Positions 1 to 64,000 of a stretch of DNA of 64,000 bases are shown piece after piece. The stretch is from the sequence record MW388002.1. The stretch is one strand, 5' to 3'. This DNA comes from Acinetobacter phage Mokit. The position numbers and the translations under genes are program-made. Each line of letters begins with the position of its first letter. Position 1 is the first letter of the stretch. The notes beneath the pieces are model-generated. The model saw only the letters and a program-made list of their open reading frames with translations, was not told the DNA's origin and searched no databases.

Positions 1-1
1 T

Positions 2-694
2 GAAGGTACTGGCGAATATGACACTGCAAACATGAACATTAGTTCAACATATGCATTTATTGATGGCAACTACAAATATCAATATGACAAATACAATGAT
101 GTTAACCGCTGGGTGCCATTAGCCGGTGATATCGCTGGATTATGTGCTCGTACTGATGATATTTCTCAACCGTGGATGTCTCCAGCAGGCTATCAACGTG
201 GTCAATTGTTGAATGTTGTCAAGTTGGCTATCGAACCTCGTAAAGCACAACGTGACCGTATGTATCAAGATGCAATCAATCCGGTTATTGGTGCAAATGG
301 CGGAGACGGATTCGTGTTGTTTGGTGACAAAACTGCAACAAAAGTTCCTTCACCGTTTGACCGAGTAAACGTTCGTCGTTTATTCAATATGCTTAAAAAG
401 AATATTGGTGATGCTTCTAAATTCCGTTTATTCGAAATTAACGATGCATTCACACGTAGTGCCTTCCGCATGGAAACTTCGCAATATCTTTCAGGCATTC
501 GTTCTTTGGGCGGTGTATATGATTTCCGAGTAGTTTGTAATGAGACTAATAACACACCGGCGGTTATTGATCGAAATGAATTTGTTGCAACATTCTACAT
601 CAAACCGGCGCGGTCGATAAATTTTATTCAATTGAATTTTGTAGCTACTGCTACATCTGCAGATTTTGATGAATTGATTGGCAAACAACAATAA
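2..694 (+). CDS. 18: Tail sheath protein, C-terminal part. The gene starts upstream of the window.
   Basis: The open frame runs in from the window edge and ends about 650 nt before gp19. The C-terminal region resembles T4 gp18, and the position matches T4 synteny. Confidence 0.7.
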   Translation, partial: EGTGEYDTANMNISSTYAFIDGNYKYQYDKYNDVNRWVPLAGDIAGLCARTDDISQPWMSPAGYQRGQLLNVVKLAIEPRKAQRDRMYQDAINPVIGANGGDGFVLFGDKTATKVPSPFDRVNVRRLFNMLKKNIGDASKFRLFEINDAFTRSAFRMETSQYLSGIRSLGGVYDFRVVCNETNNTPAVIDRNEFVATFYIKPARSINFIQLNFVATATSADFDELIGKQQ

Positions 695-701
695 TCTTAT
701 G

Positions 702-729
702 GCTCTCTATAAATAAAAATATAGAGAGC
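702..729 (+). promoter_or_regulatory. Perfect 9-bp inverted repeat (gctctctat / atagagagc) enclosing a TATAAATA late-promoter box at 708..715. It could act as a gp18 terminator and as a late promoter for the HNH gene.
   Basis: The inverted repeat and the TATAAATA box are read directly from the sequence, about 31 nt upstream of the ATG at 746. Confidence 0.45.
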
Positions 730-745
730 TAATATTGAGATAGAG

Positions 746-1330
746 ATGATTATTGATAAAACTGTTAAAGTTAAAATTGTTGCAAGCAATTTCAAATATT
801 TTTCTGAACTTGGGTACAAGTTGAAGAAACTTGAACGTCGTAATGCAAATCCGCAAATCATTGATGTTAAAATTGAGCATTTAAAACCGGGCTCTAACGT
901 TAGAGTCTCATGTAAATGTGATAGATGCTCTGAAATATACACACAACGGGTCTGTCGAGACACCGACATTTGTTATCCTTGTAGAAAACATCTAAGTTTG
1001 CTTGGAAACAAACACGGTGCGGGCGGCGGTTACACCATCCCTTCAATGCAAGGTGAAAAACACCCTAGATGGAATCCTAATAAATCTGAAAAACGAAAGT
1101 ATGTAAATGAGTGCAATAAGGTTACTGCACGATTTGATTTAAGTACACTTGAAAATTCAGATAAACCTCGCGGATTGTGTGGAGTAGAAGGCGCATATCA
1201 ATTAGATCATATCATTCCTATCCAATACGGATTTGACAATAATATCTCTCCAGAAATAATTGGGCATATTGACAACCTAAGGTTTATCCCTTGGGAAGAA
1301 AATAATGCAAAAAGAGACAAAATAATTTAA
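746..1330 (+). CDS. HNH homing endonuclease with an N-terminal Cys4 zinc finger.
   Basis: The N-terminus carries CKCDRC...CYPCRKH. The C-terminus carries an HNH motif (QLDHIIP...N...N...H). Confidence 0.7.
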   Translation: MIIDKTVKVKIVASNFKYFSELGYKLKKLERRNANPQIIDVKIEHLKPGSNVRVSCKCDRCSEIYTQRVCRDTDICYPCRKHLSLLGNKHGAGGGYTIPSMQGEKHPRWNPNKSEKRKYVNECNKVTARFDLSTLENSDKPRGLCGVEGAYQLDHIIPIQYGFDNNISPEIIGHIDNLRFIPWEENNAKRDKII

Positions 1331-1339
1331 GGAAATATA

Positions 1340-1831
1340 ATGGAACTTACAGATTTACTCAGAGCATTTGAGTCTGGTGACTTTGCACGCCCAAACTTAT
1401 TTGAAGTTGAAATTCCTTTCTTAGGCAAGAATTTTAGTTTCAAATGTAAAGCTGCTGCAATGCCTCCTGCAAACGTAGACAAAATTGCAGTTGGCTTCCA
1501 AAACAGAAAATTGCATGTTGCTGGTGATAGAACATTTGATGATTGGTCGGTAACGATTTATTCAGATGATAAGCATGAAACTCGTCAGGCTATCCTTGAT
1601 TGGCAAAATCTATGTCATGGTCAAGGAGCAGAAATTAGTGGTGCTACACCTGCTGATTACAAAAAGACAGCAGTTATTCGCCAATTTGGACGCGATGGCA
1701 AAACCATTACCAAAGAGCATACCATTTATGGGCTGTGGCCTACTATTGTAGGCGAAGTGCAACTTGACTGGGATACAAACTCAGAAGTAGAAACATTTGA
1801 AACTACATTTGCATTAGATTATTGGCTATAA
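1340..1831 (+). CDS. 19: Tail tube protein.
   Basis: At 163 aa it matches the size of T4 gp19 and sits directly upstream of gp20. Confidence 0.85.
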   Translation: MELTDLLRAFESGDFARPNLFEVEIPFLGKNFSFKCKAAAMPPANVDKIAVGFQNRKLHVAGDRTFDDWSVTIYSDDKHETRQAILDWQNLCHGQGAEISGATPADYKKTAVIRQFGRDGKTITKEHTIYGLWPTIVGEVQLDWDTNSEVETFETTFALDYWL

Positions 1832-1847
1832 GTGAAAATCCGATTGG

Positions 1848-1855
1848 TATAAATA
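1848..1855 (+). promoter_or_regulatory. T4-type late promoter TATAAATA.
   Basis: Exact TATAAATA about 37 nt upstream of the gp20 ATG. Confidence 0.5.
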
Positions 1856-1892
1856 ACTTTATATCAATCGGAACCACTCTGTAGGAGGATTT

Positions 1893-3446
1893 ATGCAAGA
1901 TGTGAACGATTTGAAAATGTTCGCCTTTTGGCAAAAAGTTGACACCACAGAATACGATCAGATTATTAACGATAAAGCAGAGTCTATCACCGCTCCAAAA
2001 TTTGATGATGGCGCTACAGAGATTGAATCATCTGACGCATCATACAATGGTGTATTTAGACAATTATACGGTAATCAAGACCCTAATGTTACTTCGACAA
2101 AGGAATTGATTAACACTTATCGAAGCATGCTTAATAACTATGAAGTCGATAATGCCGTACAAGAAATTGTTTCAGATGCAATCGTGTATGAAGATGGCTA
2201 TGATGTAGTATCTCTTGATTTAGAACAAACAAAATTTTCGCCTAATATTCGTGAAAAAATATTTGAAGAATTTTCAGAAATTCTCAATATGCTTAATTTC
2301 CAGCGTAAAGGTTCTGATCATTTTAGACGTTGGTATGTAGATTCACGTATATTTTATCATAAGATTATTAATCCGTCACGCCCAAAGGATGGCATCATAG
2401 AGTTAAGGCGTTTAGATCCACGTCAAGTTCAGTTTATACGTGAAATTGAAACTGTTACGGAAAAAGGGGTCAAAGTAGTAAAAGGTTATAAAGAATATTT
2501 CATTTATGACACGCAAAATGACACATACAACTGCAATGGTAGACAATTTGCCGCAGGTTCTAAAGTTAGAATCCCGTATTCTGCAATGGTTTATGCTCAT
2601 TCAGGGCTTGTGGATTGCTGTGGCAAAAACATTATCGGCTATTTGCATAGAGCAGTTAAACCAGCCAACCAGCTGAAATTGCTTGAAGATGCAATGATGA
2701 TTTATCGTCTTACTCGCGCGCCCGATCGTCGTGTTTTTTATATTGATACAGGTAACATGCCGGCTCGCAAAGCAGCACAACATATGCAACACATTATGAA
2801 TTCTCATCGAAATAGAATTTCATATGATGCATCTACAGGAAAAATTAAAAATCAGGCGAATATGATGGCCCTCACCGAGGACTATTGGCTACAACGTCGT
2901 GATGGTAAAGCAGTTACCGAAGTTGATACATTGCCGGGCATGTCTGGTATGAATGAAATGGATGACATTTTATACTTCCGTAAAGCACTGTACATGGCAC
3001 TTCGGGTACCATTATCTCGAATACCCGATGAACAGTCTCAAAATGTGTTTGATATGAGCACAGCCATATCACGTGATGAGCTTAGATTTGATAAGTTCAT
3101 TATGGAACTTCAACATAAGTTTGAAGAAATTTTCCTTAATCCACTCAAAAGTAATTTGCTTTTAAAACGCATTATTAGCGAAGACGAGTGGGAGAACGAA
3201 ATAAATAATATTAAAGTTGTATTCCACAAAAATTCCTATTTCACTGAAATGAAAGAAATGGAAATTATGGAACGACGTGTCAATGCACTTAATTTAGTTG
3301 AACCTTATGTTGGCAAATATATTTCTAATCAAACTGCAATGAAACAATTCTTGCATATGACTGATGAAGAAATTGCGGCTGAGCGTAAAATTATTGACAA
3401 AGAGCTTAAAGATAAAGTATATAACCCACCAGACGAGGAATTATAA
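1893..3446 (+). CDS. 20: Portal vertex protein.
   Basis: 517 aa against T4 gp20 at 524 aa, in syntenic position. Confidence 0.9.
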
Positions 3447-3661
3447 TGGACGATATTATTCAAGCCATTGCTTCCAACGACCTAGTAAAATTTAAGCGTT
3501 GCTTTAATGAAGCTATGGCAACAAAAGTTGGAAAAGTCTTACAAGAAGAAAAACTACAAATTGCTAAATCTGTCATGATTGAAGGTGAAGAAGCTGCCCT
3601 TGATGATGAAGACGATGAAGATGAAGGCGATGACAATCCTGAGCCAGATGAGGACGACTAA
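3446..3661 (+). CDS. 67: Prohead core protein with an acidic C-terminus.
   Basis: 71 aa with a highly acidic tail, in the position between gp20 and gp68. Confidence 0.6.
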
Positions 3662-4089
3662 TGTTGATTATTGTTGAAAACGAATTAGTTTTTGATGATG
3701 TTTCAAATCTCCTTCCTGAAGCAACAAAACAATATGAACAGCTCTCAAAACTTTTTGAGAAAGACGAAATTGTTAAAATTGTTGAAAATTTAGGTAAAAC
3801 AGAGCCAGAACTTGCAGTTGCAATTGGCTCTCTTGTAGAAGATGTACCTTTAAATGAATTCATGGTAAAACATGTAAGTGCAAAAGGCGAACTCACAAAA
3901 ACTAAAGATCGCAAAACACGTGAACGTAATGCGTATCAAACTACTGGGTTATCAAAATCTGAACGGCGCCGTATTGCTCGCAAGGCGGTAAAAACAAAAA
4001 AAGCGAATCCTTCCGGTCAGATTCGAGCTCAAAAGAAAATTAAAAAAGCTCGTGCTAAACGCAAGAGTATGTATGGACTTAAACCATGA
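3661..4089 (+). CDS. 68: Prohead core protein.
   Basis: 142 aa against T4 gp68 at 141 aa. ATGA start/stop overlaps on both sides. Confidence 0.6.
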
Positions 4090-4733
4090 CTAATGAACCT
4101 CAATTGTTAATTGAGCATTGGGGCCAGGCAGCAGAAGTTACGGATGTTTTAACTAATCAGCTGGACGAGTCTTTAGGCAAAGGATTGCCACCAGGTTTGT
4201 ATATTGAAGGTATCTTTCTTCAGGCAGATGTTGTCAACAGAAATAGAAGATACTATCCTAAGGCTGTTCTCGAAAAGGCTGTTGATAAGTACATCAAAGA
4301 ACAAGTCAATACAAACCAGGCATTAGGCGAATTAAACCATCCGCCAAGAGCAAATGTCGACCCAATGCAGGCCGCCATTATTATCGAAGATATGTGGTGG
4401 AAAGGCAAAAATGTGATGGGACGTGCTAGAATTATTGAAGGCGACAATGGAGCCGGAGATAAATTGGCAGCACTCATCAGATCAGGTTGGAAGCCTGGAG
4501 TATCAAGTCGAGGACTTGGTAATGTCAAAGATTCTGGACGTGGATATAATATCGTCCAAGAAGGATTCCGTCTAACAGTAGGTGTTGATGTTGTTTGGGG
4601 CCCTAGTGCGCCAGATGCATGGGTAAAACCGATGGAAATTACTGAAAGCGTAAATGAGGATGCAACTGTAGCAACAAATCAGAACGCTGATTCAGCATTC
4701 AAGAAATTAATTAGTAACTTGAGTGCGTTATAA
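4086..4733 (+). CDS. 21: Prohead core scaffold / prohead protease.
   Basis: 215 aa against T4 gp21 at 212 aa, in syntenic position. Confidence 0.85.
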
Positions 4734-4736
4734 ATA
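4729..4736 (+). promoter_or_regulatory. Late promoter TATAAATA.
   Basis: Exact box about 27 nt upstream of the gp22 ATG. Confidence 0.5.
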
Positions 4737-4763
4737 AAATTATATTAAAAACAGGAAATCAAA

Positions 4764-5591
4764 ATGCTGAAAGATCAATTACTCAAGGAAGCTCAAGAAA
4801 TTGAAGTTTCTGTAGAATTAGACGGTATTTTTGAATCAGTAGAACTTTCTGAAGAAATGCAACAGAATTTTAAAACTGTATTCGAAACAGCCGTTAAAAA
4901 GAATGCTTCTGCGCTAGCTGAATCTCACATCTTAGCCATTGCTGAAAAGGCTGATGAACGTGTTAATGAAGAAGTTGAAGCACAAGTTAAAGCAGTTGAA
5001 ACAAAACTAGTTGAAGCCGCTGACAAATTGTTTGAACATACAGCAAAAGAATGGTTAGCTGAAAACAAACTTGAAGTTAGTCGTGGTATTAAAGCCGACC
5101 TATTCGAATCAATGTTCGAAGGCCTTAAATCACTAGTTGTAGAACATAACATTGTACTTCCTGAAGAATCTGTTGACGTTGTTACTGAAATGGAAGAAGA
5201 ACTTCAAGAACACAAAGAAGAAAATTCTAAGTTGTTTACTGCTTTGACCGAAACACAAGATGAATTAAAATCATTAAAACGTGAAGTTGCAGTAAATGAA
5301 GCTACTAGCGAATTGACTGAAAGCCAAAAAGAAAAAGTTCATAGCCTAATCGAAGGTCTTGAATATGGCGATACATTCGAAAGTAAATTAGCTGCTATTG
5401 TTGAAATGGCTACTGCTACTAAGACTCCTGCGCCGATTGTTGAAAGCGTTGAAGGACGTTCAGAACCCGAAATAAATAATACTAACAATGATGCATCTGG
5501 TTTGAATTACATTGCTGAAGAACACCCAGCCGAAGAACCTGCACCAAATGCAAAAATCAACTCTTATGTAGCAGCTGCAAAACGCTTCTAA
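4764..5591 (+). CDS. 22: Prohead core scaffold protein.
   Basis: 275 aa, rich in acidic residues and coiled-coil-like sequence, against T4 gp22 at 269 aa. Confidence 0.8.
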   Translation: MLKDQLLKEAQEIEVSVELDGIFESVELSEEMQQNFKTVFETAVKKNASALAESHILAIAEKADERVNEEVEAQVKAVETKLVEAADKLFEHTAKEWLAENKLEVSRGIKADLFESMFEGLKSLVVEHNIVLPEESVDVVTEMEEELQEHKEENSKLFTALTETQDELKSLKREVAVNEATSELTESQKEKVHSLIEGLEYGDTFESKLAAIVEMATATKTPAPIVESVEGRSEPEINNTNNDASGLNYIAEEHPAEEPAPNAKINSYVAAAKRF

Positions 5592-5617
5592 TAAAATTTC
5601 CACAAAGGTAATAAAAC

Positions 5618-7198
5618 ATGTCTCAATTCAAACAAAAAACTAAAGAACAATTACTAGAAACTTGGGGAGATTTCCTCACAGCTGAAGGCCTTCCGGTAAT
5701 TGACGAAAGCCGCCACGTAGTAATGGCAAAGATCTTTGAGAACCAAGAGCAAGATTTCCTTACTGGCACAGAATACCGTGATCCCGAAATCGTTAAAGCA
5801 TTCTCTGGATTCTTGACTGAAGCAGAAATTGGTGGTGACCATGGTTACGATGCAACAAATATTGCTGCTGGTCAAACATCAGGTGCTGTAACTCAAATCG
5901 GTCCTGCTGTAATGGGTATGGTACGTCGTGCAATTCCTAACTTAATCGCATTTGATATTTGTGGTGTACAGCCTTTAAACGGTCCTACAGGCCAAATCTT
6001 CTCGTTACGCTCAGTATATGGTAAAGATCCATTAGCTGCTGGTGCTAAAGAAGCTTTCCACCCAATGCTATCTCCGGATACAATGCATTCAGGTCAAGGC
6101 GCTGCTGAAGCATTCCCAGTTGCTGCAGCAGGTGATGTACTTGCAATCGGTGACATTCGTCGTCATGACTTTGCTGATACCGGCCGTGTATACATTCAAG
6201 CAGTTAAAGCAGTAACAGTTGATGCAGATGCAACGACTCCTGAATTGTTAGACATCGAAGTTAAAAAACTAATGGAAGCAGGTACAATTGCCGAAATTGG
6301 TGAAGGTATGGCTACTTCGGTTGCTGAACTTCAAGAAGGTTTCAATGGTTCACAAAATAACCCTTGGAACGAAATGGGTTTCCGTATCGACAAACAATCA
6401 GTTGAAGTTAAATCTCGTCAATTAAAAGCTCAATACTCAATCGAACTTGCACAAGATTTGAAAGCTGTTCACGGTATGGATGCTGACGCTGAATTAGCTG
6501 GTATCCTTGCAACAGAAATTATGCTTGAAATCAACCGTGAAATCGTTGATTGGATCAACTTCTCAGCACAAGTTGGTAAAACTGGCTTCACACAAACAAG
6601 TGGTTCTAAAGCAGGTGTATTTGACTTCCAAGATCCGATCGATGTTAAAGGTGCACGTTGGGCTGGTGAAGCTTACAAAGCGTTGTTAATCCAAATCGAT
6701 AAAGAAGCTTCAGAAATTGCTCGTCAAACTGGTCGTGGTATTGGTAACTTCATTATCGCTTCTCGTAACGTTGTAATGGCTCTTGCTCAAGTTGATGAAC
6801 GTGTTAGCCCTGCCGCTCAAGGTCTTGCATCTGGCATGAACTATGACACAACTAAAGCAACATTTGCTGGTGTACTTGGTGGTCGTTACCGTGTATATAT
6901 TGACCAATATGCTCGTCAAGACTACTTCACAGTTGGTTTTAAAGGTTCAAGCGAATTGGATGCTGGTATTTACTACAGCCCATACGTTCCATTAACTCCA
7001 TTACGTGGTTCTGATCCGAAAAACTTCCAACCAGTAATGGGCTTCAAAACTCGTTATGCAGTTGGTATCAACCCATTTGCAGATACATCAGCTCAAGCTC
7101 CTGCAGGTAATCGTCGTATTAGCAATGGTATGCCGACTATCGAGAATTCAGCTGGTAAAAATGGTTACTTCCGCAAAGTTTTCGTTAAAGGAATCTAA
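5618..7198 (+). CDS. 23: Major capsid protein.
   Basis: 526 aa against T4 gp23 at 521 aa, with a characteristic N-terminal propeptide region. Confidence 0.95.
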   Translation: MSQFKQKTKEQLLETWGDFLTAEGLPVIDESRHVVMAKIFENQEQDFLTGTEYRDPEIVKAFSGFLTEAEIGGDHGYDATNIAAGQTSGAVTQIGPAVMGMVRRAIPNLIAFDICGVQPLNGPTGQIFSLRSVYGKDPLAAGAKEAFHPMLSPDTMHSGQGAAEAFPVAAAGDVLAIGDIRRHDFADTGRVYIQAVKAVTVDADATTPELLDIEVKKLMEAGTIAEIGEGMATSVAELQEGFNGSQNNPWNEMGFRIDKQSVEVKSRQLKAQYSIELAQDLKAVHGMDADAELAGILATEIMLEINREIVDWINFSAQVGKTGFTQTSGSKAGVFDFQDPIDVKGARWAGEAYKALLIQIDKEASEIARQTGRGIGNFIIASRNVVMALAQVDERVSPAAQGLASGMNYDTTKATFAGVLGGRYRVYIDQYARQDYFTVGFKGSSELDAGIYYSPYVPLTPLRGSDPKNFQPVMGFKTRYAVGINPFADTSAQAPAGNRRISNGMPTIENSAGKNGYFRKVFVKGI

Positions 7199-7223
7199 GG
7201 TTCCTTTAACCTTAACTTAAAAA

Positions 7224-7253
7224 GAAAGGAGTCTCATATGACTCCTTTTTTAT
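7224..7253 (+). terminator. Rho-independent terminator after gp23.
   Basis: aggagtc tcatat gactcct followed by a T-run. Confidence 0.6.
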
Positions 7254-7264
7254 TGATCTCTGAA

Positions 7265-7272
7265 TATAAATA
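7265..7272 (+). promoter_or_regulatory. Late promoter TATAAATA.
   Basis: About 46 nt upstream of the gp24 ATG. Confidence 0.45.
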
Positions 7273-7318
7273 TTATAGAAAAATCAATAATGGTAAGTGG
7301 TCTATATAGGAAAACAAC

Positions 7319-8587
7319 ATGAAATATATCGATAAAATTATTCGAGAGTCTACAACATCGCAAGATAATGTCGATTCTAGACCTTCGCTTTTAGCATTAA
7401 CAAGAGCTACAACAAATTTAGTTTATCACGATTTAGTCGCTACACAATATACAGATCAGCCTATTGCCGCTTTATATGGTGTAAAATATTTGAATCCTAA
7501 TAAAGAATTAACATTTGTTACAGGTGCAACTTATTCAGGTGCAATCGGCACAGAAGATAGAAAAACCATGCCTGAGTTGACTGGAGCTACTCCTATGTCA
7601 AAAGGCACTTTATTCAAGTATACCGATGTCGTCTTCAAGGCACTAGTAGATAATCCTTTTGCTGGAACTACAGAAACAGACGTATTTGATATTTTATCAG
7701 AAGCGGTTGCGGCAAACAATGTCAGAATGGTTCCAGAAGCCGCAGATACCGCCAAATTTGAAGGAGTAGAATCCGACATCGCTGAAGCGTCATTTGAAAT
7801 TAATAAATGGCAAGCTCCAGTAAAATCTAGAAAATTTAAAGCTGAATTAACGGTTGAACTTGCGCAAGATATGGAAGCATCAGGATTTGATGCACCTGAA
7901 ACCATTGAGGATTTACTTGCCACTCAAATGGCAGAAGAAATCAACAAAGACATTTTACAATCATTGGTAACAGTATCATCAAGATTTAAAGTGAAAGGTG
8001 TTTCTGATAAAGGAGTTTTAGATTTATCTGATCCTAATATCCCTTCAACAACACAAGGTCGTGAGTTATACCGCTTCATCTGCGAAATGAATGCTCAAAT
8101 TCAAAGACAAACTTCATATTCAGCCACTTATGTTGTAGCAAGCTCTAGAGTTGCAGCACTGTTAACGGCTTCAGGGTGGTTGAAAAAAGAAGATGACCAA
8201 CCTTACGCATCTGCAGGAATTCTTAATAATGGTTTAGTACTTTATTGCGACAACAATAGCCCAGTTGAATATGTTGTTGTTGGAGTTAAAGCTGAATACG
8301 GTGATAATGAAATGGTAGGATCTTTGTTCTATGCTCCATACGCCGAAGGTTTTAATAAAGAAGCTGATCCTACTGACCACATTGGAATGTATAAAGTTAT
8401 CAATGATTCTAGCAGCTTACAACCACGAGTTGCTCTATTGGTAAGATATGCTCTGTGCGTAAATCCATACACAGTAGGTTTAAATGATCAAGAAGCTCGA
8501 GTTGTTGATGCGAGCGACATGGATCAATTCGCAGGTCAAAGTAAAATGTCAGTTTTATTAGGTTTAAAATTGCCTAAGTTGGTATAA
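7319..8587 (+). CDS. 24: Capsid vertex protein.
   Basis: 422 aa against T4 gp24 at 427 aa. It looks like a gp23 paralogue. Confidence 0.9.
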   Translation: MKYIDKIIRESTTSQDNVDSRPSLLALTRATTNLVYHDLVATQYTDQPIAALYGVKYLNPNKELTFVTGATYSGAIGTEDRKTMPELTGATPMSKGTLFKYTDVVFKALVDNPFAGTTETDVFDILSEAVAANNVRMVPEAADTAKFEGVESDIAEASFEINKWQAPVKSRKFKAELTVELAQDMEASGFDAPETIEDLLATQMAEEINKDILQSLVTVSSRFKVKGVSDKGVLDLSDPNIPSTTQGRELYRFICEMNAQIQRQTSYSATYVVASSRVAALLTASGWLKKEDDQPYASAGILNNGLVLYCDNNSPVEYVVVGVKAEYGDNEMVGSLFYAPYAEGFNKEADPTDHIGMYKVINDSSSLQPRVALLVRYALCVNPYTVGLNDQEARVVDASDMDQFAGQSKMSVLLGLKLPKLV

Positions 8588-8603
8588 TATAAAAATTAAA
8601 CAC

Positions 8604-8632
8604 AAAAGGGACTCATATGAGTCCCTTTTTAA
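8604..8632. terminator. Bidirectional terminator between convergent gp24 and hoc.
   Basis: aaagggactc atat gagtcccttt flanked by A- and T-runs. Confidence 0.6.
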
Positions 8633-8642
8633 GGTTTTGATA

Positions 8643-11600
8643 TTAGTAAATTATTCCAATATCGATTTGATTCTTTGTGATAATCCAACCGTGTCTAGAT
8701 TCTTGAATTTCGACATTAGGATAATCTTGAATCATTTTAGCAATTGTCAATAATTCACAGGCATATTTTAATCCATTAGCTTCAGGATTTTTCCAATCTA
8801 TTCCTTTGGCAACAGCTTCCTGTAATTCATCCAATACCCAATATCCACACCAAATAAATGATGAGTCTCTTGAATCAAGTGGATGAATGTGTCTAATACA
8901 ATCGCCTTCGATTGGAGGACTCGCAACTGAAATCTCTACACTAAGTTCAATAACTCTATCCAAATAATCAGGATGCTTAAATGTTACTGTAACACTAGAT
9001 GTAGATTTTCCTGGAGCAGTAGGAGTAACTGATACCGCCTGTGTAGTAGCTCCATTGTTCCAAAGATATGTTATCGAAGTCCCATCAACAGATGTCATCG
9101 CATCAACTGTAGCTTCATAAGATTCACCCAAAGTAATAGATTCTTTATCAACTGATATATTAGCTACTCCTTGTACAACAATCTTCTCAACTTTGATTTT
9201 GACACCATTTGATGAAACAATCGCTTCATCATAATCTGGATGAGTTGCAGTAACCACACAATTTAGTGTATAGTCGCCGGCCAAATGCTCAGATCTAGTA
9301 ACAGTTTTTGAAGTTTCTCCTGTTGACCATTTATATGCAAATGTTGATCCATTTGGAGCATTTTTAACATCGACACTAACACTGAAGGATTCATCCTGCT
9401 TTACTGTTGTTTTAGTTGCACTAGCTTCAGCAGTAATACTCATTACCATTTTATTGGCAGTCATTTCAACTTCTTTTGTCAGAACTACATTATCAGCACC
9501 CTCTGCTACAGTGGTAGAGGTTACTTTAATTTTATGTTTTCCTGCTACAGTTGGAGTATAATCAAGGTAGTTTGTTGTCGAAGGATTTTTCGTTCCATCA
9601 ACTTCCCACGCATATGTTGTGCTAGAATCTGCGGGTGCACCTTCTACTAAAGCTGTAAATCTTTGTGAGTCCTTTATTGTTACTACTGCGTCAGTAGGTA
9701 ACAGACTTAATGTAATGGCCATTTCTCGTTTTTCCGTTGTTACGTTAAATTTTTCATCTAATATTAAATCTCCATCATAATCAGGATGGCTAAGTCGAGC
9801 TTTAGTAGAAATCTCATGTTGTCCTGGATTTACCGCTGCCACTGTGAATGAGTCCTTAATATCAGAGAGTGATATAAATTTATCATCGATAAACCATGAC
9901 ACAGAATCAACAGATAATTGATCAAAATTTTCTACTAATTCTTTTCCTACTATTGAAGCGCTAACAATTAGATTTTCACCCCATTTCAGTAATGTCTTAT
10001 TTGGAACTAAATCTAAACTAAGATTAGGCCAAGCCTTCCTATTAATATCAATTGTAGATTCATGTGAACTCACAGGAGTATCATTAAATCCATCTTTCTT
10101 AACTATAGCGGATGCCGATATTGTATAGTTAAAATTTTCGGCTTTCATTGTTATCTCAGGAGATGTCACAATTTTGCCATTTATTTTCCAAGTGATATTC
10201 TCAGTAGTTGCTCCATCAGGTAAATTAGTCCACTTAGGTTTAATCGTGAAAGTCTGATCCAAAGTTATATTAGTTGGAACAGTTTCAAAATCCAAAATGG
10301 GTGTAGGATCAATAGGATTGTCTAGCACCTCTAAAATAATATCAGATTCTGCTACAAGAGGAACGGCATCCACATACATATCATCAGTAAATGTATGTCT
10401 AATTTTACCGACTAATTGTTTAGATTCATTCGGTAATGTATAAGAGAATTTTCCATTTACTGCTTCAACTACAGGATTGCCTTGGAAGTCAATAAGTTCA
10501 TATTTACCCTTTTTAGATAAAGTTTCAATCTCTTGGGCATACTCTGCTGGGGTATCTTTTATGTAATCCAATAAATTAATAACATCAAATTCAATAAGAT
10601 TACCTTTGGCACCAGAGAAGTAGAAATTGTTTGAAGCTGTTAAGAATTTACCATCTACTCTAAAAATACCTTTAGCATTCCACTCAGGTTGTTTTCCAAT
10701 AGTGACAGTTTTAGAAATCTCAAAATCTTGTTGTTCAAAATATGGATTCTCTTTTGATTTACCTGATACTTTAATCTCTACCGTTTTACCGCATAAAGAA
10801 GGTTCGATATATTCCATTGAATAAAAATTAGGAGTAGTTGGAATTCCTGAGAAAACTTCTACACCGTCTATAGTTACTTTTGCGACATCCTTATCTGAAA
10901 TTTCAAATGGATAATTTTTATAATCAGGAACACCAGAATATGTACCGTTTACACCAATGCTTTCACCTGATCCGTGACCCCAATACATTTTTTCAAAGTA
11001 ATATAGGCCAACGATTTCAGCTGAATGTGGCGCAGCAATCATCTTAACAAATTCAATTGGAACTTCAGGTGATGTTACAGTAACACCTTCATAGTCATCA
11101 GATTTAACGGATACTATGCACTTGACGTTATATGTGCCAACTTCTTTCCTAGTAAAAATTAGATCCTTTTCACTTCCGGCGTGGTCACCATTAACAGACC
11201 AATCATAAGATATAGATACTCCCGCAGGTGCTCCAGTTACATTGGCAGTAAAATTAGCAGATGAAGTGATCTCTGCTGAAGGAGAACTTGAATTTACAGT
11301 TACTGAAATTCCATCCATTGTACTTTTTACACTGTTTACTACAGTTTCATCAGTTATAACAATAGTTTCGGAACCTTTGGTAACAGTAACTTCAACTTTA
11401 AATGTATCAGTTCCCACTTTCTCATATGGATATGTTACAGGTTTATCTTCAGAAAATAACACTCCATTTTTATACCATTTTTGAGTGGCAGTATAAGGTA
11501 ATGCAACACCAGTAACAGTATAATCTAATACGGCAGATTGACCTATACTAATAGTAACATTACGTGGAGAAATAGATACTTTTCCTCGCAAAGGTTCATA

Positions 11601-11921
11601 TACAGTAAAGGTCTCTGAAATATTTCTAGAAATATCATAGTTACCAGAATCTTTTGCATAGATTTGATAATCTACTCTCCATTTACCTAATTCATCTAAA
11701 ACAGGAGATTCTCTGAAAACAGTCTCTCCACTGGAATCATCATTATTAATTGTAAGAGACATACTAGTTCTCTTACCAGAAGGCGAATAATACGCCTGAA
11801 CAACTTGGTTCACCGAATCGCCGTAATATTTATTCCAAGAGACTTTAGTATTAGCAGTTTTGCCTTGGGCTATCCTTTTATCTTCAGGTAACCCAACAAT
11901 TTTTAAATATGATAATGACAT
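8643..11921 (-). CDS. hoc: Hoc-like outer capsid decoration protein, very large, with multiple Ig-like (Big_2-type) tandem domains.
   Basis: It sits opposite gp24 as hoc does in T4. The sequence shows repeating beta-rich units of about 85-95 aa with V/T/S patterns. This is a call from synteny and repeat pattern, not a direct comparison with T4 Hoc. Confidence 0.55.
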   Translation of the reverse strand: MSLSYLKIVGLPEDKRIAQGKTANTKVSWNKYYGDSVNQVVQAYYSPSGKRTSMSLTINNDDSSGETVFRESPVLDELGKWRVDYQIYAKDSGNYDISRNISETFTVYEPLRGKVSISPRNVTISIGQSAVLDYTVTGVALPYTATQKWYKNGVLFSEDKPVTYPYEKVGTDTFKVEVTVTKGSETIVITDETVVNSVKSTMDGISVTVNSSSPSAEITSSANFTANVTGAPAGVSISYDWSVNGDHAGSEKDLIFTRKEVGTYNVKCIVSVKSDDYEGVTVTSPEVPIEFVKMIAAPHSAEIVGLYYFEKMYWGHGSGESIGVNGTYSGVPDYKNYPFEISDKDVAKVTIDGVEVFSGIPTTPNFYSMEYIEPSLCGKTVEIKVSGKSKENPYFEQQDFEISKTVTIGKQPEWNAKGIFRVDGKFLTASNNFYFSGAKGNLIEFDVINLLDYIKDTPAEYAQEIETLSKKGKYELIDFQGNPVVEAVNGKFSYTLPNESKQLVGKIRHTFTDDMYVDAVPLVAESDIILEVLDNPIDPTPILDFETVPTNITLDQTFTIKPKWTNLPDGATTENITWKINGKIVTSPEITMKAENFNYTISASAIVKKDGFNDTPVSSHESTIDINRKAWPNLSLDLVPNKTLLKWGENLIVSASIVGKELVENFDQLSVDSVSWFIDDKFISLSDIKDSFTVAAVNPGQHEISTKARLSHPDYDGDLILDEKFNVTTEKREMAITLSLLPTDAVVTIKDSQRFTALVEGAPADSSTTYAWEVDGTKNPSTTNYLDYTPTVAGKHKIKVTSTTVAEGADNVVLTKEVEMTANKMVMSITAEASATKTTVKQDESFSVSVDVKNAPNGSTFAYKWSTGETSKTVTRSEHLAGDYTLNCVVTATHPDYDEAIVSSNGVKIKVEKIVVQGVANISVDKESITLGESYEATVDAMTSVDGTSITYLWNNGATTQAVSVTPTAPGKSTSSVTVTFKHPDYLDRVIELSVEISVASPPIEGDCIRHIHPLDSRDSSFIWCGYWVLDELQEAVAKGIDWKNPEANGLKYACELLTIAKMIQDYPNVEIQESRHGWIITKNQIDIGIIY

Positions 11922-11946
11922 TTAATTCCTCTGATTAAATAATGTG

Positions 11947-12618
11947 TTACTCTAACACATGAAACTTCGAATTTCGAGTTTCGCGGATCATAACACTACC
12001 ATCTCTATTAATGTAATAAATCAAACTATAGAGTGTATCCATACCGTAGTGATGCGGAAATTTTCCTGTATTTTCTTTCCAATCCGAGTTTTTTGTGATC
12101 CATTCATAAATCCACCAAGGTAATGTGCAGTACCCTGGAGATCTACCTAAGAGAGTTATCTTAGGAGAAAAGTTTTCAGGCAATTTAAATTTTTTGGATT
12201 TGACCTCAACTTCAGGCTCACTATTTTCAACTTTTAATTTTTCGGTAACATTAGATTCAATATTAGCAGTAACAACTGATTCAACTACAACTTCTTTAAT
12301 ATCATCGACGATTTCCTCGATAGATAACATCTTAGACGCTGTTAAATTGAGATCAATATCACCAGCAAATTGAATATTTTTTCCATTTTTTTGATCACTT
12401 GCAGTGATCAAATCTGAAATGGTAAATCCTTCATTATCATCAGGCATAGGCTCATTCGATAGCTCCAATAATTTATCAGAGAGATCTGATACCATATTGT
12501 CAAATGATTTAGTTTTCTTTACCGTAATTCCAAATGTTTCAGCATATTCAGCTAATTTCTCTTTCGCTTCTTTTCCGCCTAATTCTTTTAATTCTTTAAT
12601 ATATTCATTGTCGATCAT
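11947..12618 (-). CDS. Hypothetical protein in the Inh (prohead protease inhibitor) position.
   Basis: 223 aa against T4 Inh at 226 aa, lying between hoc and uvsW. The sequence was not recognised. Confidence 0.3.
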   Translation of the reverse strand: MIDNEYIKELKELGGKEAKEKLAEYAETFGITVKKTKSFDNMVSDLSDKLLELSNEPMPDDNEGFTISDLITASDQKNGKNIQFAGDIDLNLTASKMLSIEEIVDDIKEVVVESVVTANIESNVTEKLKVENSEPEVEVKSKKFKLPENFSPKITLLGRSPGYCTLPWWIYEWITKNSDWKENTGKFPHHYGMDTLYSLIYYINRDGSVMIRETRNSKFHVLE

Positions 12619-12648
12619 ATCGTCTTCCTATATAGGGTTAATTTATTT

Positions 12649-12669
12649 TATTTATAACACGTATAAATA
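12649..12669. promoter_or_regulatory. Divergent late promoters: TATTTATA at 12649..12656 reads as TATAAATA on the minus strand, and TATAAATA at 12662..12669 is on the plus strand.
   Basis: Both boxes lie in the 65-nt gap between the inh-like start and the uvsW start. Confidence 0.45.
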
Positions 12670-12683
12670 ACTTTATACTATTT

Positions 12684-14207
12684 GTGCAGGTAAATATCAT
12701 GAGTGACATCAACGTAATTTTTTACGATTATAGCCACGTCAAGATCAGTACCCAACAATCAATTTTTAGAGAATTGCGTGAATATTTTTCATTTTACGTA
12801 GATGGCTACCAATTTTCGCCAAAGTATGTTTATGGCATGTGGGACGGTAAGTTGAAGTTGATGGATACTGATGGACTTTTGCCATACGGGTTATTAAACC
12901 AAGTGGTGAAATTCGCAAATAATAATGGTCTATCAATTTCATTACACCCAGACCTAAATGACAAAAATAATATTTCAAGAAGTACATTTGATCACTGGAT
13001 AAGTTCAAAGAAATATTATTCAGGCTCAGAAGAAATTTTTCCATACTGGTATCAACTTGATGCGGTATATGAGGCAATGGTAAACAAACGCAGAATTTTG
13101 AATTTGCCTACATCCGCAGGTAAATCATTAATCCAAGCGTTATTGACCAAATATTTGCTAGAAACAACAGATCGTTCGATTTTAATCTTAGTTCCTACTA
13201 CATCTCTCGTTACTCAAATGAAAGATGACTTTGTAGACTATCGCCTTTTCGAAGAATCTGAAATTGCAGAAGTTCGTTCTGGGCACAAACAGAAACATGA
13301 ACGTGTTGTTATTTCAACATGGCAATCGGCTATTAAAAAGCCAAAAGAATGGTTCAACCAATTTGGCATGCTATTGTGCGATGAGATGCATTTAGCCATT
13401 GGTAAGTCGATTTCTACAATCATTAATAAATTAAATTATTGTGAGTATAAAATCGGTTTGTCTGGATCACTTCGTGATGGCAAAGCAAATTTGATGCAAT
13501 ACATTGGATTATTTGGTGAAATTTTCAGCCCAGTCAAAACTCGCGATTTGATGGATGCCGGTCAAGTATCTCAATTACGAATCAATGCATTATTTTTGAA
13601 ATATCCTGAAGTAGTTTCAAATGCTATAGCAAAACACGACTATGCATCAGAAATTAAATTCATTACAACATTTCAAAAACGAACACAATGGGTCTCAAAC
13701 CTGTCACTTAGGCTTGCTTCAAGAAAAGAAAATGTTTTTGTTATGTTTAAAAATATTGAACACGGCAAAATGATTTATGATTCGATCAAAGCAACCAGAC
13801 ATGAGCATGTTTACTATGTTTCTGGTGAAGTTAGTTCAGATGAACGAACATACTTAAAGAAAATGGCAGAAGAGCACACTGGCGTAATTATTATCGCGTC
13901 ATACGGAGTTTTCTCTACTGGTATTTCGGTCAAGAATTTGCACCATGTTGTATTGGCTCACCCAGTGAAATCAAAGGTCATTGTATTGCAAACCGTTGGA
14001 CGTGTTTTACGAAAACATAGTTCTAAAGCAACTGCAATGATTTGGGACATCATTGATGATATGTCAATAACTGTAGACAAAAACGGCACTAAACAACGCA
14101 AAAATGTCAACTATGCTCTAAAGCATGGTATCGAACGAATAGAACGATATGCTATAGAGCAATTTGATTACATCATGAAAGATGTATATTTTCTAAGTGG
14201 GACCTAA
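12684..14207 (+). CDS. uvsW: UvsW RNA-DNA / DNA-DNA helicase, SF2.
   Basis: A GTG start is implied by the ORF track. Walker A is LPTSAGKS and the DExH box is LCDEMH. 507 aa against T4 UvsW at 503 aa. Confidence 0.85.
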   Translation: MQVNIMSDINVIFYDYSHVKISTQQSIFRELREYFSFYVDGYQFSPKYVYGMWDGKLKLMDTDGLLPYGLLNQVVKFANNNGLSISLHPDLNDKNNISRSTFDHWISSKKYYSGSEEIFPYWYQLDAVYEAMVNKRRILNLPTSAGKSLIQALLTKYLLETTDRSILILVPTTSLVTQMKDDFVDYRLFEESEIAEVRSGHKQKHERVVISTWQSAIKKPKEWFNQFGMLLCDEMHLAIGKSISTIINKLNYCEYKIGLSGSLRDGKANLMQYIGLFGEIFSPVKTRDLMDAGQVSQLRINALFLKYPEVVSNAIAKHDYASEIKFITTFQKRTQWVSNLSLRLASRKENVFVMFKNIEHGKMIYDSIKATRHEHVYYVSGEVSSDERTYLKKMAEEHTGVIIIASYGVFSTGISVKNLHHVVLAHPVKSKVIVLQTVGRVLRKHSSKATAMIWDIIDDMSITVDKNGTKQRKNVNYALKHGIERIERYAIEQFDYIMKDVYFLSGT

Positions 14208-14220
14208 TGGTCCCTTTGCG
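14197..14220. terminator. Hairpin terminator (gggacc taat ggtccc) between the convergent uvsW and downstream minus-strand ORFs.
   Basis: Stem read at 14199..14204 and 14209..14214, with a T-run after it. Confidence 0.5.
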
Positions 14221-14222
14221 GT

Positions 14223-14492
14223 TTAGTAATTTTCATCACAGTCCTCACACATTTTGCGTTCGGCGATTGGATTATATACACGAACTTCAATACGTTTCCA
14301 ACAATCACAATCTTCGCAATGAAAAATATGATCTTCTAACATATCAGTGAAATTTACCGAATGCTTTAAGTCTGCATCAAGTCCTAATGACTCAAGTGTC
14401 TTAACTAGGGTATTGCCCCAAGTTTCTTCCATGCCATCTAACATATCAGCAAGTTCTTCAAATTGGTCATCGGTAGGCATATCAAATTTCAT
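14223..14492 (-). CDS. Acidic hypothetical protein with a C-terminal CxxCxC...CxxC zinc-ribbon-like motif.
   Basis: HCEDCDCW...CEDCDENY. Confidence 0.45.
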   Translation of the reverse strand: MKFDMPTDDQFEELADMLDGMEETWGNTLVKTLESLGLDADLKHSVNFTDMLEDHIFHCEDCDCWKRIEVRVYNPIAERKMCEDCDENY

Positions 14493-14754
14493 AAGGTTTG
14501 CTCCAGAATGTTAGAATTTTGCCACATAGCTCGTCGTCACCTAAACTAAAGATGACTGAACAAATTTTATCATGATCTTCCTCATCAAAATATGCCAATA
14601 ATTTAATCATTGACTCCTTTGTACCATCGGAAAATACTAAACATTTTCCAGCTTTATTACGCAAAGTAATTTCTTGGCACCAGTTATGTACTTCAAGTTT
14701 AAGTATGCCATGGTTTGTGTTGAGTGTCAATGCAGCTGTAGGTATAGTAAGCAT
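14482..14754 (-). CDS. Hypothetical protein.
   Basis: Part of an overlapping run of minus-strand ORFs. Confidence 0.4.
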   Translation of the reverse strand: MLTIPTAALTLNTNHGILKLEVHNWCQEITLRNKAGKCLVFSDGTKESMIKLLAYFDEEDHDKICSVIFSLGDDELCGKILTFWSKPYEI

Positions 14755-15077
14755 TACTTGTACTCCTTTTCATCAACATAAAATTCAATGTATTTTTCGG
14801 TATCCTTGGAACTTGCGTATGCTATTACAACACCACGTTCAAAATCAAAATCTTTGACCAATAAGCGCTCATGCCATGGATCAATAGCCCAACCAAATGG
14901 AAATTTGCGGTATGGGCAAACGTAATGTACGTTACATTCTTCAACACCATTGAATTTTAGCCCAGGCGAACCTACAAATTGAACTACCCAACGTTCAGAT
15001 GCATTACGTACCGATGGTACGTCGCATGTCAATTTTGTTGTTTCAGCGCGAAATGAAGTAATTTTACGGTTGCTCAT
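14754..15077 (-). CDS. Hypothetical protein.
   Basis: Sits in the T4 uvsY region but does not resemble UvsY as remembered. Confidence 0.4.
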   Translation of the reverse strand: MSNRKITSFRAETTKLTCDVPSVRNASERWVVQFVGSPGLKFNGVEECNVHYVCPYRKFPFGWAIDPWHERLLVKDFDFERGVVIAYASSKDTEKYIEFYVDEKEYK

Positions 15078-15121
15078 AATATTTTACTCATAATTATTAA
15101 GATAGAAGCATTATATACCAC

Positions 15122-15150
15122 AAAAGGACCATAGTAAATAGTCCTTTTGT
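15122..15150. terminator. Hairpin (aaaggac ... gtccttt) flanked by A- and T-runs.
   Basis: Immediately downstream of the small ORF at 15153..15320. Confidence 0.45.
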
Positions 15151-15152
15151 AG

Positions 15153-15320
15153 TTATTTTAGCTTTTTATCAGTGTATTTGCAACAAGGTACAAAATGAGA
15201 AATGTAGACACCTTGATCATGACAAGGACAACCACATTTCTTAATAATCTCATTCTGCTGTGCTGTTAGCACAGGTTTCCCAATTTTAAAAATCTTTCCA
15301 ATCAACTTTACTAGCTTCAT
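15153..15320 (-). CDS. Small Cys-rich protein of 55 aa, missing from the ORF track.
   Basis: MKLVKLIGKIFKIGKPVLTAQQNEIIKKCGCPCHDQGVYISHFVPCCKYTDKKLK. Its start is coupled by ATGA to the upstream ORF. Confidence 0.35.
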   Translation of the reverse strand: MKLVKLIGKIFKIGKPVLTAQQNEIIKKCGCPCHDQGVYISHFVPCCKYTDKKLK

Positions 15321-15484
15321 AGCAATAACTCAGTCTCTAGCAAAATGTCATCATTAGATTCCAAAACAGGTAAATCTTGAATGTGCTGCAAGCAGTGTCC
15401 AGGATGGACAGGTCCTTGATCAGTTTCAACTACCAGTGCTTCATCAATCGGCATCTTACATACCGAACAAATACGTGTTTCCAT
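15317..15484 (-). CDS. Small Cys/His-rich protein of 55 aa, missing from the ORF track.
   Basis: METRICSVCKMPIDEALVVETDQGPVHPGHCLQHIQDLPVLESNDDILLETELLL. Confidence 0.35.
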   Translation of the reverse strand: METRICSVCKMPIDEALVVETDQGPVHPGHCLQHIQDLPVLESNDDILLETELLL

Positions 15485-15549
15485 TATTATTCTCCTATAT
15501 CGTATATATATTTATAGACTCTATACATCTAAATCATCAGAAACTCTAT

Positions 15550-15601
15550 CTTCTCCGACCAAATAGATAAATTTAGAGCGGTGAACCGTAGAACCATTAT
15601 A
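15550..15601. repeat. Copy A of a roughly 52-bp dispersed intergenic repeat.
   Basis: cttctccgaccaaatagataaatttagagcggtgaaccgtagaaccattata. Identical except for one inserted g to 47561..47613. Confidence 0.8.
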
Positions 15602-15665
15602 CCATACAAATTTTGTAAAGCATTTTATGCTTATAAATAAGGCGATTTATATGATCAAATTTTAA

Positions 15666-16064
15666 TCACTCTGATCTATCACCGCTTAATTGTATTTTAA
15701 TTTGTTCTAATGTGTCAGGGTTATCTAGAATGCTAAATGTAACCGTAACAATTATTGCGTTATTGTCATATTGTGCTTGCACTGCAACATTAAGTCTAAC
15801 TATACGAGGTTCGTAGGTTCTAATTGCAGATGTTATGCTTTTTTCTACTGTGTTGACAGTCAGTGGTGACATATTTTCAAAAAGCGCGTTGCCAATGTCG
15901 CATCCAAATTCTGGATCAAATGGGCGAGAGCCTTTAGGTGTGGTAATAATTCCTAATAAGGAGTTTTTAACTGCTCTTGCTCCTACAGACGCTGCGACAT
16001 CCATATTCCATGCACGAGTAAGTTCAGGAGAAATATCCGTGTAGAGGTCATTAATATTTTGCAT
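15666..16064 (-). CDS. 25: Baseplate wedge subunit.
   Basis: 132 aa, the same as T4 gp25, with a gp25/lysozyme-like fold signature. Confidence 0.85.
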   Translation of the reverse strand: MQNINDLYTDISPELTRAWNMDVAASVGARAVKNSLLGIITTPKGSRPFDPEFGCDIGNALFENMSPLTVNTVEKSITSAIRTYEPRIVRLNVAVQAQYDNNAIIVTVTFSILDNPDTLEQIKIQLSGDRSE

Positions 16065-16708
16065 TATAAAATCTCGACAAATTCTTTGAAGCCTTTAATA
16101 ACATGTACATGAGCCTTGCCGCATTGTGCGCAAGTTATTGGTACTACTAAAACCGGCATAGGAGCTAATAAGAATTTTTTGATATAATTAATATCATCTT
16201 CTGTTATTGCATTGTACAAGTCTTCAATTTCTAATTCATTTAAGTCTTCAATCAAAATTTTCTCATTGCCAACGTAAATTGATTCTATAGACTTTGCAAT
16301 CATTGTAGGAACGTCATCGTCATCCCATAGTTCAGGCCATTTAAACGCGAGTTTAAATTTTCTAAATGGGTACAATTTTTCTAATGAAGATTCACCATAG
16401 TCAATTTGTGCTTTAGACACATCTAAATTGACTGGCTGTGTATGTCCACACTCACAAACATAATCTTGTTTGACTTCACCAAAATGTTCAGAATTTGCAA
16501 TAAGATTTATGAGAACTAATTCCGCATCATGTTTAGGAAGGTTTGTTAAGCCAGTACACTTATTAATTATTTCCGTGTAAACAGATTTCATTGCATCAGA
16601 TGTCGGAGAATCCTTAGAAATAATTAGTTTAGTGTAGTCGTGTAGCGTATATGATTTACATTTGACAAGTTGGCCGTTTAATTTAACATCAAAAGTTTTT
16701 TCAAACAT
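16064..16708 (-). CDS. 26: Baseplate hub subunit.
   Basis: 214 aa against T4 gp26 at 208 aa, overlapping gp25. The sequence contains Cys pairs. Confidence 0.55.
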   Translation of the reverse strand: MFEKTFDVKLNGQLVKCKSYTLHDYTKLIISKDSPTSDAMKSVYTEIINKCTGLTNLPKHDAELVLINLIANSEHFGEVKQDYVCECGHTQPVNLDVSKAQIDYGESSLEKLYPFRKFKLAFKWPELWDDDDVPTMIAKSIESIYVGNEKILIEDLNELEIEDLYNAITEDDINYIKKFLLAPMPVLVVPITCAQCGKAHVHVIKGFKEFVEIL

Positions 16709-16738
16709 GTTTTAGCCTACAAAAAGTTTTATTAAAGG

Positions 16739-16750
16739 TATTTATAAATA
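16739..16750. promoter_or_regulatory. Palindromic TATTTATAAATA, possibly a bidirectional late promoter for gp26 on the minus strand and gp51 on the plus strand.
   Basis: About 31 nt from the gp26 start and about 23 nt from the gp51 start. Confidence 0.5.
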
Positions 16751-16773
16751 TTTTTAATAAAAAGGAGGCTTAT

Positions 16774-17529
16774 ATGGCTAATATTATCAGATGTAGATTG
16801 CCTGATAGCATTCATCGATTCAAGCCGTTTAACGTAGCTGACTATAGAGATTTCTTATTAGTTCGAAATGATATGATGACAAAAGATGCATCAGAACAAT
16901 TAGAAATAGTTAACGAGTTAGCTGAAGATTATTTCGGTGAATATCCAAAATCCTGGCAACAATACTTATTTCTAAATGTGTTTACTGGGTCTGTTGGCAA
17001 AACTAAAGTTCCTATTATTTTCGAGTGTCCGACTTGCGGCAAAACACAAAAACGATTATTTAATTTATCTCAAGATGAATTAGTTGCGCCTTTAGTTAAA
17101 TTAGATGATACTACAGAATTAGAGTTCAAATTTCCGGACAAAGTTTATTCTGACAATGCAAAGCTTGTTCTTGAAAATATAGACAATGTAAAATATAACG
17201 GCGAAGAGTACAAATGGGAAGACTTAGATACTGACACTCAAGACACTATTATCGAGATGTTAGATTTTGAAAAGTTTGAGCATATCGTCAAAAAGCTGAA
17301 GCCATTGCACTTTGAAATGAATATATCGTGTTGTGAAAGTCATGTTATAGTATTTGACGACTTGGCATCGATTTTTAGACTTTTAATAAATCCAGATGAA
17401 GTATTTCCGTTTTATGAGATCAACAACATTTTGATCAAAAATAATTATGATTGGAATTCTATAATGAATATGCTGCCGGCTGAAAGAAGTATTGCTCTTT
17501 CAATGATAGAAAAGGATAGTAAACAATGA
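16774..17529 (+). CDS. 51: Baseplate hub assembly protein.
   Basis: 251 aa against T4 gp51 at 249 aa, directly upstream of gp27 with an ATGA overlap. Confidence 0.5.
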   Translation: MANIIRCRLPDSIHRFKPFNVADYRDFLLVRNDMMTKDASEQLEIVNELAEDYFGEYPKSWQQYLFLNVFTGSVGKTKVPIIFECPTCGKTQKRLFNLSQDELVAPLVKLDDTTELEFKFPDKVYSDNAKLVLENIDNVKYNGEEYKWEDLDTDTQDTIIEMLDFEKFEHIVKKLKPLHFEMNISCCESHVIVFDDLASIFRLLINPDEVFPFYEINNILIKNNYDWNSIMNMLPAERSIALSMIEKDSKQ

Positions 17530-19109
17530 CAATGCAAAAACCCGGGTATCCTAACGTAAGCATAAAACTATATGAAGATTATGATGCTTGGAAAGAAAAT
17601 AGATTTGTTGAATTAGCTGCCACATTTACTACTCTCACATTAAGAGATGGGTTATATGGTATCAATGAAGGAGTTCTCCAGTTTTATGACTCCAAGAATT
17701 TGCATGCTAAACTCAATGGCGAACAAATAATTCAAATATCGCTATCAAATGCAAATTCCAAAGATGTTATTACACGTATCTATGGGTGCAACGATACTGC
17801 AGTATCAGTTGATGAAAAGGGAGACAATATACTTGCATTTAATTTAAGACCATTGCATGTTGTCGAAGATGTTAAATTTAGCCGAGCATTTTTTGCTAAT
17901 GCTACTGAATCTATTGAGACAATGATAAAATCGATTTATAACAATAAAGCACAGCTTGCGCCTAAAGTTAAAGGTCTTAACGTATATGTTCCTCGAGTGG
18001 CTTGGGTAAGCACGATTACCGATTATTTCGAATATGTAAGAGAAGTTGGCCTTTCTGTTGAATCTGAAACTCATCCATTTGTATGGGAAGATTTCACAGG
18101 CATTAATATTTCTGATTACAAATTCATGATTGATCAGAAGCCAAGAGTCATGGTAGTCGGTGATCCAGCACAAATTGGTGCGTATATCGCAAACATGAAA
18201 GAGCAATTGGCTTATGACTTTACATGGCTAGCTAAAACTAACAGAAATGTCAGAAATCCATTAGAAAATGTTACAGTGTATAGTCATTCATTTAACGATA
18301 AAGAAATTCAACGAATTTCAATCGGAGAAGGAACTAATTCTGTTGTTGTATCTCGTTCAGGCGGATATTCGGAAATGACATACCGTAATGGATATGAAGA
18401 AGCATTTCGATTGCTAACAATGGCTCAATATGACGGATATGCAACATGTAAGGTTATAGGTGATTTTACTTTGACGCCGCTCCAAAAAATCGTATTTGGC
18501 GACAAGAAGGGACAATTTAAAACTGAATTCTATATCGATGAGGTAGTTCATGTTATTACAAACAACTCATCTGAAACTCATCTTTATGTTTTTACAAACG
18601 GGAAGGATTTAGTTCCAGTAAATATCGAAAAAATAAAAAATGAAATTGAGACAATTACACCTCCTTCAGACACCGTTCAGCCTGAAGCATCTGCCGACAA
18701 GAAAGGTGCACAATGGGATTTAGATAAGCTCGCCGAAGTTGTCACAAAGAACGCACAAGGGCGTAAATCCACAGGTGAATGTGCGTTATATGTTCGTAAA
18801 GCACTCCAAGCTGCACAACTTGAAAATTTCTTTGCTGGTGGCCTAGGGAATGCAAATGAAATGCCACCGCGTCTAGTCCAAATGGGGTGGATTGCAGTCG
18901 GTCAAAACGTAAAAAATGTAAAGAAAGGCGATATCGCAGTTTTCCAAAGAACAAATACACGCCTTGGTCAGAAATATGGACATGTTTGTATTTTCACAGG
19001 TACACAATGGGTCTCTGATTTTATCCAATCAGGAGTTCAGCCAAATAGAAGTGATAATTTAACATATACAGTATATAGAGCACGTTATGGGTATAGTGCA
19101 GGAGGATAA
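17526..19109 (+). CDS. 27: Baseplate hub subunit gp27 with a C-terminal CHAP-like cysteine peptidase/amidase domain.
   Basis: The N-terminal ~390 aa are gp27-like. The C-terminal ~130 aa carry GECALYVRKAL ... GDIAVF ... YGHVCIF, the order expected for a CHAP domain. Confidence 0.8.
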   Translation: MTMQKPGYPNVSIKLYEDYDAWKENRFVELAATFTTLTLRDGLYGINEGVLQFYDSKNLHAKLNGEQIIQISLSNANSKDVITRIYGCNDTAVSVDEKGDNILAFNLRPLHVVEDVKFSRAFFANATESIETMIKSIYNNKAQLAPKVKGLNVYVPRVAWVSTITDYFEYVREVGLSVESETHPFVWEDFTGINISDYKFMIDQKPRVMVVGDPAQIGAYIANMKEQLAYDFTWLAKTNRNVRNPLENVTVYSHSFNDKEIQRISIGEGTNSVVVSRSGGYSEMTYRNGYEEAFRLLTMAQYDGYATCKVIGDFTLTPLQKIVFGDKKGQFKTEFYIDEVVHVITNNSSETHLYVFTNGKDLVPVNIEKIKNEIETITPPSDTVQPEASADKKGAQWDLDKLAEVVTKNAQGRKSTGECALYVRKALQAAQLENFFAGGLGNANEMPPRLVQMGWIAVGQNVKNVKKGDIAVFQRTNTRLGQKYGHVCIFTGTQWVSDFIQSGVQPNRSDNLTYTVYRARYGYSAGG

Positions 19110-19662
19110 AATGGGAAATATTAAATTAGATTTAGTTCCAAAAACTAAAGTTATTGAAGTTAATGGTAAGCAAATAAAAGTACCTAAGCTTGGACTAAAA
19201 CATAGAATGCTCATAAAAGACGCTTCAAACCATGAAGAAACTATGAAAGTGTTATTAAATTATATTCAGCCTAATTTGTCTTTAGCTGAACGAGATATAT
19301 TAACACTTCATCTATTAGAGTACAATGGGAGATTAAAACAATCTGTTGAAAAGGATGGATTTGTATATAAGCTCGATGATGTTTATATTTGCCAACAATT
19401 AAAGTTTTCTTATGGTGAGTATGAATTTAAATTTAGATCGCCATCGTTTGAATTGCTTAAAGGGCCATTAGATATTCTTCTAAATCAATGTTGTGTAAGT
19501 GTGAAGCACAAAGGCAAGAAAATTGATACTCCGGATTTTATGCAAATGCCGGCATTTGTGCATAGATGGGGAGAAATGATAACAAATACAGTCGCAATAA
19601 AGGGCCCTAATGGTACTGAAATAAAAGGATTGTATAAAATAGTGGAGCTATTAAGTGAATAA
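19087..19662 (+). CDS. 28: Baseplate hub distal subunit.
   Basis: 191 aa against T4 gp28 at 177 aa, in syntenic position. Confidence 0.6.
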   Translation: MGIVQEDKMGNIKLDLVPKTKVIEVNGKQIKVPKLGLKHRMLIKDASNHEETMKVLLNYIQPNLSLAERDILTLHLLEYNGRLKQSVEKDGFVYKLDDVYICQQLKFSYGEYEFKFRSPSFELLKGPLDILLNQCCVSVKHKGKKIDTPDFMQMPAFVHRWGEMITNTVAIKGPNGTEIKGLYKIVELLSE

Positions 19663-21361
19663 TACGTTTTCTCAAAATAAACTTCCGTCTGAGCAAACCA
19701 GTCTCAGACGAGCTCCTAAGCCTTCTGAAGACGCTCCGGCAAATGATGAGAATTTTGATACAGTGCCTGAACCGGAGGCAATTGATGGCGCAAGTATTTC
19801 AGGAATTGAAAATAATACTTCAGCTCAAGTAGAAGTGTCAAAACTATCATTGGGGCTTCAGGATTATCAAACTCAACAACTACAAGAAATAGCTAATTCA
19901 GCTGTTGAAATCTCATCAAAACTTAGCATACTAAGTGATCGTCTTAAGCAGAAATATGAAGCATCCATACCTGTAGCTGACGCGCCTATTGCAAATGCAG
20001 ATTCAACATCAGAGGTGTTAGCAAATAAATTAAAGCCTGAAGCCAAAGAACAAGTTGCACCTGCGCCTATTGAAATTGCTCCAAAAGAGAAAAAACCATC
20101 AGAAGATTTATTATCGGGTGGCCCTAAAGTAGATGGTGCACCTAATGTTGGGCCTGCATTAGTAGTAAACGCTATAAGTTCGGTCAAGGGTGCAATAGTA
20201 GAAGGATTTAAAAAGTCTACAAGTATCGCGGATAAAATTTCTGGGATGCTATTTAAATTTACGGTATCTCAAGCCGTAGGTGCGGCTAAGATTGCTCTAG
20301 CTATTGCTGCGATAATTCTTGGTATCGACTTGCTAAAAATTGCATGGCAGGTCTGGGGCGACAAAATCATGAAAAAATTCGAAGAGTGGACAGAAACTTT
20401 TTCGAAATGGTGGGATGGGTTTAAAGAATGGTCATCATATTTCTCTGACATGAAAGATTCATTTGAAGGCATGAAAGGCGATTTGACCGGCATTAGAAAT
20501 GCATGGGAATCCGGCGATTGGCCTGCATTAGCTTCAGCAATAGGCACTGCGTTCATAGATGGAATCAAAACACTTAGTGGAATACTTGATAGAGTAATTA
20601 CAAAATTAATCTCAACTATTTTGGATAAATTAGGGTTCTCTAAAGCAGCAAAAGCTATTGAAGCTGAAGGCTTGCAAAATTACCAAAACATGACAAATAA
20701 TAGATTGTCTCCTGAAAATCAGAGAAAACTAGCCGAAGAGCAACTCAGACGTGAAAAATCGGATGGGCTCACTCCTACTCAACGCGGTAAGACATCATTT
20801 TTACCAGACTCTTGGAGAAAAAGCTTAGGTTTAATTTCAAAGGATGAGTATTCGCAAATCCAAGCAGAAAAGAAAGATCAAGCGGCTCGTAGAGGTTTAA
20901 GCCATGAAGATCAGATAAAGGCAATTGCGGCATCAAATGAAGCAAGAGAATCTATAGCAAGATTTAAAAATATTGCAGATAACGTCAATCCAAATGACGC
21001 AAAACAAGTTGCAGAAGCCGATAAATACAAGAAAGAAGCACAACAGTATATTAATAGTCCAGGATTAGCGCTAGTCCCAAGTGTCAAAGCTGAATTGCAG
21101 TCACAATTAGATAATTATAAAATGAAGTCTAGTACAAATACTGCAGTTAAACCTGATAAATCTGCTAATACTAAAGATACTCAACTTGTCCAGAACATTA
21201 AAGTTGCAGAAGCTCAAAAGGCTGCAGCACAAACCAAAGCTTCAACATCCACTGCTAATGTTCAAACAAACATTGTTAAAACCAATAAGAGTTATAACGT
21301 CCAAACTCCAATAACTGGAACTAGAGCTCCAGGCGTATTTAGAGCTACAGGCGTCAATTAA
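19655..21361 (+). CDS. 29: Baseplate hub / tail length determinator.
   Basis: 568 aa against T4 gp29 at 590 aa. Ala-rich with a central hydrophobic segment. Confidence 0.75.
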   Translation: MNNTFSQNKLPSEQTSLRRAPKPSEDAPANDENFDTVPEPEAIDGASISGIENNTSAQVEVSKLSLGLQDYQTQQLQEIANSAVEISSKLSILSDRLKQKYEASIPVADAPIANADSTSEVLANKLKPEAKEQVAPAPIEIAPKEKKPSEDLLSGGPKVDGAPNVGPALVVNAISSVKGAIVEGFKKSTSIADKISGMLFKFTVSQAVGAAKIALAIAAIILGIDLLKIAWQVWGDKIMKKFEEWTETFSKWWDGFKEWSSYFSDMKDSFEGMKGDLTGIRNAWESGDWPALASAIGTAFIDGIKTLSGILDRVITKLISTILDKLGFSKAAKAIEAEGLQNYQNMTNNRLSPENQRKLAEEQLRREKSDGLTPTQRGKTSFLPDSWRKSLGLISKDEYSQIQAEKKDQAARRGLSHEDQIKAIAASNEARESIARFKNIADNVNPNDAKQVAEADKYKKEAQQYINSPGLALVPSVKAELQSQLDNYKMKSSTNTAVKPDKSANTKDTQLVQNIKVAEAQKAAAQTKASTSTANVQTNIVKTNKSYNVQTPITGTRAPGVFRATGVN

Positions 21362-21370
21362 GGTACTAAA

Positions 21371-22462
21371 ATGAATTTTAAAGAATTAGATACTAATTTT
21401 TTGGCAAAGGCTGGGTCGATCATTTCGGCCGGCCAAAGCCAAAAGTCTAAAGAGACTCAAGTAAAAACATTAACCGCACAATATCCTGCTGAACGTTCTT
21501 CTGGATATGATAGCACTGGGGATTCTAGAGAATTCGATCAATTGTATCAAAATGGATTATTGTTTACCGCATACGAGTATTCTTCACGAGTAACACCAAA
21601 CTTACGAGATATGCGTACTGCTATGCAGAAACAATATAACATTAGTAAAACTATTGAAAAGATTAGCACGGCAGTAATGAGTGTCCGTGGTGGATCCACG
21701 TCAACCGAATCAGATTTAGCAAAAAAACCTGTAGCAAACTTATTGTTGCCACGTTCAAAAAGCGACTCAGATATGACTAATCATAAGTTTAATGATGTAG
21801 GAGAATCGCTTGTTACACGTGGCAATGGTTCAATTACAGGCATTCTGTCGAACATGGCATCTACTGCCGTATTTGGGGCTATTGAATCCGTCACACAAGG
21901 TATTATGGCTGACAGTGGCGAGCAAATTTATAATACAGCACGTTCTATGTATGCCGGTGCAGAAAACAGAACAAAAACATACACCTGGGAATTTACTCCA
22001 CGTACACCAGAGGATTTGACACAAATTCTTAAAATATATGAAATTTTTAACTTTTTCTCATATGGTATTACTGGAAATTCTCAATTTGCAAAAGACGTCA
22101 AAAAACGAATTGATGATTGGTACAAAACTACAATTATCAATAAAGTAAATGAAGAAGTTGGAGCAAAGACTCAGAAAACCTTTATGGAATCGGTTACTTC
22201 GTTTTTGTCAAACGTGATTGTTGTATCAAATCCTACAGTATGGTTTATACAAAACTTTGGCACTCAATCAAAGTATGACGGCATCGCAGATATATTTGGC
22301 CCGGCTCAAATATCGAGTATTCGTTTTGATAAAGCCCCTGATGGGAATTTCAATGGTTTATCGATTGCCCCAAATATGCCATCTACATTCATTCTTGAAG
22401 TTACCTTCAGGGAAATCTTAACTCAAAACCGTGCATCAATTTATGGAGAAGATGTTCTATGA
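21371..22462 (+). CDS. 48: Baseplate tail tube cap.
   Basis: 363 aa against T4 gp48 at 364 aa. Confidence 0.8.
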   Translation: MNFKELDTNFLAKAGSIISAGQSQKSKETQVKTLTAQYPAERSSGYDSTGDSREFDQLYQNGLLFTAYEYSSRVTPNLRDMRTAMQKQYNISKTIEKISTAVMSVRGGSTSTESDLAKKPVANLLLPRSKSDSDMTNHKFNDVGESLVTRGNGSITGILSNMASTAVFGAIESVTQGIMADSGEQIYNTARSMYAGAENRTKTYTWEFTPRTPEDLTQILKIYEIFNFFSYGITGNSQFAKDVKKRIDDWYKTTIINKVNEEVGAKTQKTFMESVTSFLSNVIVVSNPTVWFIQNFGTQSKYDGIADIFGPAQISSIRFDKAPDGNFNGLSIAPNMPSTFILEVTFREILTQNRASIYGEDVL

Positions 22463-23337
22463 AAAATACTGCTATTGCATTGACATTAGACGAGTTTAAT
22501 AGTCAAATTGCAAATCATGATTTCCAGCGGACCAACATGTTCTCTATGCATTTTGCGACTAGACCTTCATCTAAGTCGCAACAGTATCTTGGACAGATTG
22601 CAAACCGAAGAGACGATAGTATTGCTTCTACGTTAGATGCACTAGGAATCACCAATGAAAATATACAAAATGCTATCACTTCAATCATAACTATCGGGAC
22701 ACAAAAGGTCATTCGAAAGGCAGGTGTATCTAAAGTACTTATGGGTGCGATGACAAATCGTGTAGTTCAGTCACTTTTAGGTGAACTTAATGTAGGTACA
22801 TATTTACTCGAATATTTTGATATGGCCTTTCCTACATCAGGCTTATTAGTTCAATCGTGTAAAATACCTGACAATCATCTAAATTATGAAATGGATCGCC
22901 AGCATAATGCTCCAAGTGTAAAAATCACAGGCCGAGACTTTGAGCCACTTGTAATTACATTTAGAATGGATTCAAAGTCTGCAAACTATCGTGCCATGAT
23001 AGATTGGGTTAATGCAGTAGAAGATCCTATTACTGGGCTTCGTGGGTTACCAATTGATGTAGAAGCTGACATTCAAATCAATTTGCACGGGCGTGACGGA
23101 TATCCACACACTGCATATATGTTTACTGGATGTATCCCTATGGTAGTAGGTGGTCCACAGTTATCGTATGAAGATAATAACCAAATAACTACATTTGATG
23201 TAACTTATGCATATAGAACTATGCAAGTCGGTGCAATTAGTCTGAATGCCGCAAAAGAATGGATGGAAAATTCAGCAATAGGCTTGCAAAAAACTCAATT
23301 GGATACAAATATGAACTTTACATCAAGATTGGCATAA
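22459..23337 (+). CDS. 54: Baseplate tail tube initiator.
   Basis: 292 aa, a gp19-like paralogue, downstream of gp48. Confidence 0.8.
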   Translation: MKNTAIALTLDEFNSQIANHDFQRTNMFSMHFATRPSSKSQQYLGQIANRRDDSIASTLDALGITNENIQNAITSIITIGTQKVIRKAGVSKVLMGAMTNRVVQSLLGELNVGTYLLEYFDMAFPTSGLLVQSCKIPDNHLNYEMDRQHNAPSVKITGRDFEPLVITFRMDSKSANYRAMIDWVNAVEDPITGLRGLPIDVEADIQINLHGRDGYPHTAYMFTGCIPMVVGGPQLSYEDNNQITTFDVTYAYRTMQVGAISLNAAKEWMENSAIGLQKTQLDTNMNFTSRLA

Positions 23338-23359
23338 ATACAATCATTAGGAGATACTT

Positions 23360-25441
23360 ATGTTAGATATGTTAACCGAATCACAATTAAATGAAGCGTT
23401 TGAAAGTGAAGATACTTATGACGTTATTGATCTTATGCCAAAGGCAAAAACTCCACAAATGTTTCTGCTCAAAGGTGAAGGGATCAGCAACTTAGTTGTC
23501 CGTTTAATGGGGCAAAAAGAAAATGGCGATACTTTGCGTAATTTATTGCCGACTGACAAAAATGTTGTTGCGTTTATTATGACACTCAACGATAAAGGTA
23601 ACTTAAGCGAACTCAAAGGTGGTCTTGGGGCAAATCCACTTAAATCTCTTGTGAGCATTTTTGATGCAGTTTATCATGCAATCAATGTGCCGATGGTACA
23701 AACAGTTATGTTCAGATTTCCTGCAAAGAAAATGGCAGGACAAGAGAAAAGTGTTCGTCGAATTATGGAACGTTTGATTCAAATTCGCGGAAAAAGTAAA
23801 TTTTCTGTACTTTCAGAATTAGCTAGTTATTCAGCAAAATATTCATATGTAGTAGCATATAAGAAAAATATCGAATTGACTGATATCCCTGGCGGGAAAA
23901 TTGATCAAGAACGATTTAAACGTGTGGACACTAAAGTTGGCGAAGTATATGTTGACAACGAGACAGGTAAAGAAACTTCTAAGGCTGAAGCTGTAGCTCA
24001 AGCAATTTCGACAGCTGTAAGTAAAATTACTACACAATCGGTTATTACTAAATCAAAAATTAGCCGACGTGAAGCTATGGCTGCAATGTATTCATCTTCA
24101 CAATTTAAAACTCACGGTAAGGTTGACCCGGATGTTCTAAAATATGACAATACACATTCTGTTTATGCAGCAACAGGAAATAAAACTGAAATTCAGCAAT
24201 TGATTAGTAAAGCTGATCTAAGTGAAGTAGGATCTTACTTAAAACAGTATGACCATAGAACATGGGATGAAAATTTCACTTCGGCAAAACATATAACACA
24301 CGTTCGTGATATGATCACGTCTAATATCAAAGAAATGCTTGGACATAGTTCGTCATCGGCTGAAGGTAAAGTCATTACTGCAAATGTTATTAAAGGCATT
24401 GGCAATATTGTTGCAGAATCAAATATCAAAGATTTACAATCAATGATGGTAAAAATTTCTGAATTTATCTCTGCAACAGAGTTTGGCGCAATTGATAAAC
24501 ATTCTAGAATCATGTTTGTTAGAGGCATCATCTCTGCTCTTCTTTCAGGTCCTATCGGTAGCAAAATGCGTGAAGCATATACGTCTAAAACTGCAGAAAG
24601 AGATATTATTCGACAGTATTCTAAAGAGCAAATTGATGCCATTGTTGCATATACAGGGTTTAGCTATTCAGATATGAATGGATTCTTGCTAGGACGCAGT
24701 GAATCAGACGGTGAAATGCCTAAAATTGATATGTTAGATTCTGCATTTGCAAATGGTACAACATTAGAAAAGGGCACAATTTTGTATCGTGGGCAACGTG
24801 TTGCTATTGGACAGCTTAAATCAATTATGGACAACAAAACGTTGTATTTCCGTAATTTTGTTTCTACTTCACTTTATCCGGTAATTTATGGTGCCTTTGC
24901 AAATGCAACTGCAAACATTGAACCTACTGCACAAGACCAAACTACCTTCACTTCTGCTGATTTAGTAAAATCTACTGCATTTACGGATTCTCAACGCAAT
25001 ATTATTGCTTCTGGTGATGTTGGTGACACTAGTATGACTGCATCAATTGCGTTGGTAATTAAAGGTGCTGATAAAATTAATGTCATTGTGCCAGGTGCGG
25101 TTTCTTCATATCCTAATGAATGTGAAGTCATTTTGCCTCGTGGGACAATATTAAAAATCAATAAGATTGTCGGTGAAACTGCTGATGAATATGTTGACAA
25201 TACAATACTTATGGAAACAGTAGTAGTTGGACCTGATCAAATTGATGAGAGTGAAGATTTGTATGACGGCGATTTATTCTTATCTGAAGGGAAATTAGAA
25301 AAGATTTCACCATCATTTGCAAATTTCTATACAAATGATGTAGAACTGAATGAAGCAGTTGTTCCGAATTCAGTCGAAGCTACAGAAATTTTATTATCGT
25401 TAATTAATCTTAAAGGACTTCCTGACAAGTTCTTGGATTAA
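23360..25441 (+). CDS. alt: Alt-like ADP-ribosyltransferase, by analogy with T4 Alt an injected internal protein.
   Basis: 693 aa against T4 Alt at 682 aa. The R-S-E ART triad is present: YRGQR, FVSTSLY, ECEVILP. Confidence 0.8.
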   Translation: MLDMLTESQLNEAFESEDTYDVIDLMPKAKTPQMFLLKGEGISNLVVRLMGQKENGDTLRNLLPTDKNVVAFIMTLNDKGNLSELKGGLGANPLKSLVSIFDAVYHAINVPMVQTVMFRFPAKKMAGQEKSVRRIMERLIQIRGKSKFSVLSELASYSAKYSYVVAYKKNIELTDIPGGKIDQERFKRVDTKVGEVYVDNETGKETSKAEAVAQAISTAVSKITTQSVITKSKISRREAMAAMYSSSQFKTHGKVDPDVLKYDNTHSVYAATGNKTEIQQLISKADLSEVGSYLKQYDHRTWDENFTSAKHITHVRDMITSNIKEMLGHSSSSAEGKVITANVIKGIGNIVAESNIKDLQSMMVKISEFISATEFGAIDKHSRIMFVRGIISALLSGPIGSKMREAYTSKTAERDIIRQYSKEQIDAIVAYTGFSYSDMNGFLLGRSESDGEMPKIDMLDSAFANGTTLEKGTILYRGQRVAIGQLKSIMDNKTLYFRNFVSTSLYPVIYGAFANATANIEPTAQDQTTFTSADLVKSTAFTDSQRNIIASGDVGDTSMTASIALVIKGADKINVIVPGAVSSYPNECEVILPRGTILKINKIVGETADEYVDNTILMETVVVGPDQIDESEDLYDGDLFLSEGKLEKISPSFANFYTNDVELNEAVVPNSVEATEILLSLINLKGLPDKFLD

Positions 25442-25448
25442 AACCGCA

Positions 25449-25476
25449 AAAAGGAGCCATTTGGCTCCTTTTTTGT
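25449..25476. terminator. Bidirectional terminator between alt and the convergent minus-strand genes.
   Basis: aaggagcca tt tggctcctt followed by a T-run. Confidence 0.6.
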
Positions 25477-25670
25477 TATAATGTACGTGCAATTCTATTG
25501 ACTTCAATACCATTAACGTTTTCATGCTCTATCAAGTTTTCGAGAAACCTGTCACGAGCGAAAGTACTATCAAATTCAAGTATAACTGCAGATGAAGATA
25601 CTCCAACACCATTGGCTTGAGTTCTTTTGCTATGGATTTCTAAAAGGACTTTGTACATGTTATGCCTCAA
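25476..25670 (-). CDS. Small hypothetical protein.
   Basis: 64-aa ORF downstream of the ligase gene. Confidence 0.3.
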   Translation of the reverse strand: MRHNMYKVLLEIHSKRTQANGVGVSSSAVILEFDSTFARDRFLENLIEHENVNGIEVNRIARTL

Positions 25671-27153
25671 TTACATTTAACGCTTCAGGGAATAAATTAG
25701 CCAATGAATTTGTCTCGTTTTTGTCATGACGTAGACGTTCGATTACTGGCAGGAATAATGAAACATATTCGGTACGTCCTTCAGCGGCAATCCAACCATT
25801 ACATTTGATTTCGACGACTGTACCAATAAGTTCATCTTGTGTTAACCAAAGTTTAGAACGATTTAGTTCATCTAACTCTTCAAATGGAATAGGAACCCAT
25901 TCACCTTTAACTTTAACTGCATTTGTATCGGTGAATCCAGAACCACATTTGACTCGAATTAAATTATCGTCTGAACGTAAGAATACTGCACCAAGTTTTG
26001 TTGGATCTTTACTATGTTCTTGAACTGCAACAATACGTAAATCCACCATGATTTCTTCTTTAAATTTAACTTGGTTTTTAGAACGTTTATTTTCCCAAAG
26101 GCCATCGGTATTTTTAAGAATAATACCTTCGAGTCCTTGTTCAACATATTTTTTGTAGATTGCTCGAGCTTCATCAAGATTGTTAACTACAGTAGATTCA
26201 ATTACTAATACACGATCAGAATGTTTGAATAATGCTTGTAGTTGTTCAAAACGGTTTTCATATCGAAGACTAGTTTTGCCGTCATAAATCACATCAAGTG
26301 GAACTAAATCCCAGACTTGGAAACTCATTGCATTAGCTTCTTGAGCTGAAATTGTACCTTTAAGTGATTTATTTGCTAGCCCATTTGATTCAGAACGAAG
26401 TACTACATTTTTTTGATCGGCTTTATGAGATTCATCAATTTCAATTGGTGCAGAAAACATTTCATCGACCGAAACTTTATTTTTTACAGGACGACTAACT
26501 GCAACTAATTCGCCGTCTACCATACAGGGACCATTTGCTGCACGATATTCACGTGTTGCTGCAATTAATTCTCGAGCTAAATTATCAAGACCTTGATATT
26601 CGTTACCTGCACGACTCAAGAATTTTACATCTGCAATTGATTCACCACGAATTTCAGCAAAGCATCGAGCACCATCAGCTTTAAGTTGAGCTAATGCAGG
26701 GAATTTGATAAAGCTTAATGCTTTTTCACTCATTGAAGAAGCAAGCATTTGTGGTTGAGATGGAATTAAACCTTTCCAAACTTTATTAGCTAGAGTTGCT
26801 GATGCTCCGCATTCAAGATCACGTTTAATAACTCGACGAATAACTTCCGAATCCCATGGTTGAAGTGCAGATAATTTCTGCGATAATGCTTGAATTGCAG
26901 TATTACCAGTAAAAACTCGTGTAGCTAAATCACGTTCAAGGAATTCAAGAACAGATTCAATTTCAACATTTACAAGTTTTGTGGCATCATCGAATTCAGG
27001 GATTTTTTTAATGCCATATTGAAGGCGTGGATGGTATGCCATACGATACACAGTTTTGAGTGTTTCATTTTCAGCATTTGCTTTTAGTATTGCCAGCTTT
27101 TCGTTTGTAGAATCAGTTGCAGCAATTGAATTTAAAATGTCTAAAATATTCAT
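25660..27153 (-). CDS. 30: ATP-dependent DNA ligase.
   Basis: KADGAR adenylation motif. The N-terminus resembles T4 gp30. 497 aa against T4 at 487 aa. Confidence 0.9.
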   Translation of the reverse strand: MNILDILNSIAATDSTNEKLAILKANAENETLKTVYRMAYHPRLQYGIKKIPEFDDATKLVNVEIESVLEFLERDLATRVFTGNTAIQALSQKLSALQPWDSEVIRRVIKRDLECGASATLANKVWKGLIPSQPQMLASSMSEKALSFIKFPALAQLKADGARCFAEIRGESIADVKFLSRAGNEYQGLDNLARELIAATREYRAANGPCMVDGELVAVSRPVKNKVSVDEMFSAPIEIDESHKADQKNVVLRSESNGLANKSLKGTISAQEANAMSFQVWDLVPLDVIYDGKTSLRYENRFEQLQALFKHSDRVLVIESTVVNNLDEARAIYKKYVEQGLEGIILKNTDGLWENKRSKNQVKFKEEIMVDLRIVAVQEHSKDPTKLGAVFLRSDDNLIRVKCGSGFTDTNAVKVKGEWVPIPFEELDELNRSKLWLTQDELIGTVVEIKCNGWIAAEGRTEYVSLFLPVIERLRHDKNETNSLANLFPEALNVIEA

Positions 27154-27182
27154 ACTATACTCCAGTTTATGAGTCTATTATA

Positions 27183-27845
27183 TCATACTTCGTCGATAAT
27201 GTTAACATAAGATGGCAATAATTTTGCTAAATAATGTAACCGAACTTCATTTAGATCCTTAGCAACAAAATGCGGTACATTTACTACTGGGCGAGGACCA
27301 CGTTGAATATAATATCGTGGAATATCCGGCAATACGCGTGCGGCAGATTCAATATTCGATCCTAAATCGTCAATAAACATTACAATATTTTGGTGTTTCT
27401 GTCTTACTCGCTCTAGTACTTTATCTTTACTTTCACCAAAATCACATACAAAAATGTCTTTGAATGCGCCAGGAAATAATGCGTTAAGGTTGAATAATCT
27501 ATTCATTACAGTTTCTTTATCTGTACCTAAAGCAGTAACTGCTACAAAATCCCAGTGTTCTTTCATCGTATTGATCATTTCAAGCGCATCATCATATGGT
27601 GCAAGATATTTAATAAAGTTTGATTTATTATAGTCTTCAACAAATGTTTTTGCAATAGAAGGATCACAGCCAAATAATTGTGATGGCGACATGAATTCTT
27701 CAGTTAAAATACATTCAAGAGCTTTTTCTGTTGGTATCGCATGTTTTGCCATGAAGTAAGGTAGCCCAGATTGCCATTTAACACATACACCATCAACATC
27801 GATTGCAACTACAGGGCGTGCGCCATCATTACGAGCAAATTTCAT
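27183..27845 (-). CDS. HAD-superfamily 5'(3')-deoxyribonucleotidase-like phosphatase.
   Basis: N-terminal VAIDVDGV (DxDG motif I), with NT5C-like spacing. Confidence 0.5.
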   Translation of the reverse strand: MKFARNDGARPVVAIDVDGVCVKWQSGLPYFMAKHAIPTEKALECILTEEFMSPSQLFGCDPSIAKTFVEDYNKSNFIKYLAPYDDALEMINTMKEHWDFVAVTALGTDKETVMNRLFNLNALFPGAFKDIFVCDFGESKDKVLERVRQKHQNIVMFIDDLGSNIESAARVLPDIPRYYIQRGPRPVVNVPHFVAKDLNEVRLHYLAKLLPSYVNIIDEV

Positions 27846-27858
27846 TTCATTTTCCTTA

Positions 27859-28350
27859 TTAGGTTAAAGGGTTATAGCCGTATTTTAATTCCAGATAACG
27901 AGAATATTTAGTGCGAATTCTATCAAGGTTTCCAATAAATTCTTGTTCAGTAAGAATAGTATCAAATGGATCGGATTTGCCTATGCTATGAATTAATTTT
28001 TTACCAAGAGTTTCATATAATGCCTTTTGGTATTTTTCATTTTGCACAAAGCAATTCATATACATGCGATGCAACAATTCTTGGTAAAATTCTGAATGTC
28101 TATCAAATGGGCGGCCTTGCCAATAAAGTGTTTGGTTTTTGATAGGGCGAATAGCACCTGACTTTTTAGCTTTGACGCCATCTAATGCAAAAATTTCTTT
28201 CTGGATTTCTGGATTCTTTTCTCGAAGCCCTTGTAAAAAGCCTTCAGTGGAGCCAAAGAAGATCTTATCCATTATGAATGGATTTTTAGTTAAATTGCTT
28301 AGCTGACCGGCTGGTCCTGCATGCCTAAAATATATGTCTATTACATCCAT
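27859..28350 (-). CDS. NADAR / YbiA-like (DUF1768) protein in the 30.3-like position.
   Basis: N-terminal YFRHAGPAGQLSNLTKNPF...FFGSTEGFLQ fits the NADAR signature pattern. Confidence 0.45.
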   Translation of the reverse strand: MDVIDIYFRHAGPAGQLSNLTKNPFIMDKIFFGSTEGFLQGLREKNPEIQKEIFALDGVKAKKSGAIRPIKNQTLYWQGRPFDRHSEFYQELLHRMYMNCFVQNEKYQKALYETLGKKLIHSIGKSDPFDTILTEQEFIGNLDRIRTKYSRYLELKYGYNPLT

Positions 28351-28416
28351 ACCATGTGCCTAAGTATTAATGATATATGAATATTATACCACAAATTTGA
28401 CAAGATGTAAACAGCA

Positions 28417-28440
28417 AAATGGGCTCAATTGAGCCCATTT
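28417..28440 (-). terminator. Hairpin terminator.
   Basis: aaatgggctc aatt gagcccattt. Confidence 0.5.
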
Positions 28441-28443
28441 ATT

Positions 28444-28812
28444 TTAATACGGTACAAAATATGATTCGGAACTCGGAATTTTAATATCGTGAGCCCAACT
28501 CATTTGTTTGTTAGCTTTTGCTGCAATGGCATCTTTGTACCATTTAGCAAAATTATCATATCCTTTTACAGTAATAGAGGAATTGTTACTTTTTTCATAG
28601 CCATCAGATTCAAGGTTGCGTTTAAATCTAGCTAACTGCGCTGCAGTAAACCACTCGTCTCTATGCTGGACACGTGTAATACCATCCTTTCCTACACGTG
28701 TTATTAACACATAAAATTTTTTGTCTATGCTTTCTGTCAAAGGAAAGTTTACTTCTCTTGCAAATTGAGAAAATGCTTTCATTTTATAGATCCATATGAA
28801 TTTTATTATCAA
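28444..28812 (-). CDS. Hypothetical protein. The true start is probably the internal Met at MKAFSQ.
   Basis: ORF only. Confidence 0.4.
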   Translation of the reverse strand: MIIKFIWIYKMKAFSQFAREVNFPLTESIDKKFYVLITRVGKDGITRVQHRDEWFTAAQLARFKRNLESDGYEKSNNSSITVKGYDNFAKWYKDAIAAKANKQMSWAHDIKIPSSESYFVPY

Positions 28813-29023
28813 TTTCTTGAAGTTTGGCTAACATATGAGACACCATTACGCCAATTTCAGTGTATACACGTTTTTCATTAGGTGTTTTTACGGTTTTTTG
28901 TTCTGCGCTTACATCTCGCAAAAATAATTCAATTTGTTTACGAAGATTTGTGCTTTTTGCGGTAAGAGCCGTTGCTTCATCAAGTTGGGTAGATTCCGAT
29001 AATACTTGTTTAAAAGATTTCAT
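28784..29023 (-). CDS. Hypothetical coiled-coil-like small protein.
   Basis: ORF only. Confidence 0.35.
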   Translation of the reverse strand: MKSFKQVLSESTQLDEATALTAKSTNLRKQIELFLRDVSAEQKTVKTPNEKRVYTEIGVMVSHMLAKLQEIDNKIHMDL

Positions 29024-29024
29024 T

Positions 29025-29345
29025 TTAATTTCCTATAAATTTAGTGCTTTGTAGAGGAATATGGATCGAGTTCCAGAGATTTCTGTACATTTCGACGGAT
29101 TCAATATGATATTCATTTTCTTCACTTTCTATGTGTGAATACTGAAAAATTCTATCGGTATTTTGCAAAACACAACTTCCTATAAGTTCTGTTCCGTCAT
29201 ATTTGAGAGCAGTTTGACCAAGCGCACGATTTGAATTAATTTTAACAAAATTTAAATCTTTGGCGCCTAATGGTCTTGGAGTATATAACTCGTGAGGATA
29301 ACCAGCATCGCGAGCATCTTCATATATTGAGCTAAATAATTTCAT
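29025..29345 (-). CDS. Hypothetical protein.
   Basis: ORF, tightly packed against its neighbours. Confidence 0.4.
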   Translation of the reverse strand: MKLFSSIYEDARDAGYPHELYTPRPLGAKDLNFVKINSNRALGQTALKYDGTELIGSCVLQNTDRIFQYSHIESEENEYHIESVEMYRNLWNSIHIPLQSTKFIGN

Positions 29346-29584
29346 TTAAGTGTTACCACTAAACGACGAACTTCTTTATTTGCACGAGAACACAAAGGCT
29401 TTGCAAATTTAACTGCATCAATAGATTCAATCGAGTCAAATAACCGTTTTTGTGCCGGATTTAAATGTTTAAATCGATCTAAAATTACTTTGGCTGCACC
29501 TAAAATGTCAAGCTCAGTGCCATAATTTTCATGACCTCTATTCCAAGCTTCGCGTTGTATTGCTAAGATATTTTGAATGTCCAT
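29342..29584 (-). CDS. Hypothetical protein.
   Basis: ORF with an ATGA overlap. Confidence 0.4.
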   Translation of the reverse strand: MDIQNILAIQREAWNRGHENYGTELDILGAAKVILDRFKHLNPAQKRLFDSIESIDAVKFAKPLCSRANKEVRRLVVTLK

Positions 29585-29633
29585 TCTATTTCTCGTTTAT
29601 AAGTTGTAGTATGAAAATATTTATAAACGAGAC

Positions 29634-29651
29634 AAGGCGCCGAAGCGCCTT
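29634..29651 (-). terminator. Hairpin terminator downstream of the gp31-like gene.
   Basis: aaggcgc cgaa gcgcctt. Confidence 0.45.
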
Positions 29652-29665
29652 AATTACTACTGTTA

Positions 29666-29992
29666 TTATTTGTATACACAAGCAATATTTGAAAAATGCG
29701 TAGTGATAAATTTATCATCTCGATCTTTAGCTTCACAAATACCTGCAACTACATCCGGATGAGGAACATTTAATTTTTCACCTAGCGGGAATGGAGTTTT
29801 GTCACCAATTTCAAATAATCCAAATGGAACTGTAGGTCCAATAGCAAAGATTTCACACATATTAGGGATTTCACTTTCCTTTCTAGGAGGCAATAGGAAC
29901 CCAGATGCAGTTTTTTCTGGAGCACCAGCAGATTTTGCAACAGCTTTAAGAATTACATGTGAACCTAATGCAACGATTTTATGTTGAGACAT
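29666..29992 (-). CDS. 31: Co-chaperonin (GroES-like), gp31-like.
   Basis: 108 aa against T4 gp31 at 111 aa. Positioned between the 30.x block and cd as in T4. Confidence 0.5.
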   Translation of the reverse strand: MSQHKIVALGSHVILKAVAKSAGAPEKTASGFLLPPRKESEIPNMCEIFAIGPTVPFGLFEIGDKTPFPLGEKLNVPHPDVVAGICEAKDRDDKFITTHFSNIACVYK

Positions 29993-29994
29993 TT

Positions 29995-30369
29995 TTATTC
30001 CTCTTCAAGATTAATTTGAGCATGCTTTAATAATGTATTGATATTTATACCATCAATACCAATTACATTATCAAGAGAGAACGAACGCCAATCATTTAAT
30101 TCAATGTCGTAGACCGGCAAAGATGTTTTTACACTTTCGTCAATAACTCGAACAGAAGTTTCATCAAATGCATCACCGAGTTTTTGAGCTAGCACTCCTG
30201 GATCAAGAGTACCTTGAATAACTCTGATGTCACCATTTTTCTTTTGAAAAACGATTTGATGTGTTCCACTATGTAATACTGTTGCAATATGAGAGTGAAG
30301 TTTTCTATACCCAAGTTGGGTCAAATTTAAACTCATTGTAAACCTCCATAATTTACGATATTTGTCCAA
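29995..30369 (-). CDS. Hypothetical protein, 31.1/31.2-like by position.
   Basis: ORF only. Confidence 0.4.
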   Translation of the reverse strand: MDKYRKLWRFTMSLNLTQLGYRKLHSHIATVLHSGTHQIVFQKKNGDIRVIQGTLDPGVLAQKLGDAFDETSVRVIDESVKTSLPVYDIELNDWRSFSLDNVIGIDGININTLLKHAQINLEEE

Positions 30370-30884
30370 TCAAGATTCTTTAACGCTTGCTTGTTGATTT
30401 GAAAGACTTTAATTCCTGCAGCTTCGAGTATTTTTTCCCAACCTTCGATGTTGCGATCATATGTCTCTGAGTAGACCAGTTGTTTAATGCCACTGTTGGC
30501 AATAGCTTTTGCGCAATCAGGACACGGGCTAAGAGTGACGTACATTGTCGCACCGTCAATTGACGTTCCATTTTTTGCTGCGTATAAGATTGCATTAAGT
30601 TCTGCATGAATCTCATTAATTGCAGACCAGGTGCTGTGCGAGACACGACATTCACTTTTAAGTAAGACTGTGTTGTTGTGTGGAGGGACCGGATTGTATC
30701 GGTTAGTTGTCCATCCTTCTTGTTCGGCATGATCACAGCAATTTACTCCTCCGGCAGGTGAGCCGTTATATCCAGTTGAAATAATACGTCCATTTTTGGC
30801 AATAACTGCACCAACTTTCCAAGATACACATTTAGATTCTTGTGAAACTAAATAAGCGATTTGCATAAACGTAGTAGCTTTCAT
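30333..30884 (-). CDS. cd: dCMP deaminase.
   Basis: CDHAEQ ... PCPDCAKAI zinc-binding motifs. Confidence 0.85.
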   Translation of the reverse strand: MKATTFMQIAYLVSQESKCVSWKVGAVIAKNGRIISTGYNGSPAGGVNCCDHAEQEGWTTNRYNPVPPHNNTVLLKSECRVSHSTWSAINEIHAELNAILYAAKNGTSIDGATMYVTLSPCPDCAKAIANSGIKQLVYSETYDRNIEGWEKILEAAGIKVFQINKQALKNLDWTNIVNYGGLQ

Positions 30885-30935
30885 ATCATTACCTCGAGTA
30901 TAAGGTTATTATATTTCAAATATCCCTATAGCAGT

Positions 30936-31250
30936 TTAGCCTAAACAAATGTATCGAGTATTGCGAGTTTGTACTACGCTAAATTCGCCATCAATACTAT
31001 CAATTGATTTTACTAATGAAGTTCGAACTACATCGCCAGGTGCAAATCGTTCATCGCGATCAAAAAAGATTCGTCCACCGAAAGAAAAACCTGGTGTCAC
31101 AAATAAAAATGCATTACAATTATGTTCTTGCATATATTTTTTACATCGCCCGTCTTCTTCAAGCAACACTTCAATTTTGCTTGCCTCTTCCTTTGGCATA
31201 ATAGCGTTATGCATAACATGAATGTCTTTGATTTTTTGATAAAGGTTCAT
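30936..31250 (-). CDS. Hypothetical protein.
   Basis: ORF only. Confidence 0.4.
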   Translation of the reverse strand: MNLYQKIKDIHVMHNAIMPKEEASKIEVLLEEDGRCKKYMQEHNCNAFLFVTPGFSFGGRIFFDRDERFAPGDVVRTSLVKSIDSIDGEFSVVQTRNTRYICLG

Positions 31251-31810
31251 TGTATTTCCTCGACATGGTGTACGTAATATTGACCAGCAGAAGCTTTAAG
31301 AAATTTCTTGATTGCTTCAACTGCTGAAGTTGCATAAAATTCATCTTGTGGTGGATATTTTAGCTTAGTGTCATGAGTATACCAAATTTGATATTTTTTA
31401 ATATACCCAAAATGAATTAAAGCATCGCGATTATATTTACCAAATGTGCCTTCCATTAGCTTATCAGCAGTAACCCATTCTACTAAACCTGTTTCAGATT
31501 CAGCTAAAGGCTGGTAAGGTTCTTTCATGCTTGATGGAATTGCATGAAATGTGCTAACTTCGAAATCGCCATCAATTGCAACATATGGATCACTTAAGTC
31601 AAGAACTGTAGGCCAGATGCCAGTCTCTTCAAGGCATTCACGTTTTGCACCTTCAACAATTGTTTCGCCTAAGTCGATTTTGCCGCCAGGCAGTCCAAAA
31701 TCAGTTAGGTCATCCTTGCGACTAACCGCAAGGAATTTTCCATTATTTTCAATAAGTATACATGCGGCATAACGCATATCAAAACTCCCCGAATTGCACT
31801 TGAGCTGCAT
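31247..31810 (-). CDS. Nudix hydrolase.
   Basis: Nudix box GGKIDLGETIVEGAKRECLEETGI. Confidence 0.8.
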   Translation of the reverse strand: MQLKCNSGSFDMRYAACILIENNGKFLAVSRKDDLTDFGLPGGKIDLGETIVEGAKRECLEETGIWPTVLDLSDPYVAIDGDFEVSTFHAIPSSMKEPYQPLAESETGLVEWVTADKLMEGTFGKYNRDALIHFGYIKKYQIWYTHDTKLKYPPQDEFYATSAVEAIKKFLKASAGQYYVHHVEEIQ

Positions 31811-32711
31811 TTACACCAATTCGTCGCCAAAGTTCAATGACGCGATCGCGGTCGTCAAAAGCGCATTCAACATTATAGTTGTCCGCAATATGAGTCCAGA
31901 AGATTTCTTCCTTAGTAATATCATCTTTGCGACGATCATCGTGAGCTCGCATGTACAAGTTGTCCCATGGGATTGCATTATACGACAACCAATCTGCAGT
32001 CATGTTATAGTACTTTAGATTATCATCTTTGGTACCAGCATTACGCCCAGATACACAGAGAATTTTATAGCCGTTTTGTTTGTACATTTTAAGAATATTA
32101 ACCACGAATTCTACTGGAGTATCTTTATCGAGTTTCCAGTATGCAAATGCATCACGATGATCATTATTGGCTAATGTGCCATCAAGATCAAAAATGACCG
32201 CCTTTGGTAATTCAGGATTTGGCACATATTGGCGATGCTTTCCTAAGTACTTTTGCATTCGTAAATACATGTCACGAAGTACTGGTTTTGGAACTGCTTT
32301 GATCCCACGAGTCAAGTTACGTTTTTCGAGTTCTACCCATGATTCATCAAATGGTTTTTCTTCATATGTAATTTTGCCATCATGGTGCTCTTGTTCTTTA
32401 ATCAAGAAATTATAGATTGTCTTGCGTGTTGATTCATTTAGGTTTGTATCTGCGATAATAATGCGATCTGTAACTTTGTCTGCTAACGCAAGTTTTAAAG
32501 TGTGCATTAAGGATTGAGTTACTAGTGCTTCATTTTCACGTGAGTATTTGTATTTACCACCAAATAATAGTGCTCGCATATCATCACGCGTTAATGTGAT
32601 AGTTTTATTACCCTTTCGAGACTTTTCAACTTGTTCTAAGGCCCAAGTTGATTTGCCAGAACCAGGCGCGCCTACAGTTAAAATTACTTTCTTGTCCATT
32701 ATCGGCTCCAT
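31779..32711 (-). CDS. pseT: Polynucleotide 5'-kinase / 3'-phosphatase.
   Basis: P-loop GAPGSGKST and HAD motif VIFDLDGTLA. 310 aa against T4 at 301 aa. Confidence 0.9.
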   Translation of the reverse strand: MEPIMDKKVILTVGAPGSGKSTWALEQVEKSRKGNKTITLTRDDMRALLFGGKYKYSRENEALVTQSLMHTLKLALADKVTDRIIIADTNLNESTRKTIYNFLIKEQEHHDGKITYEEKPFDESWVELEKRNLTRGIKAVPKPVLRDMYLRMQKYLGKHRQYVPNPELPKAVIFDLDGTLANNDHRDAFAYWKLDKDTPVEFVVNILKMYKQNGYKILCVSGRNAGTKDDNLKYYNMTADWLSYNAIPWDNLYMRAHDDRRKDDITKEEIFWTHIADNYNVECAFDDRDRVIELWRRIGVNAAQVQFGEF

Positions 32712-33013
32712 TCAATGTGTAAAAGGGCTTGAGTTATGTATGCATCATATCCGATTTCACGAAGTGCGGCAATTACTGAATTTTGCACTTCATTTGGGGT
32801 CAGAGTTGAGCGATGAAGCTCGATGATATTTCGTGCAATAATTATTGCATTGACTCGTACATGCCATTCGCCTTTTTCAGTGCGATGAGTAATCGACTTA
32901 TCAATTTCTTCAAGTACAAGTTTAGTCAATTTAGTTAGCTCTAGTTTAATAGAGGTTTGTGCTTCTTTTGTTAGTTTAGCACGTTCTTCTGCAGTAATCA
33001 TTACACCCACCAT
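32699..33013 (-). CDS. Hypothetical protein, pseT.x-like by position.
   Basis: ORF only. Confidence 0.4.
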   Translation of the reverse strand: MVGVMITAEERAKLTKEAQTSIKLELTKLTKLVLEEIDKSITHRTEKGEWHVRVNAIIIARNIIELHRSTLTPNEVQNSVIAALREIGYDAYITQALLHIEWSR

Positions 33014-33321
33014 ATTTTAAGTTGTTTGTATTCATCATCGACTGCAATTTTGAAGCCATTATTAGAAAACATGTTAATCAATAAACGACGCCTAAAGTCA
33101 CAGATTTCCTGTTCAGTTTGTGTAAATGTAACTAAAGTCTCTACATCACCAAACATGTACATTGGTAATTCAGATTGCCGTAGAATTAAATATGAACGCC
33201 CGTTGTACGCTGCTGCGTCACATAACTTATACAGTACAGAATAATCTTCACTTACAACTGAATGATTGTTCACAGGATTCCAAAATCCTTGATATGTACG
33301 TAGTACTTGATTTACTTTCAT
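33001..33321 (-). CDS. Hypothetical protein.
   Basis: ORF only. Confidence 0.4.
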   Translation of the reverse strand: MKVNQVLRTYQGFWNPVNNHSVVSEDYSVLYKLCDAAAYNGRSYLILRQSELPMYMFGDVETLVTFTQTEQEICDFRRRLLINMFSNNGFKIAVDDEYKQLKIWWV

Positions 33322-33498
33322 GATTTTCTCACACAGGTATAAGTGGCTTTAGATACAAATTTCTTTGTATGTTCATCTTTAAATTGTTCGCCTGCTATTT
33401 GGCAAATCTGTTGGCTCTTGAATCCATCAATAGTAAGAGTAGTCTTATCATCAGTGAACCAACCAAATGTAGTAATAGTCAAAAGTAATACATACATG

Positions 33499-33984
33499 TT
33501 ATTTACCTGCTAGTAATTCGATCAATTGTGCAGCTTCTTCAAGATCAAGGTTACTAAATAATGCATGACGCTTAGAAGATGATTGGCGAGCTTCACGCTC
33601 CGCTAATTGAACAATTTCATCAAAGTCTAATTCTTTGTGAGTTACGCCCATACGAATTTTAGGAGTTGCTCCACAAATAATGTAAAATTTTGATCCATTT
33701 AAATGAACATTAGGCTGAGTTTCATTAATGAAAACATGAGCATTTTTCAAACGAGATTCTAGGAAACGCTTTGCTTCACGGATATTGTCATTAAGCATCA
33801 ACCCATCATGGAATTTTTTACGTTCCTTTTTATCTGCAAGAGTTTGTCGTTTTAACACTTCTTTGCGAAGATCAGCAAAATATCCAACGCGTTTGCCGTC
33901 TTTAAAAACACTACACCAATCCTTGGAATCACCAAACATTTCAACTAAGACATCTTCAGTTAATGTATGTACGGTGTGTTTCAT
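33499..33984 (-). CDS. Hypothetical protein in the alc (host transcription shut-off) position.
   Basis: 161 aa against T4 Alc at 167 aa, between the pseT block and rnlA. The sequence was not recognised. Confidence 0.3.
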   Translation of the reverse strand: MKHTVHTLTEDVLVEMFGDSKDWCSVFKDGKRVGYFADLRKEVLKRQTLADKKERKKFHDGLMLNDNIREAKRFLESRLKNAHVFINETQPNVHLNGSKFYIICGATPKIRMGVTHKELDFDEIVQLAEREARQSSSKRHALFSNLDLEEAAQLIELLAGK

Positions 33985-34050
33985 ATTAATTTCCTCATTC
34001 TACAATATTTTTGATAAGACCATTATATCAATAGTCTTATCAAAAGTAAA

Positions 34051-34287
34051 CTACTTATTGAAAAAATTTAATGCGATTTTATCAAATCCTATGAACTCTA
34101 ATTTCTTAAGAGATGACAAATCCGGCAAAGGGTTTTTGATGCGATTTAACTCATTTTTAACTCGATAAAATTTAAGCTTCCCACAGAACACATCATATTT
34201 CAATTTAGAAATCGCCTTAGCCTGTTGACGATTTCTACGAAATAGAGCACCTAGTAAAACAATGAGTAGTATTACTATGCCAATCAT
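34051..34287 (-). CDS. Small protein with one N-terminal transmembrane helix.
   Basis: MIGIVILLIVLLGALF followed by a basic stretch. Confidence 0.35.
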   Translation of the reverse strand: MIGIVILLIVLLGALFRRNRQQAKAISKLKYDVFCGKLKFYRVKNELNRIKNPLPDLSSLKKLEFIGFDKIALNFFNK

Positions 34288-35435
34288 TATGACTCCATAG
34301 AAAACTCGCTGAGTTTATATCGATCGGTATTTTTCATAAAGACTTTATTAATTTCTTTGACTAAATCGTCTTGTGACATTGTGCCACTGAAGTTTGCCAT
34401 AGAAATTCCAAATAATTCTGGCTTCCCAAGCGCCTGGAATTTTGCTTGCGAATTAATTGCAAATGTTTTACGATCAGAACCTGCAAATTCTTTATGATAC
34501 GCTAATAATTCCTTTAAAGAGTCTCGCAAATAATCAAAGAATATTTTTTCATATGCTTCGATTTTTGATCGCGAGTAGTCATCTTCAAATAATGATTTCA
34601 AATCATCTGAACCGCCGGCTACAATTACACCAAATAAGTCTTTATCGTTATTGATTGTATCTTTAACACGATGAAGATTTGAATACCATGCTGTCTTCAG
34701 TTTAAATGTGAGACCGTCTTCCATTACGAACACATAGCCTTCAATATTTTCAGAAGCACGAATTTCTTCAACCATTGCAGCACGATCCGAACCTTCGGCT
34801 AGTGGGAAGCCTTCTACTAAATATTTGCGAAGCACAGGATCACGTTTCAATTCTGAATATGGGACATATTTGCCTGTTTCATTATTGCGTACGTTTAGTA
34901 GTACTAACGCTCGTTTAGGATAAGCAATTACAATACGATTGCCCGGCGAAACATATTCAAAATTACAAGTATACCCTTCATTGGCAAGTTCGAGGCAGCG
35001 ATCATGCAAATCGACATGGTCAATATTAGACAATAACATTTGTGCTTCAATTGCTTGTGTAGAGAAAATTGATGCTTTTGATTTAGTACGTAAATATCCA
35101 CGATCCGTATATGTTGATACTAATGATCCGTCTTCCTTTACCATGCCATATGCAATTTTAGATAAATCAAGATTTTGTGTAAATGGTGTTTCATCTAAGT
35201 TAAAGAATTTTTCCATTGGGCGTGACATGATACGAACCGGAGTCTCACCGTCCATTTCAAACATGATGCCACGTGCTTCTAGTGCATCTTCGTTTAACCA
35301 ATCGGAGTATGATGCATAGTTATATGAAAAGATTCGCACTGAAGTGCCTATTGGCGTAACGAAGTCTTTATAAAAGAATTTTGAGAAATCTTCTGGATCA
35401 ACTAACGCCATTAGATTTTTGAAAAGTTTGTCCAT
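34287..35435 (-). CDS. rnlA: RNA ligase 1.
   Basis: The N-terminus is very close to T4 Rnl1 (FYKDFVTPIGTSVRIFSYNYASYSDW...RGIMFEMDGE). Adenylation Lys lies in the KEDG motif. Confidence 0.9.
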   Translation of the reverse strand: MDKLFKNLMALVDPEDFSKFFYKDFVTPIGTSVRIFSYNYASYSDWLNEDALEARGIMFEMDGETPVRIMSRPMEKFFNLDETPFTQNLDLSKIAYGMVKEDGSLVSTYTDRGYLRTKSKASIFSTQAIEAQMLLSNIDHVDLHDRCLELANEGYTCNFEYVSPGNRIVIAYPKRALVLLNVRNNETGKYVPYSELKRDPVLRKYLVEGFPLAEGSDRAAMVEEIRASENIEGYVFVMEDGLTFKLKTAWYSNLHRVKDTINNDKDLFGVIVAGGSDDLKSLFEDDYSRSKIEAYEKIFFDYLRDSLKELLAYHKEFAGSDRKTFAINSQAKFQALGKPELFGISMANFSGTMSQDDLVKEINKVFMKNTDRYKLSEFSMES

Positions 35436-35534
35436 GGTAATCTCCTAGTTTATAGTGCCATTATACTATTAGAAAATAGAAAGCACTGTTGAGTAGTGGC
35501 AAAGCCACGTTTCTATTTTCTTTAATCAAAAAGA

Positions 35535-35553
35535 AAGGAGCACTAAGCTCCTT
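35535..35553 (-). terminator. Terminator downstream of nrdB.
   Basis: aaggagc actaa gctcctt followed by a T-run on the minus strand. Confidence 0.5.
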
Positions 35554-35727
35554 ATAATCAAATGCATCTGCAGCAGACTGGTCCGGGAACCGGACCAGAT
35601 AACCAACGTAATAACAAATAACGTTGTTATTTATAACTTTTTGAAGTGGCACTCTAGAAAATTACTTCAAATATCAATAACTTAGAGTGCCATAGTTACA
35701 AATCTATTAATATTTTTGTAACTAGGA

Positions 35728-36879
35728 TTACTTACGCTTAGGTAAATATTTCTCTCTAAATTGTGCAATAATATTATCATCAACATCATTGTCAATTTGT
35801 GAAATTAAGTAAGAACTTAATTCTGCCTCTTGTTTTGCAACTTGGACAGACGATGCCATTAAGTATTTGTTTACCCAAGGCAGAGGGTGTCGTTTAGGGC
35901 GTTCGATAGGACAAGTTAGTCCTACATTATTCATCGCCGGTACTAATTGGTAGTCAATGAAATCCCAAACTAATTCAACGGTTAAGCCATCTGGGCACCC
36001 ATTACGATAAACATATGAAGCCCAAGCACGTTCTTGATTGCGAACTTCAATGAATAACTGTTCTGCATCATCTTTACATTCAAGCGCAATTTCGCGCCAT
36101 TCTGTACCATCGATGCCTTTATTCATTTGTTGAAGAATATAACGTGTACCTTGGTGGTGCAAGTTCTCATCTCGTGCAATGAATTGCATGATTTTCATGT
36201 TACCTTCCATGATTTTCATGTTTTCAAAGAAGTTCCAAGTTGAGATGAATGAAACATAAAACCGAATAGCTTCAAGAGCATTGATTGCATGAAGACACAT
36301 GTATAATGCTTTCTTAACTTCACGTAACTGGCCTGGGCGTACTTGATCACGAATTTTGTCAGCTTGATATAAAATTACTAATTCGTGTAATTTGTCATAT
36401 CGTTCACAAATTGCTGTAGCACGAGCCATAATTTCTTTATTAGCAACAACACCATCAAAGATTTTAGAAGGATCAGAGTACAAATTACGAATAATATGAG
36501 TATATGAACGAGAGTGAATTGTTTCACTAAATGTCCATGTCATAATCCATGTTTCTAATGCAACATCAGAACATATTGATGCTAAAACAATCGCAGGTGC
36601 TCTTCCTTGTACCGAATCCATAAGGATTTGATAACCTAAATTGTTTGTAAAGATTTCTTGCAGGTAACCTCTGCCTGACTCCCAGAGTTTATCAAATTGG
36701 GCTTTGTCGGTGGTTAGATTTACCTCTTCAGGACGCCAAAATTGAGCAAGTTGTTTTGTCGTTAGTTCTTCAAACTTTTCATGTTTTACTACTTCGTATC
36801 TTGCAACACCTGTAGAATCGCCAAAGAACATAGGCTGATCGATATTAAATTCAGCTTGGTTGAAAATAGTATTACTCAT
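35728..36879 (-). CDS. nrdB: Ribonucleotide reductase small subunit.
   Basis: Ferritin-like diiron motifs. 383 aa against T4 NrdB at 388 aa. No intron is apparent. Confidence 0.9.
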   Translation of the reverse strand: MSNTIFNQAEFNIDQPMFFGDSTGVARYEVVKHEKFEELTTKQLAQFWRPEEVNLTTDKAQFDKLWESGRGYLQEIFTNNLGYQILMDSVQGRAPAIVLASICSDVALETWIMTWTFSETIHSRSYTHIIRNLYSDPSKIFDGVVANKEIMARATAICERYDKLHELVILYQADKIRDQVRPGQLREVKKALYMCLHAINALEAIRFYVSFISTWNFFENMKIMEGNMKIMQFIARDENLHHQGTRYILQQMNKGIDGTEWREIALECKDDAEQLFIEVRNQERAWASYVYRNGCPDGLTVELVWDFIDYQLVPAMNNVGLTCPIERPKRHPLPWVNKYLMASSVQVAKQEAELSSYLISQIDNDVDDNIIAQFREKYLPKRK

Positions 36880-37512
36880 TTAATTTACCTTAAATTTACA
36901 GTTGTCATAGTGCCAACGAAGAGCATTGCCTTTGTTAACTTTCTTTCCACAGTGCGGACATGCTGGAAAATCTGTAGCAGCTTTAGTCCTTTCAGATATT
37001 AATGCTCTAGACTTATCAGAGTGTGGAATGTCCCTAGTAGGAGATATTGTACCATACATTGGGTTTAAAGCGCCAACTTTAGATAGTGAAATGTTCTTAG
37101 CATGCTCTTTGGTTTTTGGTTTTCGCATTCGTTCGATTGTATCTTCTGACAAACGTTTACCCTTTGACCCAGCACTTATGGCTTTACGATGTTCATCACT
37201 CAACGGTACGCCAGTCCGAGCTTCAGATATTAGACGTTTGCCTAACTCATAATCTCGTGATGAAACTTTAATATTTTTACGTGTATGAGACATCATTGCA
37301 AATGCAAATTGTAATGATCTAGATGTAGGATTAATTGCATATAGCAATTTATGCGCAATGAAATGCTCACGTGGAGTTAAAAATACAAGATTTTCTCTTT
37401 CATCTGAACCGCCTAATGAACGTGGAAGGATATGATGCCATTCACCGTATCCTTCCAAATTGCGAGAAACGGCTCTAGAAATAAGTTGATCATATATTCT
37501 AGAGTAGTTCAT
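36880..37512 (-). CDS. HNH homing endonuclease, MobE-like by position.
   Basis: HNH motif EWHHILPRSLGG...N...H. Repeated basic DNA-binding modules and a C-terminal CPHC...C zinc finger. It lies between nrdA and nrdB like T4 mobE. Confidence 0.7.
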   Translation of the reverse strand: MNYSRIYDQLISRAVSRNLEGYGEWHHILPRSLGGSDERENLVFLTPREHFIAHKLLYAINPTSRSLQFAFAMMSHTRKNIKVSSRDYELGKRLISEARTGVPLSDEHRKAISAGSKGKRLSEDTIERMRKPKTKEHAKNISLSKVGALNPMYGTISPTRDIPHSDKSRALISERTKAATDFPACPHCGKKVNKGNALRWHYDNCKFKVN

Positions 37513-37521
37513 TGCAACACC

Positions 37522-39933
37522 TTATAGTTTGCATGCATCACAATCGGCAGAATTCGAATCATCTGCACCAGAGCCATCGTCTGTGTTGTGATAATACATG
37601 TTTTTGTTTCCGTAATAGAAACAGAATAACATATCATCCATCATTTGTGACATAGGAACTTTACCGTTTTCATAACTAACAGGCACGTAATATGTATTGA
37701 TCGAAATCGCTTGATCTGTCCATTTTTGCTCAATAGCCATTTGTGTTAAGTAACCTTTGTTGCCATCACGAGCTGCAGATTCCCATGCAAAGTCATAAAA
37801 TAATTGATTAACTTCATAGTTTGGAACTACTTGGTTAAATGATCCATCTTTAGACTGCTTGTATGAGACAGGCTTCAGAGGTTTTTCAATGCCATTAGTT
37901 GAGTTTGATACTTGGCTTGATGATTCACAAGGCATTTGAGCTGATAATGTCACATTACGCATACCGAATTGTTTGAGGTCAATTCGTAATTCTTCCCAAT
38001 CTAAGACATAGTTTGGTGCAACTAATTCATCAACATTTTTACAATACCAATCGATAGGCAATTCACCACGTCCATATTTTGTTTTCCAAAGTTGAGGAGA
38101 TGGACCTTTTTCTTTGGCTAACTCAATAGATGCTTTAATCAATGCATATTGTAAACGTTCGAATAATTCATGCGTTAACTCATTGCCATCTTCATATGAC
38201 GCTGCATTTGATGCTAACCATGCTGCATAGTTTGTAACGCCAATACCAAGCGAACGGTATTCTTTTGCTTTCAATGCATTTTTATGAGGGTAGTCTTGAT
38301 AGTCTAATAAGTTGTCAAGTGCACGTACCATTACCATACCAATGCGATTGATTTCTTCTTGATTTTTCCAATCAAAGTTATCAAGGACCCATGCACTTAA
38401 AGTACAGAGAGCAATTTCGCCGAGGTCTTCTTGAATGTTAAACGCGAGCTCATCTTTATCTGCTGCATAGTCTTTATCTACTCGTTTGAATAAATCAGAG
38501 TTTGTAGGTAATACAACTTGATTAGTACCGTAAGTTTCGATAAACTTAACAATATCACCAGTAGCAACTGCAAGACGTTGATCTTTATATGTACCTAATG
38601 CAACAGTATGTAGAGCAATTTCTGCACACAAGTTAGACATTTTTACAGGTGCAACTTGGCGAATCCAAGGGCCGTAGTTATTGGTATTGTCAACATGAGA
38701 TGGATATAAACGAGCTGTGTTAGCACGTTCTGTCATAAACAAGCCCATGAATAATTCAGATGCTTTAATACGTTTTTTGCGTACAGTTGGATCTTTCTCT
38801 AGTTTTTCATAGAGTTCACGGAATAGATTTTCATCTCGGAAAAATGCATCATAGAGTTTACCACCCAATACATCTGGGCTAAACAGTGTAACATAATCAT
38901 TAAGTAAATAACGCTCAATCATTAGGTTATTAATTTGGATGCCATAATCCATGTGACGGATACGGTTTTCTTCAATACCTTTGTTGTTCTTAAGAACCAT
39001 AAGGTTTTCGCATTCTAAGTGCCAAATTGGCCAATACATTGTAGCAGAACCTTTACGAATACCACCTTGAGAACATGAATGTACTGCAGCATTTTTAAGT
39101 TTCCAGAAAGGTGTTACACCAGTATGTTTAACTTCGCCAGGACCAATCTTAGAACCTTCAGCACGAATTGCACCACCCGCAATACCAATACCGGCACGTT
39201 TAGAAACATATTTTACAATTGCTGAAGTGCTTTCGGTAATTGAATCTAGGCTATCGCCAGTTTCAATGAGAACACATGAACTAAATTGGCGAGTCGGAGT
39301 ACGAACACCTGCAAGAATTGGTGTTGGCAAAGAAATTTGTTTTAATGACGCTGCATCATAAAAATCTTTTACGTATTTGAAACGAAGAGATTGAGGCTCA
39401 TCTTGATGCAAACACATGCCAATAAGCATGAACATAAATTGTGGTGTTTCGTAAATTTTACCAGAAGATCGATCTTTTACAAGATACTTATCTTTTACTT
39501 GCATTGCACCAGCATACGTAAAATTAAAATCACGGTCATGATCAAGAATACTTTCTAAAATTTCATAATCATCAGCTGTCCATTTTGTGAGCAATTCAGG
39601 ATCGTATACGCCTTGCTCAACACCACTTTTAACATGATCAAATAATTTAGGTGGATCAAATTGCCCAAAGACATCTTTACGAAGTCCAAACAGCGCCAAG
39701 TTAGATGCAACATATTGGTAATCAGATTCTTCTGCACTAATAGAATCCGCTGCAACCTTTACAATAGCACGTTGAATTTCTGTCGTCGACATGCCATCTT
39801 TAAAAAATGGACGGCATCGTTCAAATAATTCATACGGGTTGATTTGGGTACTTTCACAGGACCATTCTAAAACTTGAATAATTTTAGATGAATCGAACTC
39901 TTGCGCAATACCACTTGACTTAATAACTTTCAT
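37522..39933 (-). CDS. nrdA: Ribonucleotide reductase large subunit.
   Basis: 803 aa with a C-terminal CxxC tail, adjacent to nrdB. Confidence 0.9.
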   Translation of the reverse strand: MKVIKSSGIAQEFDSSKIIQVLEWSCESTQINPYELFERCRPFFKDGMSTTEIQRAIVKVAADSISAEESDYQYVASNLALFGLRKDVFGQFDPPKLFDHVKSGVEQGVYDPELLTKWTADDYEILESILDHDRDFNFTYAGAMQVKDKYLVKDRSSGKIYETPQFMFMLIGMCLHQDEPQSLRFKYVKDFYDAASLKQISLPTPILAGVRTPTRQFSSCVLIETGDSLDSITESTSAIVKYVSKRAGIGIAGGAIRAEGSKIGPGEVKHTGVTPFWKLKNAAVHSCSQGGIRKGSATMYWPIWHLECENLMVLKNNKGIEENRIRHMDYGIQINNLMIERYLLNDYVTLFSPDVLGGKLYDAFFRDENLFRELYEKLEKDPTVRKKRIKASELFMGLFMTERANTARLYPSHVDNTNNYGPWIRQVAPVKMSNLCAEIALHTVALGTYKDQRLAVATGDIVKFIETYGTNQVVLPTNSDLFKRVDKDYAADKDELAFNIQEDLGEIALCTLSAWVLDNFDWKNQEEINRIGMVMVRALDNLLDYQDYPHKNALKAKEYRSLGIGVTNYAAWLASNAASYEDGNELTHELFERLQYALIKASIELAKEKGPSPQLWKTKYGRGELPIDWYCKNVDELVAPNYVLDWEELRIDLKQFGMRNVTLSAQMPCESSSQVSNSTNGIEKPLKPVSYKQSKDGSFNQVVPNYEVNQLFYDFAWESAARDGNKGYLTQMAIEQKWTDQAISINTYYVPVSYENGKVPMSQMMDDMLFCFYYGNKNMYYHNTDDGSGADDSNSADCDACKL

Positions 39934-40259
39934 AAATCCTCTATACTAAATTCGTCTTTAAACAATTTGTTAACTACTGTAGCTATTATATCGCCATGAC
40001 AAGCCTTTGGCTTACAAGTGCATCCTAAACGTTGACCACGTAAAACTTCTAAATGGTTACGAGTTATTTTACCATCTTTTATGAGATTGATAAAATATGC
40101 TTTAAATAGTGGAATTGCTTGATTTCCATGTTCCTCTACTGTAAATGGATTGCCCCAAATGGTGCCACGTTGTATATTAATATCATACTCGGATGAATAT
40201 TTATTAACTACTCTACATACCTCAGATTTTCTCCAAAGGCGCATCTCAGTTGGTAACAT
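39930..40259 (-). CDS. Hypothetical protein, possibly DUF4326-like.
   Basis: GNPF...RGQRLGCTCKPKACHG pattern. Confidence 0.3.
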   Translation of the reverse strand: MLPTEMRLWRKSEVCRVVNKYSSEYDINIQRGTIWGNPFTVEEHGNQAIPLFKAYFINLIKDGKITRNHLEVLRGQRLGCTCKPKACHGDIIATVVNKLFKDEFSIEDL

Positions 40260-40476
40260 TTATTTTCTCCTTTGTATCAGAAAAGTCAAGCAAGAAATAT
40301 ATAAATGCGGACCAGCAGAATGTAAATAATGCAGAAGTTTGGTCGGAGGTAGCGATGTATACCAATGCGGCAAATCCACCTGCAATAGGAATCCCGAAGA
40401 ACCAGAATTCCGTCATTGCAAATAAAATTTTAAGCAGCCATTTGAGCTTTGATTGCTTCATGATGTTTGTATCCAA
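40246..40476 (-). CDS. Small membrane protein with two transmembrane helices.
   Basis: Two hydrophobic helices are visible. Confidence 0.3.
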   Translation of the reverse strand: MDTNIMKQSKLKWLLKILFAMTEFWFFGIPIAGGFAALVYIATSDQTSALFTFCWSAFIYFLLDFSDTKEKINVTN

Positions 40477-41380
40477 TTAAGGTGAAATCACCTACTACGG
40501 CCTTTTCAAAATCTTCAAGTGTCTTAAGATTTGGATTAATTGTAAGAATAGGCAAATCATATTCTTCACGTGTCAATTGCTCTTTGACTTGCTCAATATG
40601 ATTTTTGTAAATATGTACATCGCCAAGTTGTCCGGTTAAATAACGCGGTGTTTTGCCAAGAATCTGAGCAAAAATTCGCAACAATGTAGCATAAGATGCA
40701 ATATTAAATGGCAGCCCTAAGAATGTATCTACACTGCGCTGATGCCAAATCATATCAATAAATTCGCCAGAAATATTAATTTGGAACCCAGTATGACATG
40801 GTGGCAAAATTGGCTTTTGGATTTCATAGTGTGACTCATAACCAGGTAGAGTTTTATGCTCCCAAATTAATTGTGGGTTCCATGCCTCGACAATTAGGCG
40901 TCGTGAGCCAGGATTGGCTTTTGCTTCTTTGATCATCTCGGCAAGCTGATCTACACCAGGAACATCATGACAATATGTCCCGCCGAAATCTTCTTCAACA
41001 TTGACACCGGTTGGCCCAAAGTTACGCCATTGAGTACCATACACTAATCCGCAATAACCATTAGAATAGCCAAGTTCTTTGCCTTGAACATTGTAATTGT
41101 CATCCCAAATTGTTTTCTTTTCATCATTAAATCGATGCTCTTCGCCGTGGGTCAATGCACGAAGATCATATAAATTTGATGAACCGCGGATGAACCATAA
41201 TAATTCAGCGATCATCGATTTGAATGCAAGCTTTTTAGTCGTAACTGCCGGAAAGCCTTCACGTAAGTCAAACTTAATTTGTTCGGCGAATATTGAAAGT
41301 GTACCTACGCCTGTGCGTTCATTGGTAACTTCTTCACCTTCATCAAGAATTTTTTGCAATAAATCATGGTACGCTTTCAT
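40430..41380 (-). CDS. td: Thymidylate synthase.
   Basis: ThyA N-terminus and a PPCH active-site region. Sits between nrdA and frd. No intron is apparent. Confidence 0.8.
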   Translation of the reverse strand: MKAYHDLLQKILDEGEEVTNERTGVGTLSIFAEQIKFDLREGFPAVTTKKLAFKSMIAELLWFIRGSSNLYDLRALTHGEEHRFNDEKKTIWDDNYNVQGKELGYSNGYCGLVYGTQWRNFGPTGVNVEEDFGGTYCHDVPGVDQLAEMIKEAKANPGSRRLIVEAWNPQLIWEHKTLPGYESHYEIQKPILPPCHTGFQINISGEFIDMIWHQRSVDTFLGLPFNIASYATLLRIFAQILGKTPRYLTGQLGDVHIYKNHIEQVKEQLTREEYDLPILTINPNLKTLEDFEKAVVGDFTLIGYKHHEAIKAQMAA

Positions 41381-41425
41381 ATTTTGCTCCTAAACTATAT
41401 ACGACTATTATATACCAAAGAGCGC

Positions 41426-41671
41426 TTAAGCGCTCTCTAGAAAATTAAAAACGTCTAATCCATTGAGTAAAGAAGCATTATTGATTGTAAGCTGCTCCAT
41501 CGTCGACATGTTTGTTACAGTGTATCGAGGTGAAGTCGATTTATATGGGTGATTACTGGCATTGTGCTCAATACGAATCTGATCGCCTTTACGAACAGAA
41601 TTAAAGAATTTTGCAGTAGTGCGGCGTTTGATATCGACTACAGTAACGATTTTTGATAATTTAATAGACAT
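41426..41671 (-). CDS. Hypothetical protein.
   Basis: ORF. A hairpin at 41419..41436 overlaps its stop. Confidence 0.35.
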   Translation of the reverse strand: MSIKLSKIVTVVDIKRRTTAKFFNSVRKGDQIRIEHNASNHPYKSTSPRYTVTNMSTMEQLTINNASLLNGLDVFNFLESA

Positions 41672-42206
41672 GAACGTTCTCCGAGTTAATTAATACATTT
41701 TCAGTAATAGAGGTTGTTTGGTCAATCTTGTACCAATGGCGCTCAACCTTTTCGCCAAAGTACCATACGTCATTTAGAAACTCTTGATCTAAATGTTGAG
41801 TAACTTCTGTGCCTTCCATACGATCATACGAAATTTCAGTATGTATGATTTTAGCTGCATATGGCAATGCTTGCTTTAAAAGGTCAGCACCGCCAATAAC
41901 AGAATAGTATCCATTTTTCTTCCAATGCTGCAAATATGAATCTAATTCAGACAGGTCAATATATTCATCAGCCCAAGAGCCATTTTTGCATTTTGGAGTA
42001 GGGCGTGTTTTGTCAGCAATAACAATATGTTTGCGGTCTTCAAGTGGTGCAGGCAAAGACATAAATGTTTTAGAGCCCATTACTAATATTGTACCAGAAG
42101 TTCGAGCTTTAAAATTCTTGAAATCTTGGCTGATTCGTGGCCATGGCATTCCATCATGTGAGCCAAATTCAGTTTTAGCATGAGCAAATACAAGTTGAAT
42201 CATCAT
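41661..42206 (-). CDS. frd: Dihydrofolate reductase.
   Basis: DHFR N-terminal pattern: MIQLVFA...GMPW...ILVMGSKTF. Confidence 0.85.
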   Translation of the reverse strand: MMIQLVFAHAKTEFGSHDGMPWPRISQDFKNFKARTSGTILVMGSKTFMSLPAPLEDRKHIVIADKTRPTPKCKNGSWADEYIDLSELDSYLQHWKKNGYYSVIGGADLLKQALPYAAKIIHTEISYDRMEGTEVTQHLDQEFLNDVWYFGEKVERHWYKIDQTTSITENVLINSENVHVY

Positions 42207-42212
42207 TATTCC

Positions 42213-42491
42213 TTAGTTAACTAATTTGATAAAGCCTTTACGTTCTTCAGCTGCACTAAAGAAACTCCATACTAAATCTGCAATAGGGCAGTCTTCAATT
42301 TCATGATACTCGTTTGTATCCATATTGAGAATAGAGATTGCATCCGGTGCACTGCTGAGAATAGATTCAGTTTCAATTACCTTGAACTTTGCACCGAGCT
42401 TAAACTCCGGCATACGCAAAGAGATTTTTGCGTTGAATGGCTCATCAAGCCATTCTTGTGTGATTTCATAAACGTTTCCTACTTCAATCAT
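42213..42491 (-). CDS. Hypothetical protein, frd.x-like by position.
   Basis: ORF only. Confidence 0.4.
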   Translation of the reverse strand: MIEVGNVYEITQEWLDEPFNAKISLRMPEFKLGAKFKVIETESILSSAPDAISILNMDTNEYHEIEDCPIADLVWSFFSAAEERKGFIKLVN

Positions 42492-42847
42492 TAGAGAAAC
42501 TTCCTAGATAGATGGACATGACATGGTACTAAATTTGATCCGCGTTTGTGCACAGTTACTTTAGCATAATTATCGCTAAATTCACATGTTGTGTACTTAC
42601 ATGAATATTTTTTGTTAAAATCATGTCCTTTGATTTTAGGGAACATTTTAATACTCCATAGGACCTTCAACGACTTAGGCACTAGATTCAACAAGATAAA
42701 TTTGCGAATTCTACCATGATTAAGTGCTAATTGGAATTCTTCGAACCATTTAACACAGTCTTTGTACAATTCATCTTTAACTGACGAAAGTACTGTAGGG
42801 CGCATTGATGCAATTGCGTCACTAATAGCTTTTTCATGTTCGTTCAT
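42491..42847 (-). CDS. Hypothetical protein.
   Basis: ORF only. Confidence 0.4.
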   Translation of the reverse strand: MNEHEKAISDAIASMRPTVLSSVKDELYKDCVKWFEEFQLALNHGRIRKFILLNLVPKSLKVLWSIKMFPKIKGHDFNKKYSCKYTTCEFSDNYAKVTVHKRGSNLVPCHVHLSRKFL

Positions 42848-43003
42848 GATAATTCCTTCATGTTCAAGTTGTTAAAACTATTATAACATGTTTGAAGTTC
42901 ATTGTAAACTAACTTATCAAAATCTTTTAATAAATTTTCGACCTTAAATTTCGCTGCAACCTGTATGACATGCAAAGGCTGTTTAGAACGTCGAAGCATC
43001 AAC

Positions 43004-43276
43004 TCATGGTTTGATACTCTGGTTTGATACTCTACTGAATGCCCACAAATCGTTTAATGATTTATCAAATGCTGTAACGTCATATACTACTAGATAATCA
43101 TAACGTCCTGGAGCAAACTTAGAATTGTTAAACATACCATCTGCAACACGTTTTAAGAAATCTAAGTTATCTGTGAACCATTTGAAATTCCCAGGCCAAG
43201 CCAACGGGAATTCTTCTGAAACTGCATCAAATTCTTCTTTACACATTAGGCGATATAAGCGCATCAAAGCCTCCAA
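43004..43276 (-). CDS. Hypothetical protein.
   Basis: ORF only. Confidence 0.35.
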   Translation of the reverse strand: MEALMRLYRLMCKEEFDAVSEEFPLAWPGNFKWFTDNLDFLKRVADGMFNNSKFAPGRYDYLVVYDVTAFDKSLNDLWAFSRVSNQSIKP

Positions 43277-43556
43277 AATATTCTGAAGATAATTTTAGAA
43301 TTCGTACCCAAGTATCTCGTGGATCATGGTATTCATCTAAATGATCAGTTATCAATCTAGTAGCTTGGCGAAAATCTTCATAAGCATATGATTTTTCTGG
43401 ACTAAACGATGACATCTCTAAAACTACCCAAAGGATTCGTAGTAAATCTTCTGGGCGGTGCCATTTGATAAAGTATGTATTATTGTCTGATGTATTCAAT
43501 ACAATAGATTGGTTGTCACGGTCAAACCCGACTGCTATATCATATACACTCATCAA
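43239..43556 (-). CDS. Hypothetical protein.
   Basis: ORF only. Confidence 0.35.
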   Translation of the reverse strand: MMSVYDIAVGFDRDNQSIVLNTSDNNTYFIKWHRPEDLLRILWVVLEMSSFSPEKSYAYEDFRQATRLITDHLDEYHDPRDTWVRILKLSSEYFGGFDALISPNV

Positions 43557-43761
43557 AAAATATGGCTTTAGTTAAAATCATATGAGATTCAACTTTGTAA
43601 AAATTGCTATTAGAGTCTAAGCGTTGCACAAACCAAAACAGCCCTTCCCACTGATTATCATTATTCAAGTATGATAAATCTACATTAAAATCTCGAACAA
43701 TTAATTCATGATTACGTAGGACGTCCCTGAGAACCTTTAGACCAGTTATTTGAATAAGCAT
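43540..43761 (-). CDS. Hypothetical protein.
   Basis: ORF only. Confidence 0.3.
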   Translation of the reverse strand: MLIQITGLKVLRDVLRNHELIVRDFNVDLSYLNNDNQWEGLFWFVQRLDSNSNFYKVESHMILTKAIFFDECI

Positions 43762-43835
43762 AGTTTTCTCGCTTTTGAGTATTGATTCTTATTATATACA
43801 AAAACTTTTGATGTGTAAATAGCGTGCAACAAAAA

Positions 43836-43853
43836 AGAGAGCCGAAGCTCTCT
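43836..43853 (-). terminator. Terminator downstream of gene 32.
   Basis: agagagc cgaa gctctct followed by a T-run on the minus strand. Confidence 0.55.
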
Positions 43854-43870
43854 TAGTTTATTTGTTTGAA

Positions 43871-44782
43871 TTATAGACCATTTAATAGGTCATTTAATTC
43901 TGGATCTTCTTTAACAGGTTCAGCTGATTGAACTGGATCAGGGGTAACTGATGTAGGTTCTGCTGTGAATTGTGACATTTGTTTTTCAAAATCTTCCAAT
44001 TCGCTTGCTACTGCTTCTGCATTTTTTGATGCTTCTGCAGCTGCTCCGCCAAGAGCTGCTGTACCCATAACACGATTAAATGATTCTAAGTTCTTTTCAT
44101 AACTATTGAACTTGTCCTTTGCAATAATTGAATCAATATCAAACATATCTTCAATTAATTTTGCTTGGAACGCCGGATCGTCAATATTAGGGATTTTCGA
44201 TTGTTTCTGGAATTTGCAATCATCATAGTTGCTAAAACCTGAAACTTTTTTCACTTTCATGATGAAGTTTGCACCGTCAAATGGGCATGTAACATCGACT
44301 GGAACTTCACCGATATCTGTATCGACTTCAACCATAGAATTAATTTTATCCATGATTTTTTGTCCGAAACGATATTTAAACACTTTACCATCATTTTCTG
44401 GGTGAGCTGGATCTTTAACAACTAAGATGTTAGCCCAGAAAGAAGATTTACGTTTAAGTTTACCATACATTGCGTTGTCTGTATTATACAGATCGTTTTC
44501 GCTAATATGTTTACAAACTGGGCATTCATCGAATTTGCCATGTGTAGATGTACAATTTTCGATATACCATTTTGATCCAATTTTAAAGCCGTGGTTAATC
44601 AATTTAACAAATGGCATAGAATCTGGAGTTTTGCCTGGAAGAAAACGAATAACAGCGGAGCCATTACCAGCAGTATCGAGCGTCAATTTCCATTCTTTAC
44701 CATCAGCTTCATTGAAACTTGAACCACCTTTAAGTTCTTGAAGGTGAGCGGCTAATTGAGCTGGGTCTTTACGTTGAAACAT
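43871..44782 (-). CDS. 32: Single-stranded DNA-binding protein.
   Basis: The N-terminus tracks T4 gp32 (MFQRK...AAHL..L.G...F...D..EWKL.LD.AGNG.AVIRFLP.K). Acidic C-terminus. Confidence 0.9.
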   Translation of the reverse strand: MFQRKDPAQLAAHLQELKGGSSFNEADGKEWKLTLDTAGNGSAVIRFLPGKTPDSMPFVKLINHGFKIGSKWYIENCTSTHGKFDECPVCKHISENDLYNTDNAMYGKLKRKSSFWANILVVKDPAHPENDGKVFKYRFGQKIMDKINSMVEVDTDIGEVPVDVTCPFDGANFIMKVKKVSGFSNYDDCKFQKQSKIPNIDDPAFQAKLIEDMFDIDSIIAKDKFNSYEKNLESFNRVMGTAALGGAAAEASKNAEAVASELEDFEKQMSQFTAEPTSVTPDPVQSAEPVKEDPELNDLLNGL

Positions 44783-44917
44783 AATATTATCCTTTAAGTT
44801 TTTAACAGTTGGTGATGTACCGTGTTTATTAAACTCTTATAAATTGTACACCTAAAATATAAGAGAGATTAATTTAATACCAAAATGATTTAAGCAAATT
44901 GATATTTTTATTTATAC

Positions 44918-45568
44918 TCAGAATTTCGCAGCCTTTATGCTACTGATAAATTTTGACTTACATTTATCAGGATCTACAGTAAAAAGTTTGCGATATGCCT
45001 TAAGGCGAACTGAATATGACGACCAAATAATGTTGTCATGTTTATCATGTTCCTCAATTATATTGAGGAAGCTATCAAGCATAATAAATGTTTCAAATGA
45101 AATTATTCCACTTTGAAGGAGTTTAAAAATATACGAAGATTTGATAGATTCATTATAAACAAAAATATCATTAAGCGACTTGATATTTACCTTTTTTGAA
45201 AAATAGTAAATGTTCTTCACATCGTCTTCATACCTGGCAGTAACAATTCGTAACCTAGCAAGATACGTTTTGTAAAAATTTACTGCATCAGAATCACTGA
45301 TCTCACCAATCCATGCGTCTTGGTTTGCCACTAAGTTACTAATGAAGATCAAGCATAATTCCTTCAAAGTAAATTTTTCAGACAACTTCTGGAAAAAGAA
45401 TTTATCTTTACGTTTGGCGAATGAATCATCAGAGACTTTCATTCGCCAATCAGATTTAATTACACAACGTCTGCCGTTGAAATGGTTTTTCAGCTGAAGG
45501 TATAAGTTATATACACTTTTTGCGTCAATACGAATGTTATTGTTTGGCGGCAATAACAATTTAACCAT
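44918..45568 (-). CDS. 59: Helicase loader gp59.
   Basis: Near-colinear with T4 gp59 (KYFFQKLSEK..LKEL.LIFISNLVANQDAWIG.ISD). Confidence 0.85.
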   Translation of the reverse strand: MVKLLLPPNNNIRIDAKSVYNLYLQLKNHFNGRRCVIKSDWRMKVSDDSFAKRKDKFFFQKLSEKFTLKELCLIFISNLVANQDAWIGEISDSDAVNFYKTYLARLRIVTARYEDDVKNIYYFSKKVNIKSLNDIFVYNESIKSSYIFKLLQSGIISFETFIMLDSFLNIIEEHDKHDNIIWSSYSVRLKAYRKLFTVDPDKCKSKFISSIKAAKF

Positions 45569-45860
45569 ACATAAAATCCAATGTAGAATACTTGTTTTGT
45601 TTTGCCATTGAAGGCTTCAAAAGGTTGTCATCTAGGGCCTCGGATTTGAGCTGTTCGATAATAGTTTCAGGAATATACTTAGCAAACTGATTTTCAGGGA
45701 TGCTTCGTTCTTCCATCCACCATGACACTGCTTCTAAATAACTAAGCCCTTCGGTGTTAACGAGTGCAGTAATTTCAGCAGAAGTAGTTTGTTTGTCATA
45801 TGCTGCAGCAGTTTTCTGCTGCAGGACTTCCATAAGATTATTTTCTAAAGACTGCATCAT
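45561..45860 (-). CDS. 33: Late transcription co-activator gp33.
   Basis: Similarity to T4 gp33 (LSYLEA...IPE.QFAK.IP..IIE...SEA.D.NLL.PS). Confidence 0.8.
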   Translation of the reverse strand: MMQSLENNLMEVLQQKTAAAYDKQTTSAEITALVNTEGLSYLEAVSWWMEERSIPENQFAKYIPETIIEQLKSEALDDNLLKPSMAKQNKYSTLDFMYG

Positions 45861-46104
45861 ACTTCTCTAATAGTTCTTCATTTTCAGTTTCGAGTTTTTC
45901 GCGTTCGTCTTTATGGAAGATTCGAAGCATTTGGTTAAAATCTTTACCAGATACACCGAGTTCCTCACATGCAGTTTTGCGAATTTCACGAATTGCTTCG
46001 TTTGCGCCTTCGATAATTGCTTTGTGATCTGAGCATTGCTTGATGCAATGTTCTAGTTGTTCACCATGAAGTGCTGGATTAAATTCAACTTTCTCTTTAG
46101 CCAT
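45838..46104 (-). CDS. dsbA: Double-stranded DNA-binding protein DsbA.
   Basis: 88 aa, colinear with T4 DsbA (MAK...VEF....HGE.L...IK..SDHK). Confidence 0.8.
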   Translation of the reverse strand: MAKEKVEFNPALHGEQLEHCIKQCSDHKAIIEGANEAIREIRKTACEELGVSGKDFNQMLRIFHKDEREKLETENEELLEKYDAVFRK

Positions 46105-46162
46105 TTCAATTACCTCTTATGTATTTGGTATGAGTATATTTTAACACAGAAAATATAAAGCA

Positions 46163-46393
46163 TTAAACGTTATATTTTCCTTCAAGTTCTTGGCGACGTT
46201 TGCAATTGTTAATTGGGCCGCCGTATGGCACATCTTTAAAATGTTCATACATGTCTTCCATTACAGGAAAATCTCGAGACATCCATTTAGTGTAGTCATT
46301 GAAATAACCACGCCAAATCCATTTATCTCGAATTTCGTCCTCCAGGACCCACCAAGCAAGTCCTGATAATAATCGCTTAATAAACTTTTTCAT
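46163..46393 (-). CDS. Hypothetical protein.
   Basis: ORF only. Confidence 0.35.
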   Translation of the reverse strand: MKKFIKRLLSGLAWWVLEDEIRDKWIWRGYFNDYTKWMSRDFPVMEDMYEHFKDVPYGGPINNCKRRQELEGKYNV

Positions 46394-46400
46394 TTGCGCC

Positions 46401-47471
46401 TCAAATGCAGTTGAGATCTTTAAGAAGTTTGGTTAACTTGTTTTTAACCATATATGAATATGTTTTGCCGCGTGGAGCAGGTGTGTATGATTTATATGCA
46501 TCAATAATTGATTCACGAATATCATCACGAATATAATCAAAGTCAATTAATACACGATTGCGTTTGAAACGATGCATCCATAAGTCTGCGATTTTTGTTG
46601 TCATAACTGTAGTGTCGGTATATAATTCAGGAGATTGATCAACATCAATGCCTTGTAATTTTAGCAGTTTATGGCAATTTTCAACACCTACTTTTTTGTT
46701 TGATGTTTTTTTGGAAATTTCAGCCATAAATGCATTATACACTTCATCATCCGATTTGCCAACAAGAGATTTAACAAAATCCGCAGATGTTGATGGGGTG
46801 CGTTCAGTGTCTTGGTCATATGTTAACCAGAAGTCGCCACGAACTTTAATCGATGCAACACAGTCTTTGCGATCGCCTTTTAAAACTTTAGTTAGACAAT
46901 CTTCTTGTGGCGAGCCGGTCTTGACTTTTACAAATTTTTTCTGGACTGGTGAATATTGATCTAAATCTTCAATTTTATGAAGTTGTGTAAAGTCACCATC
47001 AGATGAAATAACACGGACCTTATAGCCATGAAGTGATAAATATTTAGATAGCACTGCAATACAATCGTCTGCTTCACAATGGCGGACATCGATAATAATC
47101 CAAGGCATATTATCTTTTAATTCTTGAATAACAATTCCAAGAGCTTCAAAATAGCCTTCCCAATCAAATGAATCAGATTCTTGTGCTTCAGCACGTGCAA
47201 TCGCACGATTGCGTTTATAATAATCTTCTTCTTGTCGTCGCCAATATCCATAACGTGCATTATCAATTGTGATAATGACTTTTTCATAGCCATCAGCTTT
47301 AAATTTTAATGCATTATGTTTAATTGTTGAGAGTACAAGTTGACGAACAATATCGGTAGTGAATTTCATACCAGGTTCATGTGTAACTGCAACAGTTGCT
47401 AAAGCGATTTGTGACAAATCGATAAGTAGTGCACCAGGCTTTTCTGGTTCAAAAAAGTGGTCTAAACTCAT
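46401..47471 (-). CDS. rnh: RNase H (FEN-1 family 5'-3' exonuclease). Start taken at the ATG giving MSLDHFF rather than the longer upstream non-ATG start in the ORF track.
   Basis: Colinear with T4 RNase H (IDLSQIALATV...SSDGDFTQLHK...KGD.KD.VASVKVR). Confidence 0.85.
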   Translation of the reverse strand: MSLDHFFEPEKPGALLIDLSQIALATVAVTHEPGMKFTTDIVRQLVLSTIKHNALKFKADGYEKVIITIDNARYGYWRRQEEDYYKRNRAIARAEAQESDSFDWEGYFEALGIVIQELKDNMPWIIIDVRHCEADDCIAVLSKYLSLHGYKVRVISSDGDFTQLHKIEDLDQYSPVQKKFVKVKTGSPQEDCLTKVLKGDRKDCVASIKVRGDFWLTYDQDTERTPSTSADFVKSLVGKSDDEVYNAFMAEISKKTSNKKVGVENCHKLLKLQGIDVDQSPELYTDTTVMTTKIADLWMHRFKRNRVLIDFDYIRDDIRESIIDAYKSYTPAPRGKTYSYMVKNKLTKLLKDLNCI

Positions 47472-47560
47472 ACTATTATCCTTCTTAAATGATAGAAATA
47501 TTGTAAACAAAATATAATGAAGCAATCTGGATTATTCAGAAACACTGCGCAGCAGCTATA

Positions 47561-47613
47561 CTTCTCCGACCAAATAGATAAATTTAGAGCGGTGAACCGG
47601 TAGAACCATTATA
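47561..47613. repeat. Copy B of the roughly 52-bp dispersed repeat.
   Basis: cttctccgaccaaatagataaatttagagcggtgaaccggtagaaccattata, lying between the divergent rnh and gp34 genes. Confidence 0.8.
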
Positions 47614-47728
47614 ACATCAAAAAATACAGTTGTACACTATGCTTTACACAAATATGATTAATAAATAATCATAAGAACCAATACTCGGCTTTTAATAAAT
47701 ATATGATAAGATAATCAAAGGAAATCGC

Positions 47729-50700
47729 ATGTCTGAAGTAAAAACAAGTTTCCGTGCGTCATACGGGTTGGACGCAGCTGGTGAAAAAGTAATCAATGTA
47801 GCAAAGGCTGACAAAACTGTCATGTCTGATGGTGTAAACGTTGAATACCTCATCCAAGAAAACACAACCCAACAATATGACCCTTCTCGTGCATATGAGA
47901 AAGGATTTATTGTAGAATTTAACGGCCGTCTTTGGATGGCCGAACAGAATATTGCTAAACCTGCAGGAACATTCTTTGAAGGTTACTGGAAGCCATTGCG
48001 TACCGACCCTAAATGGTACCCATTTGATTCTGGCAAGTATCAATTAAAGGTTGGTGATTATATTTCTGTTGATACACGTGCAGGTTTAGACGTAGAATTA
48101 ACTTTACCAACATCCCCAGCACCACAAGAAGGCGACACTATTTCCATTAAAGATATTGGCGGCTTGACTGGGTATACTTCTGTTATTGTTATTGCCCCTG
48201 TTGAATCTATTGTTGATAAAGGCGCAAGCATCCCACAAAAACGTATGACTATTCCATTTTCTGAATGGACATTTGTTTATACGAAGAAGCAATGGTCATT
48301 ATTCGACGGTGACGAGGCACCTGTGGCTCGCACAGTTGTACCAGGGGGACCAATTCGTGTTCAATCAGGTGAAACAATTATTCGTAATTATGATCGCCTT
48401 GCGCCTATTGTGTTGACATTCCCAAAATTCGCTAATAATGGCGATATTATCCACTTTGTAGGCATGAATCAAAATTCGGTACCATATTACCACCTAGAAT
48501 TGAACACATTTGATTCTAATACAAGTATAATGTCTCCTGGCGTACACAAAGAGATATTCTATCGTTCACTAAGTGGCTATTTTATTTACAATAGCTCATC
48601 GTCTACTTGGGTACTTTTTGACACAGATACAGTAGATCGACTACGAACTGTTAGTACTGATACTGATTTGTTCCCTAATGAAACTGTCGCAGTAGTCGGT
48701 AAAGATAATGTAACTGCGCAAACAATTAAATTGACTCTGCCTGATAATGTGCAACCTGGTGACCAAATCACTATTGCATTGAATTATATGCGAAAGGCTC
48801 AAACAGTTAATATCGTCCCTAAAGGGTCTGATATGATTTTGACTAATAAAAATCTTACACAGTTCCCTAAGCGTTCGAGTTATCCACCTGATGGCAATTG
48901 GGTCAATACCAACATTTTGTCATATAATGGAAACAGCGATTATCCGCCTGTGATTAAGTTTGCATACATTGATATGGGGCCTATTAAACAGTGGTTAATG
49001 GTCGACTGTATTCCTGCATTAGAACGCGTAGACCCTTCATCAGATGCAACACGTGGAAGATTAGGTGTCATTGCATTAGCTACCCAAGCTCAAGCGAATT
49101 TAGATAAATCTGCTATAACCGAGGCGGCTAAAGAAGTAGCTATTACGCCTGAAACTTTATCAAATAGAACTGCTACCGAGGCTCGCCAAGGTATAGCTAA
49201 AATTTCAACTAGGGCGCAGAACCAACTTAATACTGATGACGCTAATTATAACGATTTTGACATAGTTACTCCTCTCAAGTTGAATCAAAAACAAGCCACT
49301 GAAACTATGCGTGGTCTTGCTGAAATTGCCACTCAAGCTGAAACGAATAGCAACACCGACGACACAAGAATTATTACATCTAAGAAATTGGATGGACGTA
49401 GAGCTAGAACAGATCTTGCAGGCGTAGCTAAACTCGTTGCTGCTGGTGGTGTGGCACCGGTTAAGAATGGTACAAATACTCGAGATACTGTTGGTACTGG
49501 CATCTATGACCATACAGATTATGTTAACATTGTAACGCCAAAAACATTAAGAGAATTTTATTCTACCGAAATGGCTTTAGGTACAGTGTACTTAGCAAAT
49601 TCTGCTGAAGTTATTTCTGGCGCTTCATCAGCAGCGAAGTACCCATTAGCTGTTACTCCAGAAACATTGCACACAAAAACTGCTACAGACGGTAGAATCG
49701 GTTTTACTCAGGTTGCGAATCAAACTGAAGTTAATGCCGGCACCGATTATTTTAAATATGTTACGCCAAAAACATTAAATGATCGTAAAGCTACAGAAGC
49801 TTTGACCGGTATTGCTAAACTTGCAACTCAAGCCGAGTTTAATGCTGGCACTGCAGGACTAATCTCTGGCCCAGATAAAATTAAAGCATATTTGTCTACA
49901 CCTTCACGTACTGCGGTAGTTGCCGCATCTGGTTTGACACAGGCCGGCAACCTTTGGACTACAACAACATTTGATATTGTTGCACCTACTGAAACACAAC
50001 GTGGTACAACACGATTAGCTACTCAAACTGAAGTTAATGCCGGCACTGATGACATCACTGTTGTTACTCCTAAAAAGTTACATGCTAAAAAGGCTACAAC
50101 TGCTGCAGAAGGTATTATTAGAATTGCTAATACTGCAGAGACTATAGCTGGAACTTCTGGCACTACCGCTGTATGTCCAGTAAACTTAAAGCAAGTAATA
50201 CAAGTCGAGACGTCTTGGGAGGCTTCAGCTTCTTTGCGTGGTCCGGTAAAAATCTCTAGCGGTTCGATTACATTTGTAGGAAATGATACTGTTGGATCAA
50301 CAGCAGATATTGAAACTTATGCTAAGTCCGGATATGCGATTTCACCATATGAGTTGAATAAAACTCTTGTGAATTACATGCCATTGAAAGCTAAGGCTGT
50401 AGATTCCGATAAATTAGATGGAATTGACTCTACTCAGTTCATCCGTAGAGATATTAATCAGACTGTTGAAGGAAGTTTAACATTCACTAGTCCTACATTG
50501 TTTAATGATCGTGTTGACATACGTGAAATGTTAGAAGTGGGCAAAACTTCAGGTGAATCACTTAACACAGACAATGGCAAGCTACGTATGGTTTCTGGTG
50601 CTGTAGCTCCTCGAGCTTGGGCATTTGCGATACATGACGGTAATGTTAATGGTGTTGGCTCATCTACACTTAAATTTGGCTATAAGTATCTTAGCGCTCA

Positions 50701-51607
50701 ACCAGGTCCTATTGACATTGTTGCATATGAAATTCATCATTCCGGTGCAATTAAATTCAACAATACTTTAAATGTAGTTGGTGCGACGACAATAAACAAC
50801 ACACTAAATGTTTCAGGTATCGTAAGTACAGACTCTGTCGGATTCCGAATTGCTGGATTTGATGCGTTGACGGCAGTCTCAGGACAAACTAAAGTAGGTA
50901 CTACTACACGTGGTCTAGACTTGATTGCAACTGATGCTGCATTTATCCGAGCTTTGGATTCAGGCACAGTATATACTGTAATGACAACAAAAAATCGTGC
51001 AGGGATTTTAGATCCATTATATGTCAAGAAGTCTGGTGACACTATGACTGGTAGATTAAACGTCAGCCAGCCTATTACTGCTACAATTCCTCAGTCTTTG
51101 GCTACGCCTAATGCTGTACCTAATTCTAACAACTTTGGTACATGGACAATCGATATTACTGATCCTGCAATTTATAATACTATGCGCCCGTATCTTGTAG
51201 GTGTCTATGCCAAAAATGAAGAAACTGGTGCTACACTACCATGGTATGATAAGTATGATGAATTCAACGGACCTGGTACGTTGTCTCAATTTGGATCATC
51301 TGCGTCTAATGGCTCAGGTACATATCAAATTTGGGCGCCACGCCCGCCAGCAGATAAAGCAAATCTTCCTGGACATATTGCAGGAACTATGTGGTCCCGT
51401 CAATGGAATCCTGCAACAAATCATTGGGATGGCTGGGGTAGAATGTTTACAAACAATCATCCGCCGTTACCACAAGATATTGGTGCTATGAGTAACAATG
51501 GTTCGGTCTTTGATTCTATGCGCATCAGAGATTGGATACAAATTGGCAATTTAAGAATCTATGCGAATCCGGAGACAAAAACTGTTCGCTTTGATTGGAT
51601 AGAATAA
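47729..51607 (+). CDS. 34: Long tail fibre proximal subunit.
   Basis: 1292 aa against T4 gp34 at 1289 aa. The N-terminus is colinear with T4 gp34, and internal tail-fibre repeats (ATE..G.AK.ATQ.E...GTD....VTP..L) are present. Confidence 0.9.
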   Translation: MSEVKTSFRASYGLDAAGEKVINVAKADKTVMSDGVNVEYLIQENTTQQYDPSRAYEKGFIVEFNGRLWMAEQNIAKPAGTFFEGYWKPLRTDPKWYPFDSGKYQLKVGDYISVDTRAGLDVELTLPTSPAPQEGDTISIKDIGGLTGYTSVIVIAPVESIVDKGASIPQKRMTIPFSEWTFVYTKKQWSLFDGDEAPVARTVVPGGPIRVQSGETIIRNYDRLAPIVLTFPKFANNGDIIHFVGMNQNSVPYYHLELNTFDSNTSIMSPGVHKEIFYRSLSGYFIYNSSSSTWVLFDTDTVDRLRTVSTDTDLFPNETVAVVGKDNVTAQTIKLTLPDNVQPGDQITIALNYMRKAQTVNIVPKGSDMILTNKNLTQFPKRSSYPPDGNWVNTNILSYNGNSDYPPVIKFAYIDMGPIKQWLMVDCIPALERVDPSSDATRGRLGVIALATQAQANLDKSAITEAAKEVAITPETLSNRTATEARQGIAKISTRAQNQLNTDDANYNDFDIVTPLKLNQKQATETMRGLAEIATQAETNSNTDDTRIITSKKLDGRRARTDLAGVAKLVAAGGVAPVKNGTNTRDTVGTGIYDHTDYVNIVTPKTLREFYSTEMALGTVYLANSAEVISGASSAAKYPLAVTPETLHTKTATDGRIGFTQVANQTEVNAGTDYFKYVTPKTLNDRKATEALTGIAKLATQAEFNAGTAGLISGPDKIKAYLSTPSRTAVVAASGLTQAGNLWTTTTFDIVAPTETQRGTTRLATQTEVNAGTDDITVVTPKKLHAKKATTAAEGIIRIANTAETIAGTSGTTAVCPVNLKQVIQVETSWEASASLRGPVKISSGSITFVGNDTVGSTADIETYAKSGYAISPYELNKTLVNYMPLKAKAVDSDKLDGIDSTQFIRRDINQTVEGSLTFTSPTLFNDRVDIREMLEVGKTSGESLNTDNGKLRMVSGAVAPRAWAFAIHDGNVNGVGSSTLKFGYKYLSAQPGPIDIVAYEIHHSGAIKFNNTLNVVGATTINNTLNVSGIVSTDSVGFRIAGFDALTAVSGQTKVGTTTRGLDLIATDAAFIRALDSGTVYTVMTTKNRAGILDPLYVKKSGDTMTGRLNVSQPITATIPQSLATPNAVPNSNNFGTWTIDITDPAIYNTMRPYLVGVYAKNEETGATLPWYDKYDEFNGPGTLSQFGSSASNGSGTYQIWAPRPPADKANLPGHIAGTMWSRQWNPATNHWDGWGRMFTNNHPPLPQDIGAMSNNGSVFDSMRIRDWIQIGNLRIYANPETKTVRFDWIE

Positions 51608-51616
51608 GGAGATAAT

Positions 51617-52750
51617 ATGGCAACTGCTACCTTTATGGCAGCATTCAGAAAAGACGCAGTAGAATCTGACGTCTTTTCTGAAGCGGATGCGGTCACATAT
51701 AAATTTGAAGTTGGCGGTGCTACTAATTATTCTGGTGCACCATATCTTAAGCGCAATGGGAAAAATATTGAAGGAGTTACTTCGAATGGATTAAATCTTC
51801 GAGGTATGAATAATCCTGAAGACACAGGCGAAGTTAAATCGTTTGAGTTGACAACTACGGACTCCACACTTAACAATACGTTCATACAATATATGAACGC
51901 TACAACTCATAAGATCATCGTAATATTTTCTGGTAGAAATTTAAGATCGTCGCCTGTGATTGATGCTTGGTTTTCTGCTGCAGGCTCAGTTAATTGGCCT
52001 GGGCAATTTCTTTGCAACAACTATTCTGTCGGATATGTAGGCTTTTATAGTCCAGCCTTAAAGAAAATCGTAGGCGAAGTCATGATCTCTACTGATGGAG
52101 TTGACAAAGGCTATGCAAATTATACCACAGTTTACGATACATTTGCAGATATTGGAGCTCTTGGATTTCCTACACGTATAGTGTATGATCAGCAGACATA
52201 TGCCGCAACAACTGGATACGAATACAAACGATTCCCTACTGCTAATACATACAATAAGCTTTCTGATTATGGTCTGAAGGTAGGCTCAGTAGTTATATTA
52301 CAGGCTGACTTGGTTCATTCATCACAGATGCAATCAGCTGGTATGAAAACTCGTATGGACATACGGTGGTTAAAGGGTTCTACGGTGCTTGACGCTTCAG
52401 CAGTACTAGAATCTAATGGTGTAAACTGGGTCAACAAAACAACATATTCAACCGTTCCTGTAGGTGCGGATGGCTTCACTATTGTTGTTTCAAGGTATCC
52501 TAGAAATGATACTCTATCTGGTACTTCTATGGTCAGAAATGTAGTACTTTCTGAGGTTACACGAGATGGAAGCAAACAAAGTACTAACGCTATGATTGGT
52601 GTTAATGGTATTAAAGCCGGTGAATTTGTTGAAAAACAAACTGGCGTACGATTAATGGATATGGATATTAGAGTAAGCGCTCTCACAAATATAGTGCCAG
52701 TAGTAGGAATATATGAAGGAGATTCTAGTGGGCCGCCGCCTGCACCATAA
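51617..52750 (+). CDS. 35: Long tail fibre hinge connector.
   Basis: 377 aa against T4 gp35 at 372 aa, in position. Confidence 0.7.
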   Translation: MATATFMAAFRKDAVESDVFSEADAVTYKFEVGGATNYSGAPYLKRNGKNIEGVTSNGLNLRGMNNPEDTGEVKSFELTTTDSTLNNTFIQYMNATTHKIIVIFSGRNLRSSPVIDAWFSAAGSVNWPGQFLCNNYSVGYVGFYSPALKKIVGEVMISTDGVDKGYANYTTVYDTFADIGALGFPTRIVYDQQTYAATTGYEYKRFPTANTYNKLSDYGLKVGSVVILQADLVHSSQMQSAGMKTRMDIRWLKGSTVLDASAVLESNGVNWVNKTTYSTVPVGADGFTIVVSRYPRNDTLSGTSMVRNVVLSEVTRDGSKQSTNAMIGVNGIKAGEFVEKQTGVRLMDMDIRVSALTNIVPVVGIYEGDSSGPPPAP

Positions 52751-52752
52751 TA

Positions 52753-52775
52753 AAAGGCCCTTTAGGGCCTTTTAG
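52753..52775 (+). terminator. Hairpin terminator after gp35.
   Basis: aaaggccc ttta gggccttt. Confidence 0.5.
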
Positions 52776-52777
52776 CG

Positions 52778-52785
52778 TATAAATA
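52778..52785 (+). promoter_or_regulatory. Late promoter TATAAATA.
   Basis: About 20 nt upstream of the gp36 ATG. Confidence 0.45.
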
Positions 52786-52805
52786 TTAAAATAAGAGGAC
52801 ATACT

Positions 52806-53510
52806 ATGGCAGATTTAAAAGCAGGTACAACGATTGGTGGAACACTCGTTTGGACCCAGGGAAATTTCCCGCTGTATCCAACAGGTGATACACTTCTATA
52901 TAAAACATACAAAGTATATTCAGAAAATGACAAACCACAAGCTATTGACAATGACTTTGTTTCTAAGGCGCAAGGCGGCACATATAACGCACAAGTTGTA
53001 TTTAATCAGAATATTGTTTTGCGTGCAGGTGGCGGCACAACTGGTAACTTGACGTCTATTAATCTCTATGGCGGCATTGCAAATGGCGCTATGCCAACAT
53101 ATGGTTTTTTTGTTGGCAGTACGCTGGACGCGTCATTAGGGCGTCATGGTTCTATTGTTGGTAACTGGGCCGTTTATAATGTTGCTGCTAACGGCGGATG
53201 GATTTTTAGAACACAGTCAAGGAACGTGGCGTCTATTAACACTGATGGTACAGGTACATTCAACGCGGTTAACATTGACTTAAATCCTACTATAGTGTCA
53301 CATGCTACACGCAAAGACTACGTTGACAATTTAATAAATACCGTTACAAATAACGCAAATAATAGAGTTTTACGATCTGGGGATACAATGACAGGTGTAT
53401 TGACTGCACCAAACATTATATCGCAAAATGTTGCTACTGCGCCGGCACAAGTGCCTCAATTAGGACAAGTGGTTCAGCGAGGTATAATTCTAGATTACGG
53501 AACATTTTAA
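52806..53510 (+). CDS. 36: Long tail fibre distal connector (small distal subunit).
   Basis: 234 aa against T4 gp36 at 221 aa. Confidence 0.7.
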   Translation: MADLKAGTTIGGTLVWTQGNFPLYPTGDTLLYKTYKVYSENDKPQAIDNDFVSKAQGGTYNAQVVFNQNIVLRAGGGTTGNLTSINLYGGIANGAMPTYGFFVGSTLDASLGRHGSIVGNWAVYNVAANGGWIFRTQSRNVASINTDGTGTFNAVNIDLNPTIVSHATRKDYVDNLINTVTNNANNRVLRSGDTMTGVLTAPNIISQNVATAPAQVPQLGQVVQRGIILDYGTF

Positions 53511-53522
53511 GGAAATTATCAG

Positions 53523-56500
53523 ATGGCATTAGATCCAAATATTAACAGAATTAAACATCTAAGATCGAGCACTGCCGGTGCAGTGCCTGCACCGTCTTTA
53601 TTGGATGAAGGCGAAATAGCGGTAAACTTAGTTGATCGTACAATATTTTCAAAGAATGGTGCAAATGTAGTAGAACTCGGTTTTGGAAAGGGTGGTACTG
53701 TAACAGGTCCAATCAATGTTACAGGCGGCAATGCAGTATCAGCTTCACAATTCAACGGCGCTCTAAATGGCAATGCTGCAACTGCATCAAGACTCCTTAC
53801 TGGGAGAAAAATTAATGATGTAGTTTTTGATGGTACACGAGATATTACCATTGAAGATTCAACTAAACTTTATAAAGAAAATGTATTAACAGAATCAGGC
53901 GATTCTCGTGTTATCCGTGATGTTGCTACTATTAGAGCGATGGGTACAGTAAATGGTGCACTTATTATCCATTTACCTAAGGCAGCTCGTAATGCATCAA
54001 CAATGATGAAAATTATTGTTCAAGGTTTTGACTATTCTTCTGGGCTCTCTTCTCAAGGACCGTGGAGTGTGAACCTTACAGGATATAATTATTCTGGGCC
54101 AACTTGGCACTCGTATCAAGCTGTGTCTACCGGATCAAAGGCGCCATTTGAACATGTGAGATATGGGCAAGCGGCAGACCACAACGTAATAATTTTAGGT
54201 GGCACAAGCGGGGATGCTAGCATCCCTACATCATCTTGGACATATTACAATATATCAATTGAAAAAATTTATTTAACTGCGGGTAACACTACTCTTTATA
54301 ATAATCCCGCAGATCCGATTTATCTCACTATTGAAGATTCATTGACTCCGTACAGTGTTCAAGTTACACTGCCTCTTGAAGGTGTTAACATGGCAGAGTC
54401 TTTGCGCACAAAACGTACATTCACTTTTACCGGTGATGCTACAGGTTCTTTAGCATTTGATGGCACAGCAAATGTTTCTACCGCGTTAACAATTAATTCT
54501 GCAACTACAGGACAAGCTGGTTTAGTTAAATTAAACAACACATTAACTTCTACGTCTGTCACAGAAGCATTAACTGCTGCTCAAGGTAAAGCACTTCAAG
54601 ACACTAAAGTCAATAGAAGTGGAGATACCATTTCAGGACGTTTAGTCGTTACTCAAGGTATTACTACTCCTAGCATTAGTAATGATGTCACCGTACCAAT
54701 TAGCTTTTTAGGGCCTAGTGTTAATAATTCAAATGCAGGTGGAATACGCGTAAGAAATTTAGAAGTAAATAACCAATATGGCGCAGCGACACGTGCATTT
54801 GGGATTTTTTCTAAAGAAGGTATAATCGCAGGCGATTCCGCATCATATGCTTCTTTAGCAGATATAGGCACTGGCAACAATATCCCATTTAAAGTAAACA
54901 ACACCAATGTTGTTACAACATATGGCTTTGTGCCTTTCCTTGGAGGTAATGTACAGAGCTCATTGGGGTATATGAATGTCGTTTCTATTGGCGTCTATCG
55001 TCCAGATCCCCGATGGGATAATTCAGGGATGTACATGTCTATAGGAGCGAATGACAACTATTCAACAGAAGCTTTCTTGTTCAAAAACGGAAGAACTATT
55101 GAAAACACAAATGGGCCTATTATACTTAAAGGTAATGCAGATTCTGCTACTAAACTCCAAACACCTAGAACTATCAATGGTGTTGCTTTTGATGGAACTA
55201 GTAACATTCGAATACAGCAATTAGCTGAAGGTATTCCAGCTAATGCGGATTTGAATACATACTTAACTGAAGGTTTTTACTACTGCGACACAAACGCAGT
55301 GGCTCAAACGATCAAAAATGGACCTTTTACTGGTGGTGCATTCTGCTTATTGGTAGAAAGAACTGCTGGCGTTAAACAAACATTTACGATCTATAGTCCT
55401 AGTTCTAGTAGAACATGGATCCGTAATATCTACGGCGGTACTACAGGAGCTTGGAGAGAAGTGGCATATACAGATGCACCAACTTTCACAGGAGCTGGAA
55501 GATTTACCGGTGCTTTAACCGTAAATGGAATTACAAACACAACGGGATTAAATAATTCTGGCGATTTGAGAAGTTCCGGATCTAGTTATTTAGGTAATCA
55601 AACAGAATTAGGTACAATTGGTACTGCATCTCAAGTGTATATTGATTTCCATTCAGGCGCTAGTAATATAGATTATGATGCAAGAATTATGTCTTCTGGC
55701 GGAACTACTGCTATAGGAAATGGAGCATTGTCATATATTGCTGCTTCTCATACATTTAATGGCTCAATAGGCGCAGGAACTATTTCTGCTGCTAGTATTA
55801 GTGTATCTACTGGATTAGGTATTGCTAATACTTCTAATACAGTTTTAGCGGGTTTAAGTTTATATGGTGGCGCTCAATCTGGTAAACCAAATTACGGCAT
55901 TACTTTCGCTGGTACCGGTAATGCAGGAACTGGTAAACATGGTGATCTAGACAATGCGTCATGGGCAGTATATTTAACTTGTGCCACTGCCGGTGCCGAA
56001 AAACGTGGTTGGATTTTCCAACGAAGTGACAACAACACAAATGTAGCATCTATTTCTACTAATGGTGTGTTATCGACAAACGGCAATATCCAAACATTAA
56101 ACGACAATACAATGATTAATGTCGGCAATGATAAAGATCTTGCGCTTGTCAAGAAAAGGGGTTCTAAAGGATTTATCGGCGTCGGGGCAGATACTCCATT
56201 TAGTGTATCTAAATCTAATGCAAATTGGGTTGATCCAACACATACATTTACAGAATTGTTTACAGTAAGTTCTGCAGGTGTCGCTAATGCAGTTGGAGGA
56301 TTCACCGGTACGTTCAGTGGTACATTCAACGGTACTATTAGCGGAACACTTACTGGTTCGCTCAATGGTAATGCATCTACTGCAACTACACTACAAACTG
56401 CTCGAGCAATTGGTATCACTGGTTCTGGTGCATCAGGTTCTGTGAGTTTTGATGGATCAGGTAATGTTAATATTCCTTTAAGCGTTGCTACACAGGCTAC

Positions 56501-57410
56501 TGCAACCAACAACACAACAATTGCTACTACTGCATTTGTTCAAAATGTTAACGTTGCTGAGACTGGTGCTGCAGCTTATGCACTGAGACTCAAAACTCCT
56601 AGAACTTTCCAAGTTACTGGTGGCATAACTACAAATGCGGTTGCATTTGACGGGCAACAAAACGTTACATTGACTGCAAACGCAGTTGATGGTTCTAAAG
56701 TATCAGGTGTGGTTCCTGAGGCGGTTAAAGCTCAGACTGTTATGGTAAATGGACAACCAGGTGCAAGACTTGCGGCTATGTGGTCTGGTACTACTTGGAA
56801 TAGAAATTTCACCCGTGATGCGGTCTATTCATCAGCATCTTCAATAACTATTGAGATAGGTGATAGCGGTGATGGAGCAAATGACGATAGAATGAATAAC
56901 ATTAAAGTTGGAAGTTTATTGCATCTTATATTTGCGGTTTCTACGGGAGGTATTTGGTCTGGGCAGTTATCTACAGGAACAATTACCGCTGTATCGATAA
57001 ATAGAAGCACCAAATCTATTATTTTAACAGTTAATATTCCACATAATATAAGCCCAGGAAGTAAAACATCTGCTCGTATTCTTGGTATAACTTATAGCTC
57101 TATTGGATGTAAATATGTTGGATGCGTTACATTATTTGCTAAAGGTGATATAGGCGGTTCAGAATTCTCTCAAGTGTTGCAATTAGATGCTCCGGTAAAT
57201 AATGCAGTTATGACAACTAGTGTCTCCGGAGATGTTTCGAGATATCATAATTTATTTCCATATGGGGCCTTTCTTTCACATCGAAATGCGGTATCTATGT
57301 CAGCGACAATGGTTAATAATACTATGGCTAATTTTATCTGTACAGATAATGATAATGACGTACCTGCATCAGTAGGTATGGCAAATATACAAATCTGGGA
57401 TGTCGTATAA
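53523..57410 (+). CDS. 37: Long tail fibre distal subunit, the receptor-recognising subunit.
   Basis: 1295 aa. Repeated G-N-A-x-T-A..L...R.I.G..FDG..N motifs typical of gp37/gp12. Confidence 0.85.
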   Translation: MALDPNINRIKHLRSSTAGAVPAPSLLDEGEIAVNLVDRTIFSKNGANVVELGFGKGGTVTGPINVTGGNAVSASQFNGALNGNAATASRLLTGRKINDVVFDGTRDITIEDSTKLYKENVLTESGDSRVIRDVATIRAMGTVNGALIIHLPKAARNASTMMKIIVQGFDYSSGLSSQGPWSVNLTGYNYSGPTWHSYQAVSTGSKAPFEHVRYGQAADHNVIILGGTSGDASIPTSSWTYYNISIEKIYLTAGNTTLYNNPADPIYLTIEDSLTPYSVQVTLPLEGVNMAESLRTKRTFTFTGDATGSLAFDGTANVSTALTINSATTGQAGLVKLNNTLTSTSVTEALTAAQGKALQDTKVNRSGDTISGRLVVTQGITTPSISNDVTVPISFLGPSVNNSNAGGIRVRNLEVNNQYGAATRAFGIFSKEGIIAGDSASYASLADIGTGNNIPFKVNNTNVVTTYGFVPFLGGNVQSSLGYMNVVSIGVYRPDPRWDNSGMYMSIGANDNYSTEAFLFKNGRTIENTNGPIILKGNADSATKLQTPRTINGVAFDGTSNIRIQQLAEGIPANADLNTYLTEGFYYCDTNAVAQTIKNGPFTGGAFCLLVERTAGVKQTFTIYSPSSSRTWIRNIYGGTTGAWREVAYTDAPTFTGAGRFTGALTVNGITNTTGLNNSGDLRSSGSSYLGNQTELGTIGTASQVYIDFHSGASNIDYDARIMSSGGTTAIGNGALSYIAASHTFNGSIGAGTISAASISVSTGLGIANTSNTVLAGLSLYGGAQSGKPNYGITFAGTGNAGTGKHGDLDNASWAVYLTCATAGAEKRGWIFQRSDNNTNVASISTNGVLSTNGNIQTLNDNTMINVGNDKDLALVKKRGSKGFIGVGADTPFSVSKSNANWVDPTHTFTELFTVSSAGVANAVGGFTGTFSGTFNGTISGTLTGSLNGNASTATTLQTARAIGITGSGASGSVSFDGSGNVNIPLSVATQATATNNTTIATTAFVQNVNVAETGAAAYALRLKTPRTFQVTGGITTNAVAFDGQQNVTLTANAVDGSKVSGVVPEAVKAQTVMVNGQPGARLAAMWSGTTWNRNFTRDAVYSSASSITIEIGDSGDGANDDRMNNIKVGSLLHLIFAVSTGGIWSGQLSTGTITAVSINRSTKSIILTVNIPHNISPGSKTSARILGITYSSIGCKYVGCVTLFAKGDIGGSEFSQVLQLDAPVNNAVMTTSVSGDVSRYHNLFPYGAFLSHRNAVSMSATMVNNTMANFICTDNDNDVPASVGMANIQIWDVV

Positions 57411-57420
57411 TTTAAATAAT

Positions 57421-57455
57421 AGAATGGGAGCCTTAAGGCTCCCATTTTTATTTTT
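57421..57455. terminator. Bidirectional terminator shared by gp37 and the convergent ORF.
   Basis: aatgggagcc ttaa ggctcccatt followed by a T-run. Confidence 0.6.
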
Positions 57456-57960
57456 CTACATCCGTCATTTTTAATAATGACGCACCGAATTTTGCTATAG
57501 CGTAAGAGTCATCTAACACCATTTGCGAATTTTCAAGTTTGTATTGTGGCAAAAGTATATCGTCATATTCCTCTTTGGTATATAGGTGCTTACTACTATT
57601 TTCGTTTTCGCTATAGTAAAATGGAAAACTTGTTGGCGCAGGCTCATTTTGCCATCTATCAAATGTGAATCCTAATGATTCATAAGTATTCTTTTCTTCC
57701 ATGTTATTTACTGTAAATTTGAACTTATCTAAAACTCTATTTGGGCGCCAAGAGGTTTCCTTTAACTCGGATGCCGGAACTTCTATGGGTGAGCCAAAAT
57801 ATCTATATGATGGGTACATATTACGATCATCTATAATTCGATATATTAAGACTTTGCCTGTAGTTACATTTTTAAATGCTACAATACATGTATAATCTTG
57901 CCCTTTATAGTTGTCGCCCCATTGAACAACTTCACCTACTTTAACATCTTCAAATTTCAT
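57448..57960 (-). CDS. Hypothetical protein, convergent to gp37, in the location where T4 has gp38.
   Basis: A 170-aa ORF with its own putative late promoter. The sequence was not recognised. Confidence 0.45.
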   Translation of the reverse strand: MKFEDVKVGEVVQWGDNYKGQDYTCIVAFKNVTTGKVLIYRIIDDRNMYPSYRYFGSPIEVPASELKETSWRPNRVLDKFKFTVNNMEEKNTYESLGFTFDRWQNEPAPTSFPFYYSENENSSKHLYTKEEYDDILLPQYKLENSQMVLDDSYAIAKFGASLLKMTDVEK

Positions 57961-57982
57961 ATGATTCTCCTTTAAATCATAC

Positions 57983-57994
57983 TATTTATAAATA
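57983..57994. promoter_or_regulatory. Palindromic TATTTATAAATA, possibly a bidirectional late promoter for holin t on the plus strand and the 57448..57960 ORF on the minus strand.
   Basis: About 27 nt from the t ATG and about 23 nt from the minus-strand ORF start. Confidence 0.5.
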
Positions 57995-58021
57995 TCTCTA
58001 TTAAATCATAAATGGCTAACT

Positions 58022-58753
58022 ATGAACACTTCAATCAAAGACCAACAACCCTCAGCACAGGCTGAAGATGGCACACTTACACCTGAAAAAAACAGAAATG
58101 ATTCACATCGTAGCTCTCTACCTGTGTTTGATTTTATATTTGGCTTATTGGATATACTATTCAAGGATGGAGCAACAGGAAAACTTCTCGCATCTCGAGT
58201 AGCAGCCCTTTTTGCAGTGTTTATCATGATAATGATTTGGGTGAAAGCTGATGCTATAGGAAAATTATATGTAGAGGCGTCATATGAAAAGTATGCTCAA
58301 GCTATCCAAGCTGAACGCACAAAGAGGTTTAACGCGACTATTCAAGAGCAACTCCAAATAGCGCATGTCGCATCAGGCGCTGACTTCTCAGCAGTATATG
58401 TTTTCAGACCTAAAAACTTAAACTACTTTGTAGACTTAGAGGTTTATGAAGGGCGAATTCCTCCTACAGTAGATCCGAAGAACATGGGCGGATATCCAGT
58501 CGATAAAACATCCAATGAATATATTGCTCATTTAAGTGGTCAATCATTCACTACAGATTCAGAATTTGGCTATCTTCCGACAACAGAAGATGAGAAAGGC
58601 GTAACATTCATGTACAGTTGCCCATATTTTAATCTCGATAACATTTATTCTGGTTCTGTTGCAATGTATTGGTATCAACAGCCAAGAGTTGCCAAAAAGC
58701 GACTTGATTCAATATGTAACCAAGCCGCTAGAGCAATAGGGCGTGCTAGATAA
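58022..58753 (+). CDS. t: Holin.
   Basis: Colinear with T4 T (DILFGLLD.LFKD.ATGK.LASRVA...SCPYFNLDNIY.G...MYWY). Confidence 0.9.
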   Translation: MNTSIKDQQPSAQAEDGTLTPEKNRNDSHRSSLPVFDFIFGLLDILFKDGATGKLLASRVAALFAVFIMIMIWVKADAIGKLYVEASYEKYAQAIQAERTKRFNATIQEQLQIAHVASGADFSAVYVFRPKNLNYFVDLEVYEGRIPPTVDPKNMGGYPVDKTSNEYIAHLSGQSFTTDSEFGYLPTTEDEKGVTFMYSCPYFNLDNIYSGSVAMYWYQQPRVAKKRLDSICNQAARAIGRAR

Positions 58754-59029
58754 TTAGAACTTAGCAGTGTTAGTGTACATTGCTAATTTTTTGTAGATCG
58801 GTGCATGTCCAATATTAAATTCTGCGATAAGTTGTTCTTTTTGACGATTCGTGATATCTTGTGTCAAATTAAAAAGGTTGCCAGCGGTAACCTTTTTACC
58901 GTTAATAGTAATGCCAAGTTCATTCAAAAATGCAATGAATAAGTTTTTATCTTCAATAATGTCATCGTGCCCAAATTTGATAAGAATTGATACAACAGCA
59001 GCGATCTCAGCGAGAGTTTCAAATACCAT
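58754..59029 (-). CDS. asiA: Anti-sigma-70 protein AsiA.
   Basis: 91 aa. Similar to T4 AsiA (ILIKF...DI.E....FIAFLNE.G.T..G.K). Confidence 0.7.
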   Translation of the reverse strand: MVFETLAEIAAVVSILIKFGHDDIIEDKNLFIAFLNELGITINGKKVTAGNLFNLTQDITNRQKEQLIAEFNIGHAPIYKKLAMYTNTAKF

Positions 59030-59040
59030 GATAGAGTTCC

Positions 59041-59658
59041 TTAAGAGTTAAAATAGTTTACAATAGCGTCAATTAAGATTTCGATATTTTCGATTGTACG
59101 TGGCATATCGAAGTATGTTTGTGCAGGTGTAGAGCGGTATGACATACCGATTGATGCAAATAAGTCAATAGTTTCTTGCGATGGCTTACGAATACAAACG
59201 CGAATTTCCGGTTTATTTTTGATTTCAATACATCCAATGCCTTTGCATCGTTTTTCAAAGAATAAGAAAATATTACTACGACTAACACTGACATCTTTTA
59301 TTTCAATTTTGCCTTTAATATACTCTACTGCATGATCTCGGCACGATTCCATGTCTTCAGTGATTTCACGTTTGTTTGAGCCTGTGCGTTTGACAAGTAA
59401 GTCCGGGCGTTCGGCTTCAACAAATAACTTCATTGCATTTTCAACAAGTTCATCACCAAAAATAGAAATGATGTACATCTCGTTAGATTCATCGACAAGA
59501 TTGAATTCAATCAATTCATCCAGGTGTTCACCTATTTCATCTTTAGAATGATATTGAGTACCATATAGTTTCAATAAATAATTTAAGGCTTGATCACCTG
59601 GTGTTTTGTCAAGATTCAATTGTTTGGCCGCTTGAGCCATATAAAACAATTTATCCAT
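59041..59658 (-). CDS. motA: Middle transcription activator MotA.
   Basis: 205 aa against T4 at 211 aa, adjacent to asiA. The C-terminal domain resembles MotA. Confidence 0.65.
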   Translation of the reverse strand: MDKLFYMAQAAKQLNLDKTPGDQALNYLLKLYGTQYHSKDEIGEHLDELIEFNLVDESNEMYIISIFGDELVENAMKLFVEAERPDLLVKRTGSNKREITEDMESCRDHAVEYIKGKIEIKDVSVSRSNIFLFFEKRCKGIGCIEIKNKPEIRVCIRKPSQETIDLFASIGMSYRSTPAQTYFDMPRTIENIEILIDAIVNYFNS

Positions 59659-59719
59659 TTATTTTGTTCCAATTAGTTGATAAGACTATAATAACAAAAT
59701 TAACTAACAATGTAAACAG

Positions 59720-59746
59720 CAAAAGGGACCAAATGGTCCCTTTTTA
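59720..59746 (-). terminator. Terminator downstream of gp52.
   Basis: aaagggacc aaat ggtcccttt. Confidence 0.55.
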
Positions 59747-59747
59747 A

Positions 59748-61127
59748 TCATTTAAGACTAGAAAGCTCTTCTAAATCTTTAGCGTATTCTGCTTTAGCCG
59801 TAGTGGTTTGCCAATAGTCTAGATCTGCTTTAGCTTCATGAGCCTTGGCTTTAAGATTTTCTACTTCATCATCTGTCATATGATAGATGTTCATTGATAC
59901 TAATTGATCTTCAAATCCTTCAAACACTGAAGTTTTCGATAACTCAGATTTGAGTTCACTTCGTGTTTTACCTTTAATTGAAATATTGCCTGCATTAACC
60001 TCTTTGATGAAAAGCGCCTTAGCAATAGCCAATTTGAACGTTTGTTCAGCACGTTGTTTCATGTATTCAATTCGTTTTTCTACAAATTTTAAACGAACTT
60101 TAACAAAATGCTCAATTAACGGAGCGGCAGTTTCAAATTTGTCATTAAGCTTGCCATTTTCGTCAATGACTACGATGTTTTGAGAAACACGTTCGACAAG
60201 TTTGAAATCACGTTTGATCTTTTCATCTAGTGCATCTTCGGATTCTGGAAGTTTATAGTCTTTGCGGAACTTGACTTTAAATCCAAAACCTTTCTTTGAG
60301 CAGTCGTCATCATATGAAATGAGTCCTGCATCTTCTAGAGGATCTAATACCTTTTCTACATATTTTGCACGATCCCAAGAGTACGGGATCTCAGAAATGT
60401 ACATTTGTGTTTTTGAAATAATTTCATAAACACCATGTAATTCATATTTGCCTGGTTCAATGTAACGAACTTCACCGTTGAACTCCGGGAATGCAACTTG
60501 AGGCTCAATCGTAAGGTTGCCTTCAAGCGCTTTCTTTGTGCAATGTACAACTGATTCAAAGCTATGTGGCAAAATAGATGTAGAGTAGCCTGTTGCAATA
60601 CCACGGACACCGTTTAACAGTACAGTAGGGATAACTGGCAAATAGAACTTCGGAGGCATATGCTCTTTATCTTCATGTTCTGGAGCAATTTCAATATCTT
60701 TAAAGACCTTATTGAAATTTTCTGATATGCGACAGAAAATATAACGAGATGCTGCAGCCTCTTGAACGAGACGAGATCCAAAGTTACCTTGCCCATCTAA
60801 GAACGGGAAGTTGTTATTCCACGTGTTGGCCATTAGTGCACCAGCTTCTTGAGCTGAGTTTTCACCATGATGATACCCAGCATCAGCTACACCACCTGCC
60901 ACTGAAGCTAATTTGTGCATTTTATCTTTATTGCCTTTTGACAGCTGAATTGCACGATAAATCATGAATCGTTGTACAGGTTTGAATCCGTCAATCATGT
61001 TAGGAATTGCACGGTTTTCAACAGTGTACATTGCATAAGCTTTTGCTTCTACATCAATAATATCTGATAGTTCGCGTTCGATATTTTGCATAAATGGTTC
61101 CTCTGTATTTTTGTCTATTATAAACAC
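59748..61127 (-). CDS. 52: Topoisomerase II medium subunit.
   Basis: GyrA-like N-terminal region. 459 aa against T4 gp52 at 442 aa. Confidence 0.85.
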   Translation of the reverse strand: MFIIDKNTEEPFMQNIERELSDIIDVEAKAYAMYTVENRAIPNMIDGFKPVQRFMIYRAIQLSKGNKDKMHKLASVAGGVADAGYHHGENSAQEAGALMANTWNNNFPFLDGQGNFGSRLVQEAAASRYIFCRISENFNKVFKDIEIAPEHEDKEHMPPKFYLPVIPTVLLNGVRGIATGYSTSILPHSFESVVHCTKKALEGNLTIEPQVAFPEFNGEVRYIEPGKYELHGVYEIISKTQMYISEIPYSWDRAKYVEKVLDPLEDAGLISYDDDCSKKGFGFKVKFRKDYKLPESEDALDEKIKRDFKLVERVSQNIVVIDENGKLNDKFETAAPLIEHFVKVRLKFVEKRIEYMKQRAEQTFKLAIAKALFIKEVNAGNISIKGKTRSELKSELSKTSVFEGFEDQLVSMNIYHMTDDEVENLKAKAHEAKADLDYWQTTTAKAEYAKDLEELSSLK

Positions 61128-61180
61128 AAAACTGGTTAAGCATGAAACTTAACCAGTTAGAATTTTAAATTAAAAGTACG

Positions 61181-61339
61181 CTATTTGACCAGCTTAAAGC
61201 AAATTACGTATGTGATATACGACACAATAGCTAGTCCAAATAGATACCCAGGATCAGCAAAATCCATAGGCGGCATCAAAGATCGCACAATCGAGTAAAG
61301 AAACATTAAAAATAAAGCAATGAATTGATTTGTGCTCAT
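61181..61339 (-). CDS. Small membrane protein. Start taken at the internal ATG that is ATGA-coupled to the upstream small ORF.
   Basis: MSTNQFIALFLMFLYSIV..., hydrophobic. Confidence 0.3.
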   Translation of the reverse strand: MSTNQFIALFLMFLYSIVRSLMPPMDFADPGYLFGLAIVSYITYVICFKLVK

Positions 61340-61482
61340 TTTGAGCCTCCGAGTAAAAACCATAGTGTTCCAGAGAATAAGGCTATCATATCCGCTATAA
61401 AGAACTTATTATCTACTGGTCCATTTGTTGCAAGATCGAATAACGAAATCGCAATTGCCAACAAAACTATTGTAGATTTCAT
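61336..61482 (-). CDS. Small membrane protein of 48 aa, missing from the ORF track.
   Basis: MKSTIVLLAIAISLFDLATNGPVDNKFFIADMIALFSGTLWFLLGGSK. It starts immediately after the ndd stop. Confidence 0.3.
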   Translation of the reverse strand: MKSTIVLLAIAISLFDLATNGPVDNKFFIADMIALFSGTLWFLLGGSK

Positions 61483-61941
61483 TTAATACTTCTGCGCACG
61501 AAATTTAAAGTTGTCATTAAGCATACGATTCATTTCTTCTAGATTTTGGAATCCTTCAGAATGTTGTCGTGTTAAAGCTAACGCAAGTTTACCTTTACCA
61601 AAGCCGTTTGTAATAGCTTTCATTTTATCCAAGCTAACATAATAGATGTCAAATGACGAAAATGAATCCATTAGAGCATCGCCAGTCTTTGAACGACGTA
61701 AGCGAATTTGTGAAACAATATTTCGAAGTCCAGACGATGTACGTTGACGTCCAACATAGAATCGAGCATATACTTCTTGACGATTAGTGTGAACAAAGAA
61801 ATAGAATCCAGCTTTGTTAAGATCAGATACTGGCGGTTCAGTTGTATGTGGCTCATACAACGCACCTTTAGCAGTCAATCGTGCAATAAATTGGCCTTTA
61901 ACAAGACGAAGGTCCTTTAACATCATAAGTGATTTGTTCAT
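61483..61941 (-). CDS. ndd: Nucleoid disruption protein.
   Basis: Similar to T4 Ndd (GFYF.V.....ARFYVG.QR...G......IR.RRS...TGFGKG.LALA.TR.H...Q.LEEMNRML.DNFKF). Confidence 0.75.
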   Translation of the reverse strand: MNKSLMMLKDLRLVKGQFIARLTAKGALYEPHTTEPPVSDLNKAGFYFFVHTNRQEVYARFYVGRQRTSSGLRNIVSQIRLRRSKTGDALMDSFSSFDIYYVSLDKMKAITNGFGKGKLALALTRQHSEGFQNLEEMNRMLNDNFKFRAQKY

Positions 61942-62002
61942 TTCAATTTCCAGTTTAGGTTTGATATTGCAATTATACCATATAGGATTTAGATTGTAAA
62001 TA

Positions 62003-62617
62003 CTAAAAATAAAAAATATTCAATTTATTTTTAGTTACTGTGTTGACATATTGATTAATGTAATACCCTTCAAATTTAGACTTGACGATAATTCCAGGAT
62101 ACACTAAGGAATCTTTATCGCTAAGCATATATGGTTTTATTAACCATCCTGATGGTTGTCTCTCGGTAACAAATATGATAATTAAATCGGCTTGAGGTTG
62201 CTCTACAAACGGTCTCAGGTTTATACCTGTGTTACCCTTAAATGGTCCTACATGTCCTGTGTTTACTGTTATGTATTTTGAAGCAGATTGATGAGTCTTA
62301 ACTTCTATACGCATCCCGTAATATTCAGGACCAGCCAAAACATCGAATGCATATGTCCACGGGTCTTCTAAGTCTTCTTCACCGTGCATAACATGGCCAT
62401 TTAACCATTCTGCGACATACTGCTCGGCCAATATAGCAATGACACAGCGTTCTGTGACTTGTTTTATATCAGTTTCGGAATTTTGACTCATTGCATAACT
62501 TACGGTATCATGAACCTTTTCTCTAGATTCAGCAGATAGGTCGCTAATTGTCATCAATCGTGGTGGAATATTTGTCAACCGTACAAATGTTTTATTATCT
62601 TTCATACAACGCCTCAA
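62003..62617 (-). CDS. Hypothetical protein in the denB (endonuclease IV) position.
   Basis: By synteny between ndd and rIIB only. Confidence 0.3.
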   Translation of the reverse strand: MRRCMKDNKTFVRLTNIPPRLMTISDLSAESREKVHDTVSYAMSQNSETDIKQVTERCVIAILAEQYVAEWLNGHVMHGEEDLEDPWTYAFDVLAGPEYYGMRIEVKTHQSASKYITVNTGHVGPFKGNTGINLRPFVEQPQADLIIIFVTERQPSGWLIKPYMLSDKDSLVYPGIIVKSKFEGYYINQYVNTVTKNKLNIFYF

Positions 62618-62636
62618 AAGGGCCCGAAGGCCCTAT
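62615..62636 (-). terminator. Terminator downstream of rIIB.
   Basis: agggccc gaa gggccct followed by a T-run on the minus strand. Confidence 0.5.
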
Positions 62637-62644
62637 GTTAGAAA

Positions 62645-63931
62645 TTAGAGTTTAGCTTCGCCAATAACAAGGTATTTGCATGTGCGCATTTTAGCATTGT
62701 TGTAATCAACCGGGATTGATACTACATCTCGTGGATGCACTTTAACTCGAACCACTCGGTTACTAGAGCATGAAGCATACTGGCTTAGATATGATTTAGA
62801 ACAAACATGAAGGCCGTTTGAACAAGTTTGTTCATCATCTTCATTGACCATATTTCGAGGCATTTCTACCATTTTGCCTGGGCTGTTGTCCATAGTGTGT
62901 GAATAGATGTCGAAAAAGTCTGGACCGACCTTTTTCCATGCAATGAAATGGCCGTCTGCTGTAATTTCAATATCATTTGCCTGTAAGAAGTCAAATAAAC
63001 GTTTAACCGCACGTTCAGATGGATTAAGCATAAGATTTTCAAGGAATGGCAAGTAAAACTCAAAATCTTCGCCAGCTTCCATGGAGGAAATAATGCGAGA
63101 TGTCAATCCGGAACGAATTTCAATACCTTTGTAGAACAATTGCCCATTACTAATTTCCACATTGCCTTTAGTGTATTTAGACACTGCACGTTCAGTATTA
63201 ATCATATCGATTGCTTGTTCTACATCGCCGTTGATTAATAGCTGTAATGCATCTTTAAATTTAGGATGAGATGAATCGACATTAAACGTTTTACGTCCTT
63301 TGACAATTGAAATAAATTTTGAAGATGCAGTCCATGTTGCAGATTCAGGTTCAGATGATGTGATTTTTCCATCAATAGATTTTGCTGTTTCCGACTTTTG
63401 TTGAGGAGCTCGTTTTAGAATAAATTTTTGCCCTTCAGCGAATTTTTCTTTATGTTGGCGCTTCTTGATTTCTACTCCGATTTCCTCCAATTCCTCTTCG
63501 CTATGATGTTGAGGTGCACCTGTAATAATTACTTTGCCGACTCGGATATGTTTCATGACACCTACATCATTTTCAAAGAATGACCAATTGTCAAATGTTT
63601 CATCATCAATTTCTTGCTCGTCATCGAGCAATTTACCAACATAAATGTCATTTGCATAAATGACACCGTCTTTTTTGTCGCCGGTGATTTCTAATTCAAA
63701 TGCACAAAATTCATCTTTAATATAAAGTTGTGCAGATTCATCAGTCAATTTAAAAATAGACTTGGTGGCAGGAACTCGTGTGAATAATGAAAGTTGTTCA
63801 ATATTTGCATTTTGAATACGACGAACCGTATCAATAGAACAATTTAAACTTTCTGCAATAGCACGTTGTGTAACGCCTGATGCACGTCCAATCAATAATG
63901 ATGAAATTTGCTCTTTAGATAATTTAGACAT
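62645..63931 (-). CDS. rIIB: rIIB membrane-associated protein.
   Basis: N-terminal HTH and C-terminal region colinear with T4 rIIB (SGL..RI..SME.GE.FEFY.PFLENL..NPS..AV.RLFDFL.ANDIEIT.DG). Confidence 0.85.
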   Translation of the reverse strand: MSKLSKEQISSLLIGRASGVTQRAIAESLNCSIDTVRRIQNANIEQLSLFTRVPATKSIFKLTDESAQLYIKDEFCAFELEITGDKKDGVIYANDIYVGKLLDDEQEIDDETFDNWSFFENDVGVMKHIRVGKVIITGAPQHHSEEELEEIGVEIKKRQHKEKFAEGQKFILKRAPQQKSETAKSIDGKITSSEPESATWTASSKFISIVKGRKTFNVDSSHPKFKDALQLLINGDVEQAIDMINTERAVSKYTKGNVEISNGQLFYKGIEIRSGLTSRIISSMEAGEDFEFYLPFLENLMLNPSERAVKRLFDFLQANDIEITADGHFIAWKKVGPDFFDIYSHTMDNSPGKMVEMPRNMVNEDDEQTCSNGLHVCSKSYLSQYASCSSNRVVRVKVHPRDVVSIPVDYNNAKMRTCKYLVIGEAKL

Positions 63932-64000
63932 GAGACTTTCCTTTTAAGAAGATAAAACCATTATAAACAAATTTTGTGAAGCAGTAAAACAGCTTATTTA

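Follow-up and report, generated by a model that had tools for sequence, protein, structure and literature searches.

A 52-nt repeat in the genome of an Acinetobacter phage is real, non-random and part of a conserved five-copy promoter–leader module, and we regard the five copies as candidate origins of replication. The repeat was picked out by an initial annotation of a 64,000-nt stretch of DNA (the window), position 1 of which corresponds to position 104020 of the record of Acinetobacter phage Melin (MW388003.1; Straboviridae, Twarogvirinae, Hadassahvirus; T4-like) that was used for all whole-genome counts. The 52-mer lies at 15550–15601 exactly as first quoted, and its second copy at 47561–47613 differs by one extra G only ('aaccGgtag'). 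Such a match had been judged unlikely to arise by chance, and none of 100 dinucleotide shuffles of the window matched the 52-mer at ≤3 mismatches. The two copies, reported as about 32 kb apart and in the same orientation, share their first 39 nt as an exact direct repeat 32,011 nt apart. Each is preceded, as also described, by 'tcagaaac' (15537–15544 and 47536–47543), which belongs to the same module and is separated from the core of copy B by a 16-nt GC-rich insertion. Consistent with the original description, both copies are intergenic: copy A falls between the gp25 stop (15666) and the start (15484) of a gene for a 55-aa DUF2685/UvsY.-2 homologue, and copy B falls between the start of rnh (47471) and that of gp34 (47729). 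Relatives carry the repeat as well, with 50 phage records having it at about five places each. Two aspects of the first description required revision. The 52-mer is a genuine repeat, but the conserved unit spans about 100 bp; and a search of the rest of the genome, suggested at the outset, revealed a five-copy family of which three members lie outside the window and had been missed.

The organization of the module becomes apparent on the minus strand, which also encodes the flanking early and middle genes. On this strand, each copy opens with the extended −10 element TGnTATAAT and continues as GGTTCTAC(C)GGTTCACCGCTCTAAATTTATCTATTTGGTCGGAGAAG, and the 52-mer comprises the −10 box and the first ~45 bases, predicted to be transcribed, of a promoter–leader module of ~100 bp. 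Its elements follow in the order MotA-type box (replaced in copy B by a −35-like hexamer), TGnTATAAT, pyrimidine-rich start, short AT-rich stretch and purine tract. The earlier suggestion of a middle or early promoter thus holds in part, as an extended −10 is present in every copy, a MotA box in copy A and a −35-like element in copy B; however, the informative strand is the minus strand and not the one that had been read, and most of the 52-mer corresponds to predicted leader. The features of copies A and B and of the associated genes are as follows, in window coordinates.

15550–15601, minus strand: copy A, TATAAT plus the 46-nt leader GGTTCTACGGTTCACCGCTCTAAATTTATCTATTTGGTCGGAGAAG
15596–15604, minus strand: extended −10 of copy A, TGGTATAAT, with the predicted start at the A at 15589
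15616–15622, minus strand: MotA-box-like TGCTTTA of copy A, 14 nt upstream of TATAAT
15544–15557, minus strand: purine tract CGGAGAAGATAGAG, the best-conserved block across the compared genera
15523–15543, minus strand: type-I extension TTTCTGATGATTTAGATGTAT, common to copies A and C and including 'tcagaaac'
15509–15516, minus strand: T4-type late-promoter-like sequence TATAAATA, between the copy A module and the downstream ORF
15317–15484, minus strand: gene for the 55-aa DUF2685 protein, homologue of T4 UvsY.-2, the first gene downstream of copy A
15666–16064, minus strand: gp25 baseplate wedge gene, ending just upstream of copy A
47561–47613, minus strand: copy B, TATAAT plus a 47-nt leader
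47608–47616, minus strand: extended −10 of copy B, TGTTATAAT, with the predicted start at the A at 47601
47631–47636, minus strand: −35-like TGTACA of copy B, 17 nt upstream of the −10
47545–47556, minus strand: GC palindrome GCTGCTGCGCAG, inserted after the copy B core
47536–47543, minus strand: GTTTCTGA, after the GC palindrome of copy B
47500–47524, minus strand: rnh-proximal MotA-type promoter-like site TGCTTCA-N12-TACAAT, between copy B and the rnh start codon
46401–47471, minus strand: rnh, homologue of T4 RNase H, the gene downstream of copy B
47729–51607, plus strand: gp34 long tail fibre gene, from which copy B would fire away
59041–59658, minus strand: MotA homologue (Pfam MotCF 5.9e-12; 34% identity to T4 MotA; tblastn 9e-21)
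58754–59029, minus strand: AsiA homologue (Pfam AsiA 8.8e-19; 45% identity to T4 AsiA; tblastn 7e-21)

The upstream element varies among copies. By sequence, copies A, D and E have TGCTTTA 14 nt ahead of TGnTATAAT, copy C has TGCTATC, and no MotA box is found at −30 in copy B. In copy A, a small hairpin (AAGCAT-AAA-ATGCTT) directly after the gp25 stop has TGCTTTA as its 3′ arm; a hairpin also carries the MotA box in Melin copy E and in copies D and E of phage Kimel (GTAAAGCAC-GC-GTGCTTTAC), a feature that does not extend to all copies. A further TGCTTTA lies on the plus strand at 47640–47646, facing gp34 and adjoining the −35-like hexamer of copy B, and Kimel and Melin copy E have two MotA boxes arranged as an inverted repeat (GTAAAGCA...TGCTTTAC). 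MotA, AsiA, RNase H and UvsW are all encoded by the phage, and the MotA homologue is the presumed activator of MotA-box promoters. Further downstream of the core, a possible AUG-UAU-CUN mini-ORF recurs. The block RGATGTATCTG, likewise recurrent and located around +60 to +75 (window 15523–15533, for example), includes an imperfect palindrome (AGAT-GT-ATCT) and can also be read as the M-Y-L start of the mini-ORF, which would span 2–16 codons and use synonymous Leu codons (CTG, CTA, TTG and CTT) among the copies.

Exactly five copies are present in the whole Melin genome, at record positions 14.3 kb (D), 48.4 kb (E), 79.9 kb (C), 119.6 kb (A) and 151.6 kb (B). An nhmmer profile recovered the five Melin copies at E ≤1e-22 and those of phage AB1I1M-1 at E ≤1e-15, with the next match at E >1e-3. 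Successive gaps around the 168-kb genome measure 34.1, 31.5, 39.7, 32.0 and 30.6 kb, an evenness with a probability of about 5e-5 under a uniform null of random points and of 4.5e-5 for draws of five from among the 50 TGnTATAAT sites of the genome. Copies A, B and E are directed at genes on the minus strand, A at the uvsY.-2 homologue, B at rnh and E at an ORF in an insert that splits the DNA polymerase gene. Copies C (gp3/gp2) and D (srd-like gene/macro-domain gene) are antisense to their neighbours, have no downstream ORF and reach bidirectional intrinsic terminators after ~115–140 nt. The transcription strand switches at copies C, A and B and at neither D nor E, and GC and AT skew track only the direction of transcription, without inflecting at D or E. 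Within each lineage, copy A resembles copy C and copy D resembles copy E; D and E contain two tandem GC hairpins, which in AB1I1M-1 have another sequence in the same arrangement. The insert in the DNA polymerase gene consists of 5–9 small ORFs that divide the gene in two (Melin record 46198–50655; also in phages ZZ1 and AB1I1M-1), and copy E is located inside it in Melin and AB1I1M-1, and in Kimel as judged by its neighbours.

The 50 phage records that carry the element all belong to Hadassahvirus or Lazarusvirus. Kimel (Lazarusvirus) has five copies with the same neighbours and orientation as in Melin, and in AB1I1M-1, which represents a third lineage, a copy occupies each of the five slots, always in the same orientation as in Melin. 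AB1I1M-1 shares only TGtTATAATGGTTCTACC with Melin; the remainder of its module reads CCCCTACCCTTCCAATATTATATTTACTGCCGGAAAAGAATAGG and is near-identical among the copies of that genome, which have TGCTGT(A/C) as their box. More diverged copies occupy slots A, B, C and D of ZZ1 (Zedzedvirus) in the same orientations, with no copy at the polymerase-insert slot E or elsewhere in 1–50 kb. In Acj9 (Acajnonavirus), for which one slot was checked, the 352-bp gp3/gp2 spacer holds two tandem modules (85469–85859) antisense to the flanking genes. The same architecture, from a box near −30 and an extended −10 through a pyrimidine-rich start and short AT-rich stretch to the purine tract, holds in all these lineages; the tract takes the form CGGAGAAGATAGAG, CGGAAAAGAATAGG, CGGGAGAGATATAGG or GGGAGAAGATATA and is followed by a block around GATGTATCTG, and the promoter itself is the only part that is invariant across all genera. 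The leader is unlike between lineages yet near-identical within a genome, and therefore undergoes concerted evolution. A 1-nt deletion of C at +3 is confined to copy A in Melin, whereas the closely related AbTZA1 has it in A, B and C, a pattern indicating that gene conversion among the copies is active. Exact scans of IMG/VR returned only AbTZA1 and Kimel in addition to chance or generic promoter matches, and no description of the element was found in the literature searched.

The same records contain several features of independent interest. In partial AB1I1 and AB2I assemblies (PP798956–PP799042; ends of OQ627712.1), the module lies within ~50–160 nt of contig ends; the circular junction of AB1I1M-1 has a duplicated 82–111 bp, and the KARL-1 record has a module at positions 27–103. 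The repeats probably break short-read assemblies of these phage genomes. Window positions 63951–64000 extend ~50 bases beyond the length of the linear Melin record (167969), and the last 36 bases of the window equal the first 36 of that record, reflecting either wrap-around or a short terminal duplication of the record. A tRNA is annotated as tRNA-Pyl at Melin record 77062–77136 and likewise in ZZ1 and Acj9, with the ZZ1 record noting the anticodon CTA and a possible suppressor function; a small RF-1-domain ORF is annotated in this region of the Melin and Acj9 records.

Five nearly evenly spaced copies in the same slots across several genera suggest candidate replication origins. The T4 origins oriF and oriG have been described as a MotA promoter with a downstream unwinding element, from which the transcript forms an R-loop that primes replication. 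We tentatively propose, with something less than even confidence, that the five modules are origin-type promoters whose transcripts would prime replication in the same manner. Host RNA polymerase, aided by MotA and AsiA, would start a short transcript at the module; the transcript would stay hybridized to its template, forming an R-loop in which the purine-rich part of the RNA may act as an anchor; and the R-loop RNA would be trimmed and then serve as primer for leading-strand synthesis. The analysis establishes the anatomy of the module, its copy number and spacing, the conservation of slot and orientation, and its concerted evolution; promoter activity, R-loop formation and replication priming are inferences. 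The leader RNA is predicted to be unstructured, with minimum free energy (MFE) z-scores that average about −0.4, and it would therefore be free to invade duplex DNA.

Comparison with T4 reveals both correspondence and divergence. In the T4 record, oriF is annotated on the minus strand in the gene 25/uvsY interval, with the uvsY transcript as its primer RNA, oriG lies inside gene 34 with an RNA antisense to that gene, oriE lies inside gene 5 and is also antisense, and oriA is placed at the beginning of gene 56. Copy A, which likewise follows gene 25, corresponds to oriF in slot and strand. Copy B adjoins gene 34 and would fire in the same direction as the oriG RNA, away from gene 34, but is ~0.15 kb upstream of the gene, whereas T4 oriG is 2.1 kb inside it. 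Copies C and D are antisense and non-coding, as are the oriG and oriE RNAs, and copies D, E and C lie 9, 21 and 2–3 kb from the gene contexts of T4 oriA, oriC and oriE, respectively. Both genomes have five sites whose map positions correspond only roughly and of which three coincide with strand switches, and the T4 division of oriE, oriF and oriG versus oriA and oriC follows the same three-plus-two pattern by strand switch (Kreuzer and Brister, PMC3016281). At the level of sequence, TGCTTCA-N13-TATAAT is present in both oriF and oriG of T4, the former also having a TG extension, as compared with a 14-nt spacer here. These two origins, the best studied in T4, also share ATAGAG(n)AACAA 34–39 nt downstream of the −10 (NC_000866, 115339 and 152984), as compared with 48 nt here. 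ATAGAG is similar to the purine tract of the module, although it also occurs in a T4 Shine–Dalgarno region, may thus be a generic purine tract and is a lead only. T4 has uvsY and uvsY.-1 between gene 25 and uvsY.-2, whereas the Melin slot (window 15485–15665) holds the module only, and a tblastn search of the whole Melin genome with T4 UvsY yielded no homologue. The module resembles T4 middle promoters (for example, PuvsY) in having TGCTT(T/C)A near −30 together with TAnnnT, a TG extension as in several of them, and genes for the activator and co-activator; unlike the module, T4 middle promoters as a class have no conserved transcribed leader. The module also resembles ColE1 RNA II and the mitochondrial LSP/CSB system in that a promoter precedes, at a set distance, a purine- or G-rich RNA segment that could stabilize an RNA–DNA hybrid serving as a primer. 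The ColE1 and mitochondrial RNAs are structured or based on G runs, whereas the leader here is predicted to be unstructured and its tract is mixed A/G in most lineages.

Duplex stability matches the T4 model unevenly. A T4 origin needs an AT-rich unwinding element of ~50 bp right after the promoter. The nearest-neighbour stability of positions +12 to +52 in the modules lies at the 22nd–27th percentile and is thus greater than the genome median, as is that of +1 to +40; copy A is very unstable at +50 to +110 (97th–99.7th percentile), whereas the 50 nt that follow +40 in D and E are among the most stable in the genome. The first 40 transcribed base pairs would therefore not melt readily, and copies D and E then enter very stable GC hairpins, so that a T4-style AT-rich unwinding element does not recur regularly among the modules. 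Moreover, T4 R-loop formation is reported to be independent of specific sequence; the T4 model thus does not predict near-identity of the copies, which would call for gene conversion or a specific factor. T4 origins lack a common sequence motif and need an unwinding element, whereas the five candidate sites here share a module of ~100 bp.

Alternatively, the modules may be ordinary prereplicative promoters that serve transcription only and are kept alike by frequent gene conversion acting on short repeats of a phage that recombines heavily, making them a middle-promoter counterpart of the promoter-early stem-loop (PeSL) cassettes of T4-type phages (Arbiol 2010, PMC2839356; Comeau 2014, PMC4122927). 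We consider this unlikely. PeSLs are sigma-70 early promoters with a −35 that number ~50 per genome and occur in hyperplastic regions upstream of ORFans. As with the module, they are repeated intergenic promoter units conserved over ~100 bp. PeSLs combine promoter and stem-loop, and in the module a hairpin overlaps the upstream promoter element in some copies; both PeSL cassettes and the five-copy module are likely substrates for recombination or gene conversion, which in the module is visible in the +3 indel. Copies A, B and E do precede genes. In addition, ~35 Melin early promoters form a separate class, GTTTAC-N17-TGnTATAAT-AGTCATATCAAATCA (also written GTTTAC...TGnTATAAT...TATCAAATCA), that is the counterpart of PeSLs and has its own conserved start region, suggesting that conserved initial transcribed sequences are common and favouring a purely transcriptional role. 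Examples of this class lie on the minus strand at record positions 8997, 9374, 18377, 26167 and 138049 (window 34030), several with a hairpin over the −35. By contrast, the module has a MotA-type box and five evenly spaced copies in fixed core slots, as compared with ~50 clustered PeSLs, and two of its copies are without a gene. A consensus scan found no −35 in copy A, and inspection by eye indicates that a TGCT-type box at about −30 replaces the −35 in four of the five copies, only copy B having a 4/6 match. Transcription alone would also leave the even spacing (P about 5e-5) unexplained, and it sits poorly with C and D, two copies that drive no gene and oppose their neighbours, yet retain their slot and orientation across genera. 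Finally, rnh has its own proximal promoter-like site, and copy B would therefore not be needed for rnh expression.

A functional role for the 45-nt leader as RNA appears somewhat less likely still. Under this explanation, copies C and D would produce stand-alone small RNAs of ~115–140 nt and copies A, B and E would provide mRNAs with a common 5′ leader; the leader would serve as a seed, bind a factor of phage or host, or pair as antisense with late transcripts that run through C and D. Copies C and D are indeed promoter–leader–terminator units without an ORF, the leader is near-identical within a genome, and, from the orientations, transcripts of neighbouring genes across C and D would contain the exact complement of the leader. 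A small RNA, one of the candidates of the initial annotation, is accordingly possible for these two terminator-bounded copies, but no Rfam match or conserved fold accompanies it. No gathering-score match to Rfam occurs in the whole window, and permissive thresholds (E ≤10) around copies A and D yielded only chance or terminator matches. RNAalifold predicted 0 consensus pairs for 10 distinct leaders, two helices built by hand reached 69% and 87% pairing with one compensatory event, and folding energy was no better than that of shuffled sequence; a structured RNA was rejected on the basis of the 0 RNAalifold pairs, the weak hand-built helices and an MFE z-score of about 0. The leader is not conserved between genera, which would be unusual for a seed acting on a conserved target, and an RNA function leaves the even spacing unexplained. 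Two further candidates were set aside: a boxA/nut-like sequence CGCUCUAA is restricted to the Hadassah and Lazarus lineages and absent in AB1I1M-1, ZZ1 and Acj9, and peptide coding by the core was rejected because of the frameshift introduced by the indel and the many stops on the opposite strand.

The conserved block could also be a DNA site for a sequence-specific phage protein, such as a nicking or clamp-loading site feeding late transcription, a domain boundary or a recombination hotspot, with site and protein co-evolving within each lineage. Such a site would account for a sequence that is lineage-specific and uniform within a genome and for even spacing on a genome scale, and short palindromic stretches are available, namely ACCGGT, AGAT-GT-ATCT and, in copies D and E, the GC palindromes. 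We nevertheless regard this as improbable: analysis of ten neighbouring ORFs with Pfam returned a Macro domain only and thus no candidate protein, the promoter alone is invariant across genera, and a 1-nt indel within ACCGGT is tolerated. A GATC/Dam site at −45 to −55 was discarded: GATC shows no over-representation, ZZ1 and most copies of AB1I1M-1 lack it, and the similarity is explained by orthologous flanks. The footprint or target of a mobile element (homing endonuclease or MITE), likewise put forward in the initial annotation, is suggested by a multi-copy intergenic repeat with one copy in the insert that splits the DNA polymerase gene, but is highly improbable given the same slots and orientations wherever checked across Twarogvirinae genera, no terminal inverted repeats or target duplications seen in alignments, no associated ORF and no endonuclease gene adjoining any Melin copy.

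If the modules are origin-type promoters, as we tentatively favour, a further and more speculative step, which we think unlikely, is that Twarogvirinae use a sequence-defined replicator of five evenly spaced modules whose leader co-evolves in each lineage with an origin-specific protein or RNA factor. They would then be the first T4-type phage group with origins that can be read from sequence, a departure from T4, in which origins share no motif. Five near-identical candidate sites together with natural variants across genera make the question of what defines a T4-type origin directly testable. Phages including Melin, Maestro, the AB-Navy phages, AbTZA1 and KARL-1 have been used or proposed for therapy of A. 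baumannii, and replication and regulatory landmarks would aid their engineering. Should the modules prove to be promoters only, they would still exemplify the concerted evolution of regulatory cassettes at fixed genomic slots.
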